Origin: an uncultured Candidatus Saccharibacteria bacterium | Lineage (GTDB): Bacteria; Patescibacteriota; Saccharimonadia; Saccharimonadales; 2-12-FULL-41-12 | DNA: 64,000 nucleotides | Reading direction: 5' to 3' | Assembly (NCBI GenBank): GCA_964573095.1 | Contig: CAZNIK010000001.1 | Location: 185,004 to 249,003, forward strand | In this document: piece by piece, positions 1-64,000 of the stretch | How the letters are laid out: each line of letters opens with the position of its first letter | Numbering within the stretch: the stretch's first letter is position 1 | Position numbers and translations under genes: made by a program | The notes under the pieces: model-generated | What the model was told of the DNA's origin: nothing | Database searches by the model: none | The model's input: the letters and a program-made list of their open reading frames with translations, nothing else

Positions 1-183
1 AGCCATAAAGGCTTCACGGATCACAACCGACGTTTGCTGAGCGCCTTGGCCATAATTTGAAACTCGACGTATCTCACCGTTTGTAAACGACTGGATTATT
101 GTCTTACCCAATCTATCGTTTTCTATTTTTGTTGCTAACGAACGGGTTTCGCGTATCATTTGATCGAATGATTTTTCACTCAT
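1..183 (-). CDS. hypothetical protein, N-terminal part only (ORF runs off the left edge)
   Basis: ATG at 181-183 (minus) with AGGAG about 12 nt upstream. Open frame MSEKSFDQMIRETRSLATKIEND... continues to position 1. No family recognised. Confidence 0.45.
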   Translation of the reverse strand, partial: MSEKSFDQMIRETRSLATKIENDRLGKTIIQSFTNGEIRRVSNYGQGAQQTSVVIREAFMA

Positions 184-212
184 TTTTACCTAAATCTCCT
201 TTATTGTAAATT

Positions 213-237
213 AAAAACTCCCGCTTGGTTGCGGGAG
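213..237 (-). terminator. intrinsic terminator-like hairpin (minus strand)
   Basis: Stem CTCCCGC (218-224) / GCGGGAG (231-237), loop TTGGTT. On the minus strand it is followed by TTTTT (complement of A213-217). Confidence 0.5.
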
Positions 238-375
238 CTTGTCGCTATAATTGCGATAACAAATCACCCGCTCGGTCTGACGAGCAGAATCAGTGCGAAT
301 GAAATTACGTTGTTCACAGACATAATAGTGCCATCACGAAACACCAGTGTCAATATTTTTTGCGAATCACCCCTA

Positions 376-403
376 TTGACACAAGAAATAATCAGTATAT
401 AAT
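376..403 (+). promoter_or_regulatory. sigma70-type consensus promoter
   Basis: TTGACA (376-381), 16-nt spacer, TATAAT (398-403). The -35 lies in one arm of a 9-bp inverted repeat GTGTCAATA (347-355) / TATTGACAC (374-382). Confidence 0.5.
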
Positions 404-531
404 CGCATATTGTGAAAACTCCTAATTCGTCTTTGACAGAGTCGTCGCGCGCGCACATTCATATTGTGTGTGCGGTACAGTGTTGAAGCTCGAGGCCAAG
501 GAGTTTTGCTAGATAAAAAGCTTAAGTGAAG

Positions 532-569
532 CTCCAGACGCCGCGAAAGGGTTTGGAGTATTATTTTTT
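532..569 (+). terminator. intrinsic terminator / attenuator hairpin
   Basis: 8-bp stem CTCCAGAC (532-539) / GTTTGGAG (551-558) with one G-U pair, followed by TATTATTTTTT. It ends 10 nt before the start of ORF 579..1139. Confidence 0.5.
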
Positions 570-578
570 AAGAGACGT

Positions 579-1139
579 GTGATGTATGACCTTATCAAAC
601 AAGCAAAATTGACCGCAAAATGTGGCTGGCAAGTAATTGACCGCGATCGGGATTCTGAGACCCTCAAGTCAATCATGGAAAGAAATCCAGATCGTACAGC
701 TCGCATCAATGAGTTATATATGCCCCAAGTGACAGCAGCTTTTGAAAACGGCTTTCAGCGTCAGCAGATTAACCTGCAGCATGAGGATATCAAGGGACGA
801 TTCGTTATGCATACTATCGCGGGGTTGGTCTTTCGAGAGTATGGCTTAGGAGTAATTGGCAGCCTTGAATTAAGAAAATCAATAAAGTCAGCCGAGTGCA
901 CCCGTGCGACGGTAAAAAATCTAGGCACAAGCGCGCTCGAACTTATGCTTGTTGATTCACGCCTTAATGCGAATCTAGGCCCCACTGAACAGACCCGACT
1001 ATCTGAAATTGACCGGGCTCTTCAAGAGGCAAGCCAAACCTCTCATATTGTGTCCTTGCAGGATGAAGAGTTCGTAGCTGCAACTCACCCCGCGATAGCG
1101 TCGCCAGGTATGGTAGCTACTGCAAATTCTTTAGCTTAA
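579..1139 (+). CDS. hypothetical protein (186 aa)
   Basis: Long ORF with GTG at 579 or ATG at 582. Non-repetitive composition, no motif recognised. The 3-prime end overlaps the convergent tmk-thyX gene by 23 nt. Confidence 0.55.
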   Translation: MMYDLIKQAKLTAKCGWQVIDRDRDSETLKSIMERNPDRTARINELYMPQVTAAFENGFQRQQINLQHEDIKGRFVMHTIAGLVFREYGLGVIGSLELRKSIKSAECTRATVKNLGTSALELMLVDSRLNANLGPTEQTRLSEIDRALQEASQTSHIVSLQDEEFVAATHPAIASPGMVATANSLA

Positions 1140-3435
1140 ACTGGGTGTAGCGCTCTGCTGCCAAACGCGCCAGCTCTGGATCTTCGCCTTGATTCACAAA
1201 CTTCATTGCACCCGCAATGAGAGGGTGTGCCTCCTTGAGCTTTTCGTAAATTTTTTGTGTCAATAACCTATAGCCTGGGTGTCCCTGCGGGCTGGTACGT
1301 AGCTCTATAAAATGGAACGCCTCCCTGGCATTAAAGGTCATTTTCCAGCGCATTCTATGCCCAAGTAGCGTGGCATATTGTGCTTCATGGGTGTAGCCTC
1401 CGGCTTGTAGCACGCTGTACAGTTTTAGGCTTAGGTCAAAGCAGGTTTCAAACTTGTCTGTCAGACCAGCCTCTTCAACGAGCGTCGGAACCTCGTACCC
1501 GTAGCGCGGCGTGAGCTGCTGCCAAGCCATGTCGTCAACCATTCTATGGCGCTGTAAATCCCGAAAAATACCATAATCGCACACGATGTCCCAACTGTAG
1601 TGGGCGTTCTCAATCGCTCGGCCCGGACGCTGTCTTCGGTTTAGTCGCTCGCCCATGTACGAGTTGAAGGCCTCAAGCTTTCTTTCGTAGGGCCACTTTG
1701 AAACTTCAGTTTGCAGTTCTTCAAGGGAATGAGAACTATATTCGTATAACATGTTGGGCACTAGATCTATTTCATTTCTGGGCCATACATTCGTGAGCGT
1801 AACTGCCTCGTAAGTCGTGCTGTATGTATCGGGAATATACTTATTCGCAATATTTGCTACTTGCTTTGCCGTTTCTGCGCGATAGGCAACCATTGCGCCC
1901 CCTCTGTCTGGCTTATCAGCTCGCTCCAGGAACATGGGAACAGTTTTTCGGGTTTCAGTTAAAATTTTCTTTCCTGTTTCGTTCGCTTCTACTAGTTCGT
2001 CTGATAACAGGTGCATAATAAGACTTTCGAGGGCCTGTCCTGACGCAAAGATTCCAACAGTCGACTTGGTCGCAACTGGCAAAACTGGACGTACTGCATC
2101 GCAGGCTTGAGCCCTGGTAGCGCCATTCCACGCAGTGTCTTGTTCAGCCTTTGGTACCGAAGAGATGTTGCGCACATACGCCGTTAGGTCATGTACCATG
2201 CTCGAGTATAGGTCAAAAATCTTGTCCATAGTTTTTATATACAGCGCTTTGGTTTCTTGGTCTAAGGTTGTCGGAATAAAGTATTTATATTGGCCCGCCT
2301 CATCCTTCTGATCAAAGTATATGTAGCGAGTTGATTGCTCGAGGTAAGCTGCCAGACGCCCCCACTCAAGCTTTTTGGTGAGCAGATTGCTTGCTCCCTC
2401 GACAACCACGTGCTGTCCGGCGAGCTGCTGAACCGAGTCATCACCGTACGCTGTGATGACTCTTTTGAGTAACTGCTCATCTTTTCCTGCCTCGCCCAGA
2501 AATTCGTCAAGTAGCGTTATCCTCATGTCGTCGCCACGACGGCTGAGTCTGGCCATGGCTGCAGCAATTGTAATCGGACTAATGCTATCATAAAACCCAT
2601 AGACATCACTCTTTGTGTTTGTAACGATTGACTTTAGCGCTTCTTCGCCCGCCTCTGTTATTGCGTAGCGATCATCAATTTTTTCTATCAGCTGATTCTG
2701 GGGAACAACAGCACCTTGCGCGTTCGTGAGTTTGATGTTTTTTGACGACTTGCTTGGCAGTATCGGCATTATTGTCTCCCAAATAATATTATGTATTGTT
2801 TCAATATCAAGAAGTTGATTGTTGCGTACACAGTCAAGTTGCTTGAAGTCCTTCGGGAACAATTGACACAAACTGTCATATACTTCGACGGACTTTTTCA
2901 TGTGATCAAGATCCATTTCGTGCAGATCCCTTTTTTGGGTTGTATAATCCCTGGCTGCCTTCTTATCAACCAGCTTTTGAGCAATTTCTGCGGGCACCCG
3001 AAGCACCAAAGAAAGGTCTGGTCTAGGGATATTCAAAGTCCGAAATTCAATTGCGTCAAGCCACAAGAAATAGCCTTTTCGTTCCTCTACATGATCGAAT
3101 TTGGTTCCTTGATGGGCCATATTTGACCCGGTAAATCGATTCGCCAGAACAATTTTTCCAGCTTCTAGAGCTTGCTTTATTTTGGGAGCTGCTTGGTACC
3201 TATCAAGTGCATAAAATAACGACCCGGTGTACGGCCCAACTTCCTCAGCAGTACCATACTTACCGTTCAGATACTGTTTTACAAAATAACTTGATTCTTG
3301 GTCGTACTGCGGAAAGTCAAAAGTTTCAACCTCATAGCCTTCTAGGGCAAGTTTGTGTGCCAGAAGCTTAAACTGAGTGCCCTTGCCAGAACCGTCAGTC
3401 CCCTCAAGCACAATAAAGATTCCTCTTTGAGTCAT
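1117..3435 (-). CDS. thyX: thymidylate kinase fused to a long two-lobe flavin-dependent thymidylate synthase (ThyX-like), 772 aa
   Basis: N-terminal ~210 aa has the Tmk P-loop FIVLEGTDGSGKGTQ and LDRY. The rest carries ThyX motifs split over two lobes: LEQSTRYIYF in lobe 1; FRDLQRHRM and NAREAFHFIELRTSPQGH in lobe 2. Confidence 0.8.
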   Translation of the reverse strand: MTQRGIFIVLEGTDGSGKGTQFKLLAHKLALEGYEVETFDFPQYDQESSYFVKQYLNGKYGTAEEVGPYTGSLFYALDRYQAAPKIKQALEAGKIVLANRFTGSNMAHQGTKFDHVEERKGYFLWLDAIEFRTLNIPRPDLSLVLRVPAEIAQKLVDKKAARDYTTQKRDLHEMDLDHMKKSVEVYDSLCQLFPKDFKQLDCVRNNQLLDIETIHNIIWETIMPILPSKSSKNIKLTNAQGAVVPQNQLIEKIDDRYAITEAGEEALKSIVTNTKSDVYGFYDSISPITIAAAMARLSRRGDDMRITLLDEFLGEAGKDEQLLKRVITAYGDDSVQQLAGQHVVVEGASNLLTKKLEWGRLAAYLEQSTRYIYFDQKDEAGQYKYFIPTTLDQETKALYIKTMDKIFDLYSSMVHDLTAYVRNISSVPKAEQDTAWNGATRAQACDAVRPVLPVATKSTVGIFASGQALESLIMHLLSDELVEANETGKKILTETRKTVPMFLERADKPDRGGAMVAYRAETAKQVANIANKYIPDTYSTTYEAVTLTNVWPRNEIDLVPNMLYEYSSHSLEELQTEVSKWPYERKLEAFNSYMGERLNRRQRPGRAIENAHYSWDIVCDYGIFRDLQRHRMVDDMAWQQLTPRYGYEVPTLVEEAGLTDKFETCFDLSLKLYSVLQAGGYTHEAQYATLLGHRMRWKMTFNAREAFHFIELRTSPQGHPGYRLLTQKIYEKLKEAHPLIAGAMKFVNQGEDPELARLAAERYTQFKLKNLQ

Positions 3436-3474
3436 GACACTCCCCCCACCCCATAATCTATGGAATAGAGAAGT

Positions 3475-4239
3475 TCAGTCATAGTTCGATAGACCCTCGA
3501 CTTTCAATGGCTTACGACGAACGTCCTTATAGGCTTTCGGAAGCATCTGTTCTGGCTTCCAGTTTGCGATAATTGTAGCCAAATCTGCGCTTTTGCCCGA
3601 CTGATATTTGCCGCTTAAACTCTTGTACTCATCTTCGACTGGTCCTGTCTCATAAAAAACAAGTTGGGCGATTCGTTCGCCAACAGGCAGGACAACACTT
3701 TCGTGCTGGTTCATATTGTAGATTTCCATTGTCCAGCGGTTGATATAGCCAGGGTCACCCCACCCAGCGTCGAGACAAACCGAAATCCCGTTTCTTCCCC
3801 AGGTGCTTCGTGCTTGCATTGTGGTCGTTCCTGGAGCTCGAATACCAATAAACTCGTGCGTATGGGCCAGGATGCGCTCGTGAGGGCGCAGCACGATAAT
3901 CGGTTGAGATGGTGGGATGTTCTTGAAAAGAACTCTCCCGTGCGTTCGGGCCCACTTGGCATGAATTTCTGCTTTCATGGCACCAGAAAAGTACTGCTCA
4001 ACGGCTTTTTCGTCGAATGGATTATAGAAGCCACCTTCGCTCGGTCGTTCAGTTCGATAGTAGTAATGACCCAGCGTCACATCAACACTGCTTCCCGCCA
4101 CGTGCTTTTCAATGTACGGATAAATAACAATGTGCTTGTAGCTCAATGCCTGTCGAATCTGAGTGTTGCTATAAACCGTCAACCAGAACCTCCACTTCTT
4201 ACTCACCCAATTGTAGCCGGGTTTTGGGGTATGAGGCAA
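3475..4239 (-). CDS. dcd: dCTP deaminase / dUTPase-superfamily protein (254 aa, long form)
   Basis: Motifs GSSVDVTLG, ARSTWGRNGISV and DAGWGDPGYINRWTMEIYN are typical of Dcd. It is about 60 aa longer than common Dcd proteins. Confidence 0.8.
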   Translation of the reverse strand: MPHTPKPGYNWVSKKWRFWLTVYSNTQIRQALSYKHIVIYPYIEKHVAGSSVDVTLGHYYYRTERPSEGGFYNPFDEKAVEQYFSGAMKAEIHAKWARTHGRVLFKNIPPSQPIIVLRPHERILAHTHEFIGIRAPGTTTMQARSTWGRNGISVCLDAGWGDPGYINRWTMEIYNMNQHESVVLPVGERIAQLVFYETGPVEDEYKSLSGKYQSGKSADLATIIANWKPEQMLPKAYKDVRRKPLKVEGLSNYD

Positions 4240-4283
4240 GAGAATGGACTATACAACAACAAACGTGGAATATAAGTCAAGGA

Positions 4284-5309
4284 TTAGTTCAGCACTGAAG
4301 GTTGGATTTTTATTCCAGGTCCCATAGTAGTCGAAATGGTAACAGAGCGTACGTATGAGCTCTTGAGGCTTGCCGGTTTGTTTTGCTTTATGCTTGCCAG
4401 AAGAGCATCAACATTTTGAACAATTTTGCTAGGTCCAAAACTGACTTTTCCTACCCCCACGTGCACTATGCCAGTGCTGTCGACTCTGTACTCAACCCGA
4501 CCGGCTTTTGCGGCCGAAATAGCCTTATTCACATCTTTGGTAACCGTCCCGCTTTTTGGGTTCGGCATTAATCCTTTTGGACCCAAAACGCGCGCGTACT
4601 TACTTAATTTAGCCATGACACTTGGAGTTGCAATCAATACATCAAAATCAATCACTTCTTTATCAAGTTGGGCCAGAAAGTCGGCTTCGCCCGCCACATC
4701 GGCGCCTGCCTTTAGGGCGGCCTTCGCAACATCTTCTTCGGCAAACACCGCAACCCGGACCTTTTTCCCGGTTCCGGCGGGCAATACTAGATTATCTCGA
4801 ATATTTTGATCTGCCTGCCGCGGATCGACGTTTAGACGGATGTGTAGCTCAACAGTTGCATCAAATTTGGTTGTAGACGTTTTTAGCGCAAGAGCGACTG
4901 CCTCGCTCACTTCGTAGAGCTTTTGCGCGTCAACAAGCTTTGCCAGAGCTCGGTACTTCTTTGCTCGTCGCTCTGCACGACTTCTCGTTGGCTTTACTGG
5001 CGCTTTTGGCTTTGGTTGCGACTCCGAGTCGGCCTCAGCTTTTTTTCGGGCTTCCTTCTCAGCTATCTTTTGCTTTTCAGCAACCGCCTTTGCGCTGCGC
5101 TTTCCGGCTTTGGCCGTTGATTTTGCAGCCGCAGTTTCATCATCAATCTGATGCTCTACCTCGACTATCGCCTCCGCAATCGCCTCAGTTTCAACAAGCT
5201 CTGCAATCTTCTCGGTGACTTGCTCTTCTACGATTGATTCTGCTTTTTTCAGTATCTTGTTATCTGCCGGTGTTGATTTGGCAGGTGTCTCTTTTTTTGA
5301 ATCTGACAT
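4284..5309 (-). CDS. rplA: 50S ribosomal protein L1 with a ~110-aa Lys/Ala/Glu-rich N-terminal extension
   Basis: C-terminal 230 aa matches L1 (ATVELHIRLNVDPRQADQNIR, GPKGLMPNPKSGTVT). The N-terminus is low-complexity KAEx-rich. Confidence 0.95.
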   Translation of the reverse strand: MSDSKKETPAKSTPADNKILKKAESIVEEQVTEKIAELVETEAIAEAIVEVEHQIDDETAAAKSTAKAGKRSAKAVAEKQKIAEKEARKKAEADSESQPKPKAPVKPTRSRAERRAKKYRALAKLVDAQKLYEVSEAVALALKTSTTKFDATVELHIRLNVDPRQADQNIRDNLVLPAGTGKKVRVAVFAEEDVAKAALKAGADVAGEADFLAQLDKEVIDFDVLIATPSVMAKLSKYARVLGPKGLMPNPKSGTVTKDVNKAISAAKAGRVEYRVDSTGIVHVGVGKVSFGPSKIVQNVDALLASIKQNKPASLKSSYVRSVTISTTMGPGIKIQPSVLN

Positions 5310-5372
5310 GATTTTGTCCTTTCGTGGTAATTACGGCGGGCACCGTAAAGGGCCCTACCTCCCACAAGTTAA

Positions 5373-5636
5373 TTAATTGTCGCGAAACCTCATAATTGCT
5401 GCTAATACAAGTCCCCCGCTTTTCTCATTAGAGCCTGGTCGTAAACAGTCCTGCACAGCCTCCACGCTGAGTGACGTACGTTCAATCGGGTCAACTTCGG
5501 CAGGCTGCACCACTTCTTGCGTACTGATTGCCATCTGCCCGTCATACCCGTCTTGATTGCTCACGTGACCTTTTGGCAAAACAACCTCCTTGGGCTTAAG
5601 TAGCTCAAGGTTTTCAGAGTTTAGAGCCCTGTGCAC
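5373..5636 (-). CDS. small hypothetical protein (87 aa) between rplK and rplA
   Basis: GTG-initiated ORF 18 nt after the rplK stop with a purine-rich upstream tract. Acidic, non-repetitive. No family recognised; it could be non-coding leader sequence. Confidence 0.3.
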   Translation of the reverse strand: MHRALNSENLELLKPKEVVLPKGHVSNQDGYDGQMAISTQEVVQPAEVDPIERTSLSVEAVQDCLRPGSNEKSGGLVLAAIMRFRDN

Positions 5637-5654
5637 ACTTTTCTTTCAAGATCC

Positions 5655-6086
5655 CTACTCAATTTCAACACCCATACTTCGCGCAGTTCCGGCAACCATT
5701 TTTTTCACTGCGGCAACGTCGTCGGTGTTCATGTCATTCGCTTTTGTTTCGGCGATTGAGGTAAGGTCTGCATCAGATAGCTTTTTTTCAATTTTTTCGG
5801 TATTTGGTCGGCCTGAGCCTTTTTGTATTCCGAGCTTGGCACGAATTAAATCGTCCGTTGGTGCCCCAACAGTGCGAAACTCCATCGAGCGATCGTCATA
5901 AATGGTTATGTGCGCCGTTACGGTAACGTTTCCAAGATCTCTGGTTGCATCATTAAACGGCCCAATGAAATCCATCATATTTACTCCGTATTGACCAAGC
6001 GTACTCCCCACGGGAGGTGCCGCACTTGCTTTGCCAGCAGGAATTTTCATTTTAAGATTTGCTTTAACTTTTTTGGCATCGGCCAT
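5655..6086 (-). CDS. rplK: 50S ribosomal protein L11
   Basis: KMKIPAGKASAAPPVGSTLGQYGVNMMDF matches the L11 N-terminal domain. Position is after nusG. Confidence 0.97.
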   Translation of the reverse strand: MADAKKVKANLKMKIPAGKASAAPPVGSTLGQYGVNMMDFIGPFNDATRDLGNVTVTAHITIYDDRSMEFRTVGAPTDDLIRAKLGIQKGSGRPNTEKIEKKLSDADLTSIAETKANDMNTDDVAAVKKMVAGTARSMGVEIE

Positions 6087-6166
6087 AGCTGTGTTCGAGT
6101 GGAGAATTACTTCAGCACTCTCCTTCCCTTTCTTTTACGTTTAGATAGAGGTGCGTAACAGCGTAA

Positions 6167-6472
6167 TTATATCAGATAACTACCCCTGTTGTCTATATCA
6201 AAGTAAGGTACTGACGGGATCTCACCGTGCATTATTTTTCCAAGTGCTAAAGCGTTTGTAACTCTAATGACATTATTTGGGTCTTTGAAGATGCTTCCCT
6301 CCGGTGCTTTTTCTGAAGTAGCGTGCGCTAGTCTAGGTACTACGGTTTCGGGGGCTGAACGTATTAGTAGTTCAAGATTTACCCCAGGCCATGAAGTTGA
6401 GGGTGCTATATCCTCTTTTACTTCCATCATAGCGAGATATAACGCATCACCTACGTTTTTCTCTTGTTCCAT
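6167..6472 (-). CDS. small hypothetical protein (101 aa) between nusG and rplK
   Basis: ATG ORF starting 10 nt after the nusG stop. Non-repetitive composition, no family recognised. Confidence 0.4.
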   Translation of the reverse strand: MEQEKNVGDALYLAMMEVKEDIAPSTSWPGVNLELLIRSAPETVVPRLAHATSEKAPEGSIFKDPNNVIRVTNALALGKIMHGEIPSVPYFDIDNRGSYLI

Positions 6473-6482
6473 AGAAGCTATT

Positions 6483-7025
6483 CTATACCCTTTTCACTTG
6501 CAAGCTATCGAGTTCAACGGGTGTTTCACGACCGAACATATTCACTAACACTTTTATCTTGCCTTTAGTTAGATCAATTTCACTAATTGACCCATCGAAT
6601 CCCTTAAACGGACCATCGGTGATATTTACAACTTCGCCTACATTAAAGTCGATTTTGTGCTTTGGCTGTTCAAGCCCCATTCGCTTGTTTATCTTCTCCA
6701 TTTCGTCATCAGATATTGGCGAAGGGTCGATTCCTGTACCCACAAAACCTGTCACATTTGGTGTGTTACGAACAATGTACCACGCGTCCTCTGAAAGTTT
6801 CATATGAACAAGAACGTAGCCTTGAAAAATACGCTTCTCAACGACTTTTCGCTTGCCATTTTTTATTTCGATCATTTTTTCCTTAGGAACAAGTACTTCA
6901 AATATCTTATCCGCCATGTCTAAGCTATCGGCTCTTTGTCGAATGCTTTCGGCAACCTTTTCCTCATACCCACTATACGTGTGAATTGCGTACCACTGCT
7001 TGTGTGAGTCATATCGTTTGCTCAT
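6483..7025 (-). CDS. nusG: transcription termination/antitermination factor NusG
   Basis: KQWYAIHTYSGYEEKV NGN domain and the KOW motif GEVVNITDGPFKGFDGSISEID. Confidence 0.95.
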   Translation of the reverse strand: MSKRYDSHKQWYAIHTYSGYEEKVAESIRQRADSLDMADKIFEVLVPKEKMIEIKNGKRKVVEKRIFQGYVLVHMKLSEDAWYIVRNTPNVTGFVGTGIDPSPISDDEMEKINKRMGLEQPKHKIDFNVGEVVNITDGPFKGFDGSISEIDLTKGKIKVLVNMFGRETPVELDSLQVKRV

Positions 7026-7028
7026 AAT

Positions 7029-7427
7029 TTACAAAATTATCCTTCTAAATATTTTATCTAGTATTAAATCGAGTATTCCCACAAACACGGCAAAGATAAA
7101 CGCAAAAATAAAAACTGCAATCGTCAGCCGAATCGTTTCTTTTCTCGTCGGCCAGGTGACAAGCTTGATTTCAGCCCATGCTTCGCGCAAGAATCTGGGA
7201 ACTAGCCTTACTCTCGTGCCCAAAATCTTACCGGCTCTATTGTCTGGCAACGGTAGATTGTACTCTTTTTTTCCCGTCTTGTGGGCTTTTCGAAGAGGCG
7301 AAACAATGGATGAGGCAGTTGCCTTTAGTCGTCTAGGCTTTGTGGAATCTTGGGTTTTGGTCCTCTCGCGAACGGTGGGCGTTCGACGTATTTTTGCTTT
7401 CTTTTTAGACTCTTCAGCCTGGCCCAT
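7029..7427 (-). CDS. secE: preprotein translocase subunit SecE with a basic N-terminal extension
   Basis: C-terminal EIKLVTWPTRKETIRLTIAVFIFAFIFAVFVGILD is the SecE TM signature. It lies directly upstream of nusG. Confidence 0.85.
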   Translation of the reverse strand: MGQAEESKKKAKIRRTPTVRERTKTQDSTKPRRLKATASSIVSPLRKAHKTGKKEYNLPLPDNRAGKILGTRVRLVPRFLREAWAEIKLVTWPTRKETIRLTIAVFIFAFIFAVFVGILDLILDKIFRRIIL

Positions 7428-7457
7428 TCTTCAAACTCTCCCGATCCATTAAATAAA

Positions 7458-7478
7458 CCTACTCATAAAGTGAGTAGG
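7458..7478 (-). promoter_or_regulatory. 8-bp hairpin in the secE 5-prime region (terminator-like, function unknown)
   Basis: CCTACTCA (7458-7465) / TGAGTAGG (7471-7478), loop TAAAG. On the minus strand it is followed by TTTATTTAAT, 31 nt upstream of the secE ATG. Confidence 0.3.
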
Positions 7479-7551
7479 TCTTCTTTGTCAAGAATAGCGC
7501 ATCTGGTAGCTTTATTCAAGTGTTGTATCATACATAGTAGTCATTAGTACG

Positions 7552-9075
7552 GTGGACAGAATAAACATGGAAAAATTCTTTGCAGAAAGCAGCCTCGAAA
7601 CAACACAGCTGATACTTTTTGCGACAACCACCTTGCTGTCGTTGTCGCCACTTACCAAAGTACTGTGGAAGTATCGGCGCTTTTTTGCCTATATTAACTG
7701 CGTTGCTATCGGTATGCTGGTTGGAATATTTGCGACTGCAGAATCAGCAATATTTGGTTTTTTGTTCCTGTTCATCCAAGCGTATCGAGTAATAATTTTG
7801 CTTAGGATAGCTCAAAACAGAATTAACTCTGTGCAGCTCAGACACATAACCAAGAGAAGTGAGGCAGTTTTATTATCGGCCACAGGTGTTATCTTGATTT
7901 TGAGCAGTATTGAGGCACCAGTTAGCCTTGTAGACGCACTGTTATGTCTTGCTATTGTTCAGCTTATTGTTGGGGTCGTTTTGTACCGTCACAGTACACA
8001 CACGCTTGGTGCTACGACGGCACCCAGTTTGCGCAAGCATCTTGCCGACGACGAGCTTCCCACACTAACTGTCGCAATACCTGCCAGAAACGAAACCAAC
8101 GAGCTTACGGACTGCTTAGAGAATATTCTAGAGAGCAACTATCCAAAGCTTGAAATACTTGTTCTTGACGACTGCTCTCAAGACAAGACTTCAGATATTA
8201 TCCGTAGCTTTGCGCACAGAGGCGTTCGCTTCTTAAAAGGGGTCCCTCCTCCTGCTCCGTGGGTGGCAAAAACCTATGCCTATCAGCAACTACTGGATAA
8301 TTCCAGTGGCGATGTGCTGCTTTTTTGCGGGACTGACGTTCGAATGGATAAAGCTTTTTTGAGGCAACTTGTCGAGATAATGACCAAGAATAAGTTAAAG
8401 ATGCTCAGCGTGCTGCCAAAGCGAAATGACGCAGTGAACGGGAGCTACTTGCTGCAACCAATGCGCTATTGGCGAGAGCTTGCCATACCCAGAACCATCC
8501 ATAAAAGCCCCTCGGTATTGAGCACCTGCTGGATAGTTGACAAGCACCACCTTGAGGAGCTCGGTGGATTTCACGGACTTCGGCAAAATATTAGACCCGA
8601 GAGGGCTATCGCTTTGGCTACAAAGATGCATTATCGGTTTTTGAGGGCCTCAGATGACCTGGCCCTATTTAGCGTAAAAAGTCTGGAGGCGCAATGGAAT
8701 ACGGCAATCCGTACAAGATATCCCGAACTTCACCGCCGACCAGAAACCATTGCCTTCACTACCGCCTGGTACTTTCTGTTTTTATTTGGACCAGTTCTGA
8801 CCCTGCTAGGTGGGTTATCGACACTGAACGGCGCGATTATTACGCTGTCAGCAGCATCTTCACTCTTGCTAATACTCACACAAGTGCGAGTCTATAAAAT
8901 GATTACCGATAGAAAAGAGTTGTTTGCAGCCTTTCTGTTGCCGTATAACGTAGTTCTAGAAATAATCGCCATCAATTATTCAATGTGGGCATATGAATTT
9001 GGAAGCGTTATCTGGAGAGGAAGAAATATCTGTTTGCCGGTGGTTGACATTGTGCCAAAACTGCCAAAAACCTAA
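7552..9075 (+). CDS. integral-membrane family-2 glycosyltransferase (507 aa)
   Basis: GT2 core TVAIPARNETNELTDCLENILESNYPKLEILVLDDCSQD and FCGTDVRMD, flanked by multiple hydrophobic helices. GTG at 7552; alternative ATG at 7567. Confidence 0.8.
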   Translation: MDRINMEKFFAESSLETTQLILFATTTLLSLSPLTKVLWKYRRFFAYINCVAIGMLVGIFATAESAIFGFLFLFIQAYRVIILLRIAQNRINSVQLRHITKRSEAVLLSATGVILILSSIEAPVSLVDALLCLAIVQLIVGVVLYRHSTHTLGATTAPSLRKHLADDELPTLTVAIPARNETNELTDCLENILESNYPKLEILVLDDCSQDKTSDIIRSFAHRGVRFLKGVPPPAPWVAKTYAYQQLLDNSSGDVLLFCGTDVRMDKAFLRQLVEIMTKNKLKMLSVLPKRNDAVNGSYLLQPMRYWRELAIPRTIHKSPSVLSTCWIVDKHHLEELGGFHGLRQNIRPERAIALATKMHYRFLRASDDLALFSVKSLEAQWNTAIRTRYPELHRRPETIAFTTAWYFLFLFGPVLTLLGGLSTLNGAIITLSAASSLLLILTQVRVYKMITDRKELFAAFLLPYNVVLEIIAINYSMWAYEFGSVIWRGRNICLPVVDIVPKLPKT

Positions 9076-9087
9076 TTCTTGTCAAGG

Positions 9088-10245
9088 CTACGGCTCTTCT
9101 AGGTTCGGTATAAAAATTGAGAACGTCGATCCCTTGTTTAGCTCGCTTTCAAGATCGATTTCGGCATGAACTATTCGGGCTAATTTTATCGTCACATATA
9201 ACCCAAGGCCGGTTCCGCTATTGGCCCTTGTTCTGTAATCCTCACTTCTAAAAAACTTGTCAAAAACTCTTTCCTGGTCGGATTTACTAATACCTATCCC
9301 GGTGTCGCTGACTTCAAATCTAACACCATTCTCTTCTTGCTTGGCGGCAATAGAAACACTTCCCTCTTCTGTATATTTAATCGAGTTTGTCACAAAATTT
9401 TGCAATATTTCCTTTACGTATAATGTGCTGGAGTGGAGCAATTCTAGGCCTGGATCGCTCTTGGTGTGAAGTTGCAGCTTCTTCTTCTCGGCGTCTGGAG
9501 TGTAAGTGCTTGCTAGTTCTTCAATTAATTTGTTGACGTTTATTGGCTCCACGATGAGGGTAAGTTTTCCGCGCTCAGCCCGGGAGAGTGTTGCAAGATC
9601 GTTTATCATACCGCTCAGAAAGATGATTTGTTCGTGTGCAACCTTGAGCGCGTCTTTAATCGCAGTATCTCCCCCGGACTTGTCTACAATAAACTCGGCG
9701 TTGCCTATATTGCCTTCAGCAATCGCAATCGGTGTTCGAAGTTCATGGCTTACCACGCTAATAAATTCATCTCGTTCTTCTTCGAGAGACTTTTCTCTCG
9801 TAATATCCCTTAGTAGCACCACGAAACCCTTGGTGCCCTGTTTTCCAAACCCGAGCCGTACCGGCGCAACGCTAATGTACAGATTGCTATAGCTTTCGTC
9901 TGGGTACTTAATGCGCAAATCTCTGTCGGTAACCTGCGTCTTTACTTTCATAATAAAGTCGCTTATGTTTACGACTTGGTTATTCCGGTCCACAATTGTC
10001 GCCAGCTCATCGAGCGATTTGTTTTGCAAGTTTGCATTTATGTCCAATATGTTGAGCGCGGCGCCATTGTACAACATAATTTTCCCATTTTCATCGGTTG
10101 CAATGACTGCATCGGCCATACTGTTGATAAGACTTAAGAGTCGTTCTCGCTCAAAGGCGGCTGATGCGGGAGAATCCGCTTGCTGTTCTCTAATGAGGGC
10201 TTTTAGCTCGCGGGGCTGCTGTGAAGCATCACTTGAAGTTGGCAT
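9088..10245 (-). CDS. cytoplasmic PAS-domain sensor histidine kinase
   Basis: H-box FISVVSHELRTPIAIAEG and ATPase motifs DTGIGI and GTGLGLYV. No TM segment and no adjacent response regulator. Confidence 0.85.
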   Translation of the reverse strand: MPTSSDASQQPRELKALIREQQADSPASAAFERERLLSLINSMADAVIATDENGKIMLYNGAALNILDINANLQNKSLDELATIVDRNNQVVNISDFIMKVKTQVTDRDLRIKYPDESYSNLYISVAPVRLGFGKQGTKGFVVLLRDITREKSLEEERDEFISVVSHELRTPIAIAEGNIGNAEFIVDKSGGDTAIKDALKVAHEQIIFLSGMINDLATLSRAERGKLTLIVEPINVNKLIEELASTYTPDAEKKKLQLHTKSDPGLELLHSSTLYVKEILQNFVTNSIKYTEEGSVSIAAKQEENGVRFEVSDTGIGISKSDQERVFDKFFRSEDYRTRANSGTGLGLYVTIKLARIVHAEIDLESELNKGSTFSIFIPNLEEP

Positions 10246-10259
10246 AAAGTTATTATGCC

Positions 10260-10973
10260 TTATAACTCGCTTGAGCTAAAACGGTCATATAGTCGTGGTC
10301 GAAAGGCCCTTAGCTTTTTTCTTAGTTTTTTGTACTCTGGGCACGTCTGCGATACTTGGCTCCAAAACGCAGAACTGTGGTTCATATGCGTTGTATGGGC
10401 GAGTTCATGCAACAGCACGTAGTCAATAAGTTCTTGATCGAGCTGCACTAAGAACGCGTTAACAGTGATGTTTTTAGACTGATCACAGCTCCCCCAACGG
10501 CTTTTTAGTTTTTTAACTCGAGCTTGATGAAAGCGATAATTGTGCCGCTTGGAAAGTTCAAGCAATCTGGGGAGCACAGTAGCTTCAGTTTCGTTCTTTA
10601 GGTATTTAATTGTTGCGTCAATGATCTGAACTTGGAAGTCATTGATCTTTAAGCCATCGGGCAGGCAAACAGTAACCCCCTCGGTGCTTGTTTTTACCTT
10701 AAAGGTTTTAGCGCCTTCTGCAACCTTCAGTACGCCGTGCAAGCCTAACCCCATTCCGTCATAGAGAACCAACTGTGAACCAACTTGGTTCTTGGTAATC
10801 CACTCTATCTTTTCGTCAACGAACTTCATTACATAACGATTTGATACAAACCAAGGGGTTGATACTACCACTTCATTGCTATTACCAATTCTAATTCGCA
10901 TCGACTTCATGCCCTTTTTCTTGGCAATAACTACTTTCCCAATTTGCGGGTGCTCAATCTCTGTTTTGCGCAT
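10260..10973 (-). CDS. YgjP/DUF45-type (M48-like) metal-dependent hydrolase
   Basis: HELAHTTHMNHSSAFW zinc motif near the C-terminus and a size typical of the family. Confidence 0.75.
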   Translation of the reverse strand: MRKTEIEHPQIGKVVIAKKKGMKSMRIRIGNSNEVVVSTPWFVSNRYVMKFVDEKIEWITKNQVGSQLVLYDGMGLGLHGVLKVAEGAKTFKVKTSTEGVTVCLPDGLKINDFQVQIIDATIKYLKNETEATVLPRLLELSKRHNYRFHQARVKKLKSRWGSCDQSKNITVNAFLVQLDQELIDYVLLHELAHTTHMNHSSAFWSQVSQTCPEYKKLRKKLRAFRPRLYDRFSSSEL

Positions 10974-10976
10974 GAA

Positions 10977-11636
10977 TTATCGAATTGATATGTTTCGTCG
11001 CGGAATTTCCTGCGATCCACCAAGAGATAATTGCGGAACGATATTCACAAGCTCTGGCTTTACCATTCCTTGGGTTGCTTCTTCTGGTGTTACAATTCCT
11101 TGCTCGTATAGTTTCTTCATAACTGCGTTTCTTTGGGTGTGAAACGTATGCTTACCGCTGATCACCACATAATCTTCGTGCGACGGGTTCTGCATTGCCC
11201 CAAGCACAGACTGAAACACGGTCGGGGTATATGCCTTGGCGTATTTATCTTCAGCTTTGCGCCTATCTCTTCCCTGGGTTCTGGCAAACGCAGTCTCGGC
11301 ATCGACTTGAAGCCATACCAGCACCGCCCCAGCCTTATGTTGTTTGGCAATTTCCCTTAATTCTCTTCGGTCTTGCAGCCGCGGGACGTCAGCGTCGTAC
11401 ACCACCGGAACACCTGCACGCAAGAATTCTTTTGTTACATAATGCATCATTCGTTTTAGCGCTGGATCATCTCCAGGTTGACGCTCACCAAACAGTTCAG
11501 AAGCAATCCGGTCTTCTTGAAGATGCGCAATGCCAAGATTCTCAGCAAATTGCTTTGCAAAACCTGTTTTTCCAGACCCAGGAAAGCCAAAGAGCATAAT
11601 TATAAAGGGTTTGGTTAAGGTATTTTTTACCGACAT
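10977..11636 (-). CDS. P-loop kinase / AAA_33-like ATP-binding protein
   Basis: Walker A FGFPGSGKTGFA at the N-terminus. About 180-aa kinase-like core. Confidence 0.7.
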   Translation of the reverse strand: MSVKNTLTKPFIIMLFGFPGSGKTGFAKQFAENLGIAHLQEDRIASELFGERQPGDDPALKRMMHYVTKEFLRAGVPVVYDADVPRLQDRRELREIAKQHKAGAVLVWLQVDAETAFARTQGRDRRKAEDKYAKAYTPTVFQSVLGAMQNPSHEDYVVISGKHTFHTQRNAVMKKLYEQGIVTPEEATQGMVKPELVNIVPQLSLGGSQEIPRRNISIR

Positions 11637-11719
11637 TGTTCTACTATGTATACCAGAGTTTTGCCTTTTAGGGAAGTGTTTCTTGTTTGGTTTCTATCTG
11701 TTAAACTAGTTCAACGTAG

Positions 11720-11794
11720 AGGGGCATAGTACAACGGCTAGTATGAGGGTCTCCAAAACCCTAGATCGTGGTTCGATTCCACGTGCCCCTGCCA
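11720..11794 (+). tRNA. tRNA-Trp (anticodon CCA)
   Basis: Hand-folded cloverleaf: acceptor AGGGGCA/TGCCCCT, anticodon arm AGGGT-CTCCAAA-ACCCT, T-arm GTGGTTCGATTCCAC, encoded CCA. Confidence 0.9.
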
Positions 11795-11805
11795 GGCTCA
11801 TAGCT

Positions 11806-12216
11806 ATGAAAGTTTTCAATAAACGGAATATACTCCATCTCATTACGGTCCCGTTTATTTGGCTGCCGTTTATACCAACACTTTTTGTACATGCATTGAT
11901 GGCGTTATACCAATTCATTTCATTCCCAATATATGGACTCGAGAAGGTTCGTGTGCGGGACTATGTCAATTTAGACAGACGCAAACTTGGTTACATCAAT
12001 CCAATTGACAAGGTTAACTGCGCCTACTGTGCGTATGCCAATGGTGTTTTTATGTACTTCACCGAAATTGCCCACCGGACCGAATATTACTGGTGCGGCG
12101 TAAAGCACAGTAATCAGCCAGACAACCCCGCGTTTGCTTACCAGGCAAAATTTGCGCCATACGGCAACAAAAAATCATATGAAAAAATACTAAGACAAAC
12201 TCGTCATCGCAAGTGA
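11806..12216 (+). CDS. hypothetical membrane-anchored protein (136 aa)
   Basis: First ATG after the tRNA; the track ORF 11743 start lies inside the tRNA. Has an N-terminal hydrophobic segment and a Cys/Tyr-rich core NCAYCAYANG. Confidence 0.6.
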   Translation: MKVFNKRNILHLITVPFIWLPFIPTLFVHALMALYQFISFPIYGLEKVRVRDYVNLDRRKLGYINPIDKVNCAYCAYANGVFMYFTEIAHRTEYYWCGVKHSNQPDNPAFAYQAKFAPYGNKKSYEKILRQTRHRK

Positions 12217-12306
12217 GTTAGGGGTGGCGCGAAACAATGTATATGCTTGCACGGTGACGGTTTCGTGCCTAAACTTAAGATTATCAGATTTATCAAGGAT
12301 ATTTAG

Positions 12307-12633
12307 ATGCGCGACATGCGACCGGTTCAAGAACTGATCAAAGGTGAACTGTTTGACTTTCCAGGCCTTGCTGCAAATCCCGCTGGCAATTATCACCATG
12401 CCCAGCAAAGGGATGAATACTACAACCGCAGAAAGCACGATGCAGACATCGCAGGAAACGAAGCGACGCAAAGCTTAGCAATTCTGACTATTGCCTCGGC
12501 GGTAGATTTTAACGTCTTAGAGGTGCTTGATACCACGACACAAGATGCAATCTTAGCGGTTCGCGAAGCAACTCCTCAAGGTCTGCTAGCCGAACTTGCT
12601 GTAAGGCACTACAGAGCAGCCCGACGTAAATAA
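12307..12633 (+). CDS. possible small hypothetical protein (108 aa)
   Basis: ATG preceded by AAGGA 7 nt upstream. The competing minus-strand ORFs have TTG/GTG starts and no RBS. No family recognised. Confidence 0.3.
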   Translation: MRDMRPVQELIKGELFDFPGLAANPAGNYHHAQQRDEYYNRRKHDADIAGNEATQSLAILTIASAVDFNVLEVLDTTTQDAILAVREATPQGLLAELAVRHYRAARRK

Positions 12634-12854
12634 TTTGTTGACAGGTAGCTGCTGCCCATACTCCTTTATCTGCTAAACAAGCTTGTCCAATGCGGCGAGG
12701 AACTGGCCCACAGAAAGTATTTGAAAAAGCACTCGAAAAAAGATAATTGCCCACTTCTGTAAAATGCTTGCGCTTACACCGTTGCGGGGTTTATAATAAC
12801 AGTATCAAGGTAGTTTAGCTTAAAAAAACAAGACAAAAAGGAAAAGGCTTTAAG

Positions 12855-14048
12855 ATGAAAGTTCTTATGCTCGGGTGGGAATTGCCTCCACATAACAGTG
12901 GTGGACTTGGAGTAGCATGCTACCAGCTCACAAAGACACTCTCAAAAAAAGGTGCAGACATCACTTTTGTGGTTCCCTACACCGCGACCCATGACTGTGA
13001 TCATATGCGCGTGGTTTCTGCCAAGATCGCGTCGCCCCGCACAATTTTAGGCATCTATGATTCAGTGGATCGTACTGTTCCTAGAGGCACGCACGAAGGA
13101 AGCTCCATATTTGAACTCCAAGACATTTATGCAGACCGCATTGGGCATATCGGACAACTTGACGAGTTCGATGTAATCCACGCCCATGATTGGCTTACTT
13201 TCAGAGCAGGTCTGCGGGCCAAAGAACTAAGCGGCAGACCGCTGATAGTGCATATTCATTCTATAGAATCCGACCGCGCCGGAAACAAGACCGGTCATCC
13301 GCTGGTTCACGAGATCGAAGAGATGGGTCTGCACCTAGCGGATCAAATTGTCGCAGTGAGTGAGTTTACAAAACGAAAAATTATTCAAGAATATGGGATT
13401 TCGGCTGACAAGATTCATGTTGCCCACAATAGTATCGATGCATACTCTATGCCCGAGCTTGACGATGATAATGCCTACCGTTATCTCTCGAGACTGAAGT
13501 CAAATGGTTACACAATTGTCTCAAATGTGGGCCGCCATACCATACAAAAAGGACTCAGCAATCTGCTCTTTGTGGCTCAACAGGTCCTGGAGTTTGAGCC
13601 CAAAACTATCTTTTTATTAGTTGGCGCTGGTGACCAACACCGCGAACTTATTGAGCTCAGTGCAAAACTCGGAATTTCTAAAAACGTTCTTTTTGTCGGA
13701 TTTCAGCGCGGGAAACAATGGAGGGACGCGTTTGGCATTGCCGATCTTTTTGTCATGCCTTCTGTCTCTGAGCCGTTTGGACTTACACCCCTTGAGGCAA
13801 TTGTGTATGACACTCCCTCGCTAATTAGCAAGCAATCCGGCGTATCGGAGGTCCTGGGCAATTGCTTGAAGGCCGACTTTTGGGACATAGACAAAATGAC
13901 CGATCAAATAGTAGCCGTCATCAGAAATCAAAGTCTTTCGCCGTCACTGCTTGATAATGCCCGCGAGGAACTGTCCCAGCACACTTGGGATAAAGCCGCC
14001 CACATATTTATGGATATTTACAAACGGAAAGCGCAACTTGCACTATGA
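12855..14048 (+). CDS. GT-B glycosyltransferase, glycogen/alpha-glucan synthase-like (GT4/GT5)
   Basis: N-terminus MKVLMLGWELPPHNSGGLGVA and the E-x7-E motif EPFGLTPLEA. Its stop overlaps the GH57 start (ATGA). Confidence 0.85.
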   Translation: MKVLMLGWELPPHNSGGLGVACYQLTKTLSKKGADITFVVPYTATHDCDHMRVVSAKIASPRTILGIYDSVDRTVPRGTHEGSSIFELQDIYADRIGHIGQLDEFDVIHAHDWLTFRAGLRAKELSGRPLIVHIHSIESDRAGNKTGHPLVHEIEEMGLHLADQIVAVSEFTKRKIIQEYGISADKIHVAHNSIDAYSMPELDDDNAYRYLSRLKSNGYTIVSNVGRHTIQKGLSNLLFVAQQVLEFEPKTIFLLVGAGDQHRELIELSAKLGISKNVLFVGFQRGKQWRDAFGIADLFVMPSVSEPFGLTPLEAIVYDTPSLISKQSGVSEVLGNCLKADFWDIDKMTDQIVAVIRNQSLSPSLLDNAREELSQHTWDKAAHIFMDIYKRKAQLAL

Positions 14049-15247
14049 GCAAGAAGTCGATTGTACTGTATCTCCACGTGCACCAACCTTTTCGGGTCCG
14101 GGATTATACGGTTTACTCTGTAGGTCACGATCATAACTACTTTGATGGTTCCTATGATCATCGAACGAGCAATGAGCGTATTCTTCACAAAGTTGCCGAG
14201 AAGTCATATCTACAAACCAATGCTCGCCTTCTCCGACTCCTTCGTGAGTATCCGGCGTTTAGGCTCAGCCTCTCGCTCTCTGGAACAGCCATCGAGCAGA
14301 TGCAGCGCTGGTCCCCTGCCGCCCTTCAGTCGTTTCAGTCCCTTTGCGAGACCGGGAAAGTTGAAATTGTCGGCGAAACATACCATCACAGCCTCGCCTT
14401 CTTTTACGACAAGGAAGAATTCGAGCATCAAGTTAATCGACACAAGCAACTAATCGCAGAGGTCTTCGGCCAAACCCCTCAGAGTTTTAGAAACACCGAG
14501 CTTGCCTACAACAATGACCTGGCCTGGTGGGCAGATAAAGCGGGCTACAAAGCCATACTCGCTGAAGGCTGGGATCCAGTTTTGGGATGGAGAAGCCCCA
14601 ATTTTGTCTATCGCCCAACCTATGTCGAAGGCAACATAAAGCTGCTACTTAAAAACTACAAACTGAGCGATGATGTCGCTTTCCGGTTTGGCGACAGAGA
14701 CTGGCGGGAATGGCCGCTTACTGCCAGCAAGTTTACCCATTGGCTTCATGAATCTGGTGATGCGTCGATCTTTAATCTTTTTATGGATTACGAAACGTTT
14801 GGAGAGCACCAATGGCAAGAATCTGGCATTTTTGACTTTTTGGAACACCTACCCAAAGAATGGTTGTCAAGCCACGAAAATACTTTTATGACTGTCACCG
14901 AAGCAGCTGAAAGTTATGAAGCGGTTGACCGGGTTGATATGCCAAACATAGTGACCTGGGCGGATACCGAGAGAGACCTGTCTGCATGGACGGGAAATGA
15001 TATGCAAAAAGAAGCACTGCGCGCGATATACGAAATTAAGGACGCGGTTACGCATTCCGGCGACCACAATATCATCGAAGATTGGCGTCGCCTTCAAGCC
15101 TCGGATCACTTTTATTACATGTGTACCAAATGGTTTAACGACGGAGATATTCATGCCTACTTTAGCCCTTATGAAAATCCGTACGACGCGTTTATTTACT
15201 ACATGAATGCGTGGCACGATGTACGGCTGCGCGCAGGGGCAATTTAG
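14045..15247 (+). CDS. glycoside hydrolase family 57 (alpha-amylase / alpha-glucan-active)
   Basis: LYLHVHQPFRV N-terminal signature, plus TELAYN and FMDYETFGEH regions typical of GH57. Confidence 0.85.
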   Translation: MSKKSIVLYLHVHQPFRVRDYTVYSVGHDHNYFDGSYDHRTSNERILHKVAEKSYLQTNARLLRLLREYPAFRLSLSLSGTAIEQMQRWSPAALQSFQSLCETGKVEIVGETYHHSLAFFYDKEEFEHQVNRHKQLIAEVFGQTPQSFRNTELAYNNDLAWWADKAGYKAILAEGWDPVLGWRSPNFVYRPTYVEGNIKLLLKNYKLSDDVAFRFGDRDWREWPLTASKFTHWLHESGDASIFNLFMDYETFGEHQWQESGIFDFLEHLPKEWLSSHENTFMTVTEAAESYEAVDRVDMPNIVTWADTERDLSAWTGNDMQKEALRAIYEIKDAVTHSGDHNIIEDWRRLQASDHFYYMCTKWFNDGDIHAYFSPYENPYDAFIYYMNAWHDVRLRAGAI

Positions 15248-17208
15248 TGGCACGATCGGCTATTTTAAGTAATGGCCGCCTGGCGGTGGGGCTTAACGAG
15301 CGCGGCCATGTGCATGACTTTTACTTTCCATACGTTGGGCTCGAAAACCTCACCACCGCAAGAAGCTTGCATCACAAAATCGGTATTTGGATTGATGACG
15401 TGTTTAGCTGGACAGACGATGATGCCTGGGAATGCAGCGTTGATCTATCGCCAGACGCACTTACGGCAACCTGCATTATGATAAACAGAGCCTTGGGCGT
15501 CTCGCTGCGCACGGTTGATTTTGTAGACCACGAATACGACACCTGGTGTAGAAGAATCTATGTAAAGAATTTAACCGATTCCCTGCAAGAAGTGCGTTTA
15601 TTTATGCACCAGGTATTTCAAATCTCCAGCGCAGGTCGTGGGGACACCGCATTATACGAACCAGAAGGAAACTACATATTAGATTACAAGGGACGAGTTT
15701 GTTTACTCATTGGCGGGCGCAGTGGCAACGAGGAATTTGACCAATACGCCGTTGGAAACTATGCGATTGAGGGCAAAGCAGGAACCTATGTTGATGCCGA
15801 GGATGGAGAATTATCAAATCACCCTGTCGAACACGCCGGCGTAGACTCTGTTATCCGTTTTTGCTATCAAATACAGCCAGGCGACGAAGCCCAGACAGAC
15901 TATTGGGTTGTTGCCGACGACTCTCAATATGCCTGCGACAACACTCACGAAGTCATGAGAAAGGGTCTCGATAAGCGCCAAAAAATTCACGAACAGTATT
16001 GGCAAGAATGGTTAAGTATAAGTGATGCGCGGCTTTCGGCACTGCCAGGAAAAGAAAGATTCCTTGCTCGCAAGTCCCTCATGACCGTAAAGGCCCACAT
16101 CGATAGTCACGGAGGAGTTATCGCGTCGTGCGACAGTAGTATTTACAACTACGGAAGAGATTATTATAGCTACGTGTGGCCGAGAGACGGCGCCTATGCA
16201 ATTTGGCCATTAATTCGTTTGGGTTACACCGAAGAACCGAAGGCTTTTATCAAATTTTGCAGGGATCTCATTACTAAAGATGGCTATTTGATGCACAAGT
16301 ATCAGCCAGACCGCGCCATAGGAAGCACCTGGCATCCTTTGGTCCATGGGAAGCGCCGAGAATTGGCTATACAAGAAGACGAAACTGCGACCCTACTCAT
16401 CGCACTAGGCGAATATTACGATTACAGCAAAGATGCAGATTTTGTAAAAGAGCTTTACGAAAGTCTTGTAGTCAAATGCGCAAACTTTCTCAGTAGTTTT
16501 ATCGACGCTGGCACAGATTTGCCACACGCAAGTTATGATTTGTGGGAGGAGAAATTTCTTACCACAACGTATACAACTGCGACCGTATTTGCCGGGCTAC
16601 AAGTTGCAAGTGAACTCGCAGAAACGTTTGGAACAGCTGAGCAAAAAGAAAAATGGACTGCGGACTGCGAGAAACTAGTTGATCGTTTTCCAGTGTTCAT
16701 CAACCCAGATAACCAAACTTTCCGCAAAGGGTTTTTGTACAACCAAGAAGCCGACTCGCTCGATTTCGACAACACCGTCGACATATCAAGCATGTACGGG
16801 GTGATGACGTTCGGCTATTCACCCACAGAGGTTGATCCATCTCACGCAATAGAACAAACAATAAGCAGTCTCCGTAGCTCGCCAGAGTTAGGGGGGTGGC
16901 CCAGGTATCAAGGCGACAGCTACTTCCGAGTTTCAGACGGAGTCTCTAACCCGTGGATAATTGCCACTTTGTGGGTGGCTCAGTATTACATTCGAGCAGG
17001 CCAATTTGATTCAGCCAAGAAGCTCATTCACTGGGTAGAAGAACGCGCCCTTCCCAGCGGAATGTTCCCAGAGCAAGTGAATCCCATAGATGGCACACCA
17101 AAGTCAGTTACGCCGCTGGTATGGAGTCACGCCGAATACATAAACACTTTGCTTGACCTACAGCACAGGCAGGCCGATACGGACAGTCTAGGCCTTAAGC
17201 TAGATTAA
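15247..17208 (+). CDS. glycoside hydrolase family 15 (glucoamylase / glucodextranase-like)
   Basis: YSYVWPRDGAYAIWPL and other GH15 (alpha/alpha)6 motifs. GTG at 15247 follows AGGGG and overlaps the GH57 stop (TAGTG). An in-frame alternative GTG lies at 15211. Confidence 0.85.
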   Translation: MARSAILSNGRLAVGLNERGHVHDFYFPYVGLENLTTARSLHHKIGIWIDDVFSWTDDDAWECSVDLSPDALTATCIMINRALGVSLRTVDFVDHEYDTWCRRIYVKNLTDSLQEVRLFMHQVFQISSAGRGDTALYEPEGNYILDYKGRVCLLIGGRSGNEEFDQYAVGNYAIEGKAGTYVDAEDGELSNHPVEHAGVDSVIRFCYQIQPGDEAQTDYWVVADDSQYACDNTHEVMRKGLDKRQKIHEQYWQEWLSISDARLSALPGKERFLARKSLMTVKAHIDSHGGVIASCDSSIYNYGRDYYSYVWPRDGAYAIWPLIRLGYTEEPKAFIKFCRDLITKDGYLMHKYQPDRAIGSTWHPLVHGKRRELAIQEDETATLLIALGEYYDYSKDADFVKELYESLVVKCANFLSSFIDAGTDLPHASYDLWEEKFLTTTYTTATVFAGLQVASELAETFGTAEQKEKWTADCEKLVDRFPVFINPDNQTFRKGFLYNQEADSLDFDNTVDISSMYGVMTFGYSPTEVDPSHAIEQTISSLRSSPELGGWPRYQGDSYFRVSDGVSNPWIIATLWVAQYYIRAGQFDSAKKLIHWVEERALPSGMFPEQVNPIDGTPKSVTPLVWSHAEYINTLLDLQHRQADTDSLGLKLD

Positions 17209-17221
17209 TAACCGCGGTTAT

Positions 17222-17428
17222 TTATTTTTTGCGGGCTTTTACTTCGTTTCGGCCAAGGTTTTTCTTGGTTTCAACATACAAAACGTGCCTGCGAGCAATA
17301 GGATCATACTTTCTGAGTTCTAGCTTATCTGGAGTGTTCTGAAGGTTCTTCTTCGTATAATAAGTCCTATGTCCTGTTTCCTCAGAAACAAGACCAACCA
17401 ATTTTCTTTTATTACTCTTTGTCGCCAT
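17222..17428 (-). CDS. rpmG: 50S ribosomal protein L33 (Cys-less form, C-terminal extension)
   Basis: [33 protein letters not shown] matches the L33 core. All four zinc-ribbon Cys positions are substituted. Confidence 0.85.
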
Positions 17429-17466
17429 TTATATTACTCTAACAGATTGTGCAGTATATGTAAACG

Positions 17467-17542
17467 TGGAGCCACGAACCGGGATTGAACCGGTGACCTT
17501 AGCATTACCATTGCTACGCTCTACCAACTGAGCTATCGTGGC
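17467..17542 (-). tRNA. tRNA-Thr (anticodon GGU)
   Basis: Reverse complement folds as GCCACGA / GCTCAGTTGGTAGAGC / TAGCA-ATGGTAA-TGCTA / ACCGGTTCAATCCCGGT / TCGTGGC-T-CCA. Confidence 0.9.
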
Positions 17543-18117
17543 AGCATCCCAACGATTATATCTCGAAGCTTCTTATTATGAAAATACACTGTCACTACAC
17601 CATACTTACTTTTTCTGCGATAGTTTCCTATTGAACCCGAAATAGTCACATGAGTTTTGTAAAACTGATCTCTTGAGACACTGAGTTGATTTGTCCAATA
17701 GAGCATCGCTTCTTCTTGATCAATATCAGTAAATAATTGCAATCCAAATTTTAATTTTGATCTTTTAACTGAGAAAAAACGCACCAGAAAACTTATGAAA
17801 GTTTCTATAAGCTTTGGGTCTGAATTTCCTAGCCTAATCGAGTGTGTGTCCGCTTTTGTGCCTTCACCCCAATAAAGCCCCATCCCCATGCCAAATAAGT
17901 TTGCGTCTTCGAGCGTTTGGGGCGACCTAAAAGTAAACGGATCACCGGCCGGATTTGCTTTTTTGTATATGGCGTCGCTTATCGACCTCCTCACTATTTC
18001 GTGTTTTTTCATCCAATACACAACTTTGTGGTGTGAACACCCAAGCGCATGCGAAATATCCATCATGGACTTCTCTTCAGTCACGTACAGTTTTTCGAGA
18101 AGTCTCTTTTCAATCAT
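17533..18117 (-). CDS. HTH-domain protein with a LAGLIDADG-like endonuclease motif (194 aa)
   Basis: N-terminal HTH (MMDISHALGCSHHKVVYWMKKHEI), then LFGMGMGLYWGEGTK resembling the LAGLIDADG core. AT-rich: 17-22 G+C per 60 nt in two hand-counted lines. The stop overlaps tRNA-Thr by 10 nt. Confidence 0.55.
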   Translation of the reverse strand: MIEKRLLEKLYVTEEKSMMDISHALGCSHHKVVYWMKKHEIVRRSISDAIYKKANPAGDPFTFRSPQTLEDANLFGMGMGLYWGEGTKADTHSIRLGNSDPKLIETFISFLVRFFSVKRSKLKFGLQLFTDIDQEEAMLYWTNQLSVSRDQFYKTHVTISGSIGNYRRKSKYGVVTVYFHNKKLRDIIVGMLPR

Positions 18118-18160
18118 GGTAGACCTTTACATACACAGGAATATACTATACGCAATAATA

Positions 18161-18189
18161 TTGGTTTTTCAAGCTTACTTTGCTACAAT
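18161..18189 (+). promoter_or_regulatory. candidate promoter for the tRNA-Thr/tRNA-Tyr pair
   Basis: TTGGTT (18161-18166), 17-nt spacer, TACAAT (18184-18189), about 22 nt upstream of the tRNA. Confidence 0.4.
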
Positions 18190-18211
18190 TTACTTCTGTT
18201 AGGTAGGCTAT

Positions 18212-18287
18212 GCCGACGTAGCTCAGTGGCTAGAGCGGCTGTTTTGTAAACAGCGGGTCGCCGGTTCGAATCCGGCCGTCGGCTCCA
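18212..18287 (+). tRNA. tRNA-Thr (anticodon UGU)
   Basis: GCCGACG / GCTCAGTGGCTAGAGC / GCTGT-TTTGTAA-ACAGC / GCCGGTTCGAATCCGGC / CGTCGGC-T-CCA. Confidence 0.9.
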
Positions 18288-18302
18288 AACCAAGCGCATT
18301 AT

Positions 18303-18388
18303 GCAGGGTTAGTGAAGCGGTCAAACACGTCAGACTGTAAATCTGATGGCTTATGCCTTCGCAGGTTCGAATCCTGCACCCTGCACCA
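18303..18388 (+). tRNA. tRNA-Tyr (anticodon GUA), class II with long variable arm
   Basis: GCAGGGT acceptor, anticodon arm TCAGA-CTGTAAA-TCTGA, variable arm TGGCTTATGCCTTC, T-arm GCAGGTTCGAATCCTGC, ACCCTGC-A-CCA. Confidence 0.9.
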
Positions 18389-18552
18389 AGCATGGTTTGG
18401 CAACTCTGCCAGGCCATGATTGGTCTAGTAGATCATGAGAACCGAAGGTTCGGCGGACGAGAAGCGCAGAGCAAAATGAGTTTACTCGTTTTTGCCGAGC
18501 ATCGCAGGAAGGAGTGTGGCGAAGCCACGCGATATCCTGCACCCTGCACCAA
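18371..18552 (+). repeat. 19-nt direct repeat of the tRNA-Tyr 3-prime end (att-like)
   Basis: ATCCTGCACCCTGCACCAA occurs at 18371-18389 (end of T-loop through CCA plus 1 nt) and again at 18534-18552. The offset is 163 nt and the enclosed segment is 144 nt. Confidence 0.85.
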
Positions 18553-18564
18553 ACCATAAGCATT

Positions 18565-19050
18565 ATGTCTATACTTGTAGCACGTCACGGCTTTTCTGTC
18601 GCTAATGATCGCGACCAATACGGCACGCCAGCCTTCGGCAATCCAGAAGCCTCACTGATGCCTCAAGGTAAAGAGCAGGCTACAGACTTAGGTGGAAGAT
18701 TAGCTAGTGAATATGGTTTTGATGTTATAAACGAGCCTGTAGCTGTTTCCATGATGCGGCGAACACAAGAAACGGCAATTGTAGCTGGATTCCGCTGGTT
18801 ACACATTTATCCCGAACTTGATGAAGAAAAAGGTGGTATGACTGATGAAGGGACCCGTGAAGCGTTGACTACCAGGCGTCCGCCCGCTGCAACTCGTGAA
18901 GCAGCACAGTACCTTATCGCCACCCCACCAAAAGAAAGAGTCTGGGTCACTCATGCGTTATTGATAGCAACTTTATGCCAGGAACTAGGTGTCTACCAAG
19001 ATGAGCGATTTACACCCAAGTTTTGCGAAATCAGAGAGCTCCCTTTATAG
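18565..19050 (+). CDS. histidine phosphatase (phosphoglycerate mutase-like) family protein
   Basis: MSILVARHGFS carries the RHG catalytic motif; downstream H in VWVTHALL. The ATG at 18565 is chosen because the track start 18514 lies inside the tRNA-derived repeat. Confidence 0.7.
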   Translation: MSILVARHGFSVANDRDQYGTPAFGNPEASLMPQGKEQATDLGGRLASEYGFDVINEPVAVSMMRRTQETAIVAGFRWLHIYPELDEEKGGMTDEGTREALTTRRPPAATREAAQYLIATPPKERVWVTHALLIATLCQELGVYQDERFTPKFCEIRELPL

Positions 19051-19152
19051 TTTGACTAGTAGTAAAGTTCTGCTCTCAGCAATCACGCTACACCACAGAT
19101 TAGAGCATTTAGTGCGTTAGAATTTTCTGAGCTAATGCGATAATGTATAGCC

Positions 19153-19380
19153 ATGTTGAAGTTTCAATTTAATAAGCTTGTGCGAGACAAGATTGTTGAT
19201 CAGCAAATTGCGTCTGGAGCAAAACCTCACTACCGCGCACTGACAGGAAGCGATCTAGATATTGTCGAGGACTCCCCAAAAGATGATTTTTGGGGATGGG
19301 GTCCAAATCGAGATGGACGAAACGAACTTGGCAAAATCTGGATGCGATTAAGAAGCGAGCTACGCCAAAAGAGAAGCTAA
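19153..19380 (+). pseudogene. 75-aa chimeric remnant: MazG-like N-terminal fragment joined to a NADAR/YbiA-like C-terminal fragment
   Basis: FNKLVRDKIVDQ resembles the start of MazG-type NTP pyrophosphohydrolases. DDFWGWGPNRDGRNELGKIWMRLR resembles the C-terminal NADAR motif. Neither domain is complete. Confidence 0.35.
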
Positions 19381-20036
19381 ACGACGACGCGTTTTGAGGG
19401 ACGACGAATACGAGATTTTCGCTTGCCGGTGGGAACTTTCATCTTTTTCAGCTTATCTTCTATCAAGTCGGCTTTGTCTTCTATCCCCATAGAGCGATAT
19501 GTCCTCTCGAGCATTGCAAACACCTCGTGGGTGGGCTCTATCTCGCTAGCTTTTTCGAGCTCATCTAGCATTTGTTTTTCATTTCCCAGGCGCTCCAAGG
19601 CTTTTGCAAGCGCGATGTGCCTTGCCGCCATCGTATCTTCCAACTTCAGAGCTTCCTCGAATGCCGTCACGCCTTTTTCGTAATTTTCGGTTTCATAATA
19701 AATAAGCCCTAGATTGTGCAAACTTGAGGCGGTTGGCTCAATACTGCACGCTATTTCGAAGCAGTCAATGGCGTCCTTATATTCTTTTTGCTTTGCGTAC
19801 AAAATGCCCAGGCGATTGTAAGCTGCAGCATTTTTTTCGTCGATTTTTAAGATAGTAAGCAGCGCTTTTTCCGCCCTTAGCAACCGGTTTTCTCGCATAC
19901 CCTGGTGTACAACATCCCAAAGCCGGCCAATCCGTTCACCAATTCGATGGGGAATATCGGGCTCCTCTTCAGAATGTTTTGAAAACGCCCGAAAAGTGAG
20001 GGCGCCAAGCCCAACAATAAGTACAAGTTCATACAT
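19377..20036 (-). CDS. membrane-anchored tetratricopeptide-repeat protein
   Basis: N-terminal hydrophobic helix, then repeated TPR-like units (AAYNRLGILYAKQKEYKDAIDCFEIA..., SLHNLGLIYYETENYEKGVTAFEEAL...). Confidence 0.8.
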   Translation of the reverse strand: MYELVLIVGLGALTFRAFSKHSEEEPDIPHRIGERIGRLWDVVHQGMRENRLLRAEKALLTILKIDEKNAAAYNRLGILYAKQKEYKDAIDCFEIACSIEPTASSLHNLGLIYYETENYEKGVTAFEEALKLEDTMAARHIALAKALERLGNEKQMLDELEKASEIEPTHEVFAMLERTYRSMGIEDKADLIEDKLKKMKVPTGKRKSRIRRPSKRVVV

Positions 20037-20056
20037 ATATTTAAAACATTATACCA

Positions 20057-20929
20057 TTAGAGTGCCGCGAAAAGGCGAGACAGCGTTAGCTTTTGGTTCG
20101 CACCGCGTTGGTTGTCTTGAATTGCGTCGTAGACACGACTCAGTCTATGCAAGGAGGCTTGCTGCTGTGACGAGTTTGTCCCCTTTACTGAGTTCTGAAA
20201 CGTGGCATTTAGTACGATTCGAATTGACTCAAGCAAGTCCGAGACTGGGATTTCTGGTTTCTTTATTAACGCATCAACCATGCAAAGTCTGTCGTATTTA
20301 CTCTTGGTTAGTATCTCTTTTGCCAGTGAAATTGCGGGCCCCGTTCGTAAGTCATCAGACTCTCCTAGTAGTGCCGTCATAAGACCAACCCGTCCACCGC
20401 TTATTGCGTAGGCTTGCTCCAGCTCAGCAGCCTCGTACGATGAAAGCATTTCTTTGGCAACAGCTTCAGAAACCGCCAAGACTTGGATTTCTTGAAGACG
20501 AGACCGAACCGTCTCCAATACAGACGCAGGATGATTGAACGTGACAACAATTGAAGTATGCGAAGGCGGTTCTTCGAGTGTCTTAAGTAGCGCATTCTGT
20601 GCTTCGTGTCCCAGCGCATGAATGTGTTCCAAAACAACAACTCGATTAATGCTCGCCCGGCGGGGTACTTTTATGCTGAGGGCCTTTTGGAGATCTCGAA
20701 TTTCATCAATACCGAACTTCTCACTTTCGACGTCGTAGCGAAGACAATACGGGTACTTTGCCAGATCCGGCAGCTCTAAGCCCAAAAGCTTGGCGGCAAT
20801 ATACTTTGCAACAAACCCCTTGCCGCTTTTTGGTTCCCCAACAATGCCCACGGCTTGCGGGGGGTCATTCAGCAATAGCTCGATCTTCTTTTTTGTTGTG
20901 GGATGAAAAATTGGGGCTTCCACAATCAT
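20057..20929 (-). CDS. holB: DNA polymerase III delta-prime subunit
   Basis: GEPKSGKG P-loop-like motif, NALLKTLEEPP and TVRSRLQ. Confidence 0.8.
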   Translation of the reverse strand: MIVEAPIFHPTTKKKIELLLNDPPQAVGIVGEPKSGKGFVAKYIAAKLLGLELPDLAKYPYCLRYDVESEKFGIDEIRDLQKALSIKVPRRASINRVVVLEHIHALGHEAQNALLKTLEEPPSHTSIVVTFNHPASVLETVRSRLQEIQVLAVSEAVAKEMLSSYEAAELEQAYAISGGRVGLMTALLGESDDLRTGPAISLAKEILTKSKYDRLCMVDALIKKPEIPVSDLLESIRIVLNATFQNSVKGTNSSQQQASLHRLSRVYDAIQDNQRGANQKLTLSRLFAAL

Positions 20930-21774
20930 ACTCCTCGCAAAAAGTCTTTAGGGACAGCAGCTGTAAACGTTTGCCTTGATCGGTTCGGTAAAGTTATTTC
21001 TAAACTATAGGCGTGCAAATAAAGCCGACTCGCTGGCCGACCCCCGTAAAAACTATCCCCCACTATTGGATGCCCTAAGTATTTCATATGGACCCGTAAT
21101 TGATGCGTTCTGCCAGTTGTTGGTCGGAGTTCAAGATAATCAAAATCGTCGAGAGATTTTAATACTTTATATTCCGTTATGGCGGGCTTTCCGTTGGCCC
21201 CGACTCTAAATTTCTGCGGCGCTTTGGGGTTTCTTTCGATTGGTAAGTCTAAAATCACCTGGGGTTGCTTGACGTGCCCTTGAACCAACGCACGGTATAC
21301 TTTCTTAGCCTTTCTTGTCTGGAATTGCTTCTGTAGGGCTCCTAGAGCCTTCCGGTTCTTTGCGACTATCATAATGCCACTTGTGGCTCTGTCGAGCCTA
21401 TGAACTATTCCAGTGCGATTCGATTGACTGGGAAAATCAAAACCACCCCTCTGCGCGGACCACGAAGCAACAGTCGCTTCGGAGTTATCAGCCCCTTTAC
21501 TGTGGGTAAGAACGCCTATTGGCTTGTCAATAACCACACAATCATCATCTTCGTAGAGCACCGGGAGAGTTAGACTGCTGTTGCGTGAATTGGGTATCTT
21601 TTTGTGAAAGAGTTCAACAACATCCCCGTCAAGCACTGCTTGACTGGCTTTGGTGGCCAGCTTATTGTTTAGCTTCACTTCCCCAGCCTTAATAAATTTC
21701 TGAAGTTGGGCGCGGCTAAATTCTGGGTAGCGTTCGCTCAAACGAGTGTCTAAGCGAGAAACAGTATCAGTCAC
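20926..21774 (-). CDS. RluA-family (RluD-like) pseudouridine synthase with N-terminal S4 domain
   Basis: Catalytic motif HRLDRATSGIMIVAK, GRTHQLRVH and an S4-like N-terminus. Confidence 0.85.
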   Translation of the reverse strand: MTDTVSRLDTRLSERYPEFSRAQLQKFIKAGEVKLNNKLATKASQAVLDGDVVELFHKKIPNSRNSSLTLPVLYEDDDCVVIDKPIGVLTHSKGADNSEATVASWSAQRGGFDFPSQSNRTGIVHRLDRATSGIMIVAKNRKALGALQKQFQTRKAKKVYRALVQGHVKQPQVILDLPIERNPKAPQKFRVGANGKPAITEYKVLKSLDDFDYLELRPTTGRTHQLRVHMKYLGHPIVGDSFYGGRPASRLYLHAYSLEITLPNRSRQTFTAAVPKDFLRGV

Positions 21775-22798
21775 GAGCTCTCAATCCTACGGCCTTCTGA
21801 ACGCGAAGCAATGTATCGTTTGCTACTACTTTTACTGCAGATTCACTCCTGTTCAGCGCATCGACAACCTCTGCCTTATTCACTACCGCCAGCCTGCTCT
21901 GGTAGTTTGCCAAAAATTCTGCAACCGAACCTGCAACGACTCGCTTGAAGTCTCCATAATTGTCGCCACCGTGATCGGCAGCCACTTGCCTAGGATCTGA
22001 TTGTCGCAGCAGGGCTAAAATATCTATAAGATTACTGAGACCTAGTTGATGCTGATGATCGTAACGAATACGACCAACACTATCTGTTGTTGCTGACATG
22101 ATTTTTTTGGCCGCAACCTCTGGGTCGTCGTTAAGAAAAATAATTCCCTTGTCGCTTTCAGCACTTTTGCTCATTTTCTTGGAAGGATTTGCTAAGTCCT
22201 TAATTCGAATTCCTTGATCTTTGCCGAAAAAGCTGTGCTGCGCCTTGACATCGGCGGGAACAGTGAATAGTTCCCCAAACATCGCATTTATGCGCTGCGC
22301 AATATCTCGCGTAAACTCTAGATGTTGTGTTTGATCATCTCCAACCGGCACATATGTCGCGTTATACAGTAGTATATCCGCCGCCATCAACACCGGGTAA
22401 CTAAACAGACCCACGCTGACCCTATCCGAATGCCCTGCGCTCTTCTCCTTGAATTGCGTCATACGTTTCATTTCGCCAAAGCTTGTAAAGCAATCCAGTA
22501 TCCATGTCATTTCACTGTGCGCCGAAATAAAACTCTGACGATAGATATACACATCGGCCTTTTTGATAGGAAAACCAGCTGCAATAAACGCCCCAAGGTT
22601 TTCGAATATTTGTGACTGCAACTTCGAGTGATCAATTGGGGTGGTAAAACTATGGAGATCGGGCACAAATAAATTGATCTGGTATTCACCAGCTCGCTCA
22701 TTAGCCATATCAATTATTGGCAGTAAGCCTCCAAAATAATTTCCTAGGTGCAGATCGTTATTGGCACGAAGTCCAGTCAGAATAACAGGCTTGCTCAT
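21767..22798 (-). CDS. trpS: tryptophanyl-tRNA synthetase
   Basis: HIGH-region LHLGNYFG, KMSKS present, about 340 aa. Confidence 0.93.
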   Translation of the reverse strand: MSKPVILTGLRANNDLHLGNYFGGLLPIIDMANERAGEYQINLFVPDLHSFTTPIDHSKLQSQIFENLGAFIAAGFPIKKADVYIYRQSFISAHSEMTWILDCFTSFGEMKRMTQFKEKSAGHSDRVSVGLFSYPVLMAADILLYNATYVPVGDDQTQHLEFTRDIAQRINAMFGELFTVPADVKAQHSFFGKDQGIRIKDLANPSKKMSKSAESDKGIIFLNDDPEVAAKKIMSATTDSVGRIRYDHQHQLGLSNLIDILALLRQSDPRQVAADHGGDNYGDFKRVVAGSVAEFLANYQSRLAVVNKAEVVDALNRSESAVKVVANDTLLRVQKAVGLRARD

Positions 22799-22893
22799 AT
22801 CTAAATATTATATCCTAGATACCGTGGTTTCGTTGAAAGAAATACCGCACGCAACGTTAGTAGTCACAACGAGTACAATATTTATTGACTGTT

Positions 22894-23286
22894 CTATCGC
22901 TTTGTAAACTGACGTTGCTTACGAGCGCCTTTAAGACCAAACTTCTTCCGTTCTTTCTCGCGGGGGTCACGTCCAAGCAGTTCTGCTCTTCGGAGAGTGT
23001 TCTTGTAGTCTGGATTGAGTTGTACGAACGCCTTGGCGATTCCAAGCCGGATTGCGTCAATTTGGCCAGCATGTCCACCGCCATTGACTTTCACACTTAC
23101 ATCAAACTTTGTGTCATCAAGCTCCAGAACCAACATTGGCTTCTTTAGTTCACCTAAAAGCGCCTGGCTGTTTTCAAAGTAGTCATTCACCGGCTTATCG
23201 TTTACTAAAAAATTGCCTTTGCCTTTGGTGACTCGAACTCTTGCGGTGGCACTCTTTCTGCGACCGAGAGCATAAAAATAATTCAT
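22894..23286 (-). CDS. rpsI: 30S ribosomal protein S9
   Basis: GGGHAGQIDAIRLGIAKA and the C-terminal ...GARKQRQFTKR. Confidence 0.97.
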   Translation of the reverse strand: MNYFYALGRRKSATARVRVTKGKGNFLVNDKPVNDYFENSQALLGELKKPMLVLELDDTKFDVSVKVNGGGHAGQIDAIRLGIAKAFVQLNPDYKNTLRRAELLGRDPREKERKKFGLKGARKQRQFTKR

Positions 23287-23726
23287 TTGCTACCTTTCTT
23301 TAATGAAAGCTTTTCTGGCTTTTGGGCAGTGTGGTCGTGTTCTTGACCCACATAAATTTTGAGACGCGCAAGCCTATCATCTCGTAGCTTATTAACCGGC
23401 AGCATGCCCCTCACCGCTTGATGTACCACCTTTTTTGGATCCTTTTCTAGCTCGTATTTGAGAGTTGTCTCACGAAGCCCTCCAGGATAATGGCTATGCT
23501 TATAATACTTCTTATCGTCAACCTTTTTCCCTGTTACTACCAGATTTTTGGCATTTACGATCACGACGTAATCACCACAGTCTATGTGTTTCGTAAAAAT
23601 TGGCTTACCCTTGCCTATGAGTAGTTCGGCAACACGCGTGCTAAGTCTCCCGAGAGGCACCTCACTCGCATCGACGACGTACCACTTGCGAACAACGTCG
23701 CTTGGTTTTGCAGAATAGGTCTTCAT
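23283..23726 (-). CDS. rplM: 50S ribosomal protein L13
   Basis: RKWYVVDASEVPLGRLST...KYYKHSHYPGG. Confidence 0.97.
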   Translation of the reverse strand: MKTYSAKPSDVVRKWYVVDASEVPLGRLSTRVAELLIGKGKPIFTKHIDCGDYVVIVNAKNLVVTGKKVDDKKYYKHSHYPGGLRETTLKYELEKDPKKVVHQAVRGMLPVNKLRDDRLARLKIYVGQEHDHTAQKPEKLSLKKGSK

Positions 23727-24181
23727 TACTTCTTTACCACTTCTTTCTTCTTGACAGGCGGTTTCTTTGCTGTAGCTGTGGTCTTGGTTGTTGGTTGTGC
23801 CTTTTTCTTTATCGCGACTGAAAGATCATCTACAAAACTTACCCGAGCAAGCTGTGCATTGTCTCCCCGGCGTAGTGTTGTTCTTTCGATTCTTAGGTGG
23901 CCACTTGATCGGCCTTGTAGCTTTGGGGCGATGTCGTCAACAAGCTTATGAGCACTCTCTAGTGTTTGAAGTCGGGCAATAATTTGCCTCCGGCTATGAA
24001 GATCACCTTTTTTAGCCTTGGTGATGAGCCGTTCAGTATAGGGTACAATTTCCTTTGCTTTGGGCAATGTTGTCTCGATCGACTCATACTTTATCAGCGA
24101 GTCGGCGAGCCCCTTTATGAGCGCTCGGCGCTGGTCCCGCTCACGTCCAAATTTGCGACCTTTATATGCGTGACGATGCAT
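23726..24181 (-). CDS. rplQ: 50S ribosomal protein L17 (Lys-rich C-terminal tail)
   Basis: MHRHAYKGRKFGRERDQRRAL...TTLPKAKE. Position is after rpoA. Confidence 0.96.
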   Translation of the reverse strand: MHRHAYKGRKFGRERDQRRALIKGLADSLIKYESIETTLPKAKEIVPYTERLITKAKKGDLHSRRQIIARLQTLESAHKLVDDIAPKLQGRSSGHLRIERTTLRRGDNAQLARVSFVDDLSVAIKKKAQPTTKTTATAKKPPVKKKEVVKK

Positions 24182-24184
24182 TGA

Positions 24185-25132
24185 CTAAAACTCCATCTCC
24201 GCCATTTTTTCTTTTACTTCATCCAATGCTTTGCTCCCAAAGCCTTTTAGGTCCCGAAGTTCGGCATCGCTCAGTGAGAAAAGGTCCTTTAGGGTGTGAA
24301 TGTCATTATTTACCAAAGCGTTTGTCGTTCTGGCCGAAAGATTTAAATCTTCGATAGACGTCATTAATGCCGGGGAGTCATCTCCCTCGCCACCCGCAGA
24401 ACTATCTACGTTGCTGGCAGTAAGTGGCGCCGAGGCTTCAACTTTTGTTTGGCCGGCGAGCGCTGTGTACTGGTTCACTAGAATCGCAGACGCCTCTTCA
24501 AATGCATCTTTTGGAGTGATCGTGCCATCGGTATCGACGGTAATAACTAACTTGTCTAGATCAGTCATTTGCCCAACGCGGGTGTTCTCGACCTTATAGC
24601 GCACTCTTTGCACAGGACTAAAGATAGCGTCAACAGCGATCATGTCGGAGTAGACTTTTCTATTGGAAACCTCTTCTACAGTCCGATAGCCGCGGCCAAC
24701 TTCGACGATAACATCAAACGCAACGTTCGCGCTGGCATCATCGAGCGTGGCAATCTCATGGTTTGGATTCACCACCTCGACGTTGGCATTCACTTGTATG
24801 TCCTTAGCCGTCAGCGTACCTTTGCCTTTTTTGCTCACCCGAAGAGTCTGGGCCTCGTCGTTGAAAATACGAAACTTAACTCCCTTTAGGTTGAGTATGA
24901 TCTCTACCAAATCCTCTTTGACGCCTGGAAGGGTTGTAAACTCGTGGCTTGCGCCTTCGAACTTGACTCCAGTAATTGCGGCACCAGCAATCGAAGACAG
25001 CAAAACTCTACGCAAACTATTCCCAAGCGTCATTCCATAGCCACTATGGAGCGGCTCGATACTAAACGTGGTGCTCGTATCATCGTGTTCATTTATGTGT
25101 ACTACTCCTGGTGTGTGAATCATTTTAGACAT
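24185..25132 (-). CDS. rpoA: DNA-directed RNA polymerase alpha subunit
   Basis: FSIEPLHSGYGMTLGNSLRRVLLSSI N-terminal domain and LNLSARTTNALVNNDIHTLKDL C-terminal domain. Confidence 0.97.
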   Translation of the reverse strand: MSKMIHTPGVVHINEHDDTSTTFSIEPLHSGYGMTLGNSLRRVLLSSIAGAAITGVKFEGASHEFTTLPGVKEDLVEIILNLKGVKFRIFNDEAQTLRVSKKGKGTLTAKDIQVNANVEVVNPNHEIATLDDASANVAFDVIVEVGRGYRTVEEVSNRKVYSDMIAVDAIFSPVQRVRYKVENTRVGQMTDLDKLVITVDTDGTITPKDAFEEASAILVNQYTALAGQTKVEASAPLTASNVDSSAGGEGDDSPALMTSIEDLNLSARTTNALVNNDIHTLKDLFSLSDAELRDLKGFGSKALDEVKEKMAEMEF

Positions 25133-25150
25133 TTTTAGCCTCCTATTTAG

Positions 25151-25765
25151 CTAGCGTGAGTAATACTCAACAATTAATTGCTCATTGATATCTGGTTCAA
25201 CTTCTTCCCTAGTCGGAATGCCAGTAACGGTGATCGTAAATTTTTTGCGATCAACTTTGATCCAAGACGGTAAATCGCTACCCGCAGGACTCACGTCGTC
25301 AAGCCGCTTAAAATAATCAGTTTTTCGCGAAGTCGGGCGAACAACAAGCGTGTCTCCTGGATTGAGTCGTATGGACGGAATGTCCACCCGTCGCCCGTTG
25401 AGCTCAAAATGGCCATGGGTGACCAACTGCCGAGAGGCCCGCCGGCTCACCGCAAAACCAGCTCGATATACGGCATTATCAGCTCGCTGCTCCAAAAAGC
25501 GCAGAAGTATTTCGCCAGACTGACCTTCAGTACGATTGGCTTCCTTCATTAAGTTCGAAAATTGCTTTTCTAGTAATCCGTACAGTCTCTTCACTTTTTG
25601 CTTTTCTCGAAGCTGCAATGAATACTGGCTAGTCTTTGTCCTAAACGAGCGCTGTGCTTGCCCAGGAGGTGTTGGTCGCTTCACAAGCGCCTTGTGCGCT
25701 TTTGGGTGCAACGCATACCCCTCGCGACGACTCATTTTTACAATCGACTGTGTATCTCGAGCCAT
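25151..25765 (-). CDS. rpsD: 30S ribosomal protein S4
   Basis: RRASRQLVTHGHFELNGRRVDIPS S4 domain, N-terminal basic region. Confidence 0.97.
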   Translation of the reverse strand: MARDTQSIVKMSRREGYALHPKAHKALVKRPTPPGQAQRSFRTKTSQYSLQLREKQKVKRLYGLLEKQFSNLMKEANRTEGQSGEILLRFLEQRADNAVYRAGFAVSRRASRQLVTHGHFELNGRRVDIPSIRLNPGDTLVVRPTSRKTDYFKRLDDVSPAGSDLPSWIKVDRKKFTITVTGIPTREEVEPDINEQLIVEYYSR

Positions 25766-25766
25766 C

Positions 25767-26159
25767 CTATACTCTCCTTGCTTTCTTGGGTCTTACGCCG
25801 CCATGCGCAACAGTTGTCACGTCGGTAATTGATTCTACAGAAATACCTGCGGCTGTGAGGGCTCTCACAGCTGACTCACGCCCAAGCCCAACGCCTTTGA
25901 TAAACACATCAGCCTTTGCAAGATTGTGTTGCTGTTTGGCGGTCGCGATAGCCTTTTCGGCTGCAACTTGCGCAGCATAGGCGGTACCTTTTTTGCTGCC
26001 ACGGAATCCACAGCCCCCGGCACTCGCACTTGCGAGAGCACCACCGCTTGAATCGGTAATTGTTATGATTGTATTGTTAAAAGAGGCATAGACATGAACG
26101 TGTCCCGCTGGGACAGATCGTTTTGCTTTCTTCTTCTTTGATACCGTTGGTTCTGCCAT
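25767..26159 (-). CDS. rpsK: 30S ribosomal protein S11
   Basis: [15 protein letters not shown]...[14 protein letters not shown]. Confidence 0.97.
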
Positions 26160-26173
26160 ATTTTAGTCCTATC

Positions 26174-26560
26174 TTACGTCTTTGACGGTGCTTTCTTTGC
26201 GGTACCACCAACCGTCGCCTTTTTGCCGCGGCGGGTTCGGGCGTTGGTTTTAGTTCGCTGGCCTCTACTGGGAAGATTCGACTTGTGACGAAGACCTCTG
26301 TAGGAGTTAATGTCCTTTAGGCGCTTGATGTTGCCGGTGACAATTCGTTGCAACTCGCCTTCGACAATATAATCGCTGCTGATTGTTTCCGATAATCGAC
26401 CAATCTCGGCGTCTGTGAGATTCTTTACTCTTACCGTTGGCTCGACTTTAGACTTCTTTAAAATATCTGCTGCGTGCTTTGGGCCAATTCCATAAATATA
26501 TGTCAGCGCCACATGCACTTGCTTTTCGTTTGGAATTGTTACTCCAGAGATTCGAGCCAT
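26174..26560 (-). CDS. rpsM: 30S ribosomal protein S13
   Basis: MARISGVTIPNEKQVHVALTYIYGIG. Confidence 0.97.
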   Translation of the reverse strand: MARISGVTIPNEKQVHVALTYIYGIGPKHAADILKKSKVEPTVRVKNLTDAEIGRLSETISSDYIVEGELQRIVTGNIKRLKDINSYRGLRHKSNLPSRGQRTKTNARTRRGKKATVGGTAKKAPSKT

Positions 26561-26563
26561 AAA

Positions 26564-26680
26564 CTATCCCTGCCTCTGCTTATGCTTTGGCTTAAATTTG
26601 TTGATCACGTAAAGGCGACCCTTGCGACGCACGATTTTGTCATCGGGTGAAATCTTCTTTACACTTGCACGTACTTTCAT
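26564..26680 (-). CDS. rpmJ: 50S ribosomal protein L36 (Cys-less form, 38 aa)
   Basis: [38 protein letters not shown] begins at the internal ATG of track ORF 26564..26776. The zinc-binding Cys positions read S, D and N. Confidence 0.9.
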
Positions 26681-26808
26681 CCAGCGAGATTCCTTTCTGG
26701 TTTCTGGCACCCGCAGCGACCTTGCTTTAGGCGGCGAACGGGAGGTATACGGATCGAGGGCTTTCCCCTGCGACACACTGCGTATTTTTAGTTATTAATA
26801 TCGTGGGT

Positions 26809-27030
26809 TCACGATTTGCGATAGGTGATTCTGCCCTTTGTAAGATCATAAGGGGTCAACTCGACCGTAACGCTGTCTCCTGGAACAATCCGAATGTAAT
26901 GTTTTCGCATTTTACCAGCGACATGAGCTATGATTTCATGACCGTTTTGAAGCTCTACCCGGAACTGAGTTCCTGGCAGTGTTTCGGTGATAACACCAGT
27001 GAGCTCGATAACTTCCTTATTTTTGGCCAT
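26809..27030 (-). CDS. infA: translation initiation factor IF-1
   Basis: [45 protein letters not shown]. Confidence 0.97.
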
Positions 27031-27093
27031 AAAATATAACTAGACGTAAATTGTAACAGATTAGTGACGGATTTGTAAAGGGTAGTTTTTGGG

Positions 27094-28581
27094 TTATTTC
27101 TTGGATTTATTTTTTCGCAATCGTTTCGGTATGAACCTGCGCCGCTTTTCTTCTGGTTCGACTTCCTGGAAAAAGTCGGTTCCATCGTATTGATTATAGG
27201 TGATCATTAGAGCGCGAGATTCCACTTGGCGCAAGGTCTCAAGTGATACCGACACAAGAATTAAGATGCTAGTACCGCCAATCGCCAGATTGTTTCCTAA
27301 ATAGGCCTCACCGATAATTGGCAACACTGCGAGTAGACCTAGCGCGAGTCCGCCAAAAAGCGTGAGTCGAGTTACCACCTTAGACAAGTACTTTTCTGTC
27401 TGTGATCCAGAACGAACACTCTCAATAAATCCGCCTTGCTTTTGAAGGTTTTCAGCGATTTCTTTCGCGTTAAAAGCGATGCTAGTGTAGAAGAACGTAA
27501 ACAAGAACACCAACAAGAAATACACAACAGGATAAATGTAGGCGTGCCAATCACCAGAGGTGAGAGACTGAGAAGTTGGTGGCTGAAACCACGCCAAAAG
27601 ATTCCCGCCGATTTCTTGTAGCCTGGCGCTTTGACTACTGCTAAATATCTGTCCCGCAAAGCTTGGCACGCTTAAAAATGCGACTGCAAAAATTATTGGC
27701 ACAACCCCTGCAGTGATCAGCTTCACAGGCAGCACAGTTGTCACGCCGCCATATGTCCTATTGCCCTGCACCCTTTTGGCATAATGCACCGTGAGCCGCC
27801 TTGCTGCCTCGTTCAAACGGACCACAATAAGTGTCACAATAAACGCCGCGAGGGCGAGACCAACGGCCAGCAAGAACCCTTTTTTATCAATTGGAAGCGT
27901 GAGGCCAAACAAACTCCATTTGGCGTCTCCCGCAACAACCGACGAAAGCAATGAAGCAACCGTGCCCGGCAACGACGACACAATACCGACAGTTATAAGC
28001 AGCGAGATACCATTTCCTATGTTCTGCTCAGTTATCAACTCTCCTAGCCACATCAGCATCATTGCCGCCGCAGTCAATGCGGTAATCATCAAAATCCATT
28101 GAACAACACCACTGCCGGCTGTTATATCTCCAAGGCCCGCAACTTGCGCCGCTTGCTGCTTGACGAGGTAGATGACCCCAACGGACTGGATGATTGCAAG
28201 CGGCAAGGTAAGCATTCTGGTGTACTGATTGATCTTTTTACGACCAAACTCACCCTCTTTGTTCAGCGCTTCTAGTTTGGGAATTGCCTTAGTGAGCAGT
28301 TGCATAATAATACTGGCGTTGATGTATGGCCCAAGACCCACGAGCATAATAGAAAAGTTAGCCAGCGCACCACCAGAAAGTACATTCAAAAAACTCAGAA
28401 ACTGTGGTGTGTCAGATGAGGTAAATAGCGTTTCAAGAACTTGACGCAGAGTCTGAGGATTTGTAAGAGGAATTGGAATATGCGATAGAATCCGAAAGAT
28501 AACTAAGATGCCCAAAACAATGAGAATACGATTCCTCATGTCGCTGTCTGACAGTGATTTCCAAATTACCTTCCAGTTCAT
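27094..28581 (-). CDS. secY: preprotein translocase subunit SecY (basic C-terminal extension)
   Basis: Ten-TM profile, GGALANFSIMLVGLGPYINASIIMQLL, position after rplO. Confidence 0.96.
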   Translation of the reverse strand: MNWKVIWKSLSDSDMRNRILIVLGILVIFRILSHIPIPLTNPQTLRQVLETLFTSSDTPQFLSFLNVLSGGALANFSIMLVGLGPYINASIIMQLLTKAIPKLEALNKEGEFGRKKINQYTRMLTLPLAIIQSVGVIYLVKQQAAQVAGLGDITAGSGVVQWILMITALTAAAMMLMWLGELITEQNIGNGISLLITVGIVSSLPGTVASLLSSVVAGDAKWSLFGLTLPIDKKGFLLAVGLALAAFIVTLIVVRLNEAARRLTVHYAKRVQGNRTYGGVTTVLPVKLITAGVVPIIFAVAFLSVPSFAGQIFSSSQSARLQEIGGNLLAWFQPPTSQSLTSGDWHAYIYPVVYFLLVFLFTFFYTSIAFNAKEIAENLQKQGGFIESVRSGSQTEKYLSKVVTRLTLFGGLALGLLAVLPIIGEAYLGNNLAIGGTSILILVSVSLETLRQVESRALMITYNQYDGTDFFQEVEPEEKRRRFIPKRLRKNKSKK

Positions 28582-28669
28582 GAATCGTTCTTATCTACCC
28601 TCTTTGTTATCTTGGGCCACACACCCCTCGACTATCAAGTGATATTGTACCTTAGATTTCTCTACTTCT

Positions 28670-29137
28670 CTACGACTTTTTGCGCGCCGGGGGTCTTTTC
28701 AGCTGTTCTGTCTTTTCAAAACTGCCTCCAGCCTTTTGCAGCATCGCAACAGCGGGCGCACTGGCATATTGAAGCTTCACGACTACCTTTTTTGCAAGGT
28801 CGCCCTTTACAATTAGCTTCGTTTTTACGTAGGGGTTCTCTATGAGTCCAGCATTTGCCAGTACTGTAGTTGTTACTTCTGTCTTGCCAAGTGTCTGTAG
28901 GTCACCGGTATACACCTGCCTGGTTTTCGTTCGATGCGATGTAAAACCCCTTAGTTTTGGTATGCGCATATAGAGAGGCATCTGACCACCCTCAAAACCG
29001 GGGCGAACACCCCCACTTTTGCGTGAGCCCTGCCCTTTTGTGCCTCTTCCGGCGGTTTTGCCTCTTCCAGCAGAAATACCCCGCCCTACTCGCTTGGGTT
29101 TCTTGTTTGGTATCAGATTTAGGTCATTAAACTTCAT
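28670..29137 (-). CDS. rplO: 50S ribosomal protein L15
   Basis: RVGRGISAGRGKTAGRGTKGQ. Confidence 0.96.
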   Translation of the reverse strand: MKFNDLNLIPNKKPKRVGRGISAGRGKTAGRGTKGQGSRKSGGVRPGFEGGQMPLYMRIPKLRGFTSHRTKTRQVYTGDLQTLGKTEVTTTVLANAGLIENPYVKTKLIVKGDLAKKVVVKLQYASAPAVAMLQKAGGSFEKTEQLKRPPARKKS

Positions 29138-29712
29138 TATTTCTTATCCTTGGACGCAGTTTTAGCGTTTGTCTTGGTGGTTGCGGCTTTTTTCGGCTTT
29201 GAAACAGGTCGGTCAATCCGGGTAACCCATTTATCAGCCGATTCCATACTCTTTAGTGCTTCGAGCGTTGCATAGGCCGTATTAATTTTGTTTGTAGAGC
29301 CCAGCGACTTTGAAAGTGCGTTACTCACGCCCGCGACTTCAAGGACTGTGCGCACTACCCCACCAGCAATAAGTCCTGTACCAGCGCTTGCTGGCTTAAG
29401 CAGAATGTTAGAACCAGCTACTTTTGCCTGTGCTTCATGAGGAAACGTTCCTTTGTAAAGCTTCAAGGTTGTGAAGTTTTTCTTCGCTGACTCTACGGCT
29501 TTTGCCACTGCCGCGGTCACGTCGGCACCCTTTGCAATACCAACCGCAACCCGACCCTTGTGGTCGCCTACCACTACGAGTGCACGGAAACGGAATCTCC
29601 GTCCACCCTTTACTACCCGCGCAACACGATCAATGTGCACGACTCTCTCATCGTATTGTTTCTCTTCGGTGTGCGCCGGCGAGGGGCGCGTCTTTTGGGG
29701 TGTGTTAGCCAT
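29137..29712 (-). CDS. rpsE: 30S ribosomal protein S5
   Basis: IDRVARVVKGGRRFRFRALVVVGD. It abuts rplO directly, with no L30 gene between. Confidence 0.96.
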   Translation of the reverse strand: MANTPQKTRPSPAHTEEKQYDERVVHIDRVARVVKGGRRFRFRALVVVGDHKGRVAVGIAKGADVTAAVAKAVESAKKNFTTLKLYKGTFPHEAQAKVAGSNILLKPASAGTGLIAGGVVRTVLEVAGVSNALSKSLGSTNKINTAYATLEALKSMESADKWVTRIDRPVSKPKKAATTKTNAKTASKDKK

Positions 29713-29714
29713 AA

Positions 29715-30071
29715 TTAAAACTCCAGTCCTTCCTTACGGGCGCTGTCTGCGAGCGCCTTTATCCGTCCATGATATAGCTTGGCTCCGCGATCAAACGTAA
29801 CGTGCTTGATTTTTTTGGCTTTGGCCTTCTTGGCTATTTCTGACCCGACCGATTCGGCCCTAGACGTCAGTGTGCCCTTTATACCTTTCTGTCCGACGGT
29901 CGTCGCACTCACAAGAGTTACCTTTTTGGAATCATCGATAATCTGGGCGGAAACATGCAGGTTCGTAATATGAACCGATAGCCGTGGTCGCTGCGTGGTC
30001 CCAGTAACGGTCGCTCGAGTTCTATGCGCCCGTCTTTTGGCATTATCTCTTTTGGATTGCAATCTATTCAT
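29715..30071 (-). CDS. rplR: 50S ribosomal protein L18
   Basis: RPRLSVHITNLHVSAQIIDD...FDRGAKLYHGRIKALADSARKEGLEF. Confidence 0.96.
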   Translation of the reverse strand: MNRLQSKRDNAKRRAHRTRATVTGTTQRPRLSVHITNLHVSAQIIDDSKKVTLVSATTVGQKGIKGTLTSRAESVGSEIAKKAKAKKIKHVTFDRGAKLYHGRIKALADSARKEGLEF

Positions 30072-30073
30072 AA

Positions 30074-30613
30074 CTACTTATCCTTACCTGACTTTCCGCT
30101 CTTCCTAATGATACGCTCACCAACATACTTGATACCTTTACCCTTATATGGTTCGGGCTTTTTGAGTGCTCGGATTTCAGCGGCAACCTGTCCTACCTGC
30201 TGTTTATCAATTCCCGAAATCGTAATGACATTCTGTTCGACAGTTGCAGTAACCCCTTGTGGAAGCGTATATACTACTTCGTGCGAGAACCCGAGGTTCA
30301 TTTTGATCTGATTTCCAGCCAGCGCAACCCGAAAGCCGACACCGTTTACTTCAAGTTTCTTTTCGAACCCTTTACTCACGCCAGTAACCATATTCGCAAC
30401 TAAAGTACGCATCAAACCGTGTTTGGCGCGGTGTTCTGGAATATCACTTTCTCTACTAACAATCACTTCACCATCCTGCTGCTTAACAACAATGCCAGGC
30501 ATCGTAAACTGAGACAACGTTCCTTTGGGACCGCCGACAGTAATTGCATCGTTGTCGACAGTAATTGTCACACCGCTTTCTAGCTTGATTGGTAGTTTTC
30601 CTACTCGACTCAT
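30074..30613 (-). CDS. rplF: 50S ribosomal protein L6
   Basis: MSRVGKLPIKLESGVTITVD...EPYKGKGIKY. Confidence 0.96.
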   Translation of the reverse strand: MSRVGKLPIKLESGVTITVDNDAITVGGPKGTLSQFTMPGIVVKQQDGEVIVSRESDIPEHRAKHGLMRTLVANMVTGVSKGFEKKLEVNGVGFRVALAGNQIKMNLGFSHEVVYTLPQGVTATVEQNVITISGIDKQQVGQVAAEIRALKKPEPYKGKGIKYVGERIIRKSGKSGKDK

Positions 30614-30621
30614 ATGCTTCC

Positions 30622-31017
30622 TTAATAGACCTTACAGATTAATTCGCCACCTATGCGGGTTTTTCTCGCTTCATCGCCAACCATCATGCCTTTTGACGTC
30701 GAAACAATGACAATGCCCCGCCCCCGCTTTACAACAGGTATCTTATCCGCACTCACGTACATGCGACGTCCGGGCTTGCTTAAGCGAACAATTTCCGTGA
30801 TTCGTGCGTTTGAGGCTTCGCTATTTATTGTGACTACCAACGATTTTTGAATGCCCTCGCCGTCCTGCTCGACTTTGTCAACAAATCGATGTGACTGTAA
30901 CAAGTTTGCAACATTGTGCTTGACCTTAGAATAAGGCATTCGAACTTCTGTTTTCGAGACCGCGATTGCATTGCGAATCCGGGTCAACATATCTGAAATT
31001 GGATCAGTTGACACCAT
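30622..31017 (-). CDS. rpsH: 30S ribosomal protein S8
   Basis: MVSTDPISDMLTRIRNA. The ATG at 31017 (2 nt after the rpsN stop) is preferred over the track TTG at 31026. Confidence 0.95.
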   Translation of the reverse strand: MVSTDPISDMLTRIRNAIAVSKTEVRMPYSKVKHNVANLLQSHRFVDKVEQDGEGIQKSLVVTINSEASNARITEIVRLSKPGRRMYVSADKIPVVKRGRGIVIVSTSKGMMVGDEARKTRIGGELICKVY

Positions 31018-31019
31018 AA

Positions 31020-31289
31020 TTACCAACTCGCTTTCGTTACGCCCGGGATTTCTCCCTTGCTTGCGTGTTCTCTAAACGAAATACGGCTTAAACCGAAGGT
31101 TCTCATGTACCCACGAGGTCGCCCCGTTTCACTGCAGCGATTTTTCTTTCTGGTTGGAGACGAGTTTCTTGGCAATTTATGCAAACCCTCTTGATCTCCC
31201 ACAGCCTTTAAGGCCGCTCGCTTTTGTGCGTATTTGTGTATCATTTTTTCGCGTTTTTCATCGCGAGCAATGATCGATTTCTTTGCCAT
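31020..31289 (-). CDS. rpsN: 30S ribosomal protein S14 (long, Cys-less type)
   Basis: [20 protein letters not shown]...[20 protein letters not shown]. 89 aa with no CxxC pairs. Confidence 0.95.
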
Positions 31290-31870
31290 TATTTACTCTC
31301 CTTTTGGAAAGGCATTCCAAACTTGGTTAATAGTGCTTTTGAATATTGCTGATTATCTGAATCAGTGACAATTATGACCTGTAGTCCATGGGCAGTCGTT
31401 GTTTCTTCGAAACTAAGCTCTGGAAATATTGATTGCTCTCTGAGTCCGATGGCGTAATTGCCCTGCTTATCAAATGCTCGGTTGCTGACGCCGTGAAAGT
31501 CACGAAGCCTTGGAAGCACCAAATTTATTAGTCGGTCCAAAAATTCGTACATTCGATCCCCGCGCAATGTCACCTTGAGGCCAATTTTATTTCCCTCGCG
31601 CAACTTAAAAGACGCGATCGACAACTTGGCATATGTATCGATTGGCTTTTGACCAGTTATTTTTGCCAAAGTGTTGGACGCCACCTCAAACATTTTTTTG
31701 TCGTCCTTCGAGCGCCCCAATCCGATGTTGATAACGATTTTTTCAAGTTTTGGAATCTCGTGGACATTCTTAAGTTTCAGTTCTTCTTTGAGCTCATTCG
31801 CATAGGACGTCAAGTAGAGTTGCTTTAACCGCGGCAAGGTAGATGTAGACGATGCTTTTGTAGTAGCCAT
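31289..31870 (-). CDS. rplE: 50S ribosomal protein L5
   Basis: [20 protein letters not shown]...DFHGV. Confidence 0.96.
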
Positions 31871-32217
31871 TACTTGATCACCTTTCCAGTTCGCTTATAT
31901 ACCCGAGCTTTTGTACCATCTTTCGCAATCTGATAACCAATCTTGCTTGGTTTTTTTGTAGTTGGCTCAATAACAGCAACTTTACTAACCCACATTGGCT
32001 TAGTGAGCTCGATGATTCCGCCTTGAGGATGCTTATTGTTGGTACTTGGCTTTATGGCCTTTTTTACAATGTTGATCCCCTCGACTGTAACCTTATTTAG
32101 CGTTGGATGTGTCGCAATTATTTTTCCGGTTTTGCCCTTGTATTTTCCAGCAATAACCACGACCTCATCGCCCTTCTTGAGCCGAATCTTGTACACTGTT
32201 TTAGACTTTGCTTTCAT
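31870..32217 (-). CDS. rplX: 50S ribosomal protein L24
   Basis: KOW motif LKKGDEVVVIAGKYKGKTGKI. Confidence 0.95.
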   Translation of the reverse strand: MKAKSKTVYKIRLKKGDEVVVIAGKYKGKTGKIIATHPTLNKVTVEGINIVKKAIKPSTNNKHPQGGIIELTKPMWVSKVAVIEPTTKKPSKIGYQIAKDGTKARVYKRTGKVIK

Positions 32218-32219
32218 CG

Positions 32220-32588
32220 TTAAAGTACCTCTGGAGCAAGACTGATTATTTTGTTATATCCCATGTCTCGAAGTTCTCTGGGAACCGGTCCAAAAATGCG
32301 CGTTGCACGTGGCTGTTTGTCGTCGCCAATAATTACCGCAGCATTGTCATCAAACCGTATTGTCGAACCATCTTTGCGCTTGATGACATTCGTGGTGCGA
32401 ACAACCACCGCACGGACAACACTTTTCTTCTTCACGGCCCCACTTGGATTTGCTTGCTTAACGGTGGCAGTAATAACATCACCAACATGTGCGTAACGCC
32501 TTCGCGTTCCCCCGAGTACGCGGATGCACAAAATCTCCTTGGCACCACTATTATCACAGACGCTTAGACGAGATTCTTGCTGAATCAT
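32220..32588 (-). CDS. rplN: 50S ribosomal protein L14
   Basis: [27 protein letters not shown]. Confidence 0.97.
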
Positions 32589-32902
32589 GACTTCGCCTCC
32601 TCGTCGTCCTTTGATGCCACCTTCGATTCCTTCTCGATCACATCAAGGTCCTCCCTGGAAAGCTTGGCCTTACTAATAACCTCCTTGAGGGTATGGCGCT
32701 TTCGAGCAGAGAGAGGTCGCGTCTCCTCAATAGAAACTTTGTCGCCCACACTGCATTGGTTCTTTTCGTCATGGGCAATATATTTCGTGGTAACTGAGTA
32801 CTGTTTCTTGTAAAGCGGATGAGTTTTTCGCGTATGAACCGTAATGACAATAGTCTTGTCAGCGGAAACGGAAGACACAGTACCGATCAAGGTTTTTGCC
32901 AT
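32585..32902 (-). CDS. rpsQ: 30S ribosomal protein S17 (acidic C-terminal extension)
   Basis: [27 protein letters not shown]. Confidence 0.95.
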
Positions 32903-33102
32903 TATATATTCTCCTTTGAGAGCTGTTCACTCATAATTGTTAGCATCCGAGCCAAATCTTTACGCTTACTGCGCAATATGCGGACATTCTGGGTTTCTCC
33001 CATGTGGATTCGACGACGAAGTTCGACAATCTCAGCTCTTAGTGCTGCCACACTATCCATAATTTCGGTAGTCTTCATTTTTCGGATTTCAGCGGTCTTC
33101 AT
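32902..33102 (-). CDS. rpmC: 50S ribosomal protein L29
   Basis: 66 aa, EIRKMKTTEIMDSVAALRAEIVELRRR, between rplP and rpsQ. Confidence 0.93.
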   Translation of the reverse strand: MKTAEIRKMKTTEIMDSVAALRAEIVELRRRIHMGETQNVRILRSKRKDLARMLTIMSEQLSKENI

Positions 33103-33515
33103 TAGTCTGACTCCCTCGTAATGAACTTTGTCTTCACAGGCAGCTTATGACTCGCAAGTCGCATGGCTTCTCGAGCAACTTCTTCGGATACACCTTGCAT
33201 CTCGAATAGAACTGTCCCAGGGCGCACTTTTGCAACAAAAAACTCTGGCGAGCCTTTGCCGCCACCCATTTTGAGTCCAAGCGCTTTTCTGGTCACTGGG
33301 GTGTGAGGGAATATTCGGATCCATATTTTACCTCCGCGCTTAATATAGCGCGTCATGGCCTGCCTGGCTGATTCGATCTGACGACTACTTATCCGCTCAG
33401 TTCCTGTCGATTGCAGTGCAAAATCACCAAATGCAATAGTGTTCCCAGACGTTGCCGGCCCCTTGATTCGGCCTTTTCGCACCCGTCGAAACTTGGTCTT
33501 ATTGGGCATCAACAT
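33102..33515 (-). CDS. rplP: 50S ribosomal protein L16
   Basis: [19 protein letters not shown]...[10 protein letters not shown]-like [16 protein letters not shown]. Confidence 0.97.
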
Positions 33516-34144
33516 TAGACTGTTTCCCCTTTATATATCCAAACTTTCACGCCAATGATCCCAGCGGTTGTATGGGCGCGCGCAGATGAATAATCAATAT
33601 CAGCACGAAGTGTATGAAGCGGTACGCTTCCTGCAACTTCTTTTTCGCGACGGGACATCTCGGCACCATTCAAGCGGCCTGCAACCTCAATTCGAACACC
33701 TTGTGCTCCGGCTCGCATTGTTGCTGCAGCTGCTTGCTTGATCGCCCGCCGAAACGACATTCTGCGCTCGAGTTGAAAAGCAATGTTTTCGGCCACCAGC
33801 TTTGCGTACATTTCTGACTTCTTGATTTCCTCGATATTGACGCGCGTCTGTACACCGTACACTTTTTCGATCCGCGCTTTAAGTTCTTGAGCTCCCGTGC
33901 CGCCGCGACCAATAACAACCCCAGCCTTCGCCGTAGAGATAGTCACGGTCACAATATTCGGCGACCTTTCGATGTCGACTTTATTGATAGCTGCTCTCGA
34001 ACCAAGCATATCTTTAATGAGTCGCCTCACCTCAAGATCTTGCGTAAGGTACGCTGCGTAATCGCGTTTGCTTGCAAACCACTTACTTCGCCAATCTTTG
34101 TTGACCTGGAGACGCATACTAATTGGGTTCACTTTTTGGCCCAT
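33515..34144 (-). CDS. rpsC: 30S ribosomal protein S3
   Basis: [24 protein letters not shown] and the KH domain GVVIGRGG. Confidence 0.97.
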
Positions 34145-34542
34145 TATTTTGCCTCCTTTTTAGCGGCAGCTTTAGTAGTTGACTTTGCGGTTGTCTTCTT
34201 TGGGGCTCGCACCTCGCCGTCAACTTGGACAAAGATGTGGCTGGTTTTTCGTTGAAATGGTAGAGCCCGTCCGTGCGCAGCAGGACGATATCTCTTCAGC
34301 CGAGGCCCAGGAGTAACGCTAATGTAGGTAATTATTAAGGTCTCTGGCTTTAGAGAATGATTATTGTCGGCGTTCGCCTTGGCGCTCTCTATCACTTTCC
34401 TCACGGGCAACGCTGAACGTCGAGGGGTATTTGAGAGTATCGTCAACGCTTCCTCAACTGTTCTGCCGCGCACCAACGCAGCAACCACACCAACCTTGCG
34501 TGGACTCATGCGGACACCTTTTGCCGTTGCTTTAACGCTCAT
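34144..34542 (-). CDS. rplV: 50S ribosomal protein L22 (Lys/Ala C-terminal tail)
   Basis: AKGVRMSPRKVGVVAALVRGRTVEEAL. Confidence 0.96.
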   Translation of the reverse strand: MSVKATAKGVRMSPRKVGVVAALVRGRTVEEALTILSNTPRRSALPVRKVIESAKANADNNHSLKPETLIITYISVTPGPRLKRYRPAAHGRALPFQRKTSHIFVQVDGEVRAPKKTTAKSTTKAAAKKEAK

Positions 34543-34818
34543 TTAACTTTTCCCTTTCGCGAGCTTACCGCCATGGGTTCGGAATTTACGGGTAGGAGAA
34601 AATTCTCCCAACTTATGGCCAACCATGTTCTCTGTGATAAATACCGGGACGTGCACCTTGCCGTTGTGAACCGCAACTGTTTTGCCCACAAACTCAGGGG
34701 GAATAGCGCTCGAACGAGCCCATGTTTTGATAATGGTTCGATCTTCGCTGCCCAAGGCGGCAACCTTTTTAGCGAGTTTGGGGTCTACAAATGGTCCTTT
34801 TTTTAACGATCTACTCAT
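34543..34818 (-). CDS. rpsS: 30S ribosomal protein S19
   Basis: [15 protein letters not shown]...[17 protein letters not shown]. Confidence 0.97.
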
Positions 34819-34820
34819 GA

Positions 34821-35657
34821 TTATTTCCTTTTCGCTTGATGACGGCTTCTTATGATGTATTTGGTGGTGCTTTTTCGGCGTCGAGTCTTAAAGCCTAATG
34901 TTTTCTGTCCCCACGGAGTACGCGGATCTTTACCCATACCGTGACGTCCACCGTCACCACCACCATGCGGATGATCAGCTGCGTTCATCACCACACCACG
35001 AACAGTTGGCCTCACGCCCATTCGCCTACGGCGGCCGGCTTTTCCAATCTTAATGTTTTGGTGCTGCTCATTTCCGACTACACCAATGCTCGCCATACAA
35101 TTAATACTTACTTGCCGAACTTCACCGCTTGGTAGTCGAATTTGGGCATACTCACCCTCTTTGGCCATTAATTGCGCGCTCGATCCAGCGCTTCTGACAA
35201 TTTGTGCGCCTTTACCGGGTGTAAGCTCAATCGCATGAACTACGCTGCCAGTTGGAATGCTCTTAAGCGCCAGTCGATTACCGTTTTCGATAGTTGCTTT
35301 TTCGCCTGCCACAATCTTTTGTCCTGGCTTCATGCCTACGCTGGCAAGAATGTAGTGATACTGTCCGTTACTGTCAACTATTCTCGCAATATGCGCCGAT
35401 CGGTTAGGGTCGTACTCGATGTGCTCTACCGTGGCACTAAGGCCAGACTCAAGATTAAAGTTCATAATGCGATAGCGTCGTTTTGCACCTCCGCCTCGAT
35501 GTCGAGTCGTAATTCGTCCTTGGTTATTGCGACCACTTTTTTGGCGCTTGGTTTCGACAAGACTTTTGAGTGGTTTCTTGGCAGTAATAGAATCAAAATC
35601 CTGCGAGGTCATGCCGCGTCGGCCGGGAGTAGTTGGCTTATATAGTTTAATAGCCAT
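34821..35657 (-). CDS. rplB: 50S ribosomal protein L2
   Basis: [16 protein letters not shown]...[13 protein letters not shown]. Confidence 0.98.
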
Positions 35658-36025
35658 TACTTATTCTCCTTTTTGGCCTTTTTTTGGGCCTTTTCAGCAG
35701 CTTTGGCCTCTTTCTTTTCTTGCTCTTCAATGGCTGCAAAAATCGGTAGAGAGTCGCCGTCTTTTAGGGTGACGTACGCCTTTTTAAAGTTCGATCGAAC
35801 GCCAATTACAGACCGACCGCCTCGACGAACGGTTCGCTTGCGCTTTCCTTTGATGGTTGCGGTGCGGACATTGATTACGTCGACACTAAACTGCGACGAA
35901 ACTTGATTGGCAATTTCGTGTTTGTTACTCGAGGTTGGCACATCAAATACGTAGGTGTTTGTCGACTGAGATGAAGCGTAGGTTTTTTCGCTCATTCTAG
36001 GTTTAAGAACAGTCAGCTTGGTCAT
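35657..36025 (-). CDS. rplW: 50S ribosomal protein L23 (Lys/Glu C-terminal tail)
   Basis: LKPRMSEKTY...YVFDVPTSSNKHEI, between rplD and rplB. Confidence 0.93.
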   Translation of the reverse strand: MTKLTVLKPRMSEKTYASSQSTNTYVFDVPTSSNKHEIANQVSSQFSVDVINVRTATIKGKRKRTVRRGGRSVIGVRSNFKKAYVTLKDGDSLPIFAAIEEQEKKEAKAAEKAQKKAKKENK

Positions 36026-36663
36026 TATTTTTCACCCCCAAGCCAGTCCGAAATGATGCTGAGTGAGTTTTTAGTCACCACGATAGTATCGGCGTTGAGC
36101 ACGTCAAATGTGTTGAGATACTTCGCTTGAACAAGCGTAACTGCTTCGAGATTGTTGGTCGCTCGCTTTATTTCTTCAGTTTTATTCTCGACGACAATTA
36201 ACACACGGCCCTTGGCATTGATTTTATTCAATAGCTCTTGGGTAGACTTGACCTTACCATCCTGGATTTCGAAAGCCTCAATAATGCACAGTTTGTTGGC
36301 TTGCGCCGCCAGCGTCAGCGCCTGTCGTATGGCAGTACGCTTGGCCTTTTGATTTAACTTTTTAGAATAATTCTCGTTTCCAGTAGGACCAAAGGTAATT
36401 CCTCCGCCGCGCCAAATAGGAACCCTTGAGCTTCCAAATCGAGCCCGACCTGTCCCTTTTTGCTTCCAGGGTTTTCTACCACCACCACGAACCAGGCCGC
36501 GGGTTTTTGTAACAGCGAGGTTTTGACGCCCGTTGTCGAGATACGCATGATAGGCGTCCTTGAGCAAGCGATGGTTCGCAACTTCAACTTCAAACACGCT
36601 TTTATCAAGTTTCGCAGAAGTAGTCGACTTCGTGCCAGATTTGGTGAAAGTAGGGATAGCCAC
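36025..36663 (-). CDS. rplD: 50S ribosomal protein L4
   Basis: GGGRKPWKQKGTGRARFGSSRVPIWRGGG. Confidence 0.96.
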   Translation of the reverse strand: MAIPTFTKSGTKSTTSAKLDKSVFEVEVANHRLLKDAYHAYLDNGRQNLAVTKTRGLVRGGGRKPWKQKGTGRARFGSSRVPIWRGGGITFGPTGNENYSKKLNQKAKRTAIRQALTLAAQANKLCIIEAFEIQDGKVKSTQELLNKINAKGRVLIVVENKTEEIKRATNNLEAVTLVQAKYLNTFDVLNADTIVVTKNSLSIISDWLGGEK

Positions 36664-37277
36664 TATTTTGCTCCTCGCAGCACAACAATACTTTTGCGGG
36701 GACCTGGTACTGCACCAATCACACCAATGAGGCTATGCTCAGTGTCAACCAGGCCAATGGTTAGATTTTTAATGGTCACTTGCTCGTTACCCATCTGGCC
36801 GGCCATTTTCTTGCCCTTAAATATCCTCTGCGGATACATCGAGCCGATGGATCCAGCCTTTCGAGTGTTGCCCTTGCCACCATGGGTCTTGCGTTGCCGA
36901 TGAAAATTATGTCGCTTTATGGTACCGGCCCAGCCTTTTCCTTTACTGGTTCCTGTTGCGTGCACGACGTCTCCCACACTAAAAAGATCGGCGCTGAGTT
37001 GGTCGCCGACCTTTAGTTCGGTAGTGTTATCGTCGAGACGAATCTCGCGCATAATTTTGACATTGGTTTTCGCGGGTTTAAGGTGTCCTAGCTGTGGCTT
37101 CAATTGCCGCTTTTCCTCCTCAAAGCCGAGTTGCAGCGCATTATAGCCGTCGGTTTCGGTTGACTTAATCTGCGTCACCACGTTTTTGGTTGCCGAAAGC
37201 AAGGTAACAGCCTGTACGACACCTTCATTATCGATGGTGCTTGTCATTCCAACTTTTCGGGTCACAAACGCTTTCAA
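36663..37277 (-). CDS. rplC: 50S ribosomal protein L3 (TTG start)
   Basis: MKAFVTRKVGMTS...GKGWAGTIKRHNFHRQRKTHG. The TTG start is preceded by AAAGAAAGG. Confidence 0.95.
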   Translation of the reverse strand: MKAFVTRKVGMTSTIDNEGVVQAVTLLSATKNVVTQIKSTETDGYNALQLGFEEEKRQLKPQLGHLKPAKTNVKIMREIRLDDNTTELKVGDQLSADLFSVGDVVHATGTSKGKGWAGTIKRHNFHRQRKTHGGKGNTRKAGSIGSMYPQRIFKGKKMAGQMGNEQVTIKNLTIGLVDTEHSLIGVIGAVPGPRKSIVVLRGAK

Positions 37278-37464
37278 ACTTGACTGGCCTTTCTTTAATA
37301 TTCTTGCTCGTGCATTTCATTTAACGTTACATAAAAACGCTTGGTAACTGCCGGTTTCTACCACTGTAACTCGTAGACCTGTGCAATACACCAAGTACAA
37401 GAATTTTAACTACTGACTAACAGATTAACACGTTTGTGTTACCTCTGTCAATACGTTGTATATT

Positions 37465-37734
37465 CTACAAATTTATATAGAGCCCGATCGGCAACCAAAA
37501 CGAAATGAACATGCTGACCAGAATAATCGCATATTCAATTTTTCGATCAAGCCGAAAATGCTCGTGACTGGCGAATAATAATGCAACGACGGCGCCAAAA
37601 GGCAGGGGATATACTGCTCCAGCCTTGGTGGTCACGCGAATCCAGGCACTCCCAACAATCATATACAGCACAATTTTTAGAAAATAGGCTCCGTCGGTTT
37701 CGGAAGAAGCTGTTCGAGTTTTTTTCTTTGCCAT
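37465..37734 (-). CDS. small integral membrane protein (89 aa), unknown function
   Basis: Basic N-terminus MAKKKTRTASS followed by about three hydrophobic helices. Lies between rpsJ and rplC. No family recognised. Confidence 0.55.
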   Translation of the reverse strand: MAKKKTRTASSETDGAYFLKIVLYMIVGSAWIRVTTKAGAVYPLPFGAVVALLFASHEHFRLDRKIEYAIILVSMFISFWLPIGLYINL

Positions 37735-37838
37735 AGCTTAAGCAGTATTAAAGCATATGATGAAAAAGTAGGCCACACGACCAGGGCTCGCTATTGCGAG
37801 AGTTTATGCGTAGGATGCAAAACTTATCTTTGGTTCGG

Positions 37839-38438
37839 TTAGCACTTATTCGAGCGATCTGCTCGAACTGTATCTGTAGAACTTACCGTGCGCCCATCGT
37901 CACTGTAGGTTGTTTTTATCAGCATTGACGAAAAGATACGACCAACTTTTTTGCACTGTTGCGTTGCGGAGAAGCGGCCAGAAATTGATTCCTTATCTCG
38001 ATTTCTGCCAACAAGAGTCAAAACTGGGGTCACTTGATGTTGATTTGCAATTCCCGAGACACGAACAATTCGCACTCCGTCACACTCCACAATTGATGGC
38101 ACTTCGATCTGCCCGGTAAAACGTCCCACCGCACTTGTGATTCGACCGTTTGTTCGGTTCGTGGTCACCCGTGTTCGAAAACTCGCAGTGTGCGCGAGCG
38201 CAGCATTTGCACAATCAGAGAAAGTAACTCCCGATTCGCTTATTGGGTTTACCTCGGTAGCTGGCACTTGGTTTGCGCGAGCCTCATTATCAAAATTCTC
38301 AACGCTCGGAGCTGCACCAAACGAGGCTGCAAGCACTGCAGCACCAACTGCTAGTTTCTGCTTTAGATTATCAATCACTCCCCCAACCGTGTTGGGATTC
38401 GAATCGGTATACTGCTCTATATTTGGACGTGCTTCCAT
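37839..38438 (-). CDS. secreted or membrane-anchored hypothetical protein (199 aa, four Cys)
   Basis: Strong RBS AAAGAGGAGA. Hydrophobic segment LAVGAAVLAASFGAAP near residue 30. Four Cys, including the C-terminal residue. No family recognised. Confidence 0.65.
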   Translation of the reverse strand: MEARPNIEQYTDSNPNTVGGVIDNLKQKLAVGAAVLAASFGAAPSVENFDNEARANQVPATEVNPISESGVTFSDCANAALAHTASFRTRVTTNRTNGRITSAVGRFTGQIEVPSIVECDGVRIVRVSGIANQHQVTPVLTLVGRNRDKESISGRFSATQQCKKVGRIFSSMLIKTTYSDDGRTVSSTDTVRADRSNKC

Positions 38439-38471
38439 GGCTCTACTTAATCTCCTCTTTAGTAATTACAT

Positions 38472-38500
38472 ATTTTATCACAGATTACTGCTTTGGTCAA
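38472..38500 (-). promoter_or_regulatory. candidate sigma70 promoter for ORF 37839..38438
   Basis: On the minus strand: TTGACC (38500-38495), 17-nt spacer, TAAAAT (38477-38472). Confidence 0.45.
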
Positions 38501-38517
38501 TAATATTAAGAGTTGTC

Positions 38518-38796
38518 CTATACTTTCTGCAGTGCGCTGCGAAGGCTGGTTTGCCCTAATGCCTCCGCAACTTCCTCGGCGTGTTGCGTGAGTTTAGCGG
38601 GGTCGTTATCAAAAACAACGCTTGGGTACGCAACTATCGTCTCATCGCTCCAGCGATAAACTCGTGAATTCGTGATTTGGTCGACCGCGTCTGTACTTTG
38701 TGGAGGCGGCAAGAGGCCAAGTTCTTGGTCATTGAGTGGTGGTTCGATGCTAAGTAGAAACATCGAAGCAGACTCTTGTAGTCTTATTGTTCTCAT
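38518..38796 (-). CDS. small acidic hypothetical protein (92 aa)
   Basis: ATG 12 nt after the rpsJ stop, with no clear RBS. Non-repetitive composition. No family recognised. Confidence 0.4.
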   Translation of the reverse strand: MRTIRLQESASMFLLSIEPPLNDQELGLLPPPQSTDAVDQITNSRVYRWSDETIVAYPSVVFDNDPAKLTQHAEEVAEALGQTSLRSALQKV

Positions 38797-38808
38797 AATG
38801 CTAGGAAG

Positions 38809-39264
38809 TTACATTTTTATTTCGGCGTCGCAGCCGGCAGGAAGGGAAAGGTTCATGAGAGAGTCAATCGTCTTTGGGGTTGGTTCGAGTACATCAATAA
38901 GGCGCTTGTGAACCCGCATCTCAAACTGCTCACGACCTTTTTTATACACATGCGGACTCTTAACAACGGTGAAGGTGCTTCTGCGAGTCGGGAGTGGGAC
39001 CGGTCCCGCCACAGTAGCCCCCGTGCGGAGCGCAGTATCAACAATTTGTTTGGCCGACTGATCAATAACTTTATGATCGTAGGCTTTTAGGCGAATTCGA
39101 ATGCGCTGTTTTCCGTCCGCTGCAACGGGCTTCGAGCTCGACGCAACAGTCGGTTTTGTTGTTGGCTTGGATTCCACAGGCACCGCTTTGACAGCCGCTT
39201 TCGCCTTGGGCTCGGCTTTTTTCTCTTTTTGAGTCGTTTTCGATTTCTTGGTTGATTCAGCCAT
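38809..39264 (-). CDS. rpsJ: 30S ribosomal protein S10 with a ~50-aa Lys/Ala/Pro-rich N-terminal extension
   Basis: [41 protein letters not shown] is the S10 core. The N-terminal 50 aa is low-complexity. Confidence 0.95.
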
Positions 39265-39417
39265 TATAAGGTGTTGTTCCTTCCATTAGATTCGCTGTAA
39301 CACCACTCACCTTTTTCATGAGCACTGGTGAGGGGCTTTTAGTCAGCATGCAATTAAAGTATGGTTACATTAACAAATTATTAACTAATAGTCTAGTGTT
39401 AGTACTTGGTAGACTAC

Positions 39418-39744
39418 TTAGGATGGCCTCTGGGCCGCCATGTTTCCGCGAGTGAGGTCGTCAATTCTTTGTGCGAGCATTTCTTTGGTCATTGCACCTT
39501 TGTACTCGACGCCAATATCAGCGATAAACTTGTCTTCAATCCCCGCGCTCATAACGCCTAAATCATCTGGGTGCAGAACATCGTCTGGTCTTAACGTTTG
39601 GGTTAGGTAAACATTATCGCGCTCATCACCCCACCAATGCACCACTTTCTCGCCCACAAGCGCGCCTCTGTAATCCTCTAAGGTTTGTTCTATCTTCTGG
39701 TAATGAGATGTGGGATTTTCTGACCAAGACTCTGCACTATTCAT
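39418..39744 (-). CDS. hypothetical protein (108 aa) between tuf and rpsJ
   Basis: ATG ORF with its own upstream promoter-like element. Acidic, non-repetitive. No family recognised. Confidence 0.5.
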   Translation of the reverse strand: MNSAESWSENPTSHYQKIEQTLEDYRGALVGEKVVHWWGDERDNVYLTQTLRPDDVLHPDDLGVMSAGIEDKFIADIGVEYKGAMTKEMLAQRIDDLTRGNMAAQRPS

Positions 39745-39755
39745 AATTAATATTT

Positions 39756-39784
39756 ATTATACTGTATTTATTGTATTTTTACAA
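39756..39784 (-). promoter_or_regulatory. candidate sigma70 promoter for ORF 39418..39744
   Basis: On the minus strand: TTGTAA (39784-39779), 17-nt spacer, TATAAT (39761-39756). Confidence 0.45.
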
Positions 39785-39788
39785 TTAT

Positions 39789-39810
39789 AAAAACCCCATT
39801 TCTGGGGCTT
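39789..39810 (-). terminator. intrinsic terminator after tuf
   Basis: On the minus strand: stem CCCCA / TGGGG (plus 39794-39798 / 39803-39807), loop GAAA, followed by TTTTTAT. Lies about 25 nt after the tuf stop. Confidence 0.55.
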
Positions 39811-39832
39811 TTATTGATATTTGTTTGCGCCG

Positions 39833-41017
39833 TTACTTGACGATTTTTGTCACCACACCGGCACCGACGGTTCGGCCACCTTCGCGGATTGCAAATCGAA
39901 GACCTTGTTCCATGGCAATTGGAGCCAGCAACTTTACCTTGAAGGTAACGGTATCGCCAGGCATCACCATTTCTTTGTCAGCAGGCAGCTCTACCTCACC
40001 CGTTACATCAGTGGTACGGAAGTAAAATTGGGGTTTGTAGCCCTTGAAGAATGGCGTGTGTCGTCCACCCTCTTCCTTGGTAAGAATATAAACCTCAGAA
40101 TCAAATTCGGTATGAGGAGTTATCGAACCGGGTTTAGCGAGCACTTGTCCGCGCTCGATATCATCCCGTTCGATGCCTCGCAGGAGCACGCCAACATTGT
40201 CGCCAGCTTGACCTTGATCAAGCAGCTTCTTGAACATCTCAACGCCAGTTACTACTGACTTTTGGGTGTCGCGAATACCGACGATTTCTACCTCGTCGTT
40301 GACTTTTACGATACCGGTCTCGATACGACCAGTTGCAACGGTTCCGCGACCCTTAATAGAAAAAACGTCTTCAACCGGCATCAAGAAGGGCTTGTCAAGT
40401 TCACGCTTTGGCTCTGGAATATAGTCATCCATTGCCTTCACAAGCTCCATGACGGCATCCATGTTTGCCTCGTCACCTTCAATTGCCTTAGTGGCCGAGC
40501 CTTTGATAATTGGAGCGTTCTCGTCAAAGTCATACTTTGCAAGCAGCTCACGGATGTCCATTTCGACGAGCTCTACCAACTCGGGATCGGCAAGATCCAT
40601 CTTATTCATAAAAACTAAGATGCTAGGAACACCAACTTGTTTTGCAAGCAATACGTGCTCACGAGTTTGAGGCATAGGACCGTCTGCCGCTGAGACAACT
40701 AACACCGCACCGTCAATCTGCGCAGCACCAGTAATCATATTCTTTACGTAGTCGGCGTGACCAGGCATGTCGACGTGGGCGTAGTGTCGCTTTTCGGACT
40801 CGTACTCTTGGTGTGAAGTCGCGATAGTAATCCCGCGCTGTTTTTCCTCCGGCGCGTTATCGATTTGGTCATATGCGATGGGCTTATTTACATCGCTTGG
40901 GAGACGCTTTGCAAGCGTCATTGTGATTGCTGCAGTCAAGCTCGTTTTACCGTGGTCAACATGACCCATGGTTCCAACATTTACGTGTGGCTTGCTGCGA
41001 TCAAAGGTATCAGCCAT
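39833..41017 (-). CDS. tuf: elongation factor Tu
   Basis: [36 protein letters not shown]. 394 aa. Confidence 0.99.
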
Positions 41018-41164
41018 TCTAACTCCTTACATAGTTAATTATCTTAATTGTATTTATGAGGGCATAGACATAGCTAGCGAAACACTCATGTTACCGATAT
41101 ATCGTATCTAATCAGAATAGGTTTGTAAACCCCTGTTACGGTTGGTTTACCGATACAACAAAAA

Positions 41165-41374
41165 CTACGGTTCTTCTGGCTCACTTTTGCGAACTATATG
41201 CTGCCCAACGGCTTTGATTAATCTTATAGGCGCACCCTCGGTGGACTCGTGTCTACTGCGCAGCTCCGTCGCTTCAAATACAGATTGTTCGACTGCTTCT
41301 TGGTCAAATAGATCAACTTCCCGAGCGTGCCGGTTGGCCAGCTTGAGGAGTTCGGACTGTTTGTCATCTACCAT
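41165..41374 (-). CDS. small acidic hypothetical protein (69 aa)
   Basis: ATG 6 nt after the stop of the upstream small ORF. No family recognised. Confidence 0.4.
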   Translation of the reverse strand: MVDDKQSELLKLANRHAREVDLFDQEAVEQSVFEATELRSRHESTEGAPIRLIKAVGQHIVRKSEPEEP

Positions 41375-41380
41375 TTTGTG

Positions 41381-41626
41381 TCACCTGCCTTTCGCGTCGT
41401 TATACTTTTGAATTGCTAAAAGCGCCCACAAACCGACAACCACGGCTGTTACTACGGCGGTAAAATACAGCTCTAAACTAATGCCGGCAATCACGAAGAA
41501 CACCAGGACACATGCATTAAGAATGCTGGTTCTGATATGTGGCTTGTCAGAGCTTCTGATTGACGGAATTAGGGCAACAGCAAACAATACGTTACCAATA
41601 CCATACACAAGGTCTTGCCAGCTCAT
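41381..41626 (-). CDS. small three-helix membrane protein (81 aa)
   Basis: The ATG directly abuts the fusA stop (TAAATG). Three hydrophobic segments. A loose resemblance to PQ-loop/SemiSWEET-size proteins is unverified. Confidence 0.55.
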   Translation of the reverse strand: MSWQDLVYGIGNVLFAVALIPSIRSSDKPHIRTSILNACVLVFFVIAGISLELYFTAVVTAVVVGLWALLAIQKYNDAKGR

Positions 41627-43708
41627 TTATTTTGCACTTTTGGCAACAATTGCCTCAGTCACGTGACTTGGCACGTCGGCGTAATGGTCAAGCTCCATAC
41701 TAGAACTGGCGCGGCCTTGACTCATGCTCCGAAGATTGGTTGTGTACCCGAACATTTCGCCAAGTGGTACAAATGCAGTTATCTGCTTAATCCCGTTCGC
41801 AAGATCGTCCATTGACTCAATGCGTCCACGTTTGCTGTTAAGATCACCAATCACGTCGCCCATAAAGTCTTCGGGCGTGACTGCAACGACTTTCATGATC
41901 GGCTCAAGTAATACGGGGCTTGCATTCTTTACGCCACTTTGAAGTGCCATGGATCCTGCAATCTTGAAGGCCATTTCGCTGGAGTCCACATCGTGATAAC
42001 TACCGTCATATAGTTCGGCCCTCACATCAACCACCGGGTAGCCAGCTAAAACGCCGTTATTCATAGCTTCTTTTATGCCTTCTTCTACTGGCTTGATGTA
42101 CTCACTCGGGACTGCGCCACCCTTAATTGAATTAATGAACTCGAAACCTTTGCCTTGTTCGTTTTGACTCAAACGAATCCAGACATGACCATATTGGCCT
42201 CGGCCACCGCTTTGTTTGACGAACTTGCCTTCGGATTCAACAGCGTCTTTGCGAATTGTTTCACGATACGCAACTTGAGGCTGGCCAATGTTGGCTTCGA
42301 CGTTAAATTCGCGCTTCATTCGATCAACAATGATTTCCAGATGAAGTTCGCCCATGCCACTGATGATAGTTTGGCCAGTTTCATGGTCAACTTTTATGCG
42401 AAAGGTGGGATCTTCTTCTGCGAGCCGACCCAAAGCCAGACTCATTTTCTCTTGATCAGCTTTGGTCTTTGGCTCAATAGCAATACTTACCGGTGGATCC
42501 GGGAAAGTGATGCTTTCGAGCACGATCGGGTTATTTGGGTCGCACAGACTGTTACCGGTAGTCGTGCTCTTTAGGCCCACAACCGCCGCGATGTCTCCCG
42601 CCGTTATCTCATTTACATCCTCGCGCTTATCAGCTTGCATTCGCACAATACGTCCGATGCGCTCCTTCTCGCCAGAGGAACTGTTCAATATGTAGCTGCC
42701 GGCTTGAAGTTTTCCAGAGTAGACCCGAACAAAACACAGCTTTCCAACAAATGGGTCAGTGGCAATCTTGAAAGCCAAACCAGCAAAGGGCTGGGCGGCA
42801 TCGGGTTTGCGTTCTATTTCATCGCCAGTTTTGGTATGCTCACCCCACGTTGATCCGCGGTCAGTCGGACTCGGCAAAAAGTCGACAACCGCGTCTAGGA
42901 CTTTCTCGACAATAACTCCCCGTCCATCGCCACCAGTCACGGCAAAGAACTTGCCAGAGAGAACAGCAGTTCGAATTGCTTGCTTGATCTCATCGACACT
43001 TAGGCCATCTTCACCCACTTCAAAGTATTTCTCTAGAATTTTTTCGTCCTCAGCGACAGCGTTTTCGATCAGTAAACTTCGATATTTCTTGGCTTCGTCA
43101 AGCATTTCGGCTGGTATCTCGCCAACAACGAGTTCTTTATCTTTGAAATCTTTGTAGGTGTAAGCCTTCATGTCGATTAGGTCAACAACGCCATTTACAG
43201 TCTGCTCGAAGCCAATCGGAAGATGAATTGGAAAAGCGCGCTTGTTGAGTCGAGCGTGGATGCTGTCCAAAGACTTGTAAAAATCACCACCGGTTTGATT
43301 GATTTTATTGATAAAGCAAATACGCGGTACTCCGTATTTATCAGCTTGGCGCCAGACAGTTTCTGACTGGCTTTCTACGCCCATTTTGCCATCAAACACC
43401 GTCACAGCCCCGTCTAGCACTCGCAGGGAGCGTTCGACCTCAACAGTAAAGTCAATATGGCCAGGGGTGTCGATAATGTTGATCTGATGATCTTTCCAGT
43501 AACAGGTCACAGCGGCGGAGGTGATTGTAATGCCGCGCTCGCGTTCTTGCTCCATCCAGTCAGTGGTGGTTTCGCCCTCGTGCACGGCGCCGATTTTATG
43601 TTTTAGGCCAGTTCGAAAGAGAATACCCTCGGTGGTAGTCGTCTTTCCGGCGTCGATATGCGCAATTATTCCAATGTTTCTTAGTTTTTCTAATGCTACT
43701 TTAGCCAT
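41627..43708 (-). CDS. fusA: elongation factor G
   Basis: [26 protein letters not shown]. 693 aa. Confidence 0.99.
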
Positions 43709-43713
43709 ATTTT

Positions 43714-44193
43714 TTAGTACCTTGCGAAGTGGGCGAATGCTCGGTTGGCATCTGCCATTTTATGGGTGTCTTCGCGCTTCTTGACCGCTGTCCCAGTATT
43801 ATTGTAGGCATCGACTAATTCGAGGGCGATTCGGTCTTCCATGCTCATGCCTTTTCGGCTTCGAGCGGCCGCCACGAACCACATCATCGTAAGATGGTTT
43901 TGGCGCTGACCCTTGACCTCGAAGGGAATCTGGTAATTTGCACCACCAACTCGGCGTGATCGCGTTTCTAGATGGGGCTTTACGTTGCCAAGCGCTTGCT
44001 CAAAAACATCCAGCGGGTTATCGACTTTTAGCTTGTTTGCGGCCTTTTGCATTCCGTTGTATACCAGCCGTTCAGCAAGCTGTTTTTTGCCATTGAGCAT
44101 AACCCGATTAATGAGTCGCTGGACTTGAACGCTGTTGTACACCCGGTCGGGCTGGATATCACGAACAAGAGTTTTGGTAACTTTCCTAGGCAT
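43714..44193 (-). CDS. rpsG: 30S ribosomal protein S7
   Basis: [16 protein letters not shown]...[11 protein letters not shown]. Confidence 0.97.
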
Positions 44194-44196
44194 AGA

Positions 44197-44610
44197 TTAT
44201 TTGCCTTCCTTTTTTGCGCCATACTTGGAGCGGCCTTGCTTTCGGTCTGAAACACCTTGCAAATCAAGGCTACCTCTCACAATGTGATATCGGACACCAG
44301 GGAGGTCTTTCACGCGACCGCCTCTCACGAGCACTACGGCGTGCTCTTGAAGGTTGTGCCCTTCGCCGCCGATATATGCCCACACTTCATAGCCGTTGGT
44401 CAAACGAACACGAGCCACTTTTCGCAGCGCCGAGTTAGGCTTTTTTGGAGTCTTAGTAGTCACTTTTACGCACACACCACGCTTGAACGGCGCTGGCTTT
44501 TCGTAGTTCCTGGTTTTTAGGTTATTCACCACCCGCTGCATCGCTGGCGACTTACTCTTAGAAGTCGCACGAGTACGTGGTTTTCTCACAAGTTGATTAA
44601 TTGTTGGCAT
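44197..44610 (-). CDS. rpsL: 30S ribosomal protein S12
   Basis: [12 protein letters not shown]...[16 protein letters not shown]. Confidence 0.98.
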
Positions 44611-44701
44611 TTTACTCCTTAGCGCTGCAATCTACTGCTGCATGATGAATGCCTGCACCTGGCTCAGATTGCTTATATTTTATGTATCTATTCTAACACT
44701 T

Positions 44702-47700
44702 TTACTGGTCTTCGACAACTTCTTCATCTTCTTGAATGTTGTGTCCTGTACCAACCGGGATTCGACGACCAAGTATTACATTCTCCTTGAGCCCGAATAG
44801 GTGATCAACTTTACCACTGGTAGCGGCCGCAATGAGTACTCGGGTCGTATCTTGGAACGACGCGGCTGAAAGGAACGAATCCGTACTCAACGAGGCCTTG
44901 GTAATACCAAGCAATAACTGATTGTAAACAGCGGGTTCTTTCTTTTGGGCGACGAGTTTCTCGTTTTCGACAACCACCGCAAGCTTACTGACTATGTCGC
45001 CAGTTACAAACTCGCTATCGCCGGCGTCCTCGATTTGTACCCTAGAAAACATCTGACGCACAATTATCTCGAGGTGTTTGTCGGCAATATTTTGGCCTTG
45101 GCTTGCAAAAATACGCAGAATTTCATTCATTATGTATCTTTGGGTTGCCTCGACGCCCTGTAGTCTCATGAGGTCGTGCAAGTTGACTGATCCGTTGGTA
45201 AGTTTTTGCCCGGCAACAACTTCTTGACCGTCTTTGACGAGTATTTGCTTGTAGCCAGGAATCTCGTACTTGATCACGCTCTGTCCAGCGGGGGTAATGG
45301 TAATCACTTTTTTGGTCATGGTAATCTTGCCGGCAACCGGGGCAATAAGCGGACTATCGCCGCCCTCAGCAGCCGCAACAACATCTCCAACCGAAACTTC
45401 GGTGCCGGCTGCAACTTGTGGGGTGCGATCGCCAATTGTTAATTGGGCGACTTTTGCTTTGTCGTCAGTAATCTGGACGACGTAACTATCGCCTTCTTCC
45501 CACACTGCAACTTTACCGGGAATATCCGCAAGAAACGATTTACCCTTTGGCGTTCGGTTCTCAAACAACTCCTCTACTCGAGGCAAACCTTGCGTAATAT
45601 CATCCGCAACTGCCGCACCACCAGAGTGGAAGGTTTTTAGAGTCAACTGTGTTCCAGGCTCACCGATCGACTGAGCAGCAATCACGCCTATTGGACTGTG
45701 GTCGGCAACTAGTTCACCAGTCGCGGGATCAAGTCCATAGCTTTTTCTGTTGACGCCTTTTACGGCACTACAGCTCAGCACGCTCATGATCTTTACGCCG
45801 TCGAGTGCTGAATCACCCTCAATGGCCTTGGCAATTTCTGGCGTGATAAGCGCACCCTTCTTGACATGGGAACCGATGTTTTCGGCTGCGTATCGCCCTG
45901 CGAGGCGAGAAGCATAGTCAATGCCAATCTCCTCTGCATCGCTTCGGAACATTGCAAAACCAGGATCTGGGGCATTTTCTTCGATAGTAAATACGTCTTG
46001 GGCAACGTCAACAAGCCGACGCGTAAGGTAGCCAGAGTCTGCAGTTTTAAGGGCAGTATCGATCAAGCCTTTTCGTTGTCCACGCGTGGAGGTAAAGTAC
46101 TCTAGCGGATTGAGGCCATCGCGGTAATTACTTTTAATTGGAAGCTCCATAGCGCGACCAGTTGCGTCCGACAAAATCCCAACCGAACCGATAACTTGCT
46201 TCACCTGCACAATCGAACCACGCGCTCCAGATACAACTGCCATTGACATGGCGTTATCTTCGCCGGCAAATTGTTCCGATAGTGCAGTCTGGACATCGTT
46301 ATCCGCATCTGTCCAGGTCTCGATCGTTAGTCTATAGCGTTCATCTTCGGTGATAAAGCCCTCATCATACTGACCACTGATCGCCGTAGCTCGTACTTCA
46401 GCCGCTTCCAAAATAGGCTTCAACTTTTTGATGTCGATAAAGTCACTCATGCCCATGGATATTCCAGAGCTTGTAGCACTTCTAAAGCCACGGGTTTTTA
46501 GATCGTCTGCAATTTTTGCACTCTTGTCTTGTCCGTAACGCTGGTACACCTCAGACATGACATTGGCAAGCTTCTTCTTTGTCATGGCGTCGTCTTGGAA
46601 CGGAAAATCTTCTGGGAAGATCTCATTGAACAAAAATCTACCGAGCGTTGATGTGCGTTTTTCGCCCCGAAACGGAATCGTGATCGTGTCTTGGAGCTTA
46701 AGAATTCCTGCGTCATGTGCCATAAGCGCTTCTGCGAGACTGCTATAGGCAACATTTTTCTTGTTATTGCCGGGTCGTTCGTACGTGAGATAGTAACACC
46801 CTAGAACAATATCTTGCTCGATGTGCAGAATCGGGGTTCCATCGGCCGGTTTTAGCAAATTCTTATTTGAAGCCATGATGTCGCGCGCTTCCGCCTGGGC
46901 TTTATCGCTCAAAGGAAGGTGGACAGCCATCTGGTCGCCGTCGAAATCCGCGTTAAACCCTTTACAAACCAAAGGATGGAGCTGAATTGCCTTACCCTCA
47001 ATCAGCACTGGTTGAAACGCTTGTATAGACAGTCGGTGCAGACTCGGCGCACGGTTTAAAAGCACATATTTGTCTTTGATGACTTCGTCCAATGCATCCC
47101 AAACCGCTGTTTCGGCAGTCTCTATCATGCGAGTGGCGCTTCGAATGTTGTGCGCCAGTTCGTTTTGAATAAGTTGACCTATGACGAATGGCTTAAATAG
47201 TTCCAGGGCCATCATTTTTGGTAAACCGCATTGATGCATCTTTAGTTCAGGACCGGCGACGATCACCGAACGACCAGAATAGTCGACCCGTTTGCCGAGT
47301 AGGTTTTGGCGAAATCGGCCTTGCTTCCCCTTTAGCATATCGCTCAAAGACTTGAGACGACGTCGTTGGCCCGTTGCTGCGACCGCCCGGCCACTTCGGG
47401 CCGAACTATTGTCAATCAGCGCATCGACAGCTTCTTGAAGCATTCGCTGTTCATTGCGACGAATTACTTCTGGGGCGTTTAGATCAATCAGCTTCTTGAG
47501 TCGGTTATTTCTGTTAATGACTCGACGATATAAATCATTTAGGTCTGAGGTTGCAAACCTTCCACCGGTCAGCTGTACCATTGGCCGAAGATCTGGGGGG
47601 ATAACTGGCAGTACACTCACGCACATGCTCGAGGGTTTGATGCCAGCGCGCTCCATACTTTCAAGAAGGCGAAGCCGTTTCATAATTTTCTTTTTTCGCT

Positions 47701-48502
47701 GACCCTTTGCTTCGGCGGCTTCGTTGGCAAGATCATCAATAAGCTTCACTAGATCGATTTCCTCAAGCAGCTCTTTTATCGCCGATCCACCCATGCCTAC
47801 TTTTATCATTTTCTGAATGTCATCTGGAAGAGCTCTATAATCATTTTCGCTGAGAAGACGGAGCTTTTCGAGTGACTCAAGCTGCTCTTTGAGCATTTCC
47901 CACTCGGCCTCCACCTCTTCGAGCTCCTTTGTTTGCATTTCGGCCAGCGCCTTCACATTGGCGCCTTCTTTCGCGCCTTCAGCTTCGTATCGAGCTTTTA
48001 TGGCCTCTTGAGCAGCAGCAAATTCGGCCTCTTTGTCTGCCAACATTTGATCGCGTTTCTCGATATCGACGAATTTGATTATGTAGCTTGCAAAATAGGC
48101 CACTCTCTCCAAACTTTTTACTGTCATGCCGAGCAGCAAGCCTACTGCACTTGGAGTACCTCTAAGGAACCAAATATGCGCAACTGGACTTGCCAACTGA
48201 ATATGACCCATTCTTTCGCGACGTACGATTGAACGAGTAACAAGCTCACCGTTTTTATCTACCGCTGCCTCTCTCGAGCGCACGCCTTTGTACTTGGCAT
48301 CATGTGGGTTAATGTCCTTTACAGGTCCAAAAATTCGCTCACAAAACAAACCGTCACGTTCTGGTTTTTGCGTTCGGTAGTTAATGGTCTCTGGTTTTGT
48401 AACCTCACCGTAACTCCAGTCTAAAATGTCGCTTGGACTTGCAACTGCAAGTCGAACTGCATCAAAATCGGCAATATTAGTACCACTGTTATAGCGTCTC
48501 AT
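44702..48502 (-). CDS. rpoC: DNA-directed RNA polymerase beta-prime subunit
   Basis: [12 protein letters not shown] catalytic motif. 1266 aa. The start overlaps the rpoB stop by 4 nt. Confidence 0.99.
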
Positions 48503-51500
48503 TTGAGCTCCTCCTTAACTTCTTCTGCATCCGTCACGACAGTGGTAGCAGGTAAATCGTCTTCTAGTTCCATAACCATGTACTCGTCAACGGCAGCGTC
48601 CTCTGTAACGTCAACGTTACTGGCTTCTGGAGCAGGCACATCCACAGTCGAGAGATTTTCGGCCTCGCCTTTGATGTTTTCTGCGAGTACTTCTTCGGCA
48701 TCAACAACATTGTCACTTACGATCAAGTCCACCTTAAGCCCCAAACCTTGAAGTTCCTTGACGAGCACATTAAAGCTTTCTGGAACTTTAGGACCAACTA
48801 TTTCTGTCTGTTTAATGATCGACTCGTACGCCTTGGATCGGCCATACACATCATCTGATTTGATGGTGAGCATCTCTTGAAGGATATTGCTTGCGCCGTA
48901 AGCTTCGAGTGCCCAGACTTCCATTTCTCCAAAGCGTTGACCACCGTTTTGCGCTTTTCCACCCAGAGGTTGCTGTGTAACCATAGTATAAGGACCGGTC
49001 GAACGAGCATGAATCTTATCTGTTACCATGTGCGTCAACTTAAGCATATACATATTCCCGACAACCGTTCTTTCTTGAAATGCCTCACCGGTTCGGCCGT
49101 CAAAAAGCTGCTGCTTGCCGTCTTCTGGAAAGCCGGCTTTTTTTAGTAGCTCGCCAATTTTTTGGGTATCAACCCCGTCAAAAGAGGGAGTCGCTACCTT
49201 GATGCCAAGTGCCCTCGCCGCCATTCCAAGATGTGTTTCGAAAAGCTGCCCAAGATTCATACGACTTGGCACACCCATCGGGTTGAGAATGATATCTACC
49301 ACCGTACCATCTTCTGAAAATGGCATGTCCTCAACTGGCAAAATTCGGGCAATCACGCCCTTGTTTCCGTGCCGACCGGCGAGCTTGTCGCCAACTTGAA
49401 CCTTTCTCATCTGCGCCACAAATACTTGAATCTGCATGATCACACCAGCCTTTAGCTCGTGCCCATTGGCTCGAGAAAAGATTTTAACGCCCACGACCTT
49501 TCCGTGTTTGCCGTTGCTCATTCGCTGGGAAGTATCTCGAACCTCTTTGGCTTTCTCGCCAAATATTGCTCGAAGTAATCTCTCTTCGCTGGAGAGCTCT
49601 TGCTCGCCCTTTGGAGTAATTTTTCCAACCAAAATATCGCCTGGATGAACTTCCGCGCCAATTCTGACGATGCCATTCTCATCCAGGTGACGCAGCGCAT
49701 CTTCGCTGACATTTGGAATATCGCTGGTGACAATTTCTGGGCCAAGTTTTGTTTCTCTCACCTCGGTCATGTAGTCAACAATGTGGATGCTAGTAAGCTC
49801 ATCGTCCTCAACGAGCTTCCGTGAAATAACCATTGCATCTTCGAAGTTGTAGCCATTCCACGGCATAAACGCGACCAAAAGATCACGACCAAGCGCAAGT
49901 TCGCCAGATTCCATAGACATACCCTCTATCAACACATCGCTTTTTTTCACCTTGTCGCCGGTTTTCACCACAACCCTCTGGTTGATGCAAGTTCCTTCGT
50001 TGCTGCGCACATAGTGCATCGGTCGGTACGTAGCTTTGCGTTTGGCATATTCGACAACCACCTCGTCGGCGCTGGCCTTCTTCACAACTCCGCTTTCTTC
50101 GGCGTACACAATTTGGCCACTGTTTGAGGCAACCACTGACTCGAGACCAGTACCAACAATCGGTGCTTTTGGCTTCACCAACGGAACGGCTTGTTTTTGT
50201 TGGTTTGACCCCACCAATGCACGGTCGACTCGGTCGCGTTCTACAAATGGTACAAGACCGGCAATTGATCCAATTATCTGATTATGGGCTGCATCCATGT
50301 GAGTGACGTCATCGGCGTCAATTTCACCAACGCTAAGACGAGCGCGGGCACTTACCCTATCGTCGATAAAATAACCATTGTCATCAATTGGGTTTCCCGC
50401 ACCAGAAATAATTGCCTTATCCTCATCTGCGGCGCCAAGATACACAATTTCGCTGGTAACTTTTGCCTTAACAGGCCAGGTCACGCGGGACTTCACGCTC
50501 GCCAATTTCTTTGCATCAGCAGCGGTAATTTTGGCACCTTTTTTAACCAACATTTTTCCTTTATCATCCTCAAGATTAGCGCTGGCTATATGGCCGACCG
50601 CGTCTTTGGCGGTTACAGCGTTGATAACCTTCCGGTAAGGAGTTTCTACAAACCCATAGTCGTTAATCCGGGCATAGTTTGCCATATTGAGAACCAGCCC
50701 AATGTTGGCTCCTTCGGGGGTTTCTACAGCGCAAATTCGACCATAGTGCGTCGCATGCGCATCACGAACTTCAAATCCAGCTCGCTCACGCGATAGACCA
50801 CCAGGGCCCATCGAGCTTAGACGTCGCTTGTGGGCAAGTTCCGAAAGAGGGTTAATTTGATCCATGAACTGAGAAAGTTGAGAACTCGCAAAGAACTCTC
50901 TTACTGCCGCCACAACTGGACGGGCGTTAATAAGCTGGCCTGGGGTTACAGTTTCTATCTCGCTCATACTCATGCGGTCCTTGGTGTTGCGCTCCATTCG
51001 AAGCAAACCGATACGAAATTGACGTTGCACGAGTTCTCCGACCAACTTCACGCGCCGGTTCGCCAAGCTGTCGATGTCGTCCGCTGGATCTTGAGTGTTA
51101 TTGAGTCGAACAATCTCACTCACAATCGCAAGCAAGTCTTCGATACGCATAACACGATTTTCGGCAGTGTTTGGAACATCAAGATCAAGTCTCTTGTTAA
51201 TTTTGTAGCGACCGACTCTCGAAAAATCAAAACGCTTGAAGTTATAGAACATGTTCTCGAGCAAGCTTCGAGCGTTATCAACCGTCGCAAGATCGCCCGG
51301 CCGAAGTCGTCGGTATACCTCAATCAGCGCTTCGCTAGTGGTTTTTGAAGGGTCTTTTTCCAAAGTTAACTCAAGATAGCTCGATTTCCCTTGGTCGACA
51401 TGCTTCAACTCATCCTTCATTTGTGCTTCGCTCAGCCCAAGCGCCCGGAGCAGGGTGGTAACGGGTATTTTGCGCTTACGGTCAATTTTTACAAATAACG

Positions 51501-52032
51501 CACCATTCGCGGCCGTCTCAAACTCTAACCATGCACCGCGTCCAGGAATGACTTTCGCACCATATAGATTTCTGCCACCTACAAGCTCAGAGGTAAAAAA
51601 CACACCAGCTGACCGTATGAGCTGGCTGACTACAACTCGTTCAGCGCCGTTGATGACGAAGGTTCCACGATCAGTCATCCAGGGAAAATCACCCAAGTAG
51701 ATCTCGTGTTCCTTTACTTCACCTGTAACCTTGTTGGTAAGCTCAACTTTAGCTTTGAGCGGCGCCTCATAGCTGATGTTATTTTCTCTCGCTTCAGCCT
51801 CGGTGGTTTTTGGATCCTCGAAGTGATAATCCTTAAACCGAAGTGATAGTTTTGTTCCAGTATAGTCATCAATTGGACTAATCTCGGCGAGTAGCTCACC
51901 CAGACCTTCGTCTACAAACCACTGCCATGAGCGATTTTGGTGGTCGACTAGATTAGGCAAATCTATGACTGGTTGATTATTCGTAAAATACGTGCGCTTT
52001 TTAGCCGTTGGGGCTGTGGTGCTTTTTGCCAT
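48499..52032 (-). CDS. rpoB: DNA-directed RNA polymerase beta subunit
   Basis: GRHGNKGVIARILP, QRFGEMEVWALEAYGA. 1177 aa. Confidence 0.99.
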   Translation of the reverse strand: MAKSTTAPTAKKRTYFTNNQPVIDLPNLVDHQNRSWQWFVDEGLGELLAEISPIDDYTGTKLSLRFKDYHFEDPKTTEAEARENNISYEAPLKAKVELTNKVTGEVKEHEIYLGDFPWMTDRGTFVINGAERVVVSQLIRSAGVFFTSELVGGRNLYGAKVIPGRGAWLEFETAANGALFVKIDRKRKIPVTTLLRALGLSEAQMKDELKHVDQGKSSYLELTLEKDPSKTTSEALIEVYRRLRPGDLATVDNARSLLENMFYNFKRFDFSRVGRYKINKRLDLDVPNTAENRVMRIEDLLAIVSEIVRLNNTQDPADDIDSLANRRVKLVGELVQRQFRIGLLRMERNTKDRMSMSEIETVTPGQLINARPVVAAVREFFASSQLSQFMDQINPLSELAHKRRLSSMGPGGLSRERAGFEVRDAHATHYGRICAVETPEGANIGLVLNMANYARINDYGFVETPYRKVINAVTAKDAVGHIASANLEDDKGKMLVKKGAKITAADAKKLASVKSRVTWPVKAKVTSEIVYLGAADEDKAIISGAGNPIDDNGYFIDDRVSARARLSVGEIDADDVTHMDAAHNQIIGSIAGLVPFVERDRVDRALVGSNQQKQAVPLVKPKAPIVGTGLESVVASNSGQIVYAEESGVVKKASADEVVVEYAKRKATYRPMHYVRSNEGTCINQRVVVKTGDKVKKSDVLIEGMSMESGELALGRDLLVAFMPWNGYNFEDAMVISRKLVEDDELTSIHIVDYMTEVRETKLGPEIVTSDIPNVSEDALRHLDENGIVRIGAEVHPGDILVGKITPKGEQELSSEERLLRAIFGEKAKEVRDTSQRMSNGKHGKVVGVKIFSRANGHELKAGVIMQIQVFVAQMRKVQVGDKLAGRHGNKGVIARILPVEDMPFSEDGTVVDIILNPMGVPSRMNLGQLFETHLGMAARALGIKVATPSFDGVDTQKIGELLKKAGFPEDGKQQLFDGRTGEAFQERTVVGNMYMLKLTHMVTDKIHARSTGPYTMVTQQPLGGKAQNGGQRFGEMEVWALEAYGASNILQEMLTIKSDDVYGRSKAYESIIKQTEIVGPKVPESFNVLVKELQGLGLKVDLIVSDNVVDAEEVLAENIKGEAENLSTVDVPAPEASNVDVTEDAAVDEYMVMELEDDLPATTVVTDAEEVKEELK

Positions 52033-52225
52033 ATAAGGTTGGTCACTCCTTGGTTATATTTGATGGTTGCAAACAATATAAGTAGAATCGCATACCCACG
52101 AAACTACTAGTCGATATTTGTATTTATTTTGATTTGGCGCCGAAGATTCCTGCGTACTCTGTTTGCTTTTGGGGCTATGATTTTGTAACCACAGCAAACA
52201 AGTCGCCCACTACTTCTTGGTCACA

Positions 52226-52254
52226 ATTATGACTGCCCTGTGTTCGCCTGTCAA
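52226..52254 (-). promoter_or_regulatory. candidate sigma70 promoter for rpoBC
   Basis: On the minus strand: TTGACA (52254-52249), 17-nt spacer, CATAAT (52231-52226). The -35 lies in the 3-prime arm of the 8-bp hairpin GTCAACAT/ATGTTGAC (52250-52270) that follows the clpP stop. Confidence 0.45.
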
Positions 52255-52272
52255 CATCTATTATGTTGACGC

Positions 52273-52860
52273 TTAAGAAACAGCCTCTATGATTTTATCG
52301 ACGACCCCGTACTTTTTTGCTTCTTCGGAGGTCATCCAAAAGTCTCGCTCCATGTCAACGTGTATCTTGCTCAGCTTTTGACCGGTGTTTTTGGCCATAA
52401 TCTCCTCAAGCAATTTTTTTACCCGAAGCGATTCTCGAAGGTCTATCTCTTGATCGGTGACTTTTCCGCGGGTGCCACTTGACGGTTGGTGGATCATCAC
52501 CGTTGCGTGTTCAAGCAAATGGCGTTTGCCTTTTTTGCCGCTGGATAGCAAGAATGCCGCGGCACTCGCTTGAACGCCGATACCATAGGTTGCTACATCG
52601 GGTTGAATAAATTGCATGGTGTCGTAAACCGCTAACGCGTCATAAACACTGCCGCCAGGGCTATTTATATAAAACGATATGTCCTTTTTTGGATCTTCAT
52701 TTGCCAAAAATAGCAGTTGGGCAACAATGAGATTTGCAGTATGTTCGTTCACGTCAGTTCCCAAAAAGATTATTCTGTCTTTTAGAAGCCGACTGTAGAT
52801 ATCGTATGCCCGCTCAATGCGACCTTCTTGTTCAATAACTGTTGGAATAAGTACGCTCAT
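52273..52860 (-). CDS. clpP: ATP-dependent Clp protease proteolytic subunit
   Basis: [34 protein letters not shown]. Ser ([11 protein letters not shown]), His (MIHQP) and Asp (ERDFWM) are retained. The ATG at 52860 is preferred over the track GTG at 52890. Confidence 0.93.
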
Positions 52861-52906
52861 AGTTAAAGAGTATATCCCCAAAATTAGCACTCGTCAACTT
52901 AGAGTG

Positions 52907-53332
52907 CTAGATTGCCAACTTGGCTTTTATTTTGCCAATAACTTCCTTACTATATCGAGCGTGAGGCATTCGGTGAACCATATCGATGGGCACCCACTCG
53001 TAGCCAATAATTTCGTTGTTGGGTATAATCTCACCCGACTTGATAGAACAGTGGTATACCACAAGCAACACTCGTGGTCGAGAAGTTATATGATGCGGTG
53101 CAATCGTGACCGCTAAAAGATCATGGACTTCAGCTTGAATACCTAGCTCTTCTTGTAGCTCTCTTTGTAGTGAGTCATGCAGATCATGCTCTTCGGCATC
53201 GACTCGCCCACCAGGAAAATCGTGCAAAATAATTTTGGGGTCACGAGCACTCCGACACGACACCATCAATACTTGATCGTGTTCATTGATAATTAATGCC
53301 TTTTGCCCTAATTGAAATACCGCTTCAGCCAT
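52907..53332 (-). CDS. NUDIX hydrolase
   Basis: Nudix box GGRVDAEEHDLHDSLQRELQEELGI. Confidence 0.88.
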   Translation of the reverse strand: MAEAVFQLGQKALIINEHDQVLMVSCRSARDPKIILHDFPGGRVDAEEHDLHDSLQRELQEELGIQAEVHDLLAVTIAPHHITSRPRVLLVVYHCSIKSGEIIPNNEIIGYEWVPIDMVHRMPHARYSKEVIGKIKAKLAI

Positions 53333-53354
53333 ACCTAAAAGAAAGTATAGCTTG

Positions 53355-54626
53355 TTACTGGCTGATCAACGCAAGGACTTTTTCGCTCAACAGGCGAGAC
53401 GCAATGTCACGTCGATTTTCTTCCTTGTCGAGTTCGGCTTGCATCTTTGGGTCTTGGTATTGGCCCTTAAGGAGCTGTATGCGAACTTCAAGCTCTTCCG
53501 GCGTAACCACAAGCTGCTCCACGTCGGCGATTTCAGCAAGCACTAGACTCGTTTTGAGCTGATTTTCTGCTTGGGGACGAACCACCTCGTCTCGATACTG
53601 CGACTCGCTTTTGGCTTCAAGATCAAGGAATTCTTTCAAGGTTTGTCCGCGTTGGGCAAGATTTTGCTTTAGGTCATTAAAGCTATATTCGACCTGCTGC
53701 TCAATCAGCTCCCCGGGTATGTCAACTGACGACTTGGAAACCAAAGTGCGCACAATCTCGTCTTGCTGCTTGGTCGTTGCCTCACGTTCTCGCTCTATCT
53801 TTAACTGTGTTTTAATGTCGTCCCTTAACTGTGCGAGTGTGGTAAATGGACCAGCTTTTTTGGCAAATTCATCGTCCTCTTTCGGCTCCTCTACAACTTG
53901 AACTTTGCTGACTGAGACCTCAAAAGTAACCTTCTTATTCGCAAGAGCCCGCACGCCGTAGGTTTTTGGAAAAGTCAGCGTAAAGGTTTTTTTGTCACCT
54001 GCTTTCATGCCAACAATATTGGCCTCAAAACCTGGAATAAATGTGTCACTACCCAAAAGTAACGGATACTCCTTGCCATCTGCCCCTTGAATCGGCTTAC
54101 CTTTTTCGTCAGTTCCCTTAAAATCAATCCAGACTTGGTCGCCGTTCTTAGACGCCCGATCAACATCAGTCTTGTCAGCCAATCTGATCTTTAGAGAATT
54201 AATTACTTCTTGAACATCCTTATCACTCACCTTCACTGCTTCTTTGCTGACAGAAATTTTTTTATAATTTGGCAAACCTATCTTGCCAATCACTCCAGTG
54301 GTTACTGTAAACTCTAAATCAGTGAATGGCACAAATTTTTTGATGTTTACTTGCGGACGCGTCACCGGCCGAACTTTTTCTTGCTCAGTCGCTTTCATAT
54401 ACAAGACTGTGAGGGCCTCATCCAAAAATTCAGTTTGCAGCACTTTGGGGTCAATATTTTTCTCGATAAGGCCGAGCGGAGCTTTGCCTTCTCGAAAGCC
54501 TTGGAGCTTAACTTTTGGCGCCAGTTTCTGAACAACGACCTGTTTAATCGGCGCAAGACTTGACTCACCTGCGGTAATAGTTAGGGTTACTTCTGTTGTT
54601 GAGTTATCGGTCTTTTGAACATGCAT
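53355..54626 (-). CDS. tig: trigger factor
   Basis: N-terminal KLQGFREGKAPLGLIEK ribosome-binding signature, central FKBP-like region. 423 aa. Confidence 0.92.
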   Translation of the reverse strand: MHVQKTDNSTTEVTLTITAGESSLAPIKQVVVQKLAPKVKLQGFREGKAPLGLIEKNIDPKVLQTEFLDEALTVLYMKATEQEKVRPVTRPQVNIKKFVPFTDLEFTVTTGVIGKIGLPNYKKISVSKEAVKVSDKDVQEVINSLKIRLADKTDVDRASKNGDQVWIDFKGTDEKGKPIQGADGKEYPLLLGSDTFIPGFEANIVGMKAGDKKTFTLTFPKTYGVRALANKKVTFEVSVSKVQVVEEPKEDDEFAKKAGPFTTLAQLRDDIKTQLKIEREREATTKQQDEIVRTLVSKSSVDIPGELIEQQVEYSFNDLKQNLAQRGQTLKEFLDLEAKSESQYRDEVVRPQAENQLKTSLVLAEIADVEQLVVTPEELEVRIQLLKGQYQDPKMQAELDKEENRRDIASRLLSEKVLALISQ

Positions 54627-54677
54627 AGACGACTATTCTAACAGAGAAGTTTCCCTTTGTCACTTCTCTGGGGCCAA

Positions 54678-55916
54678 CTATGATAGGTGGTCACGCATAT
54701 AGCCAGAAAGTGACGTGAGGCTGAGTGTTTGCTCCTCCTTGGTGTGCAGGTTTTTGATTTTATAGTTTCCGCTGGAGAGCTCATCTTCTCCCACAAAGAC
54801 TGCGTGCGAAACCCCCGATTTTTCAGCATGGTTCAGTTTGGTGGCAATTTTTCGATCCGTCGCATCAACTGCGACGCGCAGGCCAGCCTTGCGAAGCTCC
54901 GACAAAACCTCCTGTGACCGAGCATACACATCTCCAACCAGTAGCACCGCAATATCAACTTCGGTCTGTAATTGCGGCAGCAGATGATGCGACTCCAAGA
55001 AATTCCGCAATGTGACGTCTCCCATACCAAACCCAACTGTCGGCACCGGCGCGACACCAAATAATCCGACCAGTCCGTCGTAGCGACCGCCACCAAACAT
55101 ACTTCGGTTGTTCTCGGGATTGGTATCAAAAACCTCAAACACAATGTCAGTATAGTAGTCAAACCCTCTTGCCAGACTCGGCTTGTACAACGCATTAATG
55201 CCGCTTTTTGTGCAAAGCTCAAGCAACTCTTTCTCTGACTCTGAGGGGCCATCTTGATGCAGAAAGCCATACAACTCACCAGGCTTCCTTACCACCTCTG
55301 CGAGCTTCGAAAGAAACTCGTTCTTCTCAAGTTTTTCCAGTGCATCGATGAGGCGTACGACATCGGTTATATCCTTTTTGGGTTCCGCAGCAGCAATCCT
55401 CTTATTCAGTTCTACGCGAGAATTGATACGCACCTCATACATAGCAGACGACGCCCCAAAACTTTTTAAGATCTGGTCGGCAACCAAAATAACTTCGTGC
55501 TCTGCCGCAACGCCAGCTTCGCCAAAAATATCAACATTCAGCTGCCAATGTTCTCGCAAGCGGCCCCTTTGCGGCCTCTCGTAGCGCCACAAGTTCGGGA
55601 TAGAGAACCAACGCAGAGGGTACGCGAGCTCTTGTCGCCGTGCCGCAACCATTCTGCTTACCGTAGGAGTCATCTCTGGCCGCAAGGCTACTTCTCTATC
55701 ACCCCGATCAACAAAACTGTAAAGTTGCTCATTTACGATCTCATCCCCTGTCTTGGCACGATATAGGTCAAGCGGTTCAATAATTGGAGCGTCATATTCT
55801 TGGTAACCAAACGATTTTACAACCTGCCTAATTTTGCCAAACATATAGTCTTGAAGCTGTTTGTCGCTTGGATAGAAATCTCGGGCTCCTTTATACGGTT
55901 GTGTGGATAACTTCAT
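54678..55916 (-). CDS. hisS: histidyl-tRNA synthetase
   Basis: MKLSTQPYKGARDFYP, RPEMTPTVSRMVA, YERPQRGRLREHWQLNVD, GGGRYDGL. The ATG at 55916 is preferred over the track start 55955. Confidence 0.93.
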   Translation of the reverse strand: MKLSTQPYKGARDFYPSDKQLQDYMFGKIRQVVKSFGYQEYDAPIIEPLDLYRAKTGDEIVNEQLYSFVDRGDREVALRPEMTPTVSRMVAARRQELAYPLRWFSIPNLWRYERPQRGRLREHWQLNVDIFGEAGVAAEHEVILVADQILKSFGASSAMYEVRINSRVELNKRIAAAEPKKDITDVVRLIDALEKLEKNEFLSKLAEVVRKPGELYGFLHQDGPSESEKELLELCTKSGINALYKPSLARGFDYYTDIVFEVFDTNPENNRSMFGGGRYDGLVGLFGVAPVPTVGFGMGDVTLRNFLESHHLLPQLQTEVDIAVLLVGDVYARSQEVLSELRKAGLRVAVDATDRKIATKLNHAEKSGVSHAVFVGEDELSSGNYKIKNLHTKEEQTLSLTSLSGYMRDHLS

Positions 55917-56005
55917 TACGAAAAAGTATACCTGGTTTATATAGCTCTTGACCACCTAGTACTTAAGGGTGTTATATAGCTATAGAAATTAACGGAGGTG
56001 CCAAA

Positions 56006-56704
56006 ATGGACGCAAAACAGTTACGCGATGGAGACTTTTTTGAAGTTACCGGGAGTATTTTTAAAAACATCAAAGAGAGCTGGGAAGCAGTGAAACTTAA
56101 TCTTGTGACTCTGTTAATGCTCTACCTAATCCCTACGGTACTGCTTATTCTTGCAACCCCTTTACTAATCCTGCCGGCGATTACGGGAACTGACGCTGGA
56201 ACTGCGGCAGCGGTAACCATGCTGATTATTGGAGTAGTAGCAATCTTTGTTCTTTGGCTGTTCGTCTTGCCATCTATCATCTACGCTCAGTTAGCTAGCG
56301 TACAGGGGAAAAAGGTTGAGTTTCAAGATGCCTTAAAGCACGGACAAAAATATGTACTACGTTACATTGGGCTTGGTATTTTGTCATGGATTGCGATTGT
56401 TGCTGGATTGATTGTATTTATTATTCCGGGTCTCATCATTGCATTTTTCCTCTCTGCCGCTCCATACTTGCTGATCGACAAAAACTTGGGCGTTATTGAG
56501 TCCATGAAGGCCAGCTATGAACTCACAAAGGAGTACTGGAAGCCAGTAATTGGCGTATTGTTAGTCTTCTTTGTTATCAACTTGCCATCGTATGTTCCCC
56601 TCATCGGCAATATTATTACCTTAGCACTTAGCATTGCGTATCTTTGCCTGCCAGCGTACATTTACTGCGTTGTCATGGGCAAAAAGGTTGCAAAAGTCTC
56701 TTAA
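56006..56704 (+). CDS. polytopic membrane protein, unknown function (232 aa)
   Basis: RBS ACGGAGGTG. Five to six hydrophobic helices. No family recognised with confidence. Confidence 0.7.
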   Translation: MDAKQLRDGDFFEVTGSIFKNIKESWEAVKLNLVTLLMLYLIPTVLLILATPLLILPAITGTDAGTAAAVTMLIIGVVAIFVLWLFVLPSIIYAQLASVQGKKVEFQDALKHGQKYVLRYIGLGILSWIAIVAGLIVFIIPGLIIAFFLSAAPYLLIDKNLGVIESMKASYELTKEYWKPVIGVLLVFFVINLPSYVPLIGNIITLALSIAYLCLPAYIYCVVMGKKVAKVS

Positions 56705-56734
56705 AAAGTAGTTCCGAACCCATTAAAACAACTT

Positions 56735-57058
56735 GTGAAAAAATCAAAACCAACACCACTACTTAACCAACTGCGAAAGAGGGCCAAACGCAACGGCTCT
56801 CTTTTTGACGTCTGGAGTGTAGTTCACCTTGGTACGGGTATTGTGCTGGGCTGGGTACTTGATCCCTTTGTTGCATTGGCAATTTTGGTGCTTTGGGAAC
56901 CATTGGAGATTTTTGTTCTGTCGCCCTTGCTTGCAAAAAAGGGCATTGTATTCGGCTACGAGTCGCTCCGAAACTCGCTTTCTGACATTGTGTTTGACGT
57001 AATTGGCGTAGCCCTGGGCGCTTGGTTAGTTGTCAAACTACTAGATCCACCCTTTTAG
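56735..57058 (+). CDS. small membrane protein (107 aa)
   Basis: GTG start, basic N-terminus, three hydrophobic helices. Confidence 0.55.
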   Translation: MKKSKPTPLLNQLRKRAKRNGSLFDVWSVVHLGTGIVLGWVLDPFVALAILVLWEPLEIFVLSPLLAKKGIVFGYESLRNSLSDIVFDVIGVALGAWLVVKLLDPPF

Positions 57059-57263
57059 GCTCTTAAGCGTCCCTAGTCGAGTTTGGCGCAGCAGAAGACA
57101 GTCTGCTTGAACCTTTGGACGGTATAAGTGATTGGCTACTCAGCAGTCCAAATATTGACTGAACGATACAGCTAAGAGAGGCATCAAGCAGTAAGTTCGT
57201 ACAGCAGCACCAACTCTGATACGAGCCTGTTATTACTCTCGCTAGACGCCATTTGAACCTAAG

Positions 57264-58127
57264 CTAATATCTTTGTAAGTCACTAGGGTTTCTTCCGCGT
57301 ATTTCTAATTGTCTAGCATAACTCGCATTATCCCGTTCTGCTTTAGCAACTCTTTCCTTAACATCTTTTTTACCAATGTACAGCGCGGTAGGATCGCGAG
57401 ACATAAAGCTGCTTTTTGCAACACCAAGTCTTACCAAAGTAGTAATAACAGGGTTTTTGTATTTATCTTCTGGCTGCACATACTCATCTTTTCTAACTAT
57501 TCGTCCCTTTATTACACCGCGAAGCCTAGAGGGAACTGTGTAATCAACTATTTTTTCACCATCTACCTCACTGACTTTAGGTGCTTCAAGCACAAAAGAC
57601 TCTCTTGGGTCTGGAAGCTTACCCATAACCACTTCATCATAGTCAATTCGTGGTGGGTGAAAGTGATGATTCCATACCATAACAACGGGCACACTTCTTC
57701 GTGTATCTAGCAATCCCCTTAACCTTTCAAGTTCATCTCCAACTTGCACCGCAAGTTTTACTGGGTTTGAACTTGGTCTAATCTGCTGTTCGTGTCTGTC
57801 AATGCGGAACATTTCAGAACCTCTTGATGTCCAGCTGTTCAATGGAAGGTCTGTTGCTTCAAAGGCAGCAAGAACACCCAATCTGTAAGCTATGGGCAAA
57901 AATCCATCATCTTGGGAAGCTACTTCTTGCATAAGGGTTTGTCGGGCGGCACGCTGTTCTTCTTCGGTTGCTATGTAGCCAAGTTGTTGCCTAAGTTGTT
58001 GGGGGTCGTTCTGGTTTATTTCAAATGCTACGGCATTAAAAGCACGTTGCTGCTCTGCACTAGCTGTTTGCCAAGCGGCAAACGTATCTAAACCAGATAT
58101 CCTACCTTCTACCAAAGCAGCATTCAT
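57264..58127 (-). CDS. hypothetical protein (287 aa), no recognisable domain
   Basis: Long ORF, soluble, Gln/Glu-rich N-terminal part. Hand-counted lines inside it give 22-30 G+C per 60 nt, against 30-31 in ribosomal operon lines. Confidence 0.6.
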   Translation of the reverse strand: MNAALVEGRISGLDTFAAWQTASAEQQRAFNAVAFEINQNDPQQLRQQLGYIATEEEQRAARQTLMQEVASQDDGFLPIAYRLGVLAAFEATDLPLNSWTSRGSEMFRIDRHEQQIRPSSNPVKLAVQVGDELERLRGLLDTRRSVPVVMVWNHHFHPPRIDYDEVVMGKLPDPRESFVLEAPKVSEVDGEKIVDYTVPSRLRGVIKGRIVRKDEYVQPEDKYKNPVITTLVRLGVAKSSFMSRDPTALYIGKKDVKERVAKAERDNASYARQLEIRGRNPSDLQRY

Positions 58128-58381
58128 AAACCGAAGTGTATCAGCTCATATTTAGTAGAGCAAGCACAAGCAAATTGTAATGTGCATGGTGTTGCACGAT
58201 AAGTATTTTACCTACGCCAGGCGCTAACGGGTTCTCTCTACCATAAATCAACTCGGCGATGCTCGTCAATCGAGCTGCCAGTCTTGCAAACTGCGATAGG
58301 TAATTCTCGCCTTCCCGCCTGGGCTTGAATCGAATCTCTGCCGCCCGACCATAAATAAAACCCAGCAAAGCTAGGGTGTAT

Positions 58382-58568
58382 TTTTGGTGCGCGAGAAAGG
58401 ACTTGCCATAATTGCGTTTCTTCGAGACAAGTCTCTCCAGAAACGACCAAGTAAAGAAAACATAAACTGACACTGTCAGTTTATGCCTCCGGTTCAAGTC
58501 CTCGGCTACAAAACAACAAGGCGACCACTATGGTCGCCACATTGTTTTGGTGCGCGAGAAAGGACTTG
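58382..58568 (-). repeat. 24-nt direct repeat of the tRNA-Leu 3-prime end (att-like)
   Basis: Plus-strand TTTTGGTGCGCGAGAAAGGACTTG occurs at 58382-58405 and 58545-58568. In tRNA sense it reads CAAGTCCTTTCTCGCGCACCAAAA (mid T-loop through CCA plus AAA). The offset is 163 nt and the enclosed segment is 139 nt. Confidence 0.85.
58510..58538 (-). terminator. intrinsic terminator after tRNA-Leu
   Basis: 8-bp stem GGCGACCA (58520-58527) / TGGTCGCC (58531-58538). On the minus strand it is followed by TTGTTGTTTT. Confidence 0.55.
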
Positions 58569-58632
58569 AACCTTCACGCCTTGCGGCACTAGTTCCTAAG
58601 ACTAGCGTGTCTACCAATTCCACCACTCGCGC
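58548..58632 (-). tRNA. tRNA-Leu (anticodon UAG), class II
   Basis: Reverse complement: GCGCGAG acceptor, GTGGAATTGGTAGACAC D-arm, CTAGT-CTTAGGA-ACTAG, variable arm TGCCGCAAGGCGT, GAAGGTTCAAGTCCTTT, CTCGCGC-A-CCA. Confidence 0.9.
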
Positions 58633-58699
58633 AAAAAACAAAATTGACTCCACTATTTTACAAGTTATCTTGGGAGAACGCAAAGGAGTAACGTGCGAC

Positions 58700-59377
58700 T
58701 TAGCGGCTGGCGCCGCGCATCGAAATACGACCGAGCACCACGCCGGCTTGCTGAACGCCTAGTTCTTCGATCTTGGAACGGATAGAATACATAAGCCCAA
58801 GATCGTTCGACTTTGCAATATCGACTGTTGGGTAATAGTGTTTGTTGCCGATATCTACGCCGTTAAGATCACAAAAAGAAAGGAGCTCCTCTGACTCTTC
58901 CTGCAAACTTAGTTTGGTCATGGCATCTAGCTTTAGGGCAACACGATAGTCGTGCAAGGCGTTCGGAGCATTTCGGAGGGTCACCACATCTGCCACTTCG
59001 GCATATAACTGACAAGGTTGCTGCCGCGAACCGACCAGAATATCGAAAGGGTTAAAGCCTACGCCAAGCTCTTCAGCAGTCTTTTGAATTAGATCAAACC
59101 GTCCTGCAGTTACAATTGGCACCAGCGGACTAGGAAGTATCCTTACGCCTTCGGTTTTCTGATATTTTTTTGTAATTTGGGCAACTTGACTCCCAAGTCG
59201 GCGATAGCCGTCATCAAAGCTCATTGGTCGAAATACCTCAAAACGCCCATATCCATTCCTGGTGGGGCTAGCTATTCTACCGTTTCGTCTATGCGGAAGC
59301 TCTGGCAAACCAGAAAGAAACTTATTGGCATGATGAAAGTTCCTACGGTTTGGCCGCCTTGATTTTTTGCTCGCCAT
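58700..59377 (-). CDS. hypothetical protein (225 aa) with a strongly basic N-terminus
   Basis: MASKKSRRPNRRNFHH..., then a globular region. No motif recognised; no clear 2H-phosphoesterase HxT pairs. Confidence 0.6.
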   Translation of the reverse strand: MASKKSRRPNRRNFHHANKFLSGLPELPHRRNGRIASPTRNGYGRFEVFRPMSFDDGYRRLGSQVAQITKKYQKTEGVRILPSPLVPIVTAGRFDLIQKTAEELGVGFNPFDILVGSRQQPCQLYAEVADVVTLRNAPNALHDYRVALKLDAMTKLSLQEESEELLSFCDLNGVDIGNKHYYPTVDIAKSNDLGLMYSIRSKIEELGVQQAGVVLGRISMRGASR

Positions 59378-59411
59378 ATATCGATGATTAAATACTTTTT
59401 ACAATCAATTG

Positions 59412-59939
59412 TCAATGTTTTCGATAAAACTGTAGTGTGGCATCCCCATAATTACCAGACTTTATTAGATCACATTCTTTGATCTTGAGCGGCCTTTCGT
59501 CTCCTGGCCATGAAAGCACCAGCATCCCGCCAGAATTCACGTGTTTTGAAAGTTTTGCAATCAGTTCAACCTGCAAGTAATCATACGGTGGGTCCAGTAG
59601 CACTACGTCGAATAATTCTTGACTTCGGGCTGACCAGCCCGCAATGTTTGCCCGTACAACTTTGACTCGAGATTCGACACCAAGGGCGCGCACGTTCTTT
59701 TTGATGGTTGTGTGAGCTTTTACGCTGCTTTCGACCGCTACCACGAACTCGGCGCCTCGACTTATTGCCTCTAGTGCAAGCGCCCCGCTACCAGAAAACC
59801 CATCAAGCACTCGCAACCCAGTAATGTCCCCCAGCATCGAGAACAACGCGCCCCTTACCTTCTCGCTCATAGGGTGGGTTCTGTGTCCTTTCGGTGACTC
59901 GATTATTCTGCCACCAAATTCGCCGGTAATTATTCTCAT
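59412..59939 (-). CDS. rsmD: 16S rRNA (guanine966-N2)-methyltransferase RsmD
   Basis: MRIITGEFGGRIIESPKGHRTHPMSEKVRGALFSML, DGFSGSGALALEA, LDPPY. Confidence 0.9.
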   Translation of the reverse strand: MRIITGEFGGRIIESPKGHRTHPMSEKVRGALFSMLGDITGLRVLDGFSGSGALALEAISRGAEFVVAVESSVKAHTTIKKNVRALGVESRVKVVRANIAGWSARSQELFDVVLLDPPYDYLQVELIAKLSKHVNSGGMLVLSWPGDERPLKIKECDLIKSGNYGDATLQFYRKH

Positions 59940-59955
59940 TATTATATGTATCGTA

Positions 59956-61995
59956 TCAGTTTAGGTTTGTAATTCTTCGATATTGGTCGACTTGTTTTTT
60001 TAGCTCTGGGTAGGAGTCAAGCCGAACCCCTTTTTCGACCCACTGCTCAGCCGCCTCGCGAACTCTGGAAATGAGCTTTACGTCCGAAAGGTTGGCAATC
60101 CGAAGATCAAGCTGCCCATGCTGAGCACGCCCATAAATAGCGCCAGGGCCGCGAATCTCTAGATCTAATTCTGCCAACTTGAAGCCATCGTGGATTGTTT
60201 CGAGGGCTTTGATTCTAGCTGGCGGCGCTTGACTATCACTCATTACCAAAAAGCACGTTCCGCCGTGCGCACCTCTTCCTACTCGACCACGAAGCTGATG
60301 TACCTGTGCCAGCCCAAATCGTTCGGCTCCTTCAATCAGCATGATTGTTGCATTTGGGACATCAACACCAACCTCAATAACTGTGGTCGACACCAGGATA
60401 TCCAAAGAACCATCGACAAAATCCTGCATAATTTTTTCTTTTATTGAGCTCTTTTGCTTACCGTGAAGCAGGCCGACTCGAAATTCAGAAAAGACTTTTT
60501 TGGATAGGTCCTCAAAGACAACTTCGACCGACAGCTGAGGTATTGTTTGCGACTGCGAAATTAGTGGACAGACAACAAATGCTTGACGTCCTTTTTTTAG
60601 CTGTTCGCGAACGTGACTGTACATTGGGCCCCGAGAGTTCGGCGAAACAATTGCGGTCTTGATTGGCGCTCTACCAGGCGGCAGCTCGTCAATTATTGAA
60701 ATATCGAGTTCGCCATAAAGCGTTAGCGCAAGTGTTCGCGGGATTGGGGTCGCAGTCATAGTCAGCACATGGGGCATGAGGCCAGCTTTTTTTAGAAGCC
60801 TTTCTCGTTGCTCGACGCCAAATCGGTGTTGCTCATCAATAATTACTAAGCCAAGCTTGTGCATATCAACCTTGTCGGCAATTAACGCATGCGTGCCGAT
60901 AACTAGCCCAGCCAACCCATCAGCAATACTTTTTCTGGCAGTCTTTTTTTGCCCTTCTTTCATGCTCCCGAGTAACAAAACAAGCTTGTTGGAAAAGCCA
61001 ATTGGATCAAGATAATTATGCATTGTTTTAGCGTGTTGTTGAGCCAGGATCTCGGTTGGAGCCATTAGCGCAACTTGATAGCCAGACTGCATAGCCATTG
61101 CTGCAGCCATTGCGGCAACTAAGGTTTTTCCAGAGCTGACGTCTCCCTCGATAAGCCGATTCATGGGCCGACTTGCCTCAAGATCTTTGTAGACCTGCCA
61201 GGCAGCCTTGCGCTGAGCATCAGTAAGTGAGTAATCAAGCGCATTCACAAACGATTGAGCAACTGCCTTATTGAATGGAATCGGAACCCCCGAGTAGTTG
61301 GCAAACTGCTGCTTATTGAGAAATCCCGCCAACGAGACCGCAAAAAGCTCTTCAAAACTCAACCGCTCCTTCGCCCGGGCAAGCTCCTCTACGTCGCTTG
61401 GAAAATGAATGGCCATTATTGCCTCACCGCGCGACATCAGCCCGTTCGATTCAACCAGATTTTTTGGTAACGTTTCCGGCAGCTCAACAATCTCACCACG
61501 TAGACGGGAGAGCAACTTTCTTATTCCCGATGAAGTTAGACCTTTCGTCTCCTTGTAAATTGCCACTATTCGAGCGGTGTTTATTGGGAACGCACTTTCA
61601 AGCTCCATGCTTGGGTTCATAATTGCAAGCTTTTGGCGCGAAAGCTCAAATGACCCGGAGATAAAATAGTACTGATGAGGCTTAATTGATGCAGCTCTAT
61701 ATGGTTGGTTAAACCACACTAGCCGAACACTTCCTGTTTCATCTGACGCAATAGCTTCGGTGATATGCATACCACGTCGAACGTAGCGGCCTTTTACCTG
61801 TTTGATGGTGGCTCGGATGGTCACATTCGTACCGGGTTTGAGGCTTATTGTGCTGCGGACCTCAGAATAATCGTCATACTTTCGAGGATAGTACTCCAAC
61901 AAATCACGGACAGTTTCTATGCCAAGCCCTTCGAATTTTCGGGCCACGCTCTCGCCGACTCCTTTGACTGAGTGAATTGGCGCGTCTACTTTCAT
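59956..61995 (-). CDS. recG: ATP-dependent DNA helicase RecG
   Basis: N-terminal wedge/OB region, GDVSSGKT Walker A, DEQHRFGV, QLRGRVGRG. 679 aa. Confidence 0.95.
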   Translation of the reverse strand: MKVDAPIHSVKGVGESVARKFEGLGIETVRDLLEYYPRKYDDYSEVRSTISLKPGTNVTIRATIKQVKGRYVRRGMHITEAIASDETGSVRLVWFNQPYRAASIKPHQYYFISGSFELSRQKLAIMNPSMELESAFPINTARIVAIYKETKGLTSSGIRKLLSRLRGEIVELPETLPKNLVESNGLMSRGEAIMAIHFPSDVEELARAKERLSFEELFAVSLAGFLNKQQFANYSGVPIPFNKAVAQSFVNALDYSLTDAQRKAAWQVYKDLEASRPMNRLIEGDVSSGKTLVAAMAAAMAMQSGYQVALMAPTEILAQQHAKTMHNYLDPIGFSNKLVLLLGSMKEGQKKTARKSIADGLAGLVIGTHALIADKVDMHKLGLVIIDEQHRFGVEQRERLLKKAGLMPHVLTMTATPIPRTLALTLYGELDISIIDELPPGRAPIKTAIVSPNSRGPMYSHVREQLKKGRQAFVVCPLISQSQTIPQLSVEVVFEDLSKKVFSEFRVGLLHGKQKSSIKEKIMQDFVDGSLDILVSTTVIEVGVDVPNATIMLIEGAERFGLAQVHQLRGRVGRGAHGGTCFLVMSDSQAPPARIKALETIHDGFKLAELDLEIRGPGAIYGRAQHGQLDLRIANLSDVKLISRVREAAEQWVEKGVRLDSYPELKKQVDQYRRITNLN

Positions 61996-62003
61996 GAAGC
62001 CAG

Positions 62004-62765
62004 CTATTTCTTTTTCAGTAAAAAGAACACACTTGGCCCAAAGAAGGTTCGCGCAAAGGTTGGCTGCATTACCTTCTCGACACTCAACATAACACCGCGA
62101 GGTACGATTTTTTTCAAACCGGGAGAACGCAGATTTGACACCGAGAGAATTCGCTCGAGCTTAAAACCAGTTGCCTCTAGCTGCTTGATAACTGTTTTGG
62201 GATTATGGTTCACGAATGGAATTTCTTCGGCGCGCTGATTTTTTTCTGAGCGAATATCGACTGGCTCCTTTGGAATCAGCTTGCCTTTTAACCCATACTT
62301 GAGCCTGTTACGCGCATGGGCGTTGTTGGCAAGCTCGAGCACAAAGTAGCCATCGGTTGATAATACTCGATATATCTCCTTGAGTTCGGTGGTTGGGTCT
62401 GGCAAATGGTGCATCACTCGAATCATAGTTACAAGATCGAGCTCTCCGTTTTTGAAATCAAGATCGTCGGCTTGTGTAAGCTTGTAGTCAATATCCTTAT
62501 AGCCCTTAAGATAGTCGTCGGCAATTTTGAGCTGTGTTTTTGAGGGTTCTGCGAGCGTTACCTTACCAGCATATTCGTTGAGCAGCACACATAACCGTCC
62601 GTAGCCACCCCCAATGTCCGCGGCATGCGAAAAATGCTTTCCCTTCAGAAGACGTCGAATGGCCATTTCTTCGGCCGCGTGCTCATAGTCTCGGCCCTGC
62701 CAGTAGTGAAGGTAGTTATAATCGTCGTTGTCGTATTGATCAGCAGTTTTTTTAGATTTTGACAT
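62004..62765 (-). CDS. class I SAM-dependent methyltransferase
   Basis: Motif I AADIGGGYGRL and a Rossmann-fold pattern. Substrate unknown. Confidence 0.8.
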   Translation of the reverse strand: MSKSKKTADQYDNDDYNYLHYWQGRDYEHAAEEMAIRRLLKGKHFSHAADIGGGYGRLCVLLNEYAGKVTLAEPSKTQLKIADDYLKGYKDIDYKLTQADDLDFKNGELDLVTMIRVMHHLPDPTTELKEIYRVLSTDGYFVLELANNAHARNRLKYGLKGKLIPKEPVDIRSEKNQRAEEIPFVNHNPKTVIKQLEATGFKLERILSVSNLRSPGLKKIVPRGVMLSVEKVMQPTFARTFFGPSVFFLLKKK

Positions 62766-62780
62766 GTAGTTAAGTATACC

Positions 62781-64000
62781 CTAGTGAGCCTTGACTATGG
62801 CAAAGCTGTTTTTACCACGTTTAACGAGATTAAGTCCGCTGACGAACAGTCGCAGGTTTTCTGGTCCTGCTTTTTGGCCGTTAATAATGATCGCCCCGGC
62901 CACAAGAAACTCTCGGGCTTGTTTCTTTGAGCTCGCCAGACCAGCGTCCACCAGGGTCTGAGCCAAATCACCACTATCTGTTACGACAGTTAACTCATCC
63001 GCAAGGGTCTTCTTTTCGTGTTTGTCGAGCTCCACAAAATTGCCATCAGCAAAGAGAACGTCAGTAACTTTCTTTACCTCATCAGCCCGCTTCTCGCCAT
63101 GCACTAGCTTAGTAACTTCGTACGCAAGTACCCTTTGGGCCAGCCGTTTCGCTCTATTAGAATTGAACTCTGCCATGATGTTCTCAAGCTGCGATCGCTC
63201 GAGCTCGGTGTATATCTTTAGGTAGGTTTCAACGTCCTCATCGTCCACGTTCAACCAGAATTGGTAGAATTTATAGGCACTTGTCTTCTTCTCATCGAGC
63301 CATATAGCCCCATCCTCGGTTTTACCAAATTTTTTTCCAGTTGCCTTATTTACCATCAAGGGATGTGAAATAACGTTAACTTCTTGACCCCTCACCTTAC
63401 GAACTAACTCCACGCCACTCAAGCAATTGCCCCACTGATCTGAGCCGCCAAGCTGCAGCGTGACCCCATATTTGTCATAAAGGTGGAGATAATCGTAGCC
63501 CTGCAATAAAGTGTAGCTAAATTCGCTATAGCTAATACCAGCACCACTTTCTCCGATACGCTGGGCGATGTAGTCTCTCTGCACCAGAGGAGTCACGGAA
63601 AAGTGCTTACCAATGTCCCGAAGAAAAGGTAGCAGTCTAACGTCCCTCATCCAGTCTAAGTTGTTCACCATCTCAAACTTTTGGGGGTACAAAATTTGCC
63701 TAATTTGCTCTTTGGCACAGTTGATATTGTGTTCGATTGTCTTTTCGTCTTGAAGTGGTCGCTCCTTGTCCTTTCCGCCTGGATCACCGATCAAGCTGGT
63801 AGCTCCGCCAGCCAAGAGAACGGCCTTGTGACCATGTCGCAAGAAAAGCTTATCCATCATCATGGCTGCAAGATTGCCAATCGTTTGCGAGTCGGCCGAC
63901 GCGTCATAACCATGATAGAACGCTACCTTTTGTGCATCTAAAACCTTAAGGTCTTTTATTGTCGTCTGATGTACGAATCCGCGCCAGATTAGTTCTTCTG
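62781..64000 (-). CDS. tyrS: tyrosyl-tRNA synthetase (N-terminus beyond the right edge)
   Basis: The frame stays open upstream of the track ATG (…ELIWRGFVHQTT…YHGYDASADSQTIGNLAAMMM…). Also GGATSLIGDPGGK, KFGKT and a C-terminal S4-like domain. Confidence 0.92.
   Translation of the reverse strand, partial: EELIWRGFVHQTTIKDLKVLDAQKVAFYHGYDASADSQTIGNLAAMMMDKLFLRHGHKAVLLAGGATSLIGDPGGKDKERPLQDEKTIEHNINCAKEQIRQILYPQKFEMVNNLDWMRDVRLLPFLRDIGKHFSVTPLVQRDYIAQRIGESGAGISYSEFSYTLLQGYDYLHLYDKYGVTLQLGGSDQWGNCLSGVELVRKVRGQEVNVISHPLMVNKATGKKFGKTEDGAIWLDEKKTSAYKFYQFWLNVDDEDVETYLKIYTELERSQLENIMAEFNSNRAKRLAQRVLAYEVTKLVHGEKRADEVKKVTDVLFADGNFVELDKHEKKTLADELTVVTDSGDLAQTLVDAGLASSKKQAREFLVAGAIIINGQKAGPENLRLFVSGLNLVKRGKNSFAIVKAH

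Follow-up and report, generated by a model that had tools for sequence, protein, structure and literature searches.

In a 64,000-nucleotide stretch of a Saccharibacteria (TM7) chromosome, here called the window, the gene pair dcd and tmk::thyX probably encodes a dimeric, two-site split flavin-dependent thymidylate synthase (ThyX) fused to a dTMP kinase, together with a Dcd-family enzyme that supplies its precursor. The pair would be a housekeeping unit that ends the secE-nusG-rplK-rplA cluster. The C-terminal 527 residues of the fusion protein are best read as a tandem-duplicated ThyX, in which lobe 2 would bind FAD and uracil through RHR, NxR, and the LR arginine and lobe 1 would contribute the dUMP-phosphate/lid loop (E..S.RY), a single chain thereby mimicking two different ThyX subunits. 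The N-terminal 230 residues would form a dTMP kinase of the Mycobacterium type, flexibly tethered to the ThyX part. We infer the enzyme activities, the two-site dimer, co-transcription of the pair, and a kinetic advantage as parts of this proposal.

The dcd gene and its fused neighbor

The sequence-only reading had placed the Dcd gene downstream of the fusion, but both genes lie on the minus strand and dcd is therefore immediately upstream, with 39 nt between its stop codon and the ATG of the fusion. The features of the region are as follows:

1117..3435 (-): tmk::thyX fusion gene, 772 aa plus stop
1120..1815 (-): ThyX lobe 2 (aa 541-772), from Pfam Thy1, profile matches, and residue census
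1816..2700 (-): ThyX lobe 1 (aa about 246-540), from Pfam Thy1, profile alignment, and residue census
2701..2745 (-): inter-domain linker (aa 231-245), predicted disordered (pLDDT below 50)
2746..3435 (-): thymidylate kinase domain of the M. tuberculosis TMPK type (aa 1-230), from Pfam, NCBIfam, and Foldseek
3441..3450 (-): G-rich Shine-Dalgarno-like run (GGTGGGGGGA), 5 nt upstream of the fusion ATG, read from the sequence
3475..4182 (-): dcd, Dcd family (dCTP deaminase/dUTPase superfamily) from Pfam, revised to 235 aa from homologue starts
4189..4193 (-): GGAGG ribosome-binding site, 6 nt upstream of the revised dcd TTG, read from the sequence
4210..4239 (-): weak sigma-70-like promoter match (TTGCCT-18-TACAAT, 9/12), a consensus match only

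A mechanical call of the dcd open reading frame (ORF) spans 3475-4239 and 254 aa. We revised the start to the TTG at 4180-4182, giving 235 aa, because Dcd matches in 42 related loci begin at residue 20, with homologues starting M/L/V-G-V-Y-S-N, and because the GGAGG lies 6 nt before this codon. The TTG taken as the start in the mechanical call falls within the -35 hexamer of the sigma-70-like match; matches of this kind are no more numerous in the region than expected by chance.

Membership of this protein in the Dcd family, as first read, is borne out by Pfam (PF22769, E 2.9e-32), and its TIGR02274 score of 89.8 bits is just short of the cutoff of 92.8. The closest solved structure is 4xjc from B. 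halodurans (E 6.9e-17), to which the R-S-x-x-G-R, G-W-x-D-P-G, and T-x-E motifs align. The protein belongs to the same superfamily as dCTP deaminases and bifunctional dCTP deaminase:dUTPases (4xjc; 1ogh; 2qxx from M. tuberculosis; 1xs1) and has the Ser/Arg, Asp, and Glu motifs in common with solved dCTP deaminases. E. coli Dcd (1xs1, E 8e-3) is a more distant match to it than 4xjc (E 7e-17) and the entries whose deposited names read "bifunctional" or "dUMP-forming" (1ogh from M. jannaschii, E 2e-6). Of the roughly 60 aa by which it had been thought to exceed the usual length, about 19 came from the wrong start; what stands is the extra length relative to 4xjc (177 aa), namely an internal insertion of ~26 aa and a conserved C-terminal tail of ~26 aa (W.P..MLP[RK]AYKD.R).

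The order nusG-rplK-rplA-dcd-tmk::thyX is repeated in about 40 Saccharibacteria loci, and a few divergent Saccharibacteria (L043 and L045) carry tmk and thyX2 as separate yet adjacent genes. This conserved synteny strongly supports the idea of a compact module for dTTP precursors, which the unfused but adjacent lineages support as well.

Kinase domain, tether, and channeling

Assignment of the N-terminal domain to thymidylate kinase is well founded. Pfam PF02223 (Thymidylate_kin) matches aa 10-201 (E 7e-18), with Thy1 matched twice in the same protein, and the kinase domain aligns end to end with M. tuberculosis TMPK (1g3u/4unn, E 1e-18), which is the best match to aa 7-189 in both sequence and structure (TMt ~0.83). 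Top Foldseek matches of the full-length model were solved Tmk structures only (TMt 0.83-0.88). The two kinases have in common the P-loop (GTDGSGKGT, aa 12-20), FP.Y, the LDR arginine, a second arginine plus Asn, and R-D-x-x-E-x-D. Unlike the mycobacterial enzyme, the kinase here is one domain of a 772-aa protein, has His108 in place of Y103, and scores under the NCBIfam equivalog cutoffs (63.4 versus 83.25 and 121.3 versus 193; the NF005923 match, E 3.6e-35, is under cutoff); N-R-F stands in place of the usual Tmk motif D-R-Y/H. The kinase is likely active, since 120 fusions show almost no variation in its P-loop and nucleotide-binding residues (E11, D14, K18, F41, P42, Y44, R79, R100, N105, R169, D170, and E173) and these align with the corresponding residues of M. 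tuberculosis TMPK.

The linker between kinase and ThyX varies in length and sequence across aligned relatives. Structure prediction of the full-length protein gave a pLDDT of 85.5 and a pTM of 0.63, compared with 90.5 and 0.85 for the ThyX part modeled alone. The two ThyX lobes are predicted with confidence to pack rigidly against each other, whereas contact between Tmk and ThyX is not confidently placed; with the linker disordered and the pTM lower at full length, the models predict no fixed kinase-synthase interface.

These models bear on the proposal that the fusion channels dTMP directly to its kinase. Fusion of consecutive steps has been maintained in many lineages and with two different Tmk types, each joined to a ThyX2 module 63-72% identical to that of the window, which implies that physical linkage is selectively beneficial. 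In protozoa and plants, the bifunctional DHFR-TS is likewise a covalent fusion of consecutive enzymes of thymidylate metabolism and the classical case in discussions of channeling; it joins ThyA to DHFR rather than ThyX to Tmk, with unrelated folds and partners, and serves as an analogy only. However, the disordered linker of variable length, the fall in pTM from 0.85 to 0.63 without confident inter-domain geometry, and the viability of unfused tmk/thyX2 arrangements leave direct channeling unsupported, and we regard it as an unlikely reason for the fusion to exist, compared with co-expression or stoichiometry. Proximity and a fixed 1:1 stoichiometry are a more likely advantage than a sealed channel.

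Catalytic residues divided between two ThyX lobes

Homology to ThyX was upheld when the lobes were scanned separately: each exceeds the Pfam Thy1 (PF02511) gathering score (lobe 1, E 2.9e-16; lobe 2, E 2.5e-18). Residue by residue, the lobe 1 profile aligns with M. tuberculosis ThyX (2af6/3gwc, E 1e-7), and the lobe 2 profile matches PBCV-1 ThyX (4fzb/2cfa, E 2e-3) and also T. maritima 1kq4. Top Foldseek matches of the C-terminal part were ThyX structures only (probability 1.0, TMt 0.60-0.71), each spanning about 225 of 527 columns, and no solved structure in that search covered both lobes. Profile-profile comparison of lobe 1 with lobe 2 was not significant (E 0.11). The ThyX score of the fusion is below the NCBIfam TIGR02170 equivalog cutoff (51 versus 87.9); judged by such scores, the Tmk, ThyX, and Dcd of this locus are all divergent members of their families.

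The split of ThyX motifs described from the sequence alone is real. Lobe 1 has LEQSTRY (aa 365-371) and lacks the first two RHR residues (W358 and G359 instead); it retains the substrate-loop residues E366, S368, R370, and Y371 along with S334, R360, and R449, and has S465, Q467, and L476 in place of the NxR and LR arginines. Lobe 2 has RHR (aa 629-631) and the FxELR helix (FIELR, aa 709-713) and retains R629-H630-R631, N702, R704, R713, and H719; the S-x-R-Y loop is missing (Q639, L641, and T642 instead), Y687 stands where M. tuberculosis ThyX has R172, and the loop after RHR is rewritten and 3 residues shorter. In a census of 262 sequences (120 Saccharibacteria fusions, 22 diverse representatives, and 120 stand-alone proteins from Acidimicrobiia), the S-x-R-Y of lobe 1 and the RHR, NxR, and LR residues of lobe 2 are invariant or nearly so.

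The active site of M. tuberculosis ThyX is built from RHR95-97 and R199 of subunit A, S71 and R190 of subunit B, and R87, S105, R107, and Y108 of subunit C (PMC6514825). In the alignment, lobe 1 matches S71, R97, S105, R107, and Y108, but its positions 95/96 read W/G, position 190 is Q, and position 199 is L; lobe 2 carries RHR and the equivalents of R190 (NAR) and R199 (ELR). Neither lobe has an equivalent of R87. Because the S71 equivalent occurs only in lobe 1 (its counterpart in lobe 2 is an invariant Arg, R606) and the R190 equivalent only in lobe 2, the subunit B role does not appear cleanly assignable to one lobe.

With neither lobe of the window protein holding a complete ThyX motif alone, the kinase might be the only active part and the ThyX-like region a dead scaffold, with dTMP coming from ThyA or salvage. 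Among the 150 closest 50%-identity representatives, about 120 have neither EQSTRY nor RDLQRHR and most of these retain the Tmk domain, the Pfam Thy1 signal is weak or absent in the motif-less relatives tested, and one motif-less protein occupies the rplA-dcd-[gene]-rplJ position. Decay of the ThyX domain is possible in the wider family, given how many relatives have lost its motifs. For the window protein, we nevertheless consider a dead scaffold very improbable. The residues of one composite site are invariant in it and in 261 relatives that are only 39-77% identical, and this points to purifying selection on catalysis rather than on a scaffold; a kinase-free two-lobe protein in Acidimicrobiia is, moreover, annotated as thymidylate synthase.

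Slightly less probable still is an altered specificity, in which the two-lobe ThyX would use flavin to modify C5 of some pyrimidine nucleotide that is not dUMP, or would make something other than dTMP. The module is highly divergent (no solved ThyX was recovered in single-sequence searches with it), scores under the TIGR02170 cutoff, lacks R87, and has the altered post-RHR loop in lobe 2. Yet S105, R107, Y108, R95, and R199, which in M. tuberculosis make contacts to dUMP and lie over the reactive C5/N5, are all kept, and the module is covalently joined to a dTMP kinase and lies beside a gene of the dCTP deaminase family in ~40 genomes, a context that fits dUMP to dTMP to dTDP.

Distribution and proposed role of the fusion

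The tmk::thyX fusion is common among Saccharibacteria. An uninterrupted 772-aa ORF in the window, Pfam, and an identical independent copy together confirm that a complete Tmk domain and a ThyX-like region share one protein. A sequencing or assembly frameshift merging two genes is rejected as having next to no probability: although L043 and L045 have tmk and thyX2 in different frames, an independent 16.6-kb contig encodes a 100% identical 772-aa protein, 119 further full-length relatives have both the Thymidylate_kin and Thy1 domains, independent assemblies repeat the single ORF, and the linker region is alignable and in frame among relatives. The fusion was found as one ORF of 724-812 aa at the equivalent genomic position in ~44 complete Saccharibacteria loci, and more than 100 relatives at 68-77% identity have an unchanged architecture. 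The relatives belong to Candidatus Saccharibacteria/Saccharimonadales, which bears out the earlier suspicion of a CPR organism.

Stand-alone two-lobe ThyX proteins of Acidimicrobiia (about 538 aa, annotated "FAD-dependent thymidylate synthase") are 39-42% identical to fusion aa about 255-767 and have the identical split of catalytic residues; unlike the fusion, they have no kinase domain, and neither tmk nor dcd was detected in their 6-kb flanks. The chlamydial long ThyX, of about 530 aa, may be another double-length ThyX, and we know of no kinase fusion in that group. Chlamydial ThyX sequences have been too divergent for inclusion in ThyX phylogenies (PMC6171736). As to novelty, the architecture is already named in public pipelines ("thymidylate kinase/thymidylate synthase ThyX" at JGI), and our literature search found no paper describing it; the fusion is an annotated variant of known enzymes on which apparently no experimental study has been published.

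Each lobe has the fold of canonical homotetrameric ThyX/FDTS (T. maritima TM0449, 1o26; M. tuberculosis Rv2754c, 2af6/3gwc), and the canonical catalytic residue set is matched when both lobes are pooled. The chain differs in having two domains, neither complete, with RHR...S.RY divided between them, and an attached N-terminal kinase. From the residue mapping and the one published description of the M. tuberculosis active site, we infer that a dimer of chains would be a pseudo-tetramer, mimicking the usual ThyX tetramer with two complete composite sites instead of four. In the proposed pathway, the Dcd-family enzyme would provide a deoxyuridine nucleotide from dCTP (dUMP directly if bifunctional, otherwise dUTP), and the kinase domain would convert dTMP from the ThyX part to dTDP.

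A tmk::thyX fusion within a ribosomal-protein gene cluster

The fusion of thymidylate kinase (Tmk) and ThyX in the window is real and conserved, and its mechanistic interest lies in a split active site, a predicted halving of the site number, and a tethered kinase. A single ORF carrying both domains had been proposed from the sequence alone, and Pfam profiles bear this out: Thymidylate_kin matches aa 10 to 201 (E 7e-18), and Thy1 matches two stretches (E 3e-35). When the pieces were scanned apart, the matches held for Tmk (E 5e-19) and for Thy1 at aa 289 to 500 (E 2.9e-16) and aa 592 to 738 (E 2.5e-18). The motifs named in the sequence-only reading are also present: GTDGSGKGT at aa 12 to 20, LEQSTRY at 365 to 371, RHR at 629 to 631, and FIELR at 709 to 713.

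A search of 5.8 billion proteins recovered an identical (100%) 772-aa protein on an independent 16.6-kb contig, together with 119 more full-length relatives of 759 to 795 aa and 68 to 77% identity, all of which contain both Pfam domains. Scanning one genome per species yielded at least 596 matching stretches. The best 80 of these include loci L001 to L055, nearly all from Saccharibacteria MAGs and most matched over aa ~3 to 771, and ORFs re-derived in loci among the same best 80 matches gave approximately 44 complete single ORFs of 724 to 812 aa. The identical protein on the independent contig and these single-ORF loci led us to reject a frameshift or assembly artefact.

Relatives of the fusion are labeled "thymidylate kinase/thymidylate synthase ThyX" by JGI and [quoted passage not shown] by NCBI; the frequent label "FAD-dependent thymidylate synthase" alone hides the kinase. 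In full-text literature searches, no publication turned up that deals with a fusion of Tmk and ThyX, with the ThyX of Saccharibacteria, or with ThyX domains in tandem. The architecture has already been named by automated pipelines, the component enzyme families are known, and the window instance is typical of a large family that has already been sequenced, and is not surprising in kind. Judged by profile and predicted fold, the window protein belongs to each component family as a divergent member.

Genes of the secE-to-fusion region in the window:
1117-3435, minus strand: tmk::thyX ORF, 772 aa, Pfam Thymidylate_kin and Thy1
3475-4239, minus strand: dcd (Dcd family) as a mechanical ORF, 254 aa, PF22769, E 2.9e-32
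4284-5309, minus strand: rplA, ribosomal protein L1, 341 aa
5655-6086: rplK
6483-7025: nusG
7029-7427: secE

The gene series secE, nusG, rplK, rplA, dcd, tmk::thyX makes this part of the window a core chromosomal region. The sequence-only reading had placed dcd downstream of the fusion; because both genes lie on the minus strand, dcd is upstream. A promoter scan of the region returned promoter-like sites no more commonly than expected by chance. The single weak site ahead of dcd (4210-4239, minus strand; TTGCCT-18-TACAAT, 9/12 matches) could be the promoter for dcd-tmk::thyX, weak as the match is. At the other end, a terminator-like hairpin lies on the minus strand at 948-925, ~170 nt past the fusion. 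It falls inside a 186-aa ORF with a GTG start (579-1139, plus strand) that converges on the fusion, overlapping its 3' end by 23 nt, and for which Pfam and NCBIfam gave no match.

Other features of the neighborhood deserve mention. The Pfam L1 domain covers only aa 142 to 331 of the 341-aa L1 protein and is preceded by an N-terminal extension of ~130 aa rich in Lys, Ala, and Glu, which may be a lineage feature given the 318-aa L1 of a related genome (L083). In related genomes (L083), rplJ-rplL lie directly 3' of the fusion gene; no rplJ-rplL genes were found in the window region downstream of the fusion. Minus-strand ORFs of 1266 and 1177 aa occur at 44702-52032, ~45 kb from the fusion, with a 205-aa ORF (52273-52890, minus strand) just upstream of the pair. 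These ORFs (44702-52890) may correspond to rpoC/rpoB with a nearby rplJ, and a local rearrangement would then be implied.

The start of dcd was miscalled by the mechanical ORF finder. Across 42 loci, the tblastn match of the window Dcd begins at residue 20, mostly within about two residues of it. Homologues start M/L/V-G-V-Y-S-N, and GGAGG stands 6 nt ahead of an in-frame TTG at 4182, so we take Dcd to be a 235-aa protein (3475-4182). The upstream TTG (4239) falls within the weak -35-like hexamer. The protein scores above the Pfam threshold (PF22769, 112.3 versus 27) and narrowly below that of TIGR02274 (89.8 versus 92.8). Among solved structures the nearest is 4xjc (177 aa, E 6.9e-17), followed by Methanocaldococcus jannaschii 1ogh (2e-6), deposited as "bifunctional deaminase/diphosphatase," and Mycobacterium tuberculosis 2qxx (1.4e-5); all three score higher than Escherichia coli Dcd (1xs1), which reached only 8e-3. 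In the alignments with 4xjc and 1ogh, the R-S-x-x-G-R motif is matched by A-R-S-T-W-G-R, G-W-x-D-P-G by G-W-G-D-P-G-Y, and T-x-E by T-M-E-I. Unlike 4xjc, the window Dcd has an insertion of ~26 aa between aligned residues 65 and 107 and a C-terminal tail, W.P..MLP[RK]AYKD.R, that is kept in all Saccharibacteria homologues. The 4xjc enzyme, from Bacillus halodurans, is presumably bifunctional, an assumption to which we give no weight.

Two ThyX lobes and a divided active site

The ThyX part scores 122.2 bits against PF02511 in the whole protein, and 60.3 and 67.0 for lobes 1 and 2 alone, versus a gathering score of 24.8; against TIGR02170 it reaches 51, below the cutoff of 87.9. The structural model of aa 246 to 772 has a pLDDT of 90.5 and a pTM of 0.85, and the two lobes are therefore predicted to pack as one rigid body. 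Searched with Foldseek against the PDB, this model returned only ThyX chains among the top 50 (probability 1.0, TMt 0.60 to 0.71). Each match covers only ~225 of 527 columns, so that no solved structure spans both lobes. These matches came from the separate C-terminal model, as the full-length model gave only Tmk matches. Single-sequence searches of each lobe against PDB sequences matched no ThyX; such matches were obtained only with lobe profiles built from 21 relatives. Comparing the lobe 1 profile with the lobe 2 profile gave no significant match (E 0.11), and an internal duplication is supported by the Pfam and fold matches rather than by direct similarity between the lobes.

In M. tuberculosis (Mtb) ThyX, one active site draws R95-H96-R97 and R199 from subunit A, S71 and R190 from subunit B, and R87, S105, R107, and Y108 from subunit C (PMC6514825). 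The lobe 1 profile aligns with Mtb residues 62 to 228 (E 1e-7), in agreement with the residue numbers of that review, and lobe 2 was placed on the Mtb positions through the PBCV-1 and Thermotoga maritima enzymes. Lobe 1 retains S71 (S334), R97 (R360), S105 (S368), R107 (R370), Y108 (Y371), and R172 (R449); in place of R95, H96, R190, and R199 it carries W, G, Q, and L. Lobe 2 retains RHR (629-631), N-A-R (702-704, the R190 equivalent), and E-L-R (R713, the R199 equivalent), and has Q, L, and T at S105, R107, and Y108 and Tyr at R172. The motif split described in the sequence-only reading is thus present, as W-G-R...S-T-R-Y in lobe 1 and R-H-R...Q-Q-L-T in lobe 2. The signature R-H-R-x(7)-S-x-R-Y was found within neither lobe and is complete only across both.

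The chain as a whole contains every residue of the Mtb active-site set but R87, whose place is taken by Asn in lobe 1 and by Tyr in lobe 2. The equivalents of S71 and R190 sit on different lobes, and in lobe 2 the S71 position is invariably Arg (R606). The lobe 2 segment TPRY was considered as an S-x-R-Y motif and rejected: it aligns with GQYKY of lobe 1 and with a segment of Mtb ThyX past the motif, and it is variable among stand-alone two-lobe forms. The 262 proteins tabulated fall into three groups (120 fusions of Saccharibacteria, 22 diverse representatives, and 120 proteins of Acidimicrobiia) and are only 39 to 77% identical to the window protein. Each group shows the complementary residue pattern with little or no variation. 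On this pattern, lobe 2 would take the role of subunit A and probably that of subunit B, and lobe 1 would take that of subunit C. Canonical ThyX is a homotetramer with four FAD sites, whereas the fusion would be a dimer with two: we infer from the residue pattern that two chains could form a ThyX-like pseudo-tetramer with two complete and two vestigial sites.

The kinase domain and its proposed coupling to the synthase

The N-terminal domain is, on profile and model evidence, a divergent member of the thymidylate kinase family. It exceeds the gathering score of PF02223 (65.4 bits versus 27) and falls below the cutoffs of the NCBIfam equivalogs TIGR00041 (63.4 versus 83.25) and NF005923 (121.3 versus 193), the latter, a mycobacterial-type dTMP kinase, being the top NCBIfam model. 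Residues 7 to 189 align end to end with Mtb TMPK (E 1e-18), and the P-loop at aa 12 to 20 conforms to G-x-x-G-x-G-K-[ST]. Residues E11, D14, K18, R79, R100, N105, R169, D170, and E173 are nearly invariant in the 120 fusions and are matched in the Mtb TMPK alignment. Family-wide, N-R-F replaces D-R-Y, placing Asn99 where Asp would stand, and His108 occupies the position of Mtb Y103. The full-length AlphaFold model has a mean pLDDT of 85.5, and its top 50 Foldseek matches in the PDB are all thymidylate kinases, with TMt up to 0.88.

Several gene arrangements point to a functional link between kinase and synthase. In ~40 loci, dcd lies directly upstream of the fusion, after nusG-rplK-rplA. ThyX modules with 63 to 72% identity to that of the window occur fused to either of two kinase types. 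The window type is Mtb-like, with the P-loop GTDGSGKG; the second has the P-loop GPEGVGKT, belongs to Pfam Thymidylate_kin, and is 23 to 31% identical to the window Tmk or undetectable by tblastn.

Location of the second-class kinase:
N-terminal ~240 aa of the fusion ORFs at loci L022-L039, L044, L047, L050, L052, and L055

The two kinase classes suggest that either the kinase domain was exchanged or fusion took place twice independently. Unfused arrangements also occur in divergent Saccharibacteria: in a few lineages (L043 and L045), tmk and then the two-lobe gene thyX2 are adjacent, separate, and in different frames; at L051, tmk and dcd adjoin a stand-alone thyX2 on the opposite strand; and at L046, thyX2 stands alone after nusG-rplK. 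Many Acidimicrobiia encode a kinase-free two-lobe protein of ~538 aa (39 to 42% identity) annotated as thymidylate synthase.

Direct channelling of dTMP from synthase to kinase, as first proposed, did not find the structural backing it would call for. The linker (aa 231 to 245) is predicted to be disordered and pTM drops from 0.85 for ThyX alone to 0.63 at full length, so that the models give no confident kinase-synthase interface. Channelling is possible but unsupported by these models, and fixed stoichiometry and proximity offer the safer explanation of the fusion.

Degenerate relatives, actinobacterial affinity, and implications

HMMER, run over all 1.84 billion representatives, returned 1231 proteins at E up to 1e-30. 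Among the best 150 of these, only 22 keep both EQSTRY and RDLQRHR, and both are absent in ~120. Most of these ~120 motif-less proteins have a Tmk domain first and then a ThyX-like region at only 25 to 45% identity, and the Pfam Thy1 signal is weak or absent in those scanned. In place of RHR they have RNQ, HYH, KYK, and so forth, and QSTRY is gone; Tmk is well conserved.

Motif-less relatives:
P0122-P0270, related proteins from the profile search (e.g., P0123, P0125, P0132, P0192)
L083, 6001-7983: genome locus
L081, 6001-8283: genome locus

The gene for P0192 lies in the series secE-nusG-rplK-orf-rplA-dcd-[gene]-rplJ-rplL, the same position as the window fusion, and it therefore appears orthologous to it, with the synthase half decayed. 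The gene for P0125 adjoins a DHFR gene, an arrangement that would fit replacement of ThyX by folate-cycle ThyA. Judging by their sequences, the motif-less fusions seem to have kept the synthase half as a pseudo-enzyme domain. The window protein is one of the minority in which the catalytic residues are kept.

Stand-alone two-lobe ThyX is typical of Acidimicrobiia (L056-L080 belong to Acidimicrobiia, Microthrix, and Nitriliruptoraceae); chlamydial ThyX proteins are also ~530 aa long and may share the design. The window kinase (2746-3435) is nearest to the mycobacterial TMPK type. Both halves of the fusion are therefore actinobacterial in affinity. Saccharibacteria are epibionts of Actinomycetota, and the common module together with the Mycobacterium-type kinase suggests gene exchange between the two groups. 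Tentatively, and with a little less than even confidence, we propose that two-lobe ThyX is a natural "heterodimerised" synthase that arose by complementary half-site loss after tandem duplication, with two composite sites per dimer at a 1:1 ratio with the kinase; that the module and kinase common to Saccharibacteria and Actinomycetota reflect such exchange; and that in many related Patescibacteria the synthase half has decayed to a pseudo-enzyme domain that stays attached to the kinase.

ThyX, which humans lack, is a target for antibacterials. Three identical subunits contribute to its active site, making each subunit's role hard to dissect. If the division of roles proposed here is true, their assignment to two lobes of a single chain would open the way to asymmetric mutagenesis, and two-lobe ThyX would give a direct test of the number of sites needed per ThyX assembly. 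Saccharibacteria are a reduced-genome group of epibionts. From the gene content, the last steps toward dTTP precursors (dC nucleotide to dU nucleotide to dTMP to dTDP) would be kept in two genes within a ribosomal-protein cluster, a retention that bears on what Saccharibacteria must take from their hosts.

What the first reader, a model, noticed from the sequence alone, without database searches (positions are those of the whole stretch)
18371..18552. 19-nt direct repeat of the tRNA-Tyr 3-prime end: an att-like scar enclosing only 144 nt
ATCCTGCACCCTGCACCAA is repeated exactly, 163 nt downstream. It covers the last two T-loop bases, the 3-prime T-stem, the 3-prime acceptor strand, the discriminator, CCA and one extra base.

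Duplication of the T-loop-to-3-prime-end segment is the classic footprint of tyrosine-integrase elements that target tRNA genes. Here, though, the enclosed segment has no gene. It contains only hairpins: CATGG..CCATG at 18391-18418, and two GAA-triloop stems at 18439-18451 and 18516-18528.

Downstream lie a histidine phosphatase and a chimeric gene remnant. Possible readings are a decayed or excised island, a miniature non-autonomous element, or a docking site still used by an episome.
Basis: partly seen in the sequence, partly recalled or inferred. Interest (0 to 1): 0.6.

Follow-up and report, generated by a model that had tools for sequence, protein, structure and literature searches.

The report
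RtT-like repeat after tRNA-Tyr gene
The repeated 19 bases are real and mark a 163-base, gene-less, hairpin-rich insertion behind the tRNA-Tyr gene of a Saccharibacterium; it is built like the classical "RtT" repeat units behind the E. coli tRNA-Tyr genes, not like a scar left by an integrating virus or island.

Summary
ATCCTGCACCCTGCACCAA occurs exactly twice (18371-18389 and 18534-18552), and 0 of 100 shuffles gave two matches. An independent assembly shows the same duplication.

Close relatives have tRNA-Tyr followed 14 nt later by the phosphatase ATG. The window therefore carries a clean 163-nt insertion.

It is not unique. tRNA-Leu(tag) in this window has an analogous unit with the same 163-nt period. 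About a dozen further units lie beside Arg, His, Thr, Gly, Met, Lys and Tyr tRNAs in other Saccharibacteria. The units at 3' ends share one layout:
- an imperfect inverted copy of the tRNA 3' quarter, often containing ATGAGAAC;
- a direct AGGTTCG;
- two or three hairpins;
- a direct copy of tRNA positions about 59-76.

The 178-bp repeats behind E. coli tyrT/tyrV (Rfam RtT, gene rttR) have the same layout, down to ATGAGAAG...AAGGTTCG and a terminal 19-mer.

No integrase, cargo gene or episomal copy was found.

Best reading: a single RtT-type tRNA-linked repeat unit, probably transcribed with the tRNAs and ending in a tRNA-like 3' end. How such units arise and spread is unresolved. The Rfam RtT model does not score it, so I call it a new variant of a known kind.

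The parts
18212..18287 (+). tRNA-Thr(tgt), first gene of the tRNA pair; a promoter-like site lies upstream at 18120-18159
   Evidence: ARAGORN; Rfam tRNA 72.3 bits; promoter scan
18303..18388 (+). tRNA-Tyr(gta), intact, with encoded CCA
18371..18389 (+). repeat copy 1: tRNA-Tyr positions 59-76 plus 1 nt
18390..18552 (+). 163-nt insertion relative to the empty sites in L053 and L043 (an RtT-type unit including its terminal copy). Because of the repeat, the boundary can be slid by up to 19 nt.
   Evidence: alignment A7
18391..18418 (+). 12-bp hairpin whose 5' arm holds TGGTTTGG (18393-18400). This block is shared by all four tRNA-Tyr units and reads as an imperfect complement of ...CCCTGCACCA.
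18420..18438 (+). TTGGTCTAGTAGATCATGA, an imperfect inverted copy of the tRNA 3' end. In the predicted fold TTGGT pairs with ACCAA of copy 2 (closing helix P1). It runs into the ATGAGAAC motif (18434-18441).
   Evidence: MFE pairs; motif comparison with E. coli RtT
18439..18452 (+). GAACC-GAA-GGTTC hairpin. Its 3' arm, AGGTTCG (18446-18452), is a direct copy of the 5' T-stem plus the start of the T-loop.
18448..18500 (+). long imperfect hairpin. Its closing stem TTCGGC/GCCGAG is conserved in the tRNA-Tyr units of L071 and L067.
18504..18540 (+). stem GCAGGA/TCCTGC, a T-stem mimic. It encloses the hairpin GTGTGGC-GAA-GCCACGC (18514-18530). The arms of this hairpin are swapped or changed but still complementary in L071 and L067.
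18534..18552 (+). repeat copy 2. It lies at the ancestral distance (13 nt) from the phosphatase ATG.
18565..19050 (+). histidine phosphatase gene; probably co-transcribed with the tRNAs (inference)
   Evidence: PF00300, E = 2.8e-9. No + strand promoter-like or terminator-like site lies between 18288 and 18564.
58382..58547 (-). second unit of the same kind, behind tRNA-Leu(tag) (58548-58632). From the tRNA outward it has: a terminator hairpin (58520-58539); the inverted T-arm copy GGACTTGAACC (58491-58501); two hairpins (58461-58485 and 58415-58445); and a 23-nt terminal copy AAGTCCTTTCTCGCGCACCAAAA (58382-58404; the tRNA's own copy is at 58545-58567). The period is again 163 nt.
   Evidence: Relative L078 has the identical tRNA plus the terminator but no unit.

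Best explanation
The 19-mer is the terminal segment of a single RtT-type tRNA-linked repeat unit, about 163 nt long, inserted directly behind tRNA-Tyr.

Reading 5' to 3' on the tRNA strand, the unit consists of:
- an imperfect inverted copy of the tRNA's 3' quarter, ending in ATGAGAAC;
- a direct copy of the 5' T-stem and the start of the T-loop (AGGTTCG);
- two or three hairpins;
- a perfect direct copy of tRNA positions 59-76.

How it most likely works. The layout is shown here; the RNA steps are inferred.
- tRNA-Thr, tRNA-Tyr, the unit and the phosphatase gene are read as one transcript.
- tRNA-Tyr is cut out as usual.
- The trailer folds into a compact multi-hairpin RNA whose 3' end is a second ...ACCCUGCACCA.
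- That end is trimmed and protected like a tRNA 3' end, as is reported for E. coli rtT RNA.
- Copy 2 also keeps the downstream mRNA start in the same sequence context it has in relatives without the unit.

At the DNA level:
- Units are gained and lost often.
- The tRNA-end repeat allows precise loss.
- The repeat could also serve as a portable homology arm for spread by recombination.
- How a unit first arises is not resolved.
For: 1. Clean 163-nt insertion relative to close relatives.

2. Recurrence of the layout.
- In a survey of 68 tRNAs, 8 have an exact 16-nt copy of their 3' end 75-178 nt downstream, and more have decayed copies.
- The periods are 163, 163, 163, 167, 169, 192 and 193 nt.
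- tRNA-Leu in this same window is one of them.

3. Each unit contains an inverted copy of its own tRNA's T-arm, with exact 11-12-mers for Leu, His and Gly, followed by a direct copy of the 5' T-stem.

4. E. coli comparison.
- The last 19 nt of E. coli tRNA-Tyr recur at 175/178-nt spacing.
- Each E. coli unit is Rfam RF00391 RtT at 133-137 bits, and the first one downstream of tyrV is annotated rttR.
- The E. coli layout is: inverted GGGGAAGGAT, then ATGAGAAG, then direct AAGGTTCGA, then hairpins, then the direct 19-mer.
- The window has ATGAGAAC, then AAGGTTCGGC, then hairpins, then the 18/19-mer.
- ATGAGAAC also occurs in the L049 Thr unit, and ATGAGA in the L017 His and Gly units.
- The RF00391 consensus pairs the inverted copy with the terminal copy, like the closing helix P1 predicted here.

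5. Four tRNA-Tyr units (window, L067, L071, decayed L049) share the blocks TGGTTTRG, AGGTTCGGYG and CCGAG. Their last hairpin has arms that changed yet stay complementary.

6. Structure.
- z-scores run from about -3 to -7 in 9 of the 13 units and are weaker (-0.6 to -2.0) in four.
- The tRNA-sense strand folds better than the antisense strand in 12 of 13 units.

7. There is no terminator-like or promoter-like site between tRNA-Tyr and the phosphatase ATG.

8. [quoted passage not shown]
Against: - The Rfam RtT model does not score the window unit, nor the seven loci holding most of the other units that were scanned, even with permissive E-value limits of 1 to 10. The link rests on layout and short motifs, not on detected homology.
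- The unit here is single, not a tandem array.
- There are no expression data for this organism.
- In most other units a terminator-like hairpin sits between the tRNA and the unit. That argues against simple read-through.
- The distribution is patchy: about 4 of 15 tRNA-Tyr loci carry a unit. This fits a selfish or neutral insertion as well as a functional RNA.
- The strand asymmetry is weak once composition is controlled for: 10 of 13 units.
- The inverted copy in the window unit is poor. Only TTGGT and a few more pairs form with copy 2.
Confidence: 0.55

Rival explanations
1. Miniature or decayed integrative element. A tyrosine-integrase element crossed over in the T-loop of tRNA-Tyr and restored the gene with its own 3' end. 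What remains is attL plus attR with only the attP arms. It would resemble a CIME, mobilisable in trans by a helper integrase.
For: - The repeat starts at T-loop position 59 and runs to CCA plus 1 nt. From my own knowledge of P4-type integrases, this is the classical identity block for T-loop crossover.
- The site is precisely empty in relatives.
- The narrow size range, 163-193 nt, would fit a minimal attP.
- In L047 a larger, different insertion lies at the same tRNA-Tyr/phosphatase junction. It carries a gene whose N-terminus looked to me like that of a restriction-modification enzyme, judged by eye only. So this junction is a hot spot for insertions.
Against: - No integrase-like ORF appeared in the crude screen of 208 ORFs from the held Saccharibacteria DNA, which includes the unit flanks, and there is no cargo.
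- No attP-like copy was found in viral, metagenome, phage or plasmid searches. The only non-tRNA viral hit lies inside a portal-like ORF.
- An att scar does not predict the conserved internal order of inverted and direct tRNA pieces, nor the ATGAGAAC motif shared with E. coli RtT.
- The same 89-nt module sits beside partial copies of two different tRNAs, Arg and Lys.
- At tRNA-Leu the hairpin inside the repeat interval is the native terminator, as judged from L078.
Confidence: 0.15
2. Purely mutational product. Replication strand-switching (snap-back) at the terminator and T-arm palindromes makes an inverted plus direct partial triplication of the tRNA 3' end, like a tandem-inversion duplication. 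It would have no function and no mobility.
For: - My reading of the sequences printed is that the inverted copy starts with TGGN, in register across the first hairpin with the tRNA's NCCA. I found this exact in 8 of 11 units and with one mismatch in 3. It is absent at 5 empty sites (sequences).
- In L020 the terminator is duplicated along with the tRNA end.
- 5'-side partial duplications also exist, with breakpoints in the T-loop or D-loop.
Against: - At the tRNA-Tyr locus the first hairpin and the inner hairpins are not native sequence, because the empty sites L053 and L043 lack them.
- 60-85 nt of hairpins between the two direct pieces are unexplained.
- Units at the same tRNA are homologous across species.
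- In L071 the terminal copy carries a different tRNA-Tyr allele from the resident gene. The unit therefore came in from elsewhere.
- Three unrelated units have exactly the same 163-nt period.
Confidence: 0.12
3. Small hairpin-forming mobile DNA element acting through single-stranded DNA. The folded inverted and direct tRNA pieces would mimic the duplex of the tRNA gene end, like the folded attP of CTX phage or an integron attC site. A host recombinase would insert it at tRNA genes.
For: - If the insertion is written as a circle, the 19-mer, the first hairpin and the inverted copy form one long imperfect hairpin beside the other hairpins.
- The topology is direct repeat, short loop, inverted arm, rest of the element, direct repeat. 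From my own knowledge, this matches an integrated CTX-type element.
- A repeated 89-nt module with compensatory changes sits in partial copies of different tRNAs.
Against: - No recombinase is implicated and no free form was seen.
- The central 12 nt of the inverted arm hardly pair.
- The hypothesis is not needed once the RtT parallel is seen.
Confidence: 0.08
4. Assembly artefact or chance repeat.
For: None beyond the fact that the source is a metagenome-assembled genome.
Against: - Chance expectation is 0.01 matches.
- A second assembly gives the identical sequence.
- The same layout appears in many independent assemblies and in the finished E. coli K-12 genome.
Confidence: 0.01

Closest known systems
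RtT RNA / the 178-bp repeats downstream of E. coli tyrT and tyrV (Rfam RF00391; gene rttR)
   Same: - The unit lies directly 3' of a tRNA-Tyr gene on the same strand.
- It ends in an exact copy of the tRNA's last 19 nt, including CCA.
- Sizes are similar: 175/178 nt in E. coli against 163 nt here.
- The internal order is the same: inverted T-stem/acceptor copy, ATGAGAA(G/C), direct AAGGTTCG, hairpins, terminal copy.
- The inverted copy pairs with the terminal copy.
   Different: - There is no RF00391 hit.
- The unit is single, not repeated 3-4 times.
- The inverted arm is much more degenerate here.
- The host is a Saccharibacterium.
- In this phylum the same layout follows Leu, Arg, His, Thr, Gly, Met and Lys tRNAs, and mirror-image forms occur 5' of tRNAs.
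- There is no tpr-like ORF.
attL/attR footprints of tRNA-targeting tyrosine-integrase islands, and CIMEs (att-flanked elements without an integrase; reviewed in PMC5704250)
   Same: A 17-20-nt direct repeat of the tRNA 3' end starting in the T-loop, an intact tRNA, and empty sites in relatives.
   Different: No integrase, no cargo and no free form. The insert is only 144 nt. It has internal inverted and direct tRNA pieces and a motif shared with RtT.
MITE/REP/BIME-type small palindromic repeats
   Same: No ORF, rich in hairpins, about 100-200 nt, variable presence, located between genes. Similarity between rtT and BIMEs has been noted in Enterobacteria (PMC2965389).
   Different: There is no multi-copy dispersed consensus in the DNA held here. 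The ends are copies of the neighbouring tRNA rather than fixed terminal inverted repeats. There is no short target duplication.

Membership tests
RtT RNA (Rfam RF00391) / tyrT-linked 178-bp repeat | Lies immediately 3' of a tRNA gene, on the same strand | tested here: met
   The unit 18390-18552 follows tRNA-Tyr 18303-18388. In E. coli the units follow tyrT and tyrV.
RtT RNA (Rfam RF00391) / tyrT-linked 178-bp repeat | The unit ends in an exact copy of the last ~19 nt of the tRNA, including CCA | tested here: met
   window; E. coli.
RtT RNA (Rfam RF00391) / tyrT-linked 178-bp repeat | Internal order: inverted copy of the 3' T-stem and acceptor strand, AUGAGAA, direct AAGGUUCG, hairpins; the inverted copy pairs with the terminal copy | tested here: met
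   The inverted arm is weak in the window unit and clear in the L049 Thr unit and the window Leu unit.
RtT RNA (Rfam RF00391) / tyrT-linked 178-bp repeat | Scores at or above the RF00391 gathering threshold (45 bits) | tested here: not met
   No RtT match at E <= 10 in window 17000-20000 and 58000-58750 or in L038 and L040, and none at E <= 1 in six further loci. The E. coli units score 133-137 bits.
RtT RNA (Rfam RF00391) / tyrT-linked 178-bp repeat | Tandem repetition of the unit | tested here: not met
   Only two copies of the 19-mer, hence one unit.
RtT RNA (Rfam RF00391) / tyrT-linked 178-bp repeat | A stable RNA is processed out of the tRNA operon transcript | not testable with these tools
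   Indirect only: no terminator or promoter between the tRNA and the unit, and the sense strand folds better.
Tyrosine-integrase integrative element (attL/attR) | Direct repeat of the tRNA 3' end that starts in a loop, with an intact tRNA | tested here: met
Tyrosine-integrase integrative element (attL/attR) | An integrase gene inside the element or next to it | tested here: not met
   The 144 nt hold no gene. The neighbours are an HTH/LAGLIDADG-like protein, a phosphatase and a NADAR fragment. A crude motif screen of 208 ORFs in all held Saccharibacteria DNA found none. The rest of the genome was not seen.
Tyrosine-integrase integrative element (attL/attR) | An attP-bearing free or other-replicon form | tested here: not met
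   The viral, metagenome, phage and plasmid searches gave only tRNA genes, chance hits and one more chromosomal unit.
Tandem-inversion duplication (template switching) | All inserted sequence derives from the local ancestral sequence | tested here: not met
   The empty sites L053 and L043 lack the hairpins. Only about 45 of the 163 nt can be traced to the tRNA.
MITE | Fixed terminal inverted repeats, a short target-site duplication, and many dispersed copies | tested here: not met
   The unit interiors have no paralogues in 305 kb, except the 89-nt module of L038/L040. The ends are specific to each tRNA.

The most novel reading that the evidence does not exclude
RtT-type units are not an enterobacterial oddity. 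They would be a class of tRNA-end-mimicking units that spans phyla, from Proteobacteria to the Candidate Phyla Radiation. They attach to many tRNA identities.

They would spread and vanish through their built-in copy of the tRNA end, which acts as a portable homology arm or a folded target mimic. They would yield a processed RNA with a conserved core (ATGAGAAC...GGTTCG) that acts on tRNA processing or starvation signalling.
Probability: 0.3. Interest if true: 0.8.

Novelty: new variant of a known kind. Interest (0 to 1): 0.6.

Why it matters
From my own knowledge, the E. coli tyrT repeats and rtT RNA have been known since 1978-1991 without a settled function or origin, and Rfam models them from enterobacteria only.

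If the Saccharibacteria units are the same kind of thing, three things follow:
- There is a diverse comparative set: many tRNA identities, filled and empty sites, and young and decayed copies. It could be used to work out which parts are constrained and how units are born, move and die.
- Annotators could stop calling such tRNA-end duplications integration scars.
- Tiny-genome symbionts would be shown to tolerate, or use, these units next to single-copy essential tRNA genes.

Tried and rejected
- Rfam scans of the window regions and eight loci found only tRNAs. There was no ribozyme, tmRNA, Y RNA or RtT hit.
- Viral scan of the 19-mer: L001 is a phage tRNA-Val and L002 lies inside a portal-like ORF, so there is no attP.
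- Metagenome scan: four single-copy tRNA-Tyr genes, one further unit (L067), two phage tRNA genes, and chance hits.
- blastn of the unit against phages and plasmids: no match.
- A covariance model of the 89-nt L038/L040 module finds only its three source copies and does not hit the window. The hit in L021 lies in coding sequence.
- Hammerhead, T-box, retron, omega-RNA/IS200-605 and retroviral primer-binding-site readings were considered on sequence grounds. I dropped them because core motifs are broken, no partner protein is present, or the element would target itself.
- Automatic alignment of the three tRNA-Tyr units misaligned the first hairpin, so I compared blocks by eye.
- L068-L070, L072-L074, L076 and L077 gave no further units.

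Full report
**1. The observation**

The window is from a Saccharibacterium. The closest relatives of its genes are all Candidatus Saccharibacteria or Saccharimonadales.

ARAGORN finds tRNA-Thr(tgt) at 18212-18287 and tRNA-Tyr(gta) at 18303-18388. The 19-mer ATCCTGCACCCTGCACCAA occurs at 18371-18389 and 18534-18552 and nowhere else, even with 3 mismatches allowed. Chance expectation is 0.01.

This stretch folds far better than shuffled sequence, with z = -5.4. A separately assembled Logan contig has the identical sequence.

**2. It is an insertion**

The histidine phosphatase that starts at 18565 has close homologues. I fetched their contigs.

- In L043/L045 (80% protein identity) and in L053 (80%), the tRNA-Tyr CCA is followed 14 nt later by the phosphatase ATG.
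- In alignment A7 both relatives show one clean gap matching the extra 163 nt of the window. Copy 2 lies at the ancestral distance from the ATG.
- L049/L050 (75%) carry a shorter, decayed version. Its second copy is degenerate: TCGAATCCTATAACCTACGCCAAG.

**3. It is one of many**

I scanned 68 tRNAs in the window and the fetched loci.

- Eight have an exact 16-nt copy of their 3' end 75-178 nt downstream. Several more have decayed copies or 5'-side duplications.
- tRNA-Leu(tag) in this same window (58548-58632, minus strand) has a 23-nt repeat with the same 163-nt period.
- Other cases follow Arg(tct) in L011 and L012, His and Gly in L017, Thr in L049 and L032, Met in L020 and Lys in L038.
- The metagenome scan of the 19-mer returned single-copy tRNA-Tyr genes plus one more unit, L067, with a 169-nt period.
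- Following the neighbouring 194-aa gene gave a third intact tRNA-Tyr unit, L071.
- Eleven other tRNA-Tyr loci have no unit.

**4. Common anatomy**

After the tRNA, and usually after a terminator-like hairpin, comes an imperfect inverted copy of the tRNA's 3' quarter.

- By my reading of the printed sequences, it begins with TGGN, complementary to NCCA. It contains an exact or near-exact complement of the T-loop and 5' T-stem of that same tRNA (Leu GGACTTGAACC, His ATCGAACCCAC, Gly GAACTCGCATCA).
- Next come a direct copy of the 5' T-stem plus TTCG, then 60-85 nt of hairpins, then the direct copy of positions about 59-76 plus 1-4 trailer bases.
- In predicted folds the inverted segment pairs with the terminal copy and closes the structure.
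- Nine of the 13 units have z-scores between about -3 and -7; four are weaker. The tRNA-sense strand folds better in 12 of 13 by energy and in 10 of 13 by z-score.
- The four tRNA-Tyr units share sequence blocks. Their last hairpin keeps complementarity while its arms change: GTGGC/GCCAC, GCCAC/GTGGC and GGAC/GTCC.
- In L071 the terminal copy carries a different tRNA-Tyr allele from the resident gene. The unit and its copy therefore arrived together from another lineage.

**5. A repeated module**

In L038 and L040 an 89-nt three-hairpin module occurs three times, beside partial copies of tRNA-Arg and tRNA-Lys.

- 8 of its 34 predicted pairs show compensatory changes.
- A covariance model built from it finds only these three copies in 305 kb.
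- Rfam has no family for it.

**6. The known parallel**

From my own knowledge (Egan & Landy 1978), E. coli tyrT is followed by 178-bp repeats that each begin with the tRNA's last 19 nt. I fetched that locus to compare.

- AATCCTTCCCCCACCACCA recurs at 175/178-nt spacing.
- Each unit is Rfam RF00391 RtT at 133-137 bits. The first unit downstream of tyrV is annotated as the small RNA rttR.
- The E. coli layout is: inverted GGGGAAGGAT, then ATGAGAAG, then direct AAGGTTCGA, then hairpins, then the direct 19-mer.
- This is the same order as in the window, including ATGAGAAC and AAGGTTCGGC.
- The RF00391 consensus pairs the inverted copy with the terminal copy.
- RF00391 itself does not score any of the Saccharibacteria units scanned.

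**7. Against an integrase scar**

- The insert holds no gene.
- A crude motif screen found no integrase-like ORF in the held Saccharibacteria DNA.
- No phage, plasmid or episome copy exists.
- At tRNA-Leu the hairpin inside the repeat interval is orthologous to the native terminator of relative L078, which lacks the unit. The window also has about 1.4 kb extra there, so this last point is not conclusive.
- Pure template switching is also insufficient, because the hairpins at the tRNA-Tyr site are not native sequence.

**8. Verdict**

This is a real, polymorphic, gene-less insertion. It is best filed as a single RtT-type tRNA-linked repeat unit.

It is probably transcribed with the tRNAs. There is no promoter-like or terminator-like site before the phosphatase ATG. 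It would end in a tRNA-like 3' terminus.

Its birth and spread are unresolved. Recombination through the tRNA-end copy, a hairpin-guided insertion, and an integrase acting in trans all remain possible.

Finding this layout in Saccharibacteria, at many tRNA identities, is to my knowledge new.

Noticed in passing
window 58382-58547 (-), behind tRNA-Leu(tag) 58548-58632: A second unit of the same kind with an identical 163-nt period. It has a 23-nt repeat AAGTCCTTTCTCGCGCACCAAAA, an exact 11-nt inverted T-arm copy and two long hairpins. Relative L078 has the identical tRNA and terminator but no unit.
   Followed up: yes
window 58229-58356 (+): Two tRNA-like 3' fragments about 100 nt apart, both ending in ACCATAAAT: GGGTTCTCTCTACCATAAAT and TCGAATCTCTGCCGCCCGACCATAAAT. 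No intact tRNA is nearby. This looks like a decayed unit on the opposite strand, converging on the same terminator as the tRNA-Leu unit.
   Followed up: partly
window 17533-18117 (-), overlapping tRNA-Thr(ggt) 17467-17542: A 194-aa protein with more than 800 homologues, nearly all 194 aa long. Its stop codon lies inside the first 10 nt of tRNA-Thr(ggt) here and in L072-L077. The AlphaFold model (pLDDT 87.7) shows an N-terminal helix-turn-helix bundle and a C-terminal alpha-beta-beta-alpha-beta-beta-alpha domain, with a GLYWGEG motif, resembling a LAGLIDADG homing-endonuclease fold. There is no Pfam or NCBIfam hit, and Foldseek gave only weak hits.
   Followed up: partly
L038:1067-1155, L038:5370-5459, L040:5240-5328: An 89-nt three-hairpin module present three times, with compensatory changes. 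It is embedded in partial copies of tRNA-Arg(tcg) and tRNA-Lys(ctt). In L038 a 54-nt copy of tRNA-Arg positions 1-53 precedes it. It is not in Rfam.
   Followed up: partly
L047:1-474, compared with L043: The phosphatase protein is the same as in L043. Here, however, the junction with tRNA-Tyr holds a different, larger insertion, and only CTGCACCA plus the trailer is kept. It carries a gene whose N-terminus looked to me like that of a restriction-modification enzyme (judged by eye only). The junction is an insertion hot spot.
   Followed up: no
L043:2472-2891 and L071:2634-3032: A PD-(D/E)XK endonuclease gene (PF11645; from my own knowledge, the family of the tRNA-intron homing endonuclease I-Ssp6803I) lies between tRNA-Thr(tgt) and tRNA-Tyr in two relatives. 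It is absent from the window.
   Followed up: no
window 18285-18305 and 18549-18567: The 15-nt spacer after tRNA-Thr (CCAAACCAAGCGCATTATG) resembles the trailer after copy 2 (CCAAACCATAAGCATTATG). The phosphatase ATG lies 13-14 nt after a tRNA-type CCA in the window, L043 and L053. This suggests an mRNA whose 5' end is made by tRNA processing.
   Followed up: no
window 19153-19380 (+): A 75-aa ORF whose residues 32-71 match only the C-terminal end of the NADAR domain (PF08719; there is also a weak hit to an NADAR anti-phage family). It appears to be a gene remnant. The region between the TPR gene and L33 varies in content in every relative examined.
   Followed up: partly
L053:629-951: Copies of the first 16-19 nt of tRNA-Thr(tgt) and tRNA-Thr(ggt), the latter with one mismatch, lie 107 and 117 nt upstream of the genes, with breakpoints near the D-loop. 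In the window this interval is occupied by the 194-aa gene.
   Followed up: no

Follow-up and report, generated by a model that had tools for sequence, protein, structure and literature searches.

Why should the 3' end of a tRNA gene occur a second time a short distance downstream, and why at the same distance for two different tRNAs? The question is raised by a 64-kb stretch of Saccharimonadales DNA, here called the window, in which a first-pass annotation had noted att-like repeats that might be a coincidence or the footprints of one recombination system or miniature element with fixed geometry. The tRNA-Leu(tag) gene lies on the minus strand at 58548–58632 (ARAGORN; Rfam tRNA, 58.1 bits) and is accompanied by the perfect 24-nt direct repeat TTTTGGTGCGCGAGAAAGGACTTG (24/24 identical, minus strand). 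Copy 1 (58545–58568) consists of the last 21 nt of the tRNA and 3 trailing nt. Copy 2 (58382–58405) contains the 3' part of the T-loop, the 3' strand of the T-stem, the 3' strand of the acceptor, ACCA and AAA. The tRNA-Tyr(gta) gene lies on the plus strand at 18303–18388 (ARAGORN; Rfam), and its repeat is the 19-nt ATCCTGCACCCTGCACCAA (19/19 identical, plus strand), with copy 1 at 18371–18389 and copy 2 at 18534–18552. The start-to-start spacing is 163 nt at both loci, although the enclosed lengths differ (139 nt for Leu and 144 nt for Tyr).

These perfect copies stand as the first-pass annotation had given them, and the remaining three tRNAs of the window do indeed have no downstream 3'-end copy. 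Apart from the Leu and Tyr pairs, the 64-kb window contains no perfect direct repeat of 19 nt or longer whose copies lie within 2 kb of each other. An assembly artefact is excluded, as the Leu structure is identical in an independent assembly (Logan SRR14932522, locus L003).

Our reading, with a probability of roughly 60%, is that each duplicated end is the 3' end of a structured tRNA-linked unit of about 130–165 nt that lies directly downstream of the tRNA in the same orientation and resembles the tRNA-linked repeats (TLR/RtT) of E. coli. There is one such unit at each of the two tRNAs, beginning 1–2 nt past the tRNA 3' end. The units are read as a new variant of the known TLR kind, in candidate-phyla-radiation (CPR) bacteria, with a function and mode of origin that we infer.

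Structure of the Leu- and Tyr-linked units

At the Leu locus the tRNA is followed by an intrinsic-terminator-like hairpin with a U-tract (T1; 58510–58544, minus strand), the stem of which (58520–58538) was recovered by a terminator scan. The A-tract and U-tract of T1 lengthen the helix toward the tRNA CCA. T1 is kept in the closest species (locus L004), and terminators of similar style are seen at other Saccharimonadales tRNA-Leu loci. The Leu-linked unit proper is 128 nt long (58382–58509, minus strand). An antisense T-arm segment comes first, then two hairpins, and the copy of the tRNA 3' end stands last. The unit has a minimum free energy (MFE) of -45.8 kcal/mol (z=-4.4), the antisense strand giving z=-3.0.

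The antisense segment, AGGACTTGAACC, is 12 nt long (58491–58502, minus strand) and is the exact complement of GGTTCAAGTCCT in tRNA-Leu. It is predicted to form the 5' strand of a closing helix, its partner being the start of copy 2, and an equivalent of the CTTGAACC type is found in most Leu-linked units. The motif GAGAAC was considered as an independent shared feature and rejected, being largely the complement of the T-arm GGTTC. Hairpin 1 is an 11-bp palindrome (58462–58484, minus strand) that is conserved in position and stem among the homologues, where the compensatory pairs AAACTGAC/GTCAGTTT, AAAATGCC/GGCATTTT, GAACTGCC/GGCAGTTC and AAACAGCC/GGCTGTTT are observed. Hairpin 2 (58415–58445, minus strand) is closed by CGTTTCT...AGAAACG around an inner GAGAC/GTCTC stem. 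It is present in both MFE and centroid structures, and in the family model described below it aligns with helix 4, which covaries. The terminator, the palindrome and the inverted T-arm copy, which had been listed as contents of the enclosed 139 nt, are all present as described and are conserved parts of the structured unit.

Directly after copy 2 the terminator scan gave a second terminator-like hairpin with a U-tract (T2; 58351–58375, minus strand). The order T1, unit, T2 recurs in units of L166 and L119. Since T1 resembles an efficient terminator, the Leu unit may be poorly transcribed. Comparison with L004, the closest species representative (blastn against the window, alignment and junction sequences), demonstrates that a 1448-bp segment (57059–58506, minus strand) holding the Leu unit, T2 and an orphan 287-aa ORF (57264–58127) is missing there. 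L004 retains T1 and lacks everything beyond it, which does not resemble the simple insertion with duplication seen at Tyr. The 287-aa ORF was considered as a recombinase or phage protein and gave zero Pfam or PHROG matches. It is not regarded as a partner of the unit, because L013 and L073 have different downstream genes.

The Tyr-linked unit is a 163-bp insertion (18390–18552, plus strand), defined by alignment with two relatives, L209 and L205. Against both the gap is a clean 163 bp with a 19-bp duplication, and the ancestral flank AACCATAAGCATTATG follows copy 2; the flank beyond copy 2 is the one found directly beyond the tRNA in L209 and L205. The next gene encodes a histidine phosphatase (18565–19050, plus strand; Pfam His_Phos_1), and 13 nt separate its ATG from the CCA of copy 2. 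Where relatives have no unit (L205–L210), the distance from the tRNA gene end to this ATG is 14 nt. N-terminally extended homologues of the phosphatase (P0024, P0047, P0015 and P0039) occur in unrelated contexts and revealed no further Tyr-linked units.

The structure described for the Tyr unit (plus strand throughout) is predicted from folding energy alone. A first hairpin (18391–18418), with flanks that pair with the tRNA ACCA, is followed by a GAACC/GGTTC hairpin (18437–18453), a long hairpin (about 18451–18500) and a pseudo T-arm. The last is composed of TCGCAGG (18502–18508), the hairpin GTGGC-GAA-GCCAC (18516–18528) and CCTGC, and its stem (TCGCAGG...CCTGC) bears the T-stem variant that is specific to the window. 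The MFE is -71.8 kcal/mol (z=-5.4; antisense strand z=-3.5). The antisense T-arm segment that is clear in the Leu unit is weak here. No homologue of the Tyr unit was detected by nhmmer in a 2-Mb sample.

Covariation and distribution of related units

A covariance model, R1 (Saccharimonadales tRNA-Leu-linked unit, type 1), was built from six other Saccharimonadales units with the window excluded. It comprises a T-stem closing helix, hairpins 1–3 and the 3' strand of tRNA-Leu. R1 matches the window at 58383–58509 (minus strand) over its full length with 25.4 bits (E=8e-5), against 12–16 bits for plain tRNA-Leu genes. The window unit is without hairpin 3 of the model, and its closest relatives are L117, in which its body has a homologue (nhmmer E=3e-5), and the first unit of L157. 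A weak R1 match of 23.6 bits was also seen at L013 (7833–7962).

In 11 aligned units, 92.5% of cells are paired, compared with 71.7% in shuffles and 31–44% in slid controls, and double changes are found in 30 of the 38 pairs, a number reached in none of 500 shuffles. The ratio of G-U to A-C within the units is 30:6. This G-U excess, together with better folding of the sense than the antisense strand, points indirectly to an RNA on the tRNA strand.

A downstream scan of the kind that the annotation had suggested was run on 2 Mb of loci from a CPR-rich sample; a site 48–348 nt downstream counted as a copy if it agreed with the tRNA 3' end at 14/18 positions or more. It returned copies for 18 of 237 tRNAs (about 8%) as against 1 of 265 in an equal span upstream. 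The phenomenon is general and far beyond chance, with spacings that are spread rather than of one length. Clear copies follow tRNAs for Leu, Tyr, Thr, Arg, Ile, Ser and Val, with 14/18 matches after Gly and His. Spacings range from 103 to 210 nt across units (mean 154, s.d. 26, for 19 other units) and the duplications themselves from 15 to 24 bp. In spacing the exception is L117, whose otherwise normal unit is separated from the tRNA by 1.2 kb of functionally unannotated ORFs. Tandem units are present in L045, L173, L119 and L157, and partly decayed ones in L013, L198, L157 and L119. L119 also has a copy that disagrees with its own tRNA.

In 10 of 20 units a stretch of 9 nt or more is perfectly complementary to the T-arm of the tRNA next to it, a length reached in only 6% of comparisons with other tRNAs. 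The copies track their own tRNA, and units with homologous bodies bear the acceptor 3' strand of their own genome's tRNA, which reads CTCGCGC in the window, CTCACCC in L117, CATCCGC in L166 and L073, and CTCGCGT in L132. The recurrence at about 8% of sampled tRNAs and the strong covariation argue that the units are selected rather than junk.

The anatomy that emerges begins with a hairpin right after the tRNA, a terminator in the case of Leu. Often a stretch complementary to the T-arm of the unit's own tRNA comes next. Two or three hairpins then interrupt the T-loop of a tRNA 3' fragment that runs from the 5' strand of the T-stem onward and ends by reproducing the tRNA exactly from its T-loop to 1–4 nt past the CCA. 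Such a unit may originate in an event that duplicates the last 19–24 nt or so of the tRNA gene and leaves the tRNA intact, and the old downstream flank, including the junction before the next gene, is kept after the distal copy, as seen at Tyr against two relatives. Decay of the distal copy, tandem amplification or loss of the unit would be its later fates. Transcription on the tRNA strand would proceed by co-transcription at Tyr and by read-through of T1 at Leu, and the RNA would fold into a domain of several hairpins, with the copy base-paired to the antisense or T-stem strand to close it. As this RNA would end like the tRNA, the machinery that matures tRNA 3' ends could cut it at the same junction. 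A separate, folded RNA would thereby be set free, and the transcript downstream would retain its native 5' end.

Comparison with the E. coli TLRs and 3'ETS-leuZ

The E. coli TLRs have been known since 1978 and, to our knowledge, have no established function or origin. As defined by Egan & Landy and by Rudd, they follow a tRNA or rRNA gene directly, inside its operon or at the operon's end, and are transcribed with it and processed at the repeated 3' end. Each unit closes with 18–19 bp that repeat the 3' end of this gene, there are 1–5 units per locus with a spacing of 150 bp, and the rRNA-linked members downstream of 5S rRNA (rrA/rrB/rrF) of this family described in E. coli are conserved in many Enterobacteriales (PMC8144298). 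At rrnB the layout is T1-unit-T2 with dual terminators, and the transcripts of the rrnB units are processed and bind Hfq and CsrA (PMC8144298). The spacing that we measured at the E. coli tyrV TLR is about 178 bp. The tyrT TLR is laid out as an antisense T-arm, the direct strand AAGGTTCGA, an insert of about 74 nt and ATCCTTCCCCCACCACCA, with an MFE structure closed by a helix between antisense segment and copy.

Like the TLRs, the window units lie immediately 3' of a stable-RNA gene and share its orientation, close with a copy of the gene 3' end (18–19 bp in TLRs, 19–24 here) and have a comparable period (150–178 bp in TLRs, 163 here, 103–210 over the CPR range). The CPR units in general likewise occur as one to several per locus, with dual terminators at both rrnB and the window Leu unit. 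They also follow the same order of antisense T-arm, direct T-stem strand, structured insert and tRNA 3' end, with a predicted closing helix of antisense segment and copy. The TLRs differ in hairpin content and in host, which here is Saccharimonadales (CPR), and the CPR units, unlike the TLRs, have several unrelated body types, even in one genome.

A further difference appears in Rfam searches. The RtT model (RF00391) gave no match at E<=10 at either window locus and none at E<=1 at eight CPR loci, whereas E. coli controls scored 133–137 bits against it. Gathering and permissive scans of Rfam gave only tRNAs, with RtT solely in the E. coli control. Two short similarities are the sole sequence links to the E. 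coli TLRs. The box GCGAAGC, a motif picked after the fact, occurs in three CPR units, where 0.2 would be expected, and the Tyr unit aligns locally with the E. coli tyrT TLR around GCGAAGC at a marginal score (6% of shuffles score as high), for which we claim no homology.

A TLR-like design is thus seen in a distant, genome-reduced lineage, combining a unit placed after the tRNA, a tRNA-identical end, an antisense T-arm and a structured insert in the T-loop. Its dozens of diverse independent examples, including a dated insertion with an empty site, lay structure, biogenesis and origin open to comparative analysis. A broader proposal, which we put forward tentatively and consider doubtful, is that TLR-type units are an ancient, cross-phylum class of element (Enterobacteria and CPR), made repeatedly from tRNA by a dedicated process that copies the region 3' of T-loop position ~56–60 together with an inverted T-arm. 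Candidates for such a process would be fold-back or RNA-templated synthesis, or insertion directed by a guide-like antisense T-arm. The product would be an RNA mimicking a tRNA end, with a conserved role in tRNA metabolism, and the common layout and GCGAAGC box would stem from common descent or mechanism.

A further parallel is offered by 3'ETS-leuZ, which acts as an sRNA sponge. We know of no tRNA 3'-end copy and no antisense T-arm in this RNA. This functional RNA is cut out of a tRNA transcript's trailer by the enzymes that process tRNA (PMC8144298), and a similar tRNA-trailer biogenesis is what we infer for the units here.

Alternative origins of the duplications

Three other explanations have to be weighed against the TLR-like reading. 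The units could be copies of a non-autonomous miniature mobile element of fixed size, moved in trans, that inserts at tRNA 3' ends with a 19–24-bp target-site duplication. The Tyr event does have the form of a clean insertion with duplication, and units of similar architecture are found after many different tRNAs in several CPR lineages. Perfect and decayed copies exist side by side, as drifting target duplications would, and the antisense T-arm segment could serve as a target guide. Mobile families, however, normally leave near-identical copies, and the Leu body bears no sequence relationship to the Tyr body. Neither body recurs within the 64-kb window, and L117 is the only Leu-body homologue in 2 Mb. 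Neither the near-identical copies nor the fixed-length target duplication of a MITE was found (nhmmer; 64 kb of the source genome), duplication (15–24 bp) and spacing (103–210 nt) both being variable. No candidate transposase or recombinase is linked to the units. Moreover, the 5' strand of the T-stem, a variable-arm strand and the antisense segment, all upstream of the duplication, are also specific to the adjacent tRNA. Being tRNA-specific outside the duplication, these parts cannot have arisen by target-site duplication. We regard a mobile element as unlikely.

Partial local duplication of a tRNA by slippage, fold-back template switching or unequal crossing-over in former tandem tRNA arrays, leaving harmless debris, would explain why the 3' part of a unit clearly comes from a tRNA of the same genome. 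The inverted and direct T-arm copies are suggestive of fold-back synthesis. The body of the L021 unit also lies directly upstream of a complete tRNA-Arg, as in a decayed tandem array, and many copies are decaying. Against such neutrality, the compensatory changes in 30 of 38 pairs, between species whose RecG proteins are about 60% identical, point to purifying selection on structure, and unit size is constrained. The architecture moreover recurs in the E. coli TLRs, among them the rrnB units with their transcription, processing and binding of Hfq and CsrA (PMC8144298). This explanation is quite unlikely.

That the repeats are attL/attR scars of phages, integrative and conjugative elements or islands that had used T-loop sites, with the interior lost by deletion save for some 140 nt between the att cores, is the least probable explanation and a very unlikely one. 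Several features do resemble att sites. The repeats begin in the T-loop and extend slightly beyond the 3' end, which is the stretch of identity classically seen at T-loop-type integrase sites. The tRNA is left intact, the ancestral flank follows the distal copy at Tyr, as for attR, and the region downstream of tRNA-Leu varies between close species. The interior, however, is a conserved covarying structure common to distinct species at the same tRNA rather than a random remnant, and the spacing lies within 103–210 nt in about 20 independent cases, L117 excepted. At Leu it is the proximal and not the distal copy that precedes T1, the orthologue of the L004 terminator, and the T-loop half-site beside the distal copy is replaced by hairpins.

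The genes flanking both loci (HisRS, RsmD, RecG, GH15, L33, an HNH-like ORF, the histidine phosphatase and orphan ORFs without Pfam or PHROG matches) contain no integrase-family Pfam domain and no tyrosine or serine recombinase, and the interiors of 139 and 144 nt hold no cargo. No attP-like partner turned up in IMG/VR, where a search with both cores matched exactly at three sites, none of them in a related context (a coding region; a phage tRNA-Val). When the 3' end of a tRNA is found duplicated over a short length some 100–200 nt downstream of the gene, it should not be annotated as an att scar of a prophage or island.

The first-pass interpretation is partly supported: the two repeats are the same kind of thing, beyond chance, but they are not integrase footprints. 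The fixed geometry falls with the spread of spacings (103–210 nt in other units) and with the unequal enclosed lengths. The chance of equal offsets within the family size range is about 1%; since the equality was a post hoc observation, the common spacing of 163 nt looks like a coincidence within that range. The enclosed Leu and Tyr segments are as dissimilar as they had appeared by eye, their local alignment scoring 16 compared with 14.9 ± 2.0 for shuffles.

Duplicated 3' ends at the two window loci

Of the five tRNAs detected by ARAGORN across the window, two, tRNA-Leu(tag) (58548-58632, minus strand) and tRNA-Tyr(gta) (18303-18388, plus strand), are followed by a structured segment (unit) that ends in a second copy of the tRNA 3' end. 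A full scan of the window for direct repeats (perfect or nearly so, no more than 2 kb apart) returned three families. The best two, which are not random, are the 24-nt Leu repeat (58382-58405 and 58545-58568) and the 19-nt Tyr repeat (18371-18389 and 18534-18552), each with a spacing of 163 nt. The search thereby confirmed the duplicated ends and the shared offset described in the first-pass annotation; the terminator, palindrome and 12-nt inverted T-arm copy that it reported at tRNA-Leu were also found where it placed them. The Leu arrangement is identical in an independent Logan contig (L003). The third family (D3) is an 18-nt direct repeat whose copies (29438-29455 and 30510-30527) are 89% identical and spaced 1072 nt apart. 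The ends of Logan contigs L001 and L002 and the start of L003, which come from different samples, all fall inside the tRNA-Leu(tag) anticodon arm (~58604-58612), probably as an assembly-graph effect of tRNA sequence common to strains.

Relatives were placed by a RecG-based scan of GTDB species representatives, which assigned the window to Candidatus Saccharimonadales, within the candidate phyla radiation (CPR). The nearest species (L004) has a RecG identity of 90%, with about a dozen more species near 60%. By blastn L004 is collinear with the window on either side of the Leu locus and is missing window positions 57059-58506 (1448 bp): it keeps tRNA-Leu and the orthologous terminator-like hairpin T1, and ~18 nt further is the stop codon of a convergent gene. 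Within the window-specific segment lie the antisense T-arm and the two hairpins, together with repeat copy 2, a second terminator-like hairpin (T2) and a 287-aa orphan ORF (57264-58127) that has no match in Pfam or PHROG. The right-hand junction of the segment coincides exactly with the stop codon at which the convergent 107-aa gene (56735-57058) ends. Near the far end of the segment (57081-57116, minus strand) is a degenerate third tRNA-Leu-like 3' piece, which reads AAAGGTTCAAG...GCGCCAAAC (tRNA-Leu counterpart AAGGTTCAAGTCC...GCGCACCAAAA) and may be what is left of an older unit or an earlier junction.

At the Tyr locus the unit is a clean insertion accompanied by a duplication. Syntenic loci were reached via homologues of the adjacent histidine phosphatase, the ATG of which lies 14 nt after the tRNA-Tyr end in L209/L210 and L205-L208 (80% protein identity). 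In a three-way alignment the window differs from these relatives by a single 163-bp block, and AACCATAAGCATTATG, located 3' of copy 2 in the window, directly follows tRNA-Tyr itself in the relatives. The block terminates in a pseudo T-arm consisting of TCGCAGG, a 25-nt insert with a GTGGC-GAA-GCCAC hairpin, and ATCCTGC onward; as this has the window-specific T-stem variant, it was copied from the tRNA-Tyr of its own lineage. In L211, which is more distantly related (75%), tRNA-Thr(tgt) is followed by a perfect unit (18/18 at 167 nt) and tRNA-Tyr by a decayed one (14/18 at 103 nt).

The surroundings of the Tyr unit show some further features. The spacer after tRNA-Thr(tgt), CCAAACCAAGCGCATTATG (18283-18303), is similar to the sequence after Tyr copy 2, CCAAACCATAAGCATTATG (18548-18567), a likeness that could stem from a common processing context or from local duplication long ago. 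The divergent tRNA-Thr(ggt) and tRNA-Thr(tgt) genes flank a 194-aa ORF (17533-18117, minus strand), the N-terminal part of which matches PHROG HNH-endonuclease families (E=3e-8 and 2e-7), with no above-threshold Pfam match. The corresponding slot in L209 contains a 92-aa ORF, and L205 has a PDDEXK_5 protein between tRNA-Thr and tRNA-Tyr. With such differing small ORFs in one intergenic slot, the tRNA-Thr/Tyr cluster looks like a hotspot of small selfish-gene insertion.

A covarying family of units at tRNA-Leu

A similar segment is found 3' of the orthologous tRNA-Leu(tag) in two further Saccharimonadales species (L013 and L073), and a metagenome scan with a tRNA-Leu T-arm pattern gave 120 additional loci, about ten of which have a 3'-end copy 110-210 nt downstream. 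The type 1 unit reads as a tRNA-Leu 3' fragment. It begins with the variable-arm 3' strand, the T-stem 5' strand GGAGG and a T; the T-loop is then broken by ~95 nt forming three hairpins, before the unit continues with CAAGTCC, the T-stem 3' strand, the acceptor 3' strand and CCA. A covariance model (R1) trained on six type 1 units, with the window left out, matches the Leu unit over its full length (58383-58509, minus strand; 25.4 bits, E=8e-5), making it a member of this family; ordinary tRNA-Leu genes score 12-16 bits. R1 recovered further units in L132, L091, L157 and L117, the last independently linked to the Leu unit body by nhmmer (E=3e-5). Hairpin 3 is absent from the window Leu unit, from L117 and from the first unit of L157, which together make up a subtype.

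Covariation was assessed on an 11-sequence alignment of Leu-linked units with shuffle and slid-partner controls. Paired cells amount to 92.5%, compared with 71.7% in shuffles, and both-side changes are seen in 30 of the 38 pairs, a level reached in 0 of 500 shuffles; once partners are slid, pairing falls to 31-44%. Within the family G-U pairs number 30 and A-C pairs 6. Both window units fold better than shuffled sequences and than their own antisense strands (Leu z=-4.4, antisense -3.0; Tyr z=-5.4, antisense -3.5). The palindrome corresponds to hairpin 1 of the family, the stem of which covaries across species. In the predicted structure, a helix closing the Leu unit has the inverted T-arm copy as its 5' strand and pairs it with the start of copy 2. 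Of 20 units, 10 contain a stretch of 9 nt or more that is exactly complementary to the T-arm of the preceding tRNA, a length reached in only 6% of comparisons with other tRNAs. The longest, at 12 nt, is shared by the window Leu unit, L104 and L173, and in the Tyr unit the antisense T-arm is reduced to a GAACC/GGTTC hairpin.

Homologous bodies adjoin tRNA-Leu genes with species-specific acceptor stems, and the distal copy has the acceptor strand of the same genome's tRNA (CTCGCGC in the window, CTCACCC in L117, CATCCGC in L166 and L073, and CTCGCGT in L132). For the copies to track their own tRNA in this way, one of three processes is needed: renewal through new duplications, gene conversion or selection for identity. 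Partly decayed units are present in L013, L198 and L157. The copy in L119 fits a different tRNA-Leu type: its type 1 unit (2466-2622, plus strand) has the terminal copy CCTCGGCACCA, mismatched to TCGCCCACCA of the adjacent tRNA-Leu, which suggests transfer between tRNA-Leu loci or tRNA replacement. In L117 (6922-8363, minus strand) a perfect 21-nt 3'-end copy lies 1383 nt downstream of tRNA-Leu(tag) and closes a normal unit belonging to the window subtype; the ~1.2 kb between T1 and this unit contain a 238-aa membrane-anchored ORF and a 75-aa ORF.

Distribution and spacing of the units

Across all fetched loci (about 2 Mb, 307 tRNAs), copies matching at least 14 of the last 18 nt of a tRNA, 48-348 nt downstream and outside another tRNA, occur at 18 of 237 tRNAs, compared with 1 of 265 upstream. 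Units follow tRNA-Leu(tag, gag, cag), Tyr, Thr, Arg(gcg), Ile(tat), Ser(gga) and Val(tac), and probably Gly and His as well. Among their hosts are Saccharimonadales, alongside contigs labelled Moraniibacteriota, Paceibacterota and Patescibacteria group. Excluding the window's two, the spacing in nineteen units ranges from 111 to 210 nt (mean 154, sd 26). The first-pass annotation had proposed an offset scan of tRNAs, and in these loci downstream copies do recur, with no single offset. From the smoothed distribution of the nineteen spacings, the chance of equal spacing in two units is ~1%. Because the Leu and Tyr units are of different subtypes and differ in core (24 and 19 nt) and enclosed body (139 and 144 nt), with no sequence similarity between the bodies, the equal 163-nt spacing is regarded as a coincidence within a constrained size range, and the idea of one recombination system with fixed geometry is not borne out.

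Relationship to E. coli tRNA-linked repeats

E. coli tRNA-linked repeats (TLRs) are known from ten loci, each with 1-5 units (22 in all), and are recognised by an 18-19 bp stretch identical to the upstream tRNA or 5S rRNA at its 3' end (PMC8144298). The rrnB TLR has a spacing of 150 bp and lies between the rrnB terminators T1 and T2, where read-through transcription occurs; its authors suggest RNase E processing directed by the repeated end (PMC8144298). The K-12 tyrT-tyrV region was fetched as a comparison. From tRNA end to copy end the length is 175 nt for the tyrT unit and 178 nt for the first tyrV unit. In these units the acceptor and T-arm are present as an antisense copy, GGGGAAGG...GAACCTTCGA, followed by a direct AAGGTTCGA, a ~74-nt insert and ATCCTTCCCCCACCACCA; in the predicted MFE structure the antisense segment and the copy pair in a closing helix. 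The CPR units share this layout. The Rfam model of the TLR family (RtT), which gives 133-137 bits on the K-12 controls, matched neither the window nor any of eight CPR loci. A GCGAAGC box, a motif chosen post hoc, is located near the distal copy of the E. coli units and of three CPR units (window Tyr, L021 Arg and L104 His; 0.2 expected), and the best local alignment of the Tyr unit with tyrT is marginal. Given the missing RtT match and weak sequence links, the window units are filed as TLR-like, with all the descriptive hallmarks of TLRs and a presumed similar mode of action, outside the RtT sequence family. The units are inferred to be transcribed on the tRNA strand, and the tRNA 3'-end machinery would process the distal junction. 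The native 5' junction of the downstream gene would thereby be preserved, allowing duplications to be tolerated or selected.

Two other explanations fit in part. Neutral duplication debris would account for units derived from tRNA, and for the L021 body that also abuts a complete tRNA-Arg 5' end, but leaves the covariation unexplained. A fixed-size miniature mobile element is consistent with the clean Tyr insertion and the coexistence of fresh and decayed copies; against it, the Leu and Tyr bodies are unrelated, repeated copies are lacking, the duplication length varies and tRNA-specific parts lie outside the duplication. Integrase scars are disfavoured, as the enclosed sequence is conserved and covarying, spacing is constrained, the flanking genes encode no integrase-family domain, a search of IMG/VR for the attP-like cores envisaged in the first-pass annotation found none, T1 comes after the proximal copy at Leu, and the T-loop half-site at the distal copy is disrupted.

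The double body of L021, a Moraniibacteriota contig, bears on the origin of the TLR-like units. A ~75-nt unit body is present twice (3065-3131 and 3260-3363; nhmmer E=2e-11, alignment 77% identical), with one copy fused directly to a complete tRNA-Arg(gcg) at its 5' end and the other to the downstream 17-nt 3'-end copy.
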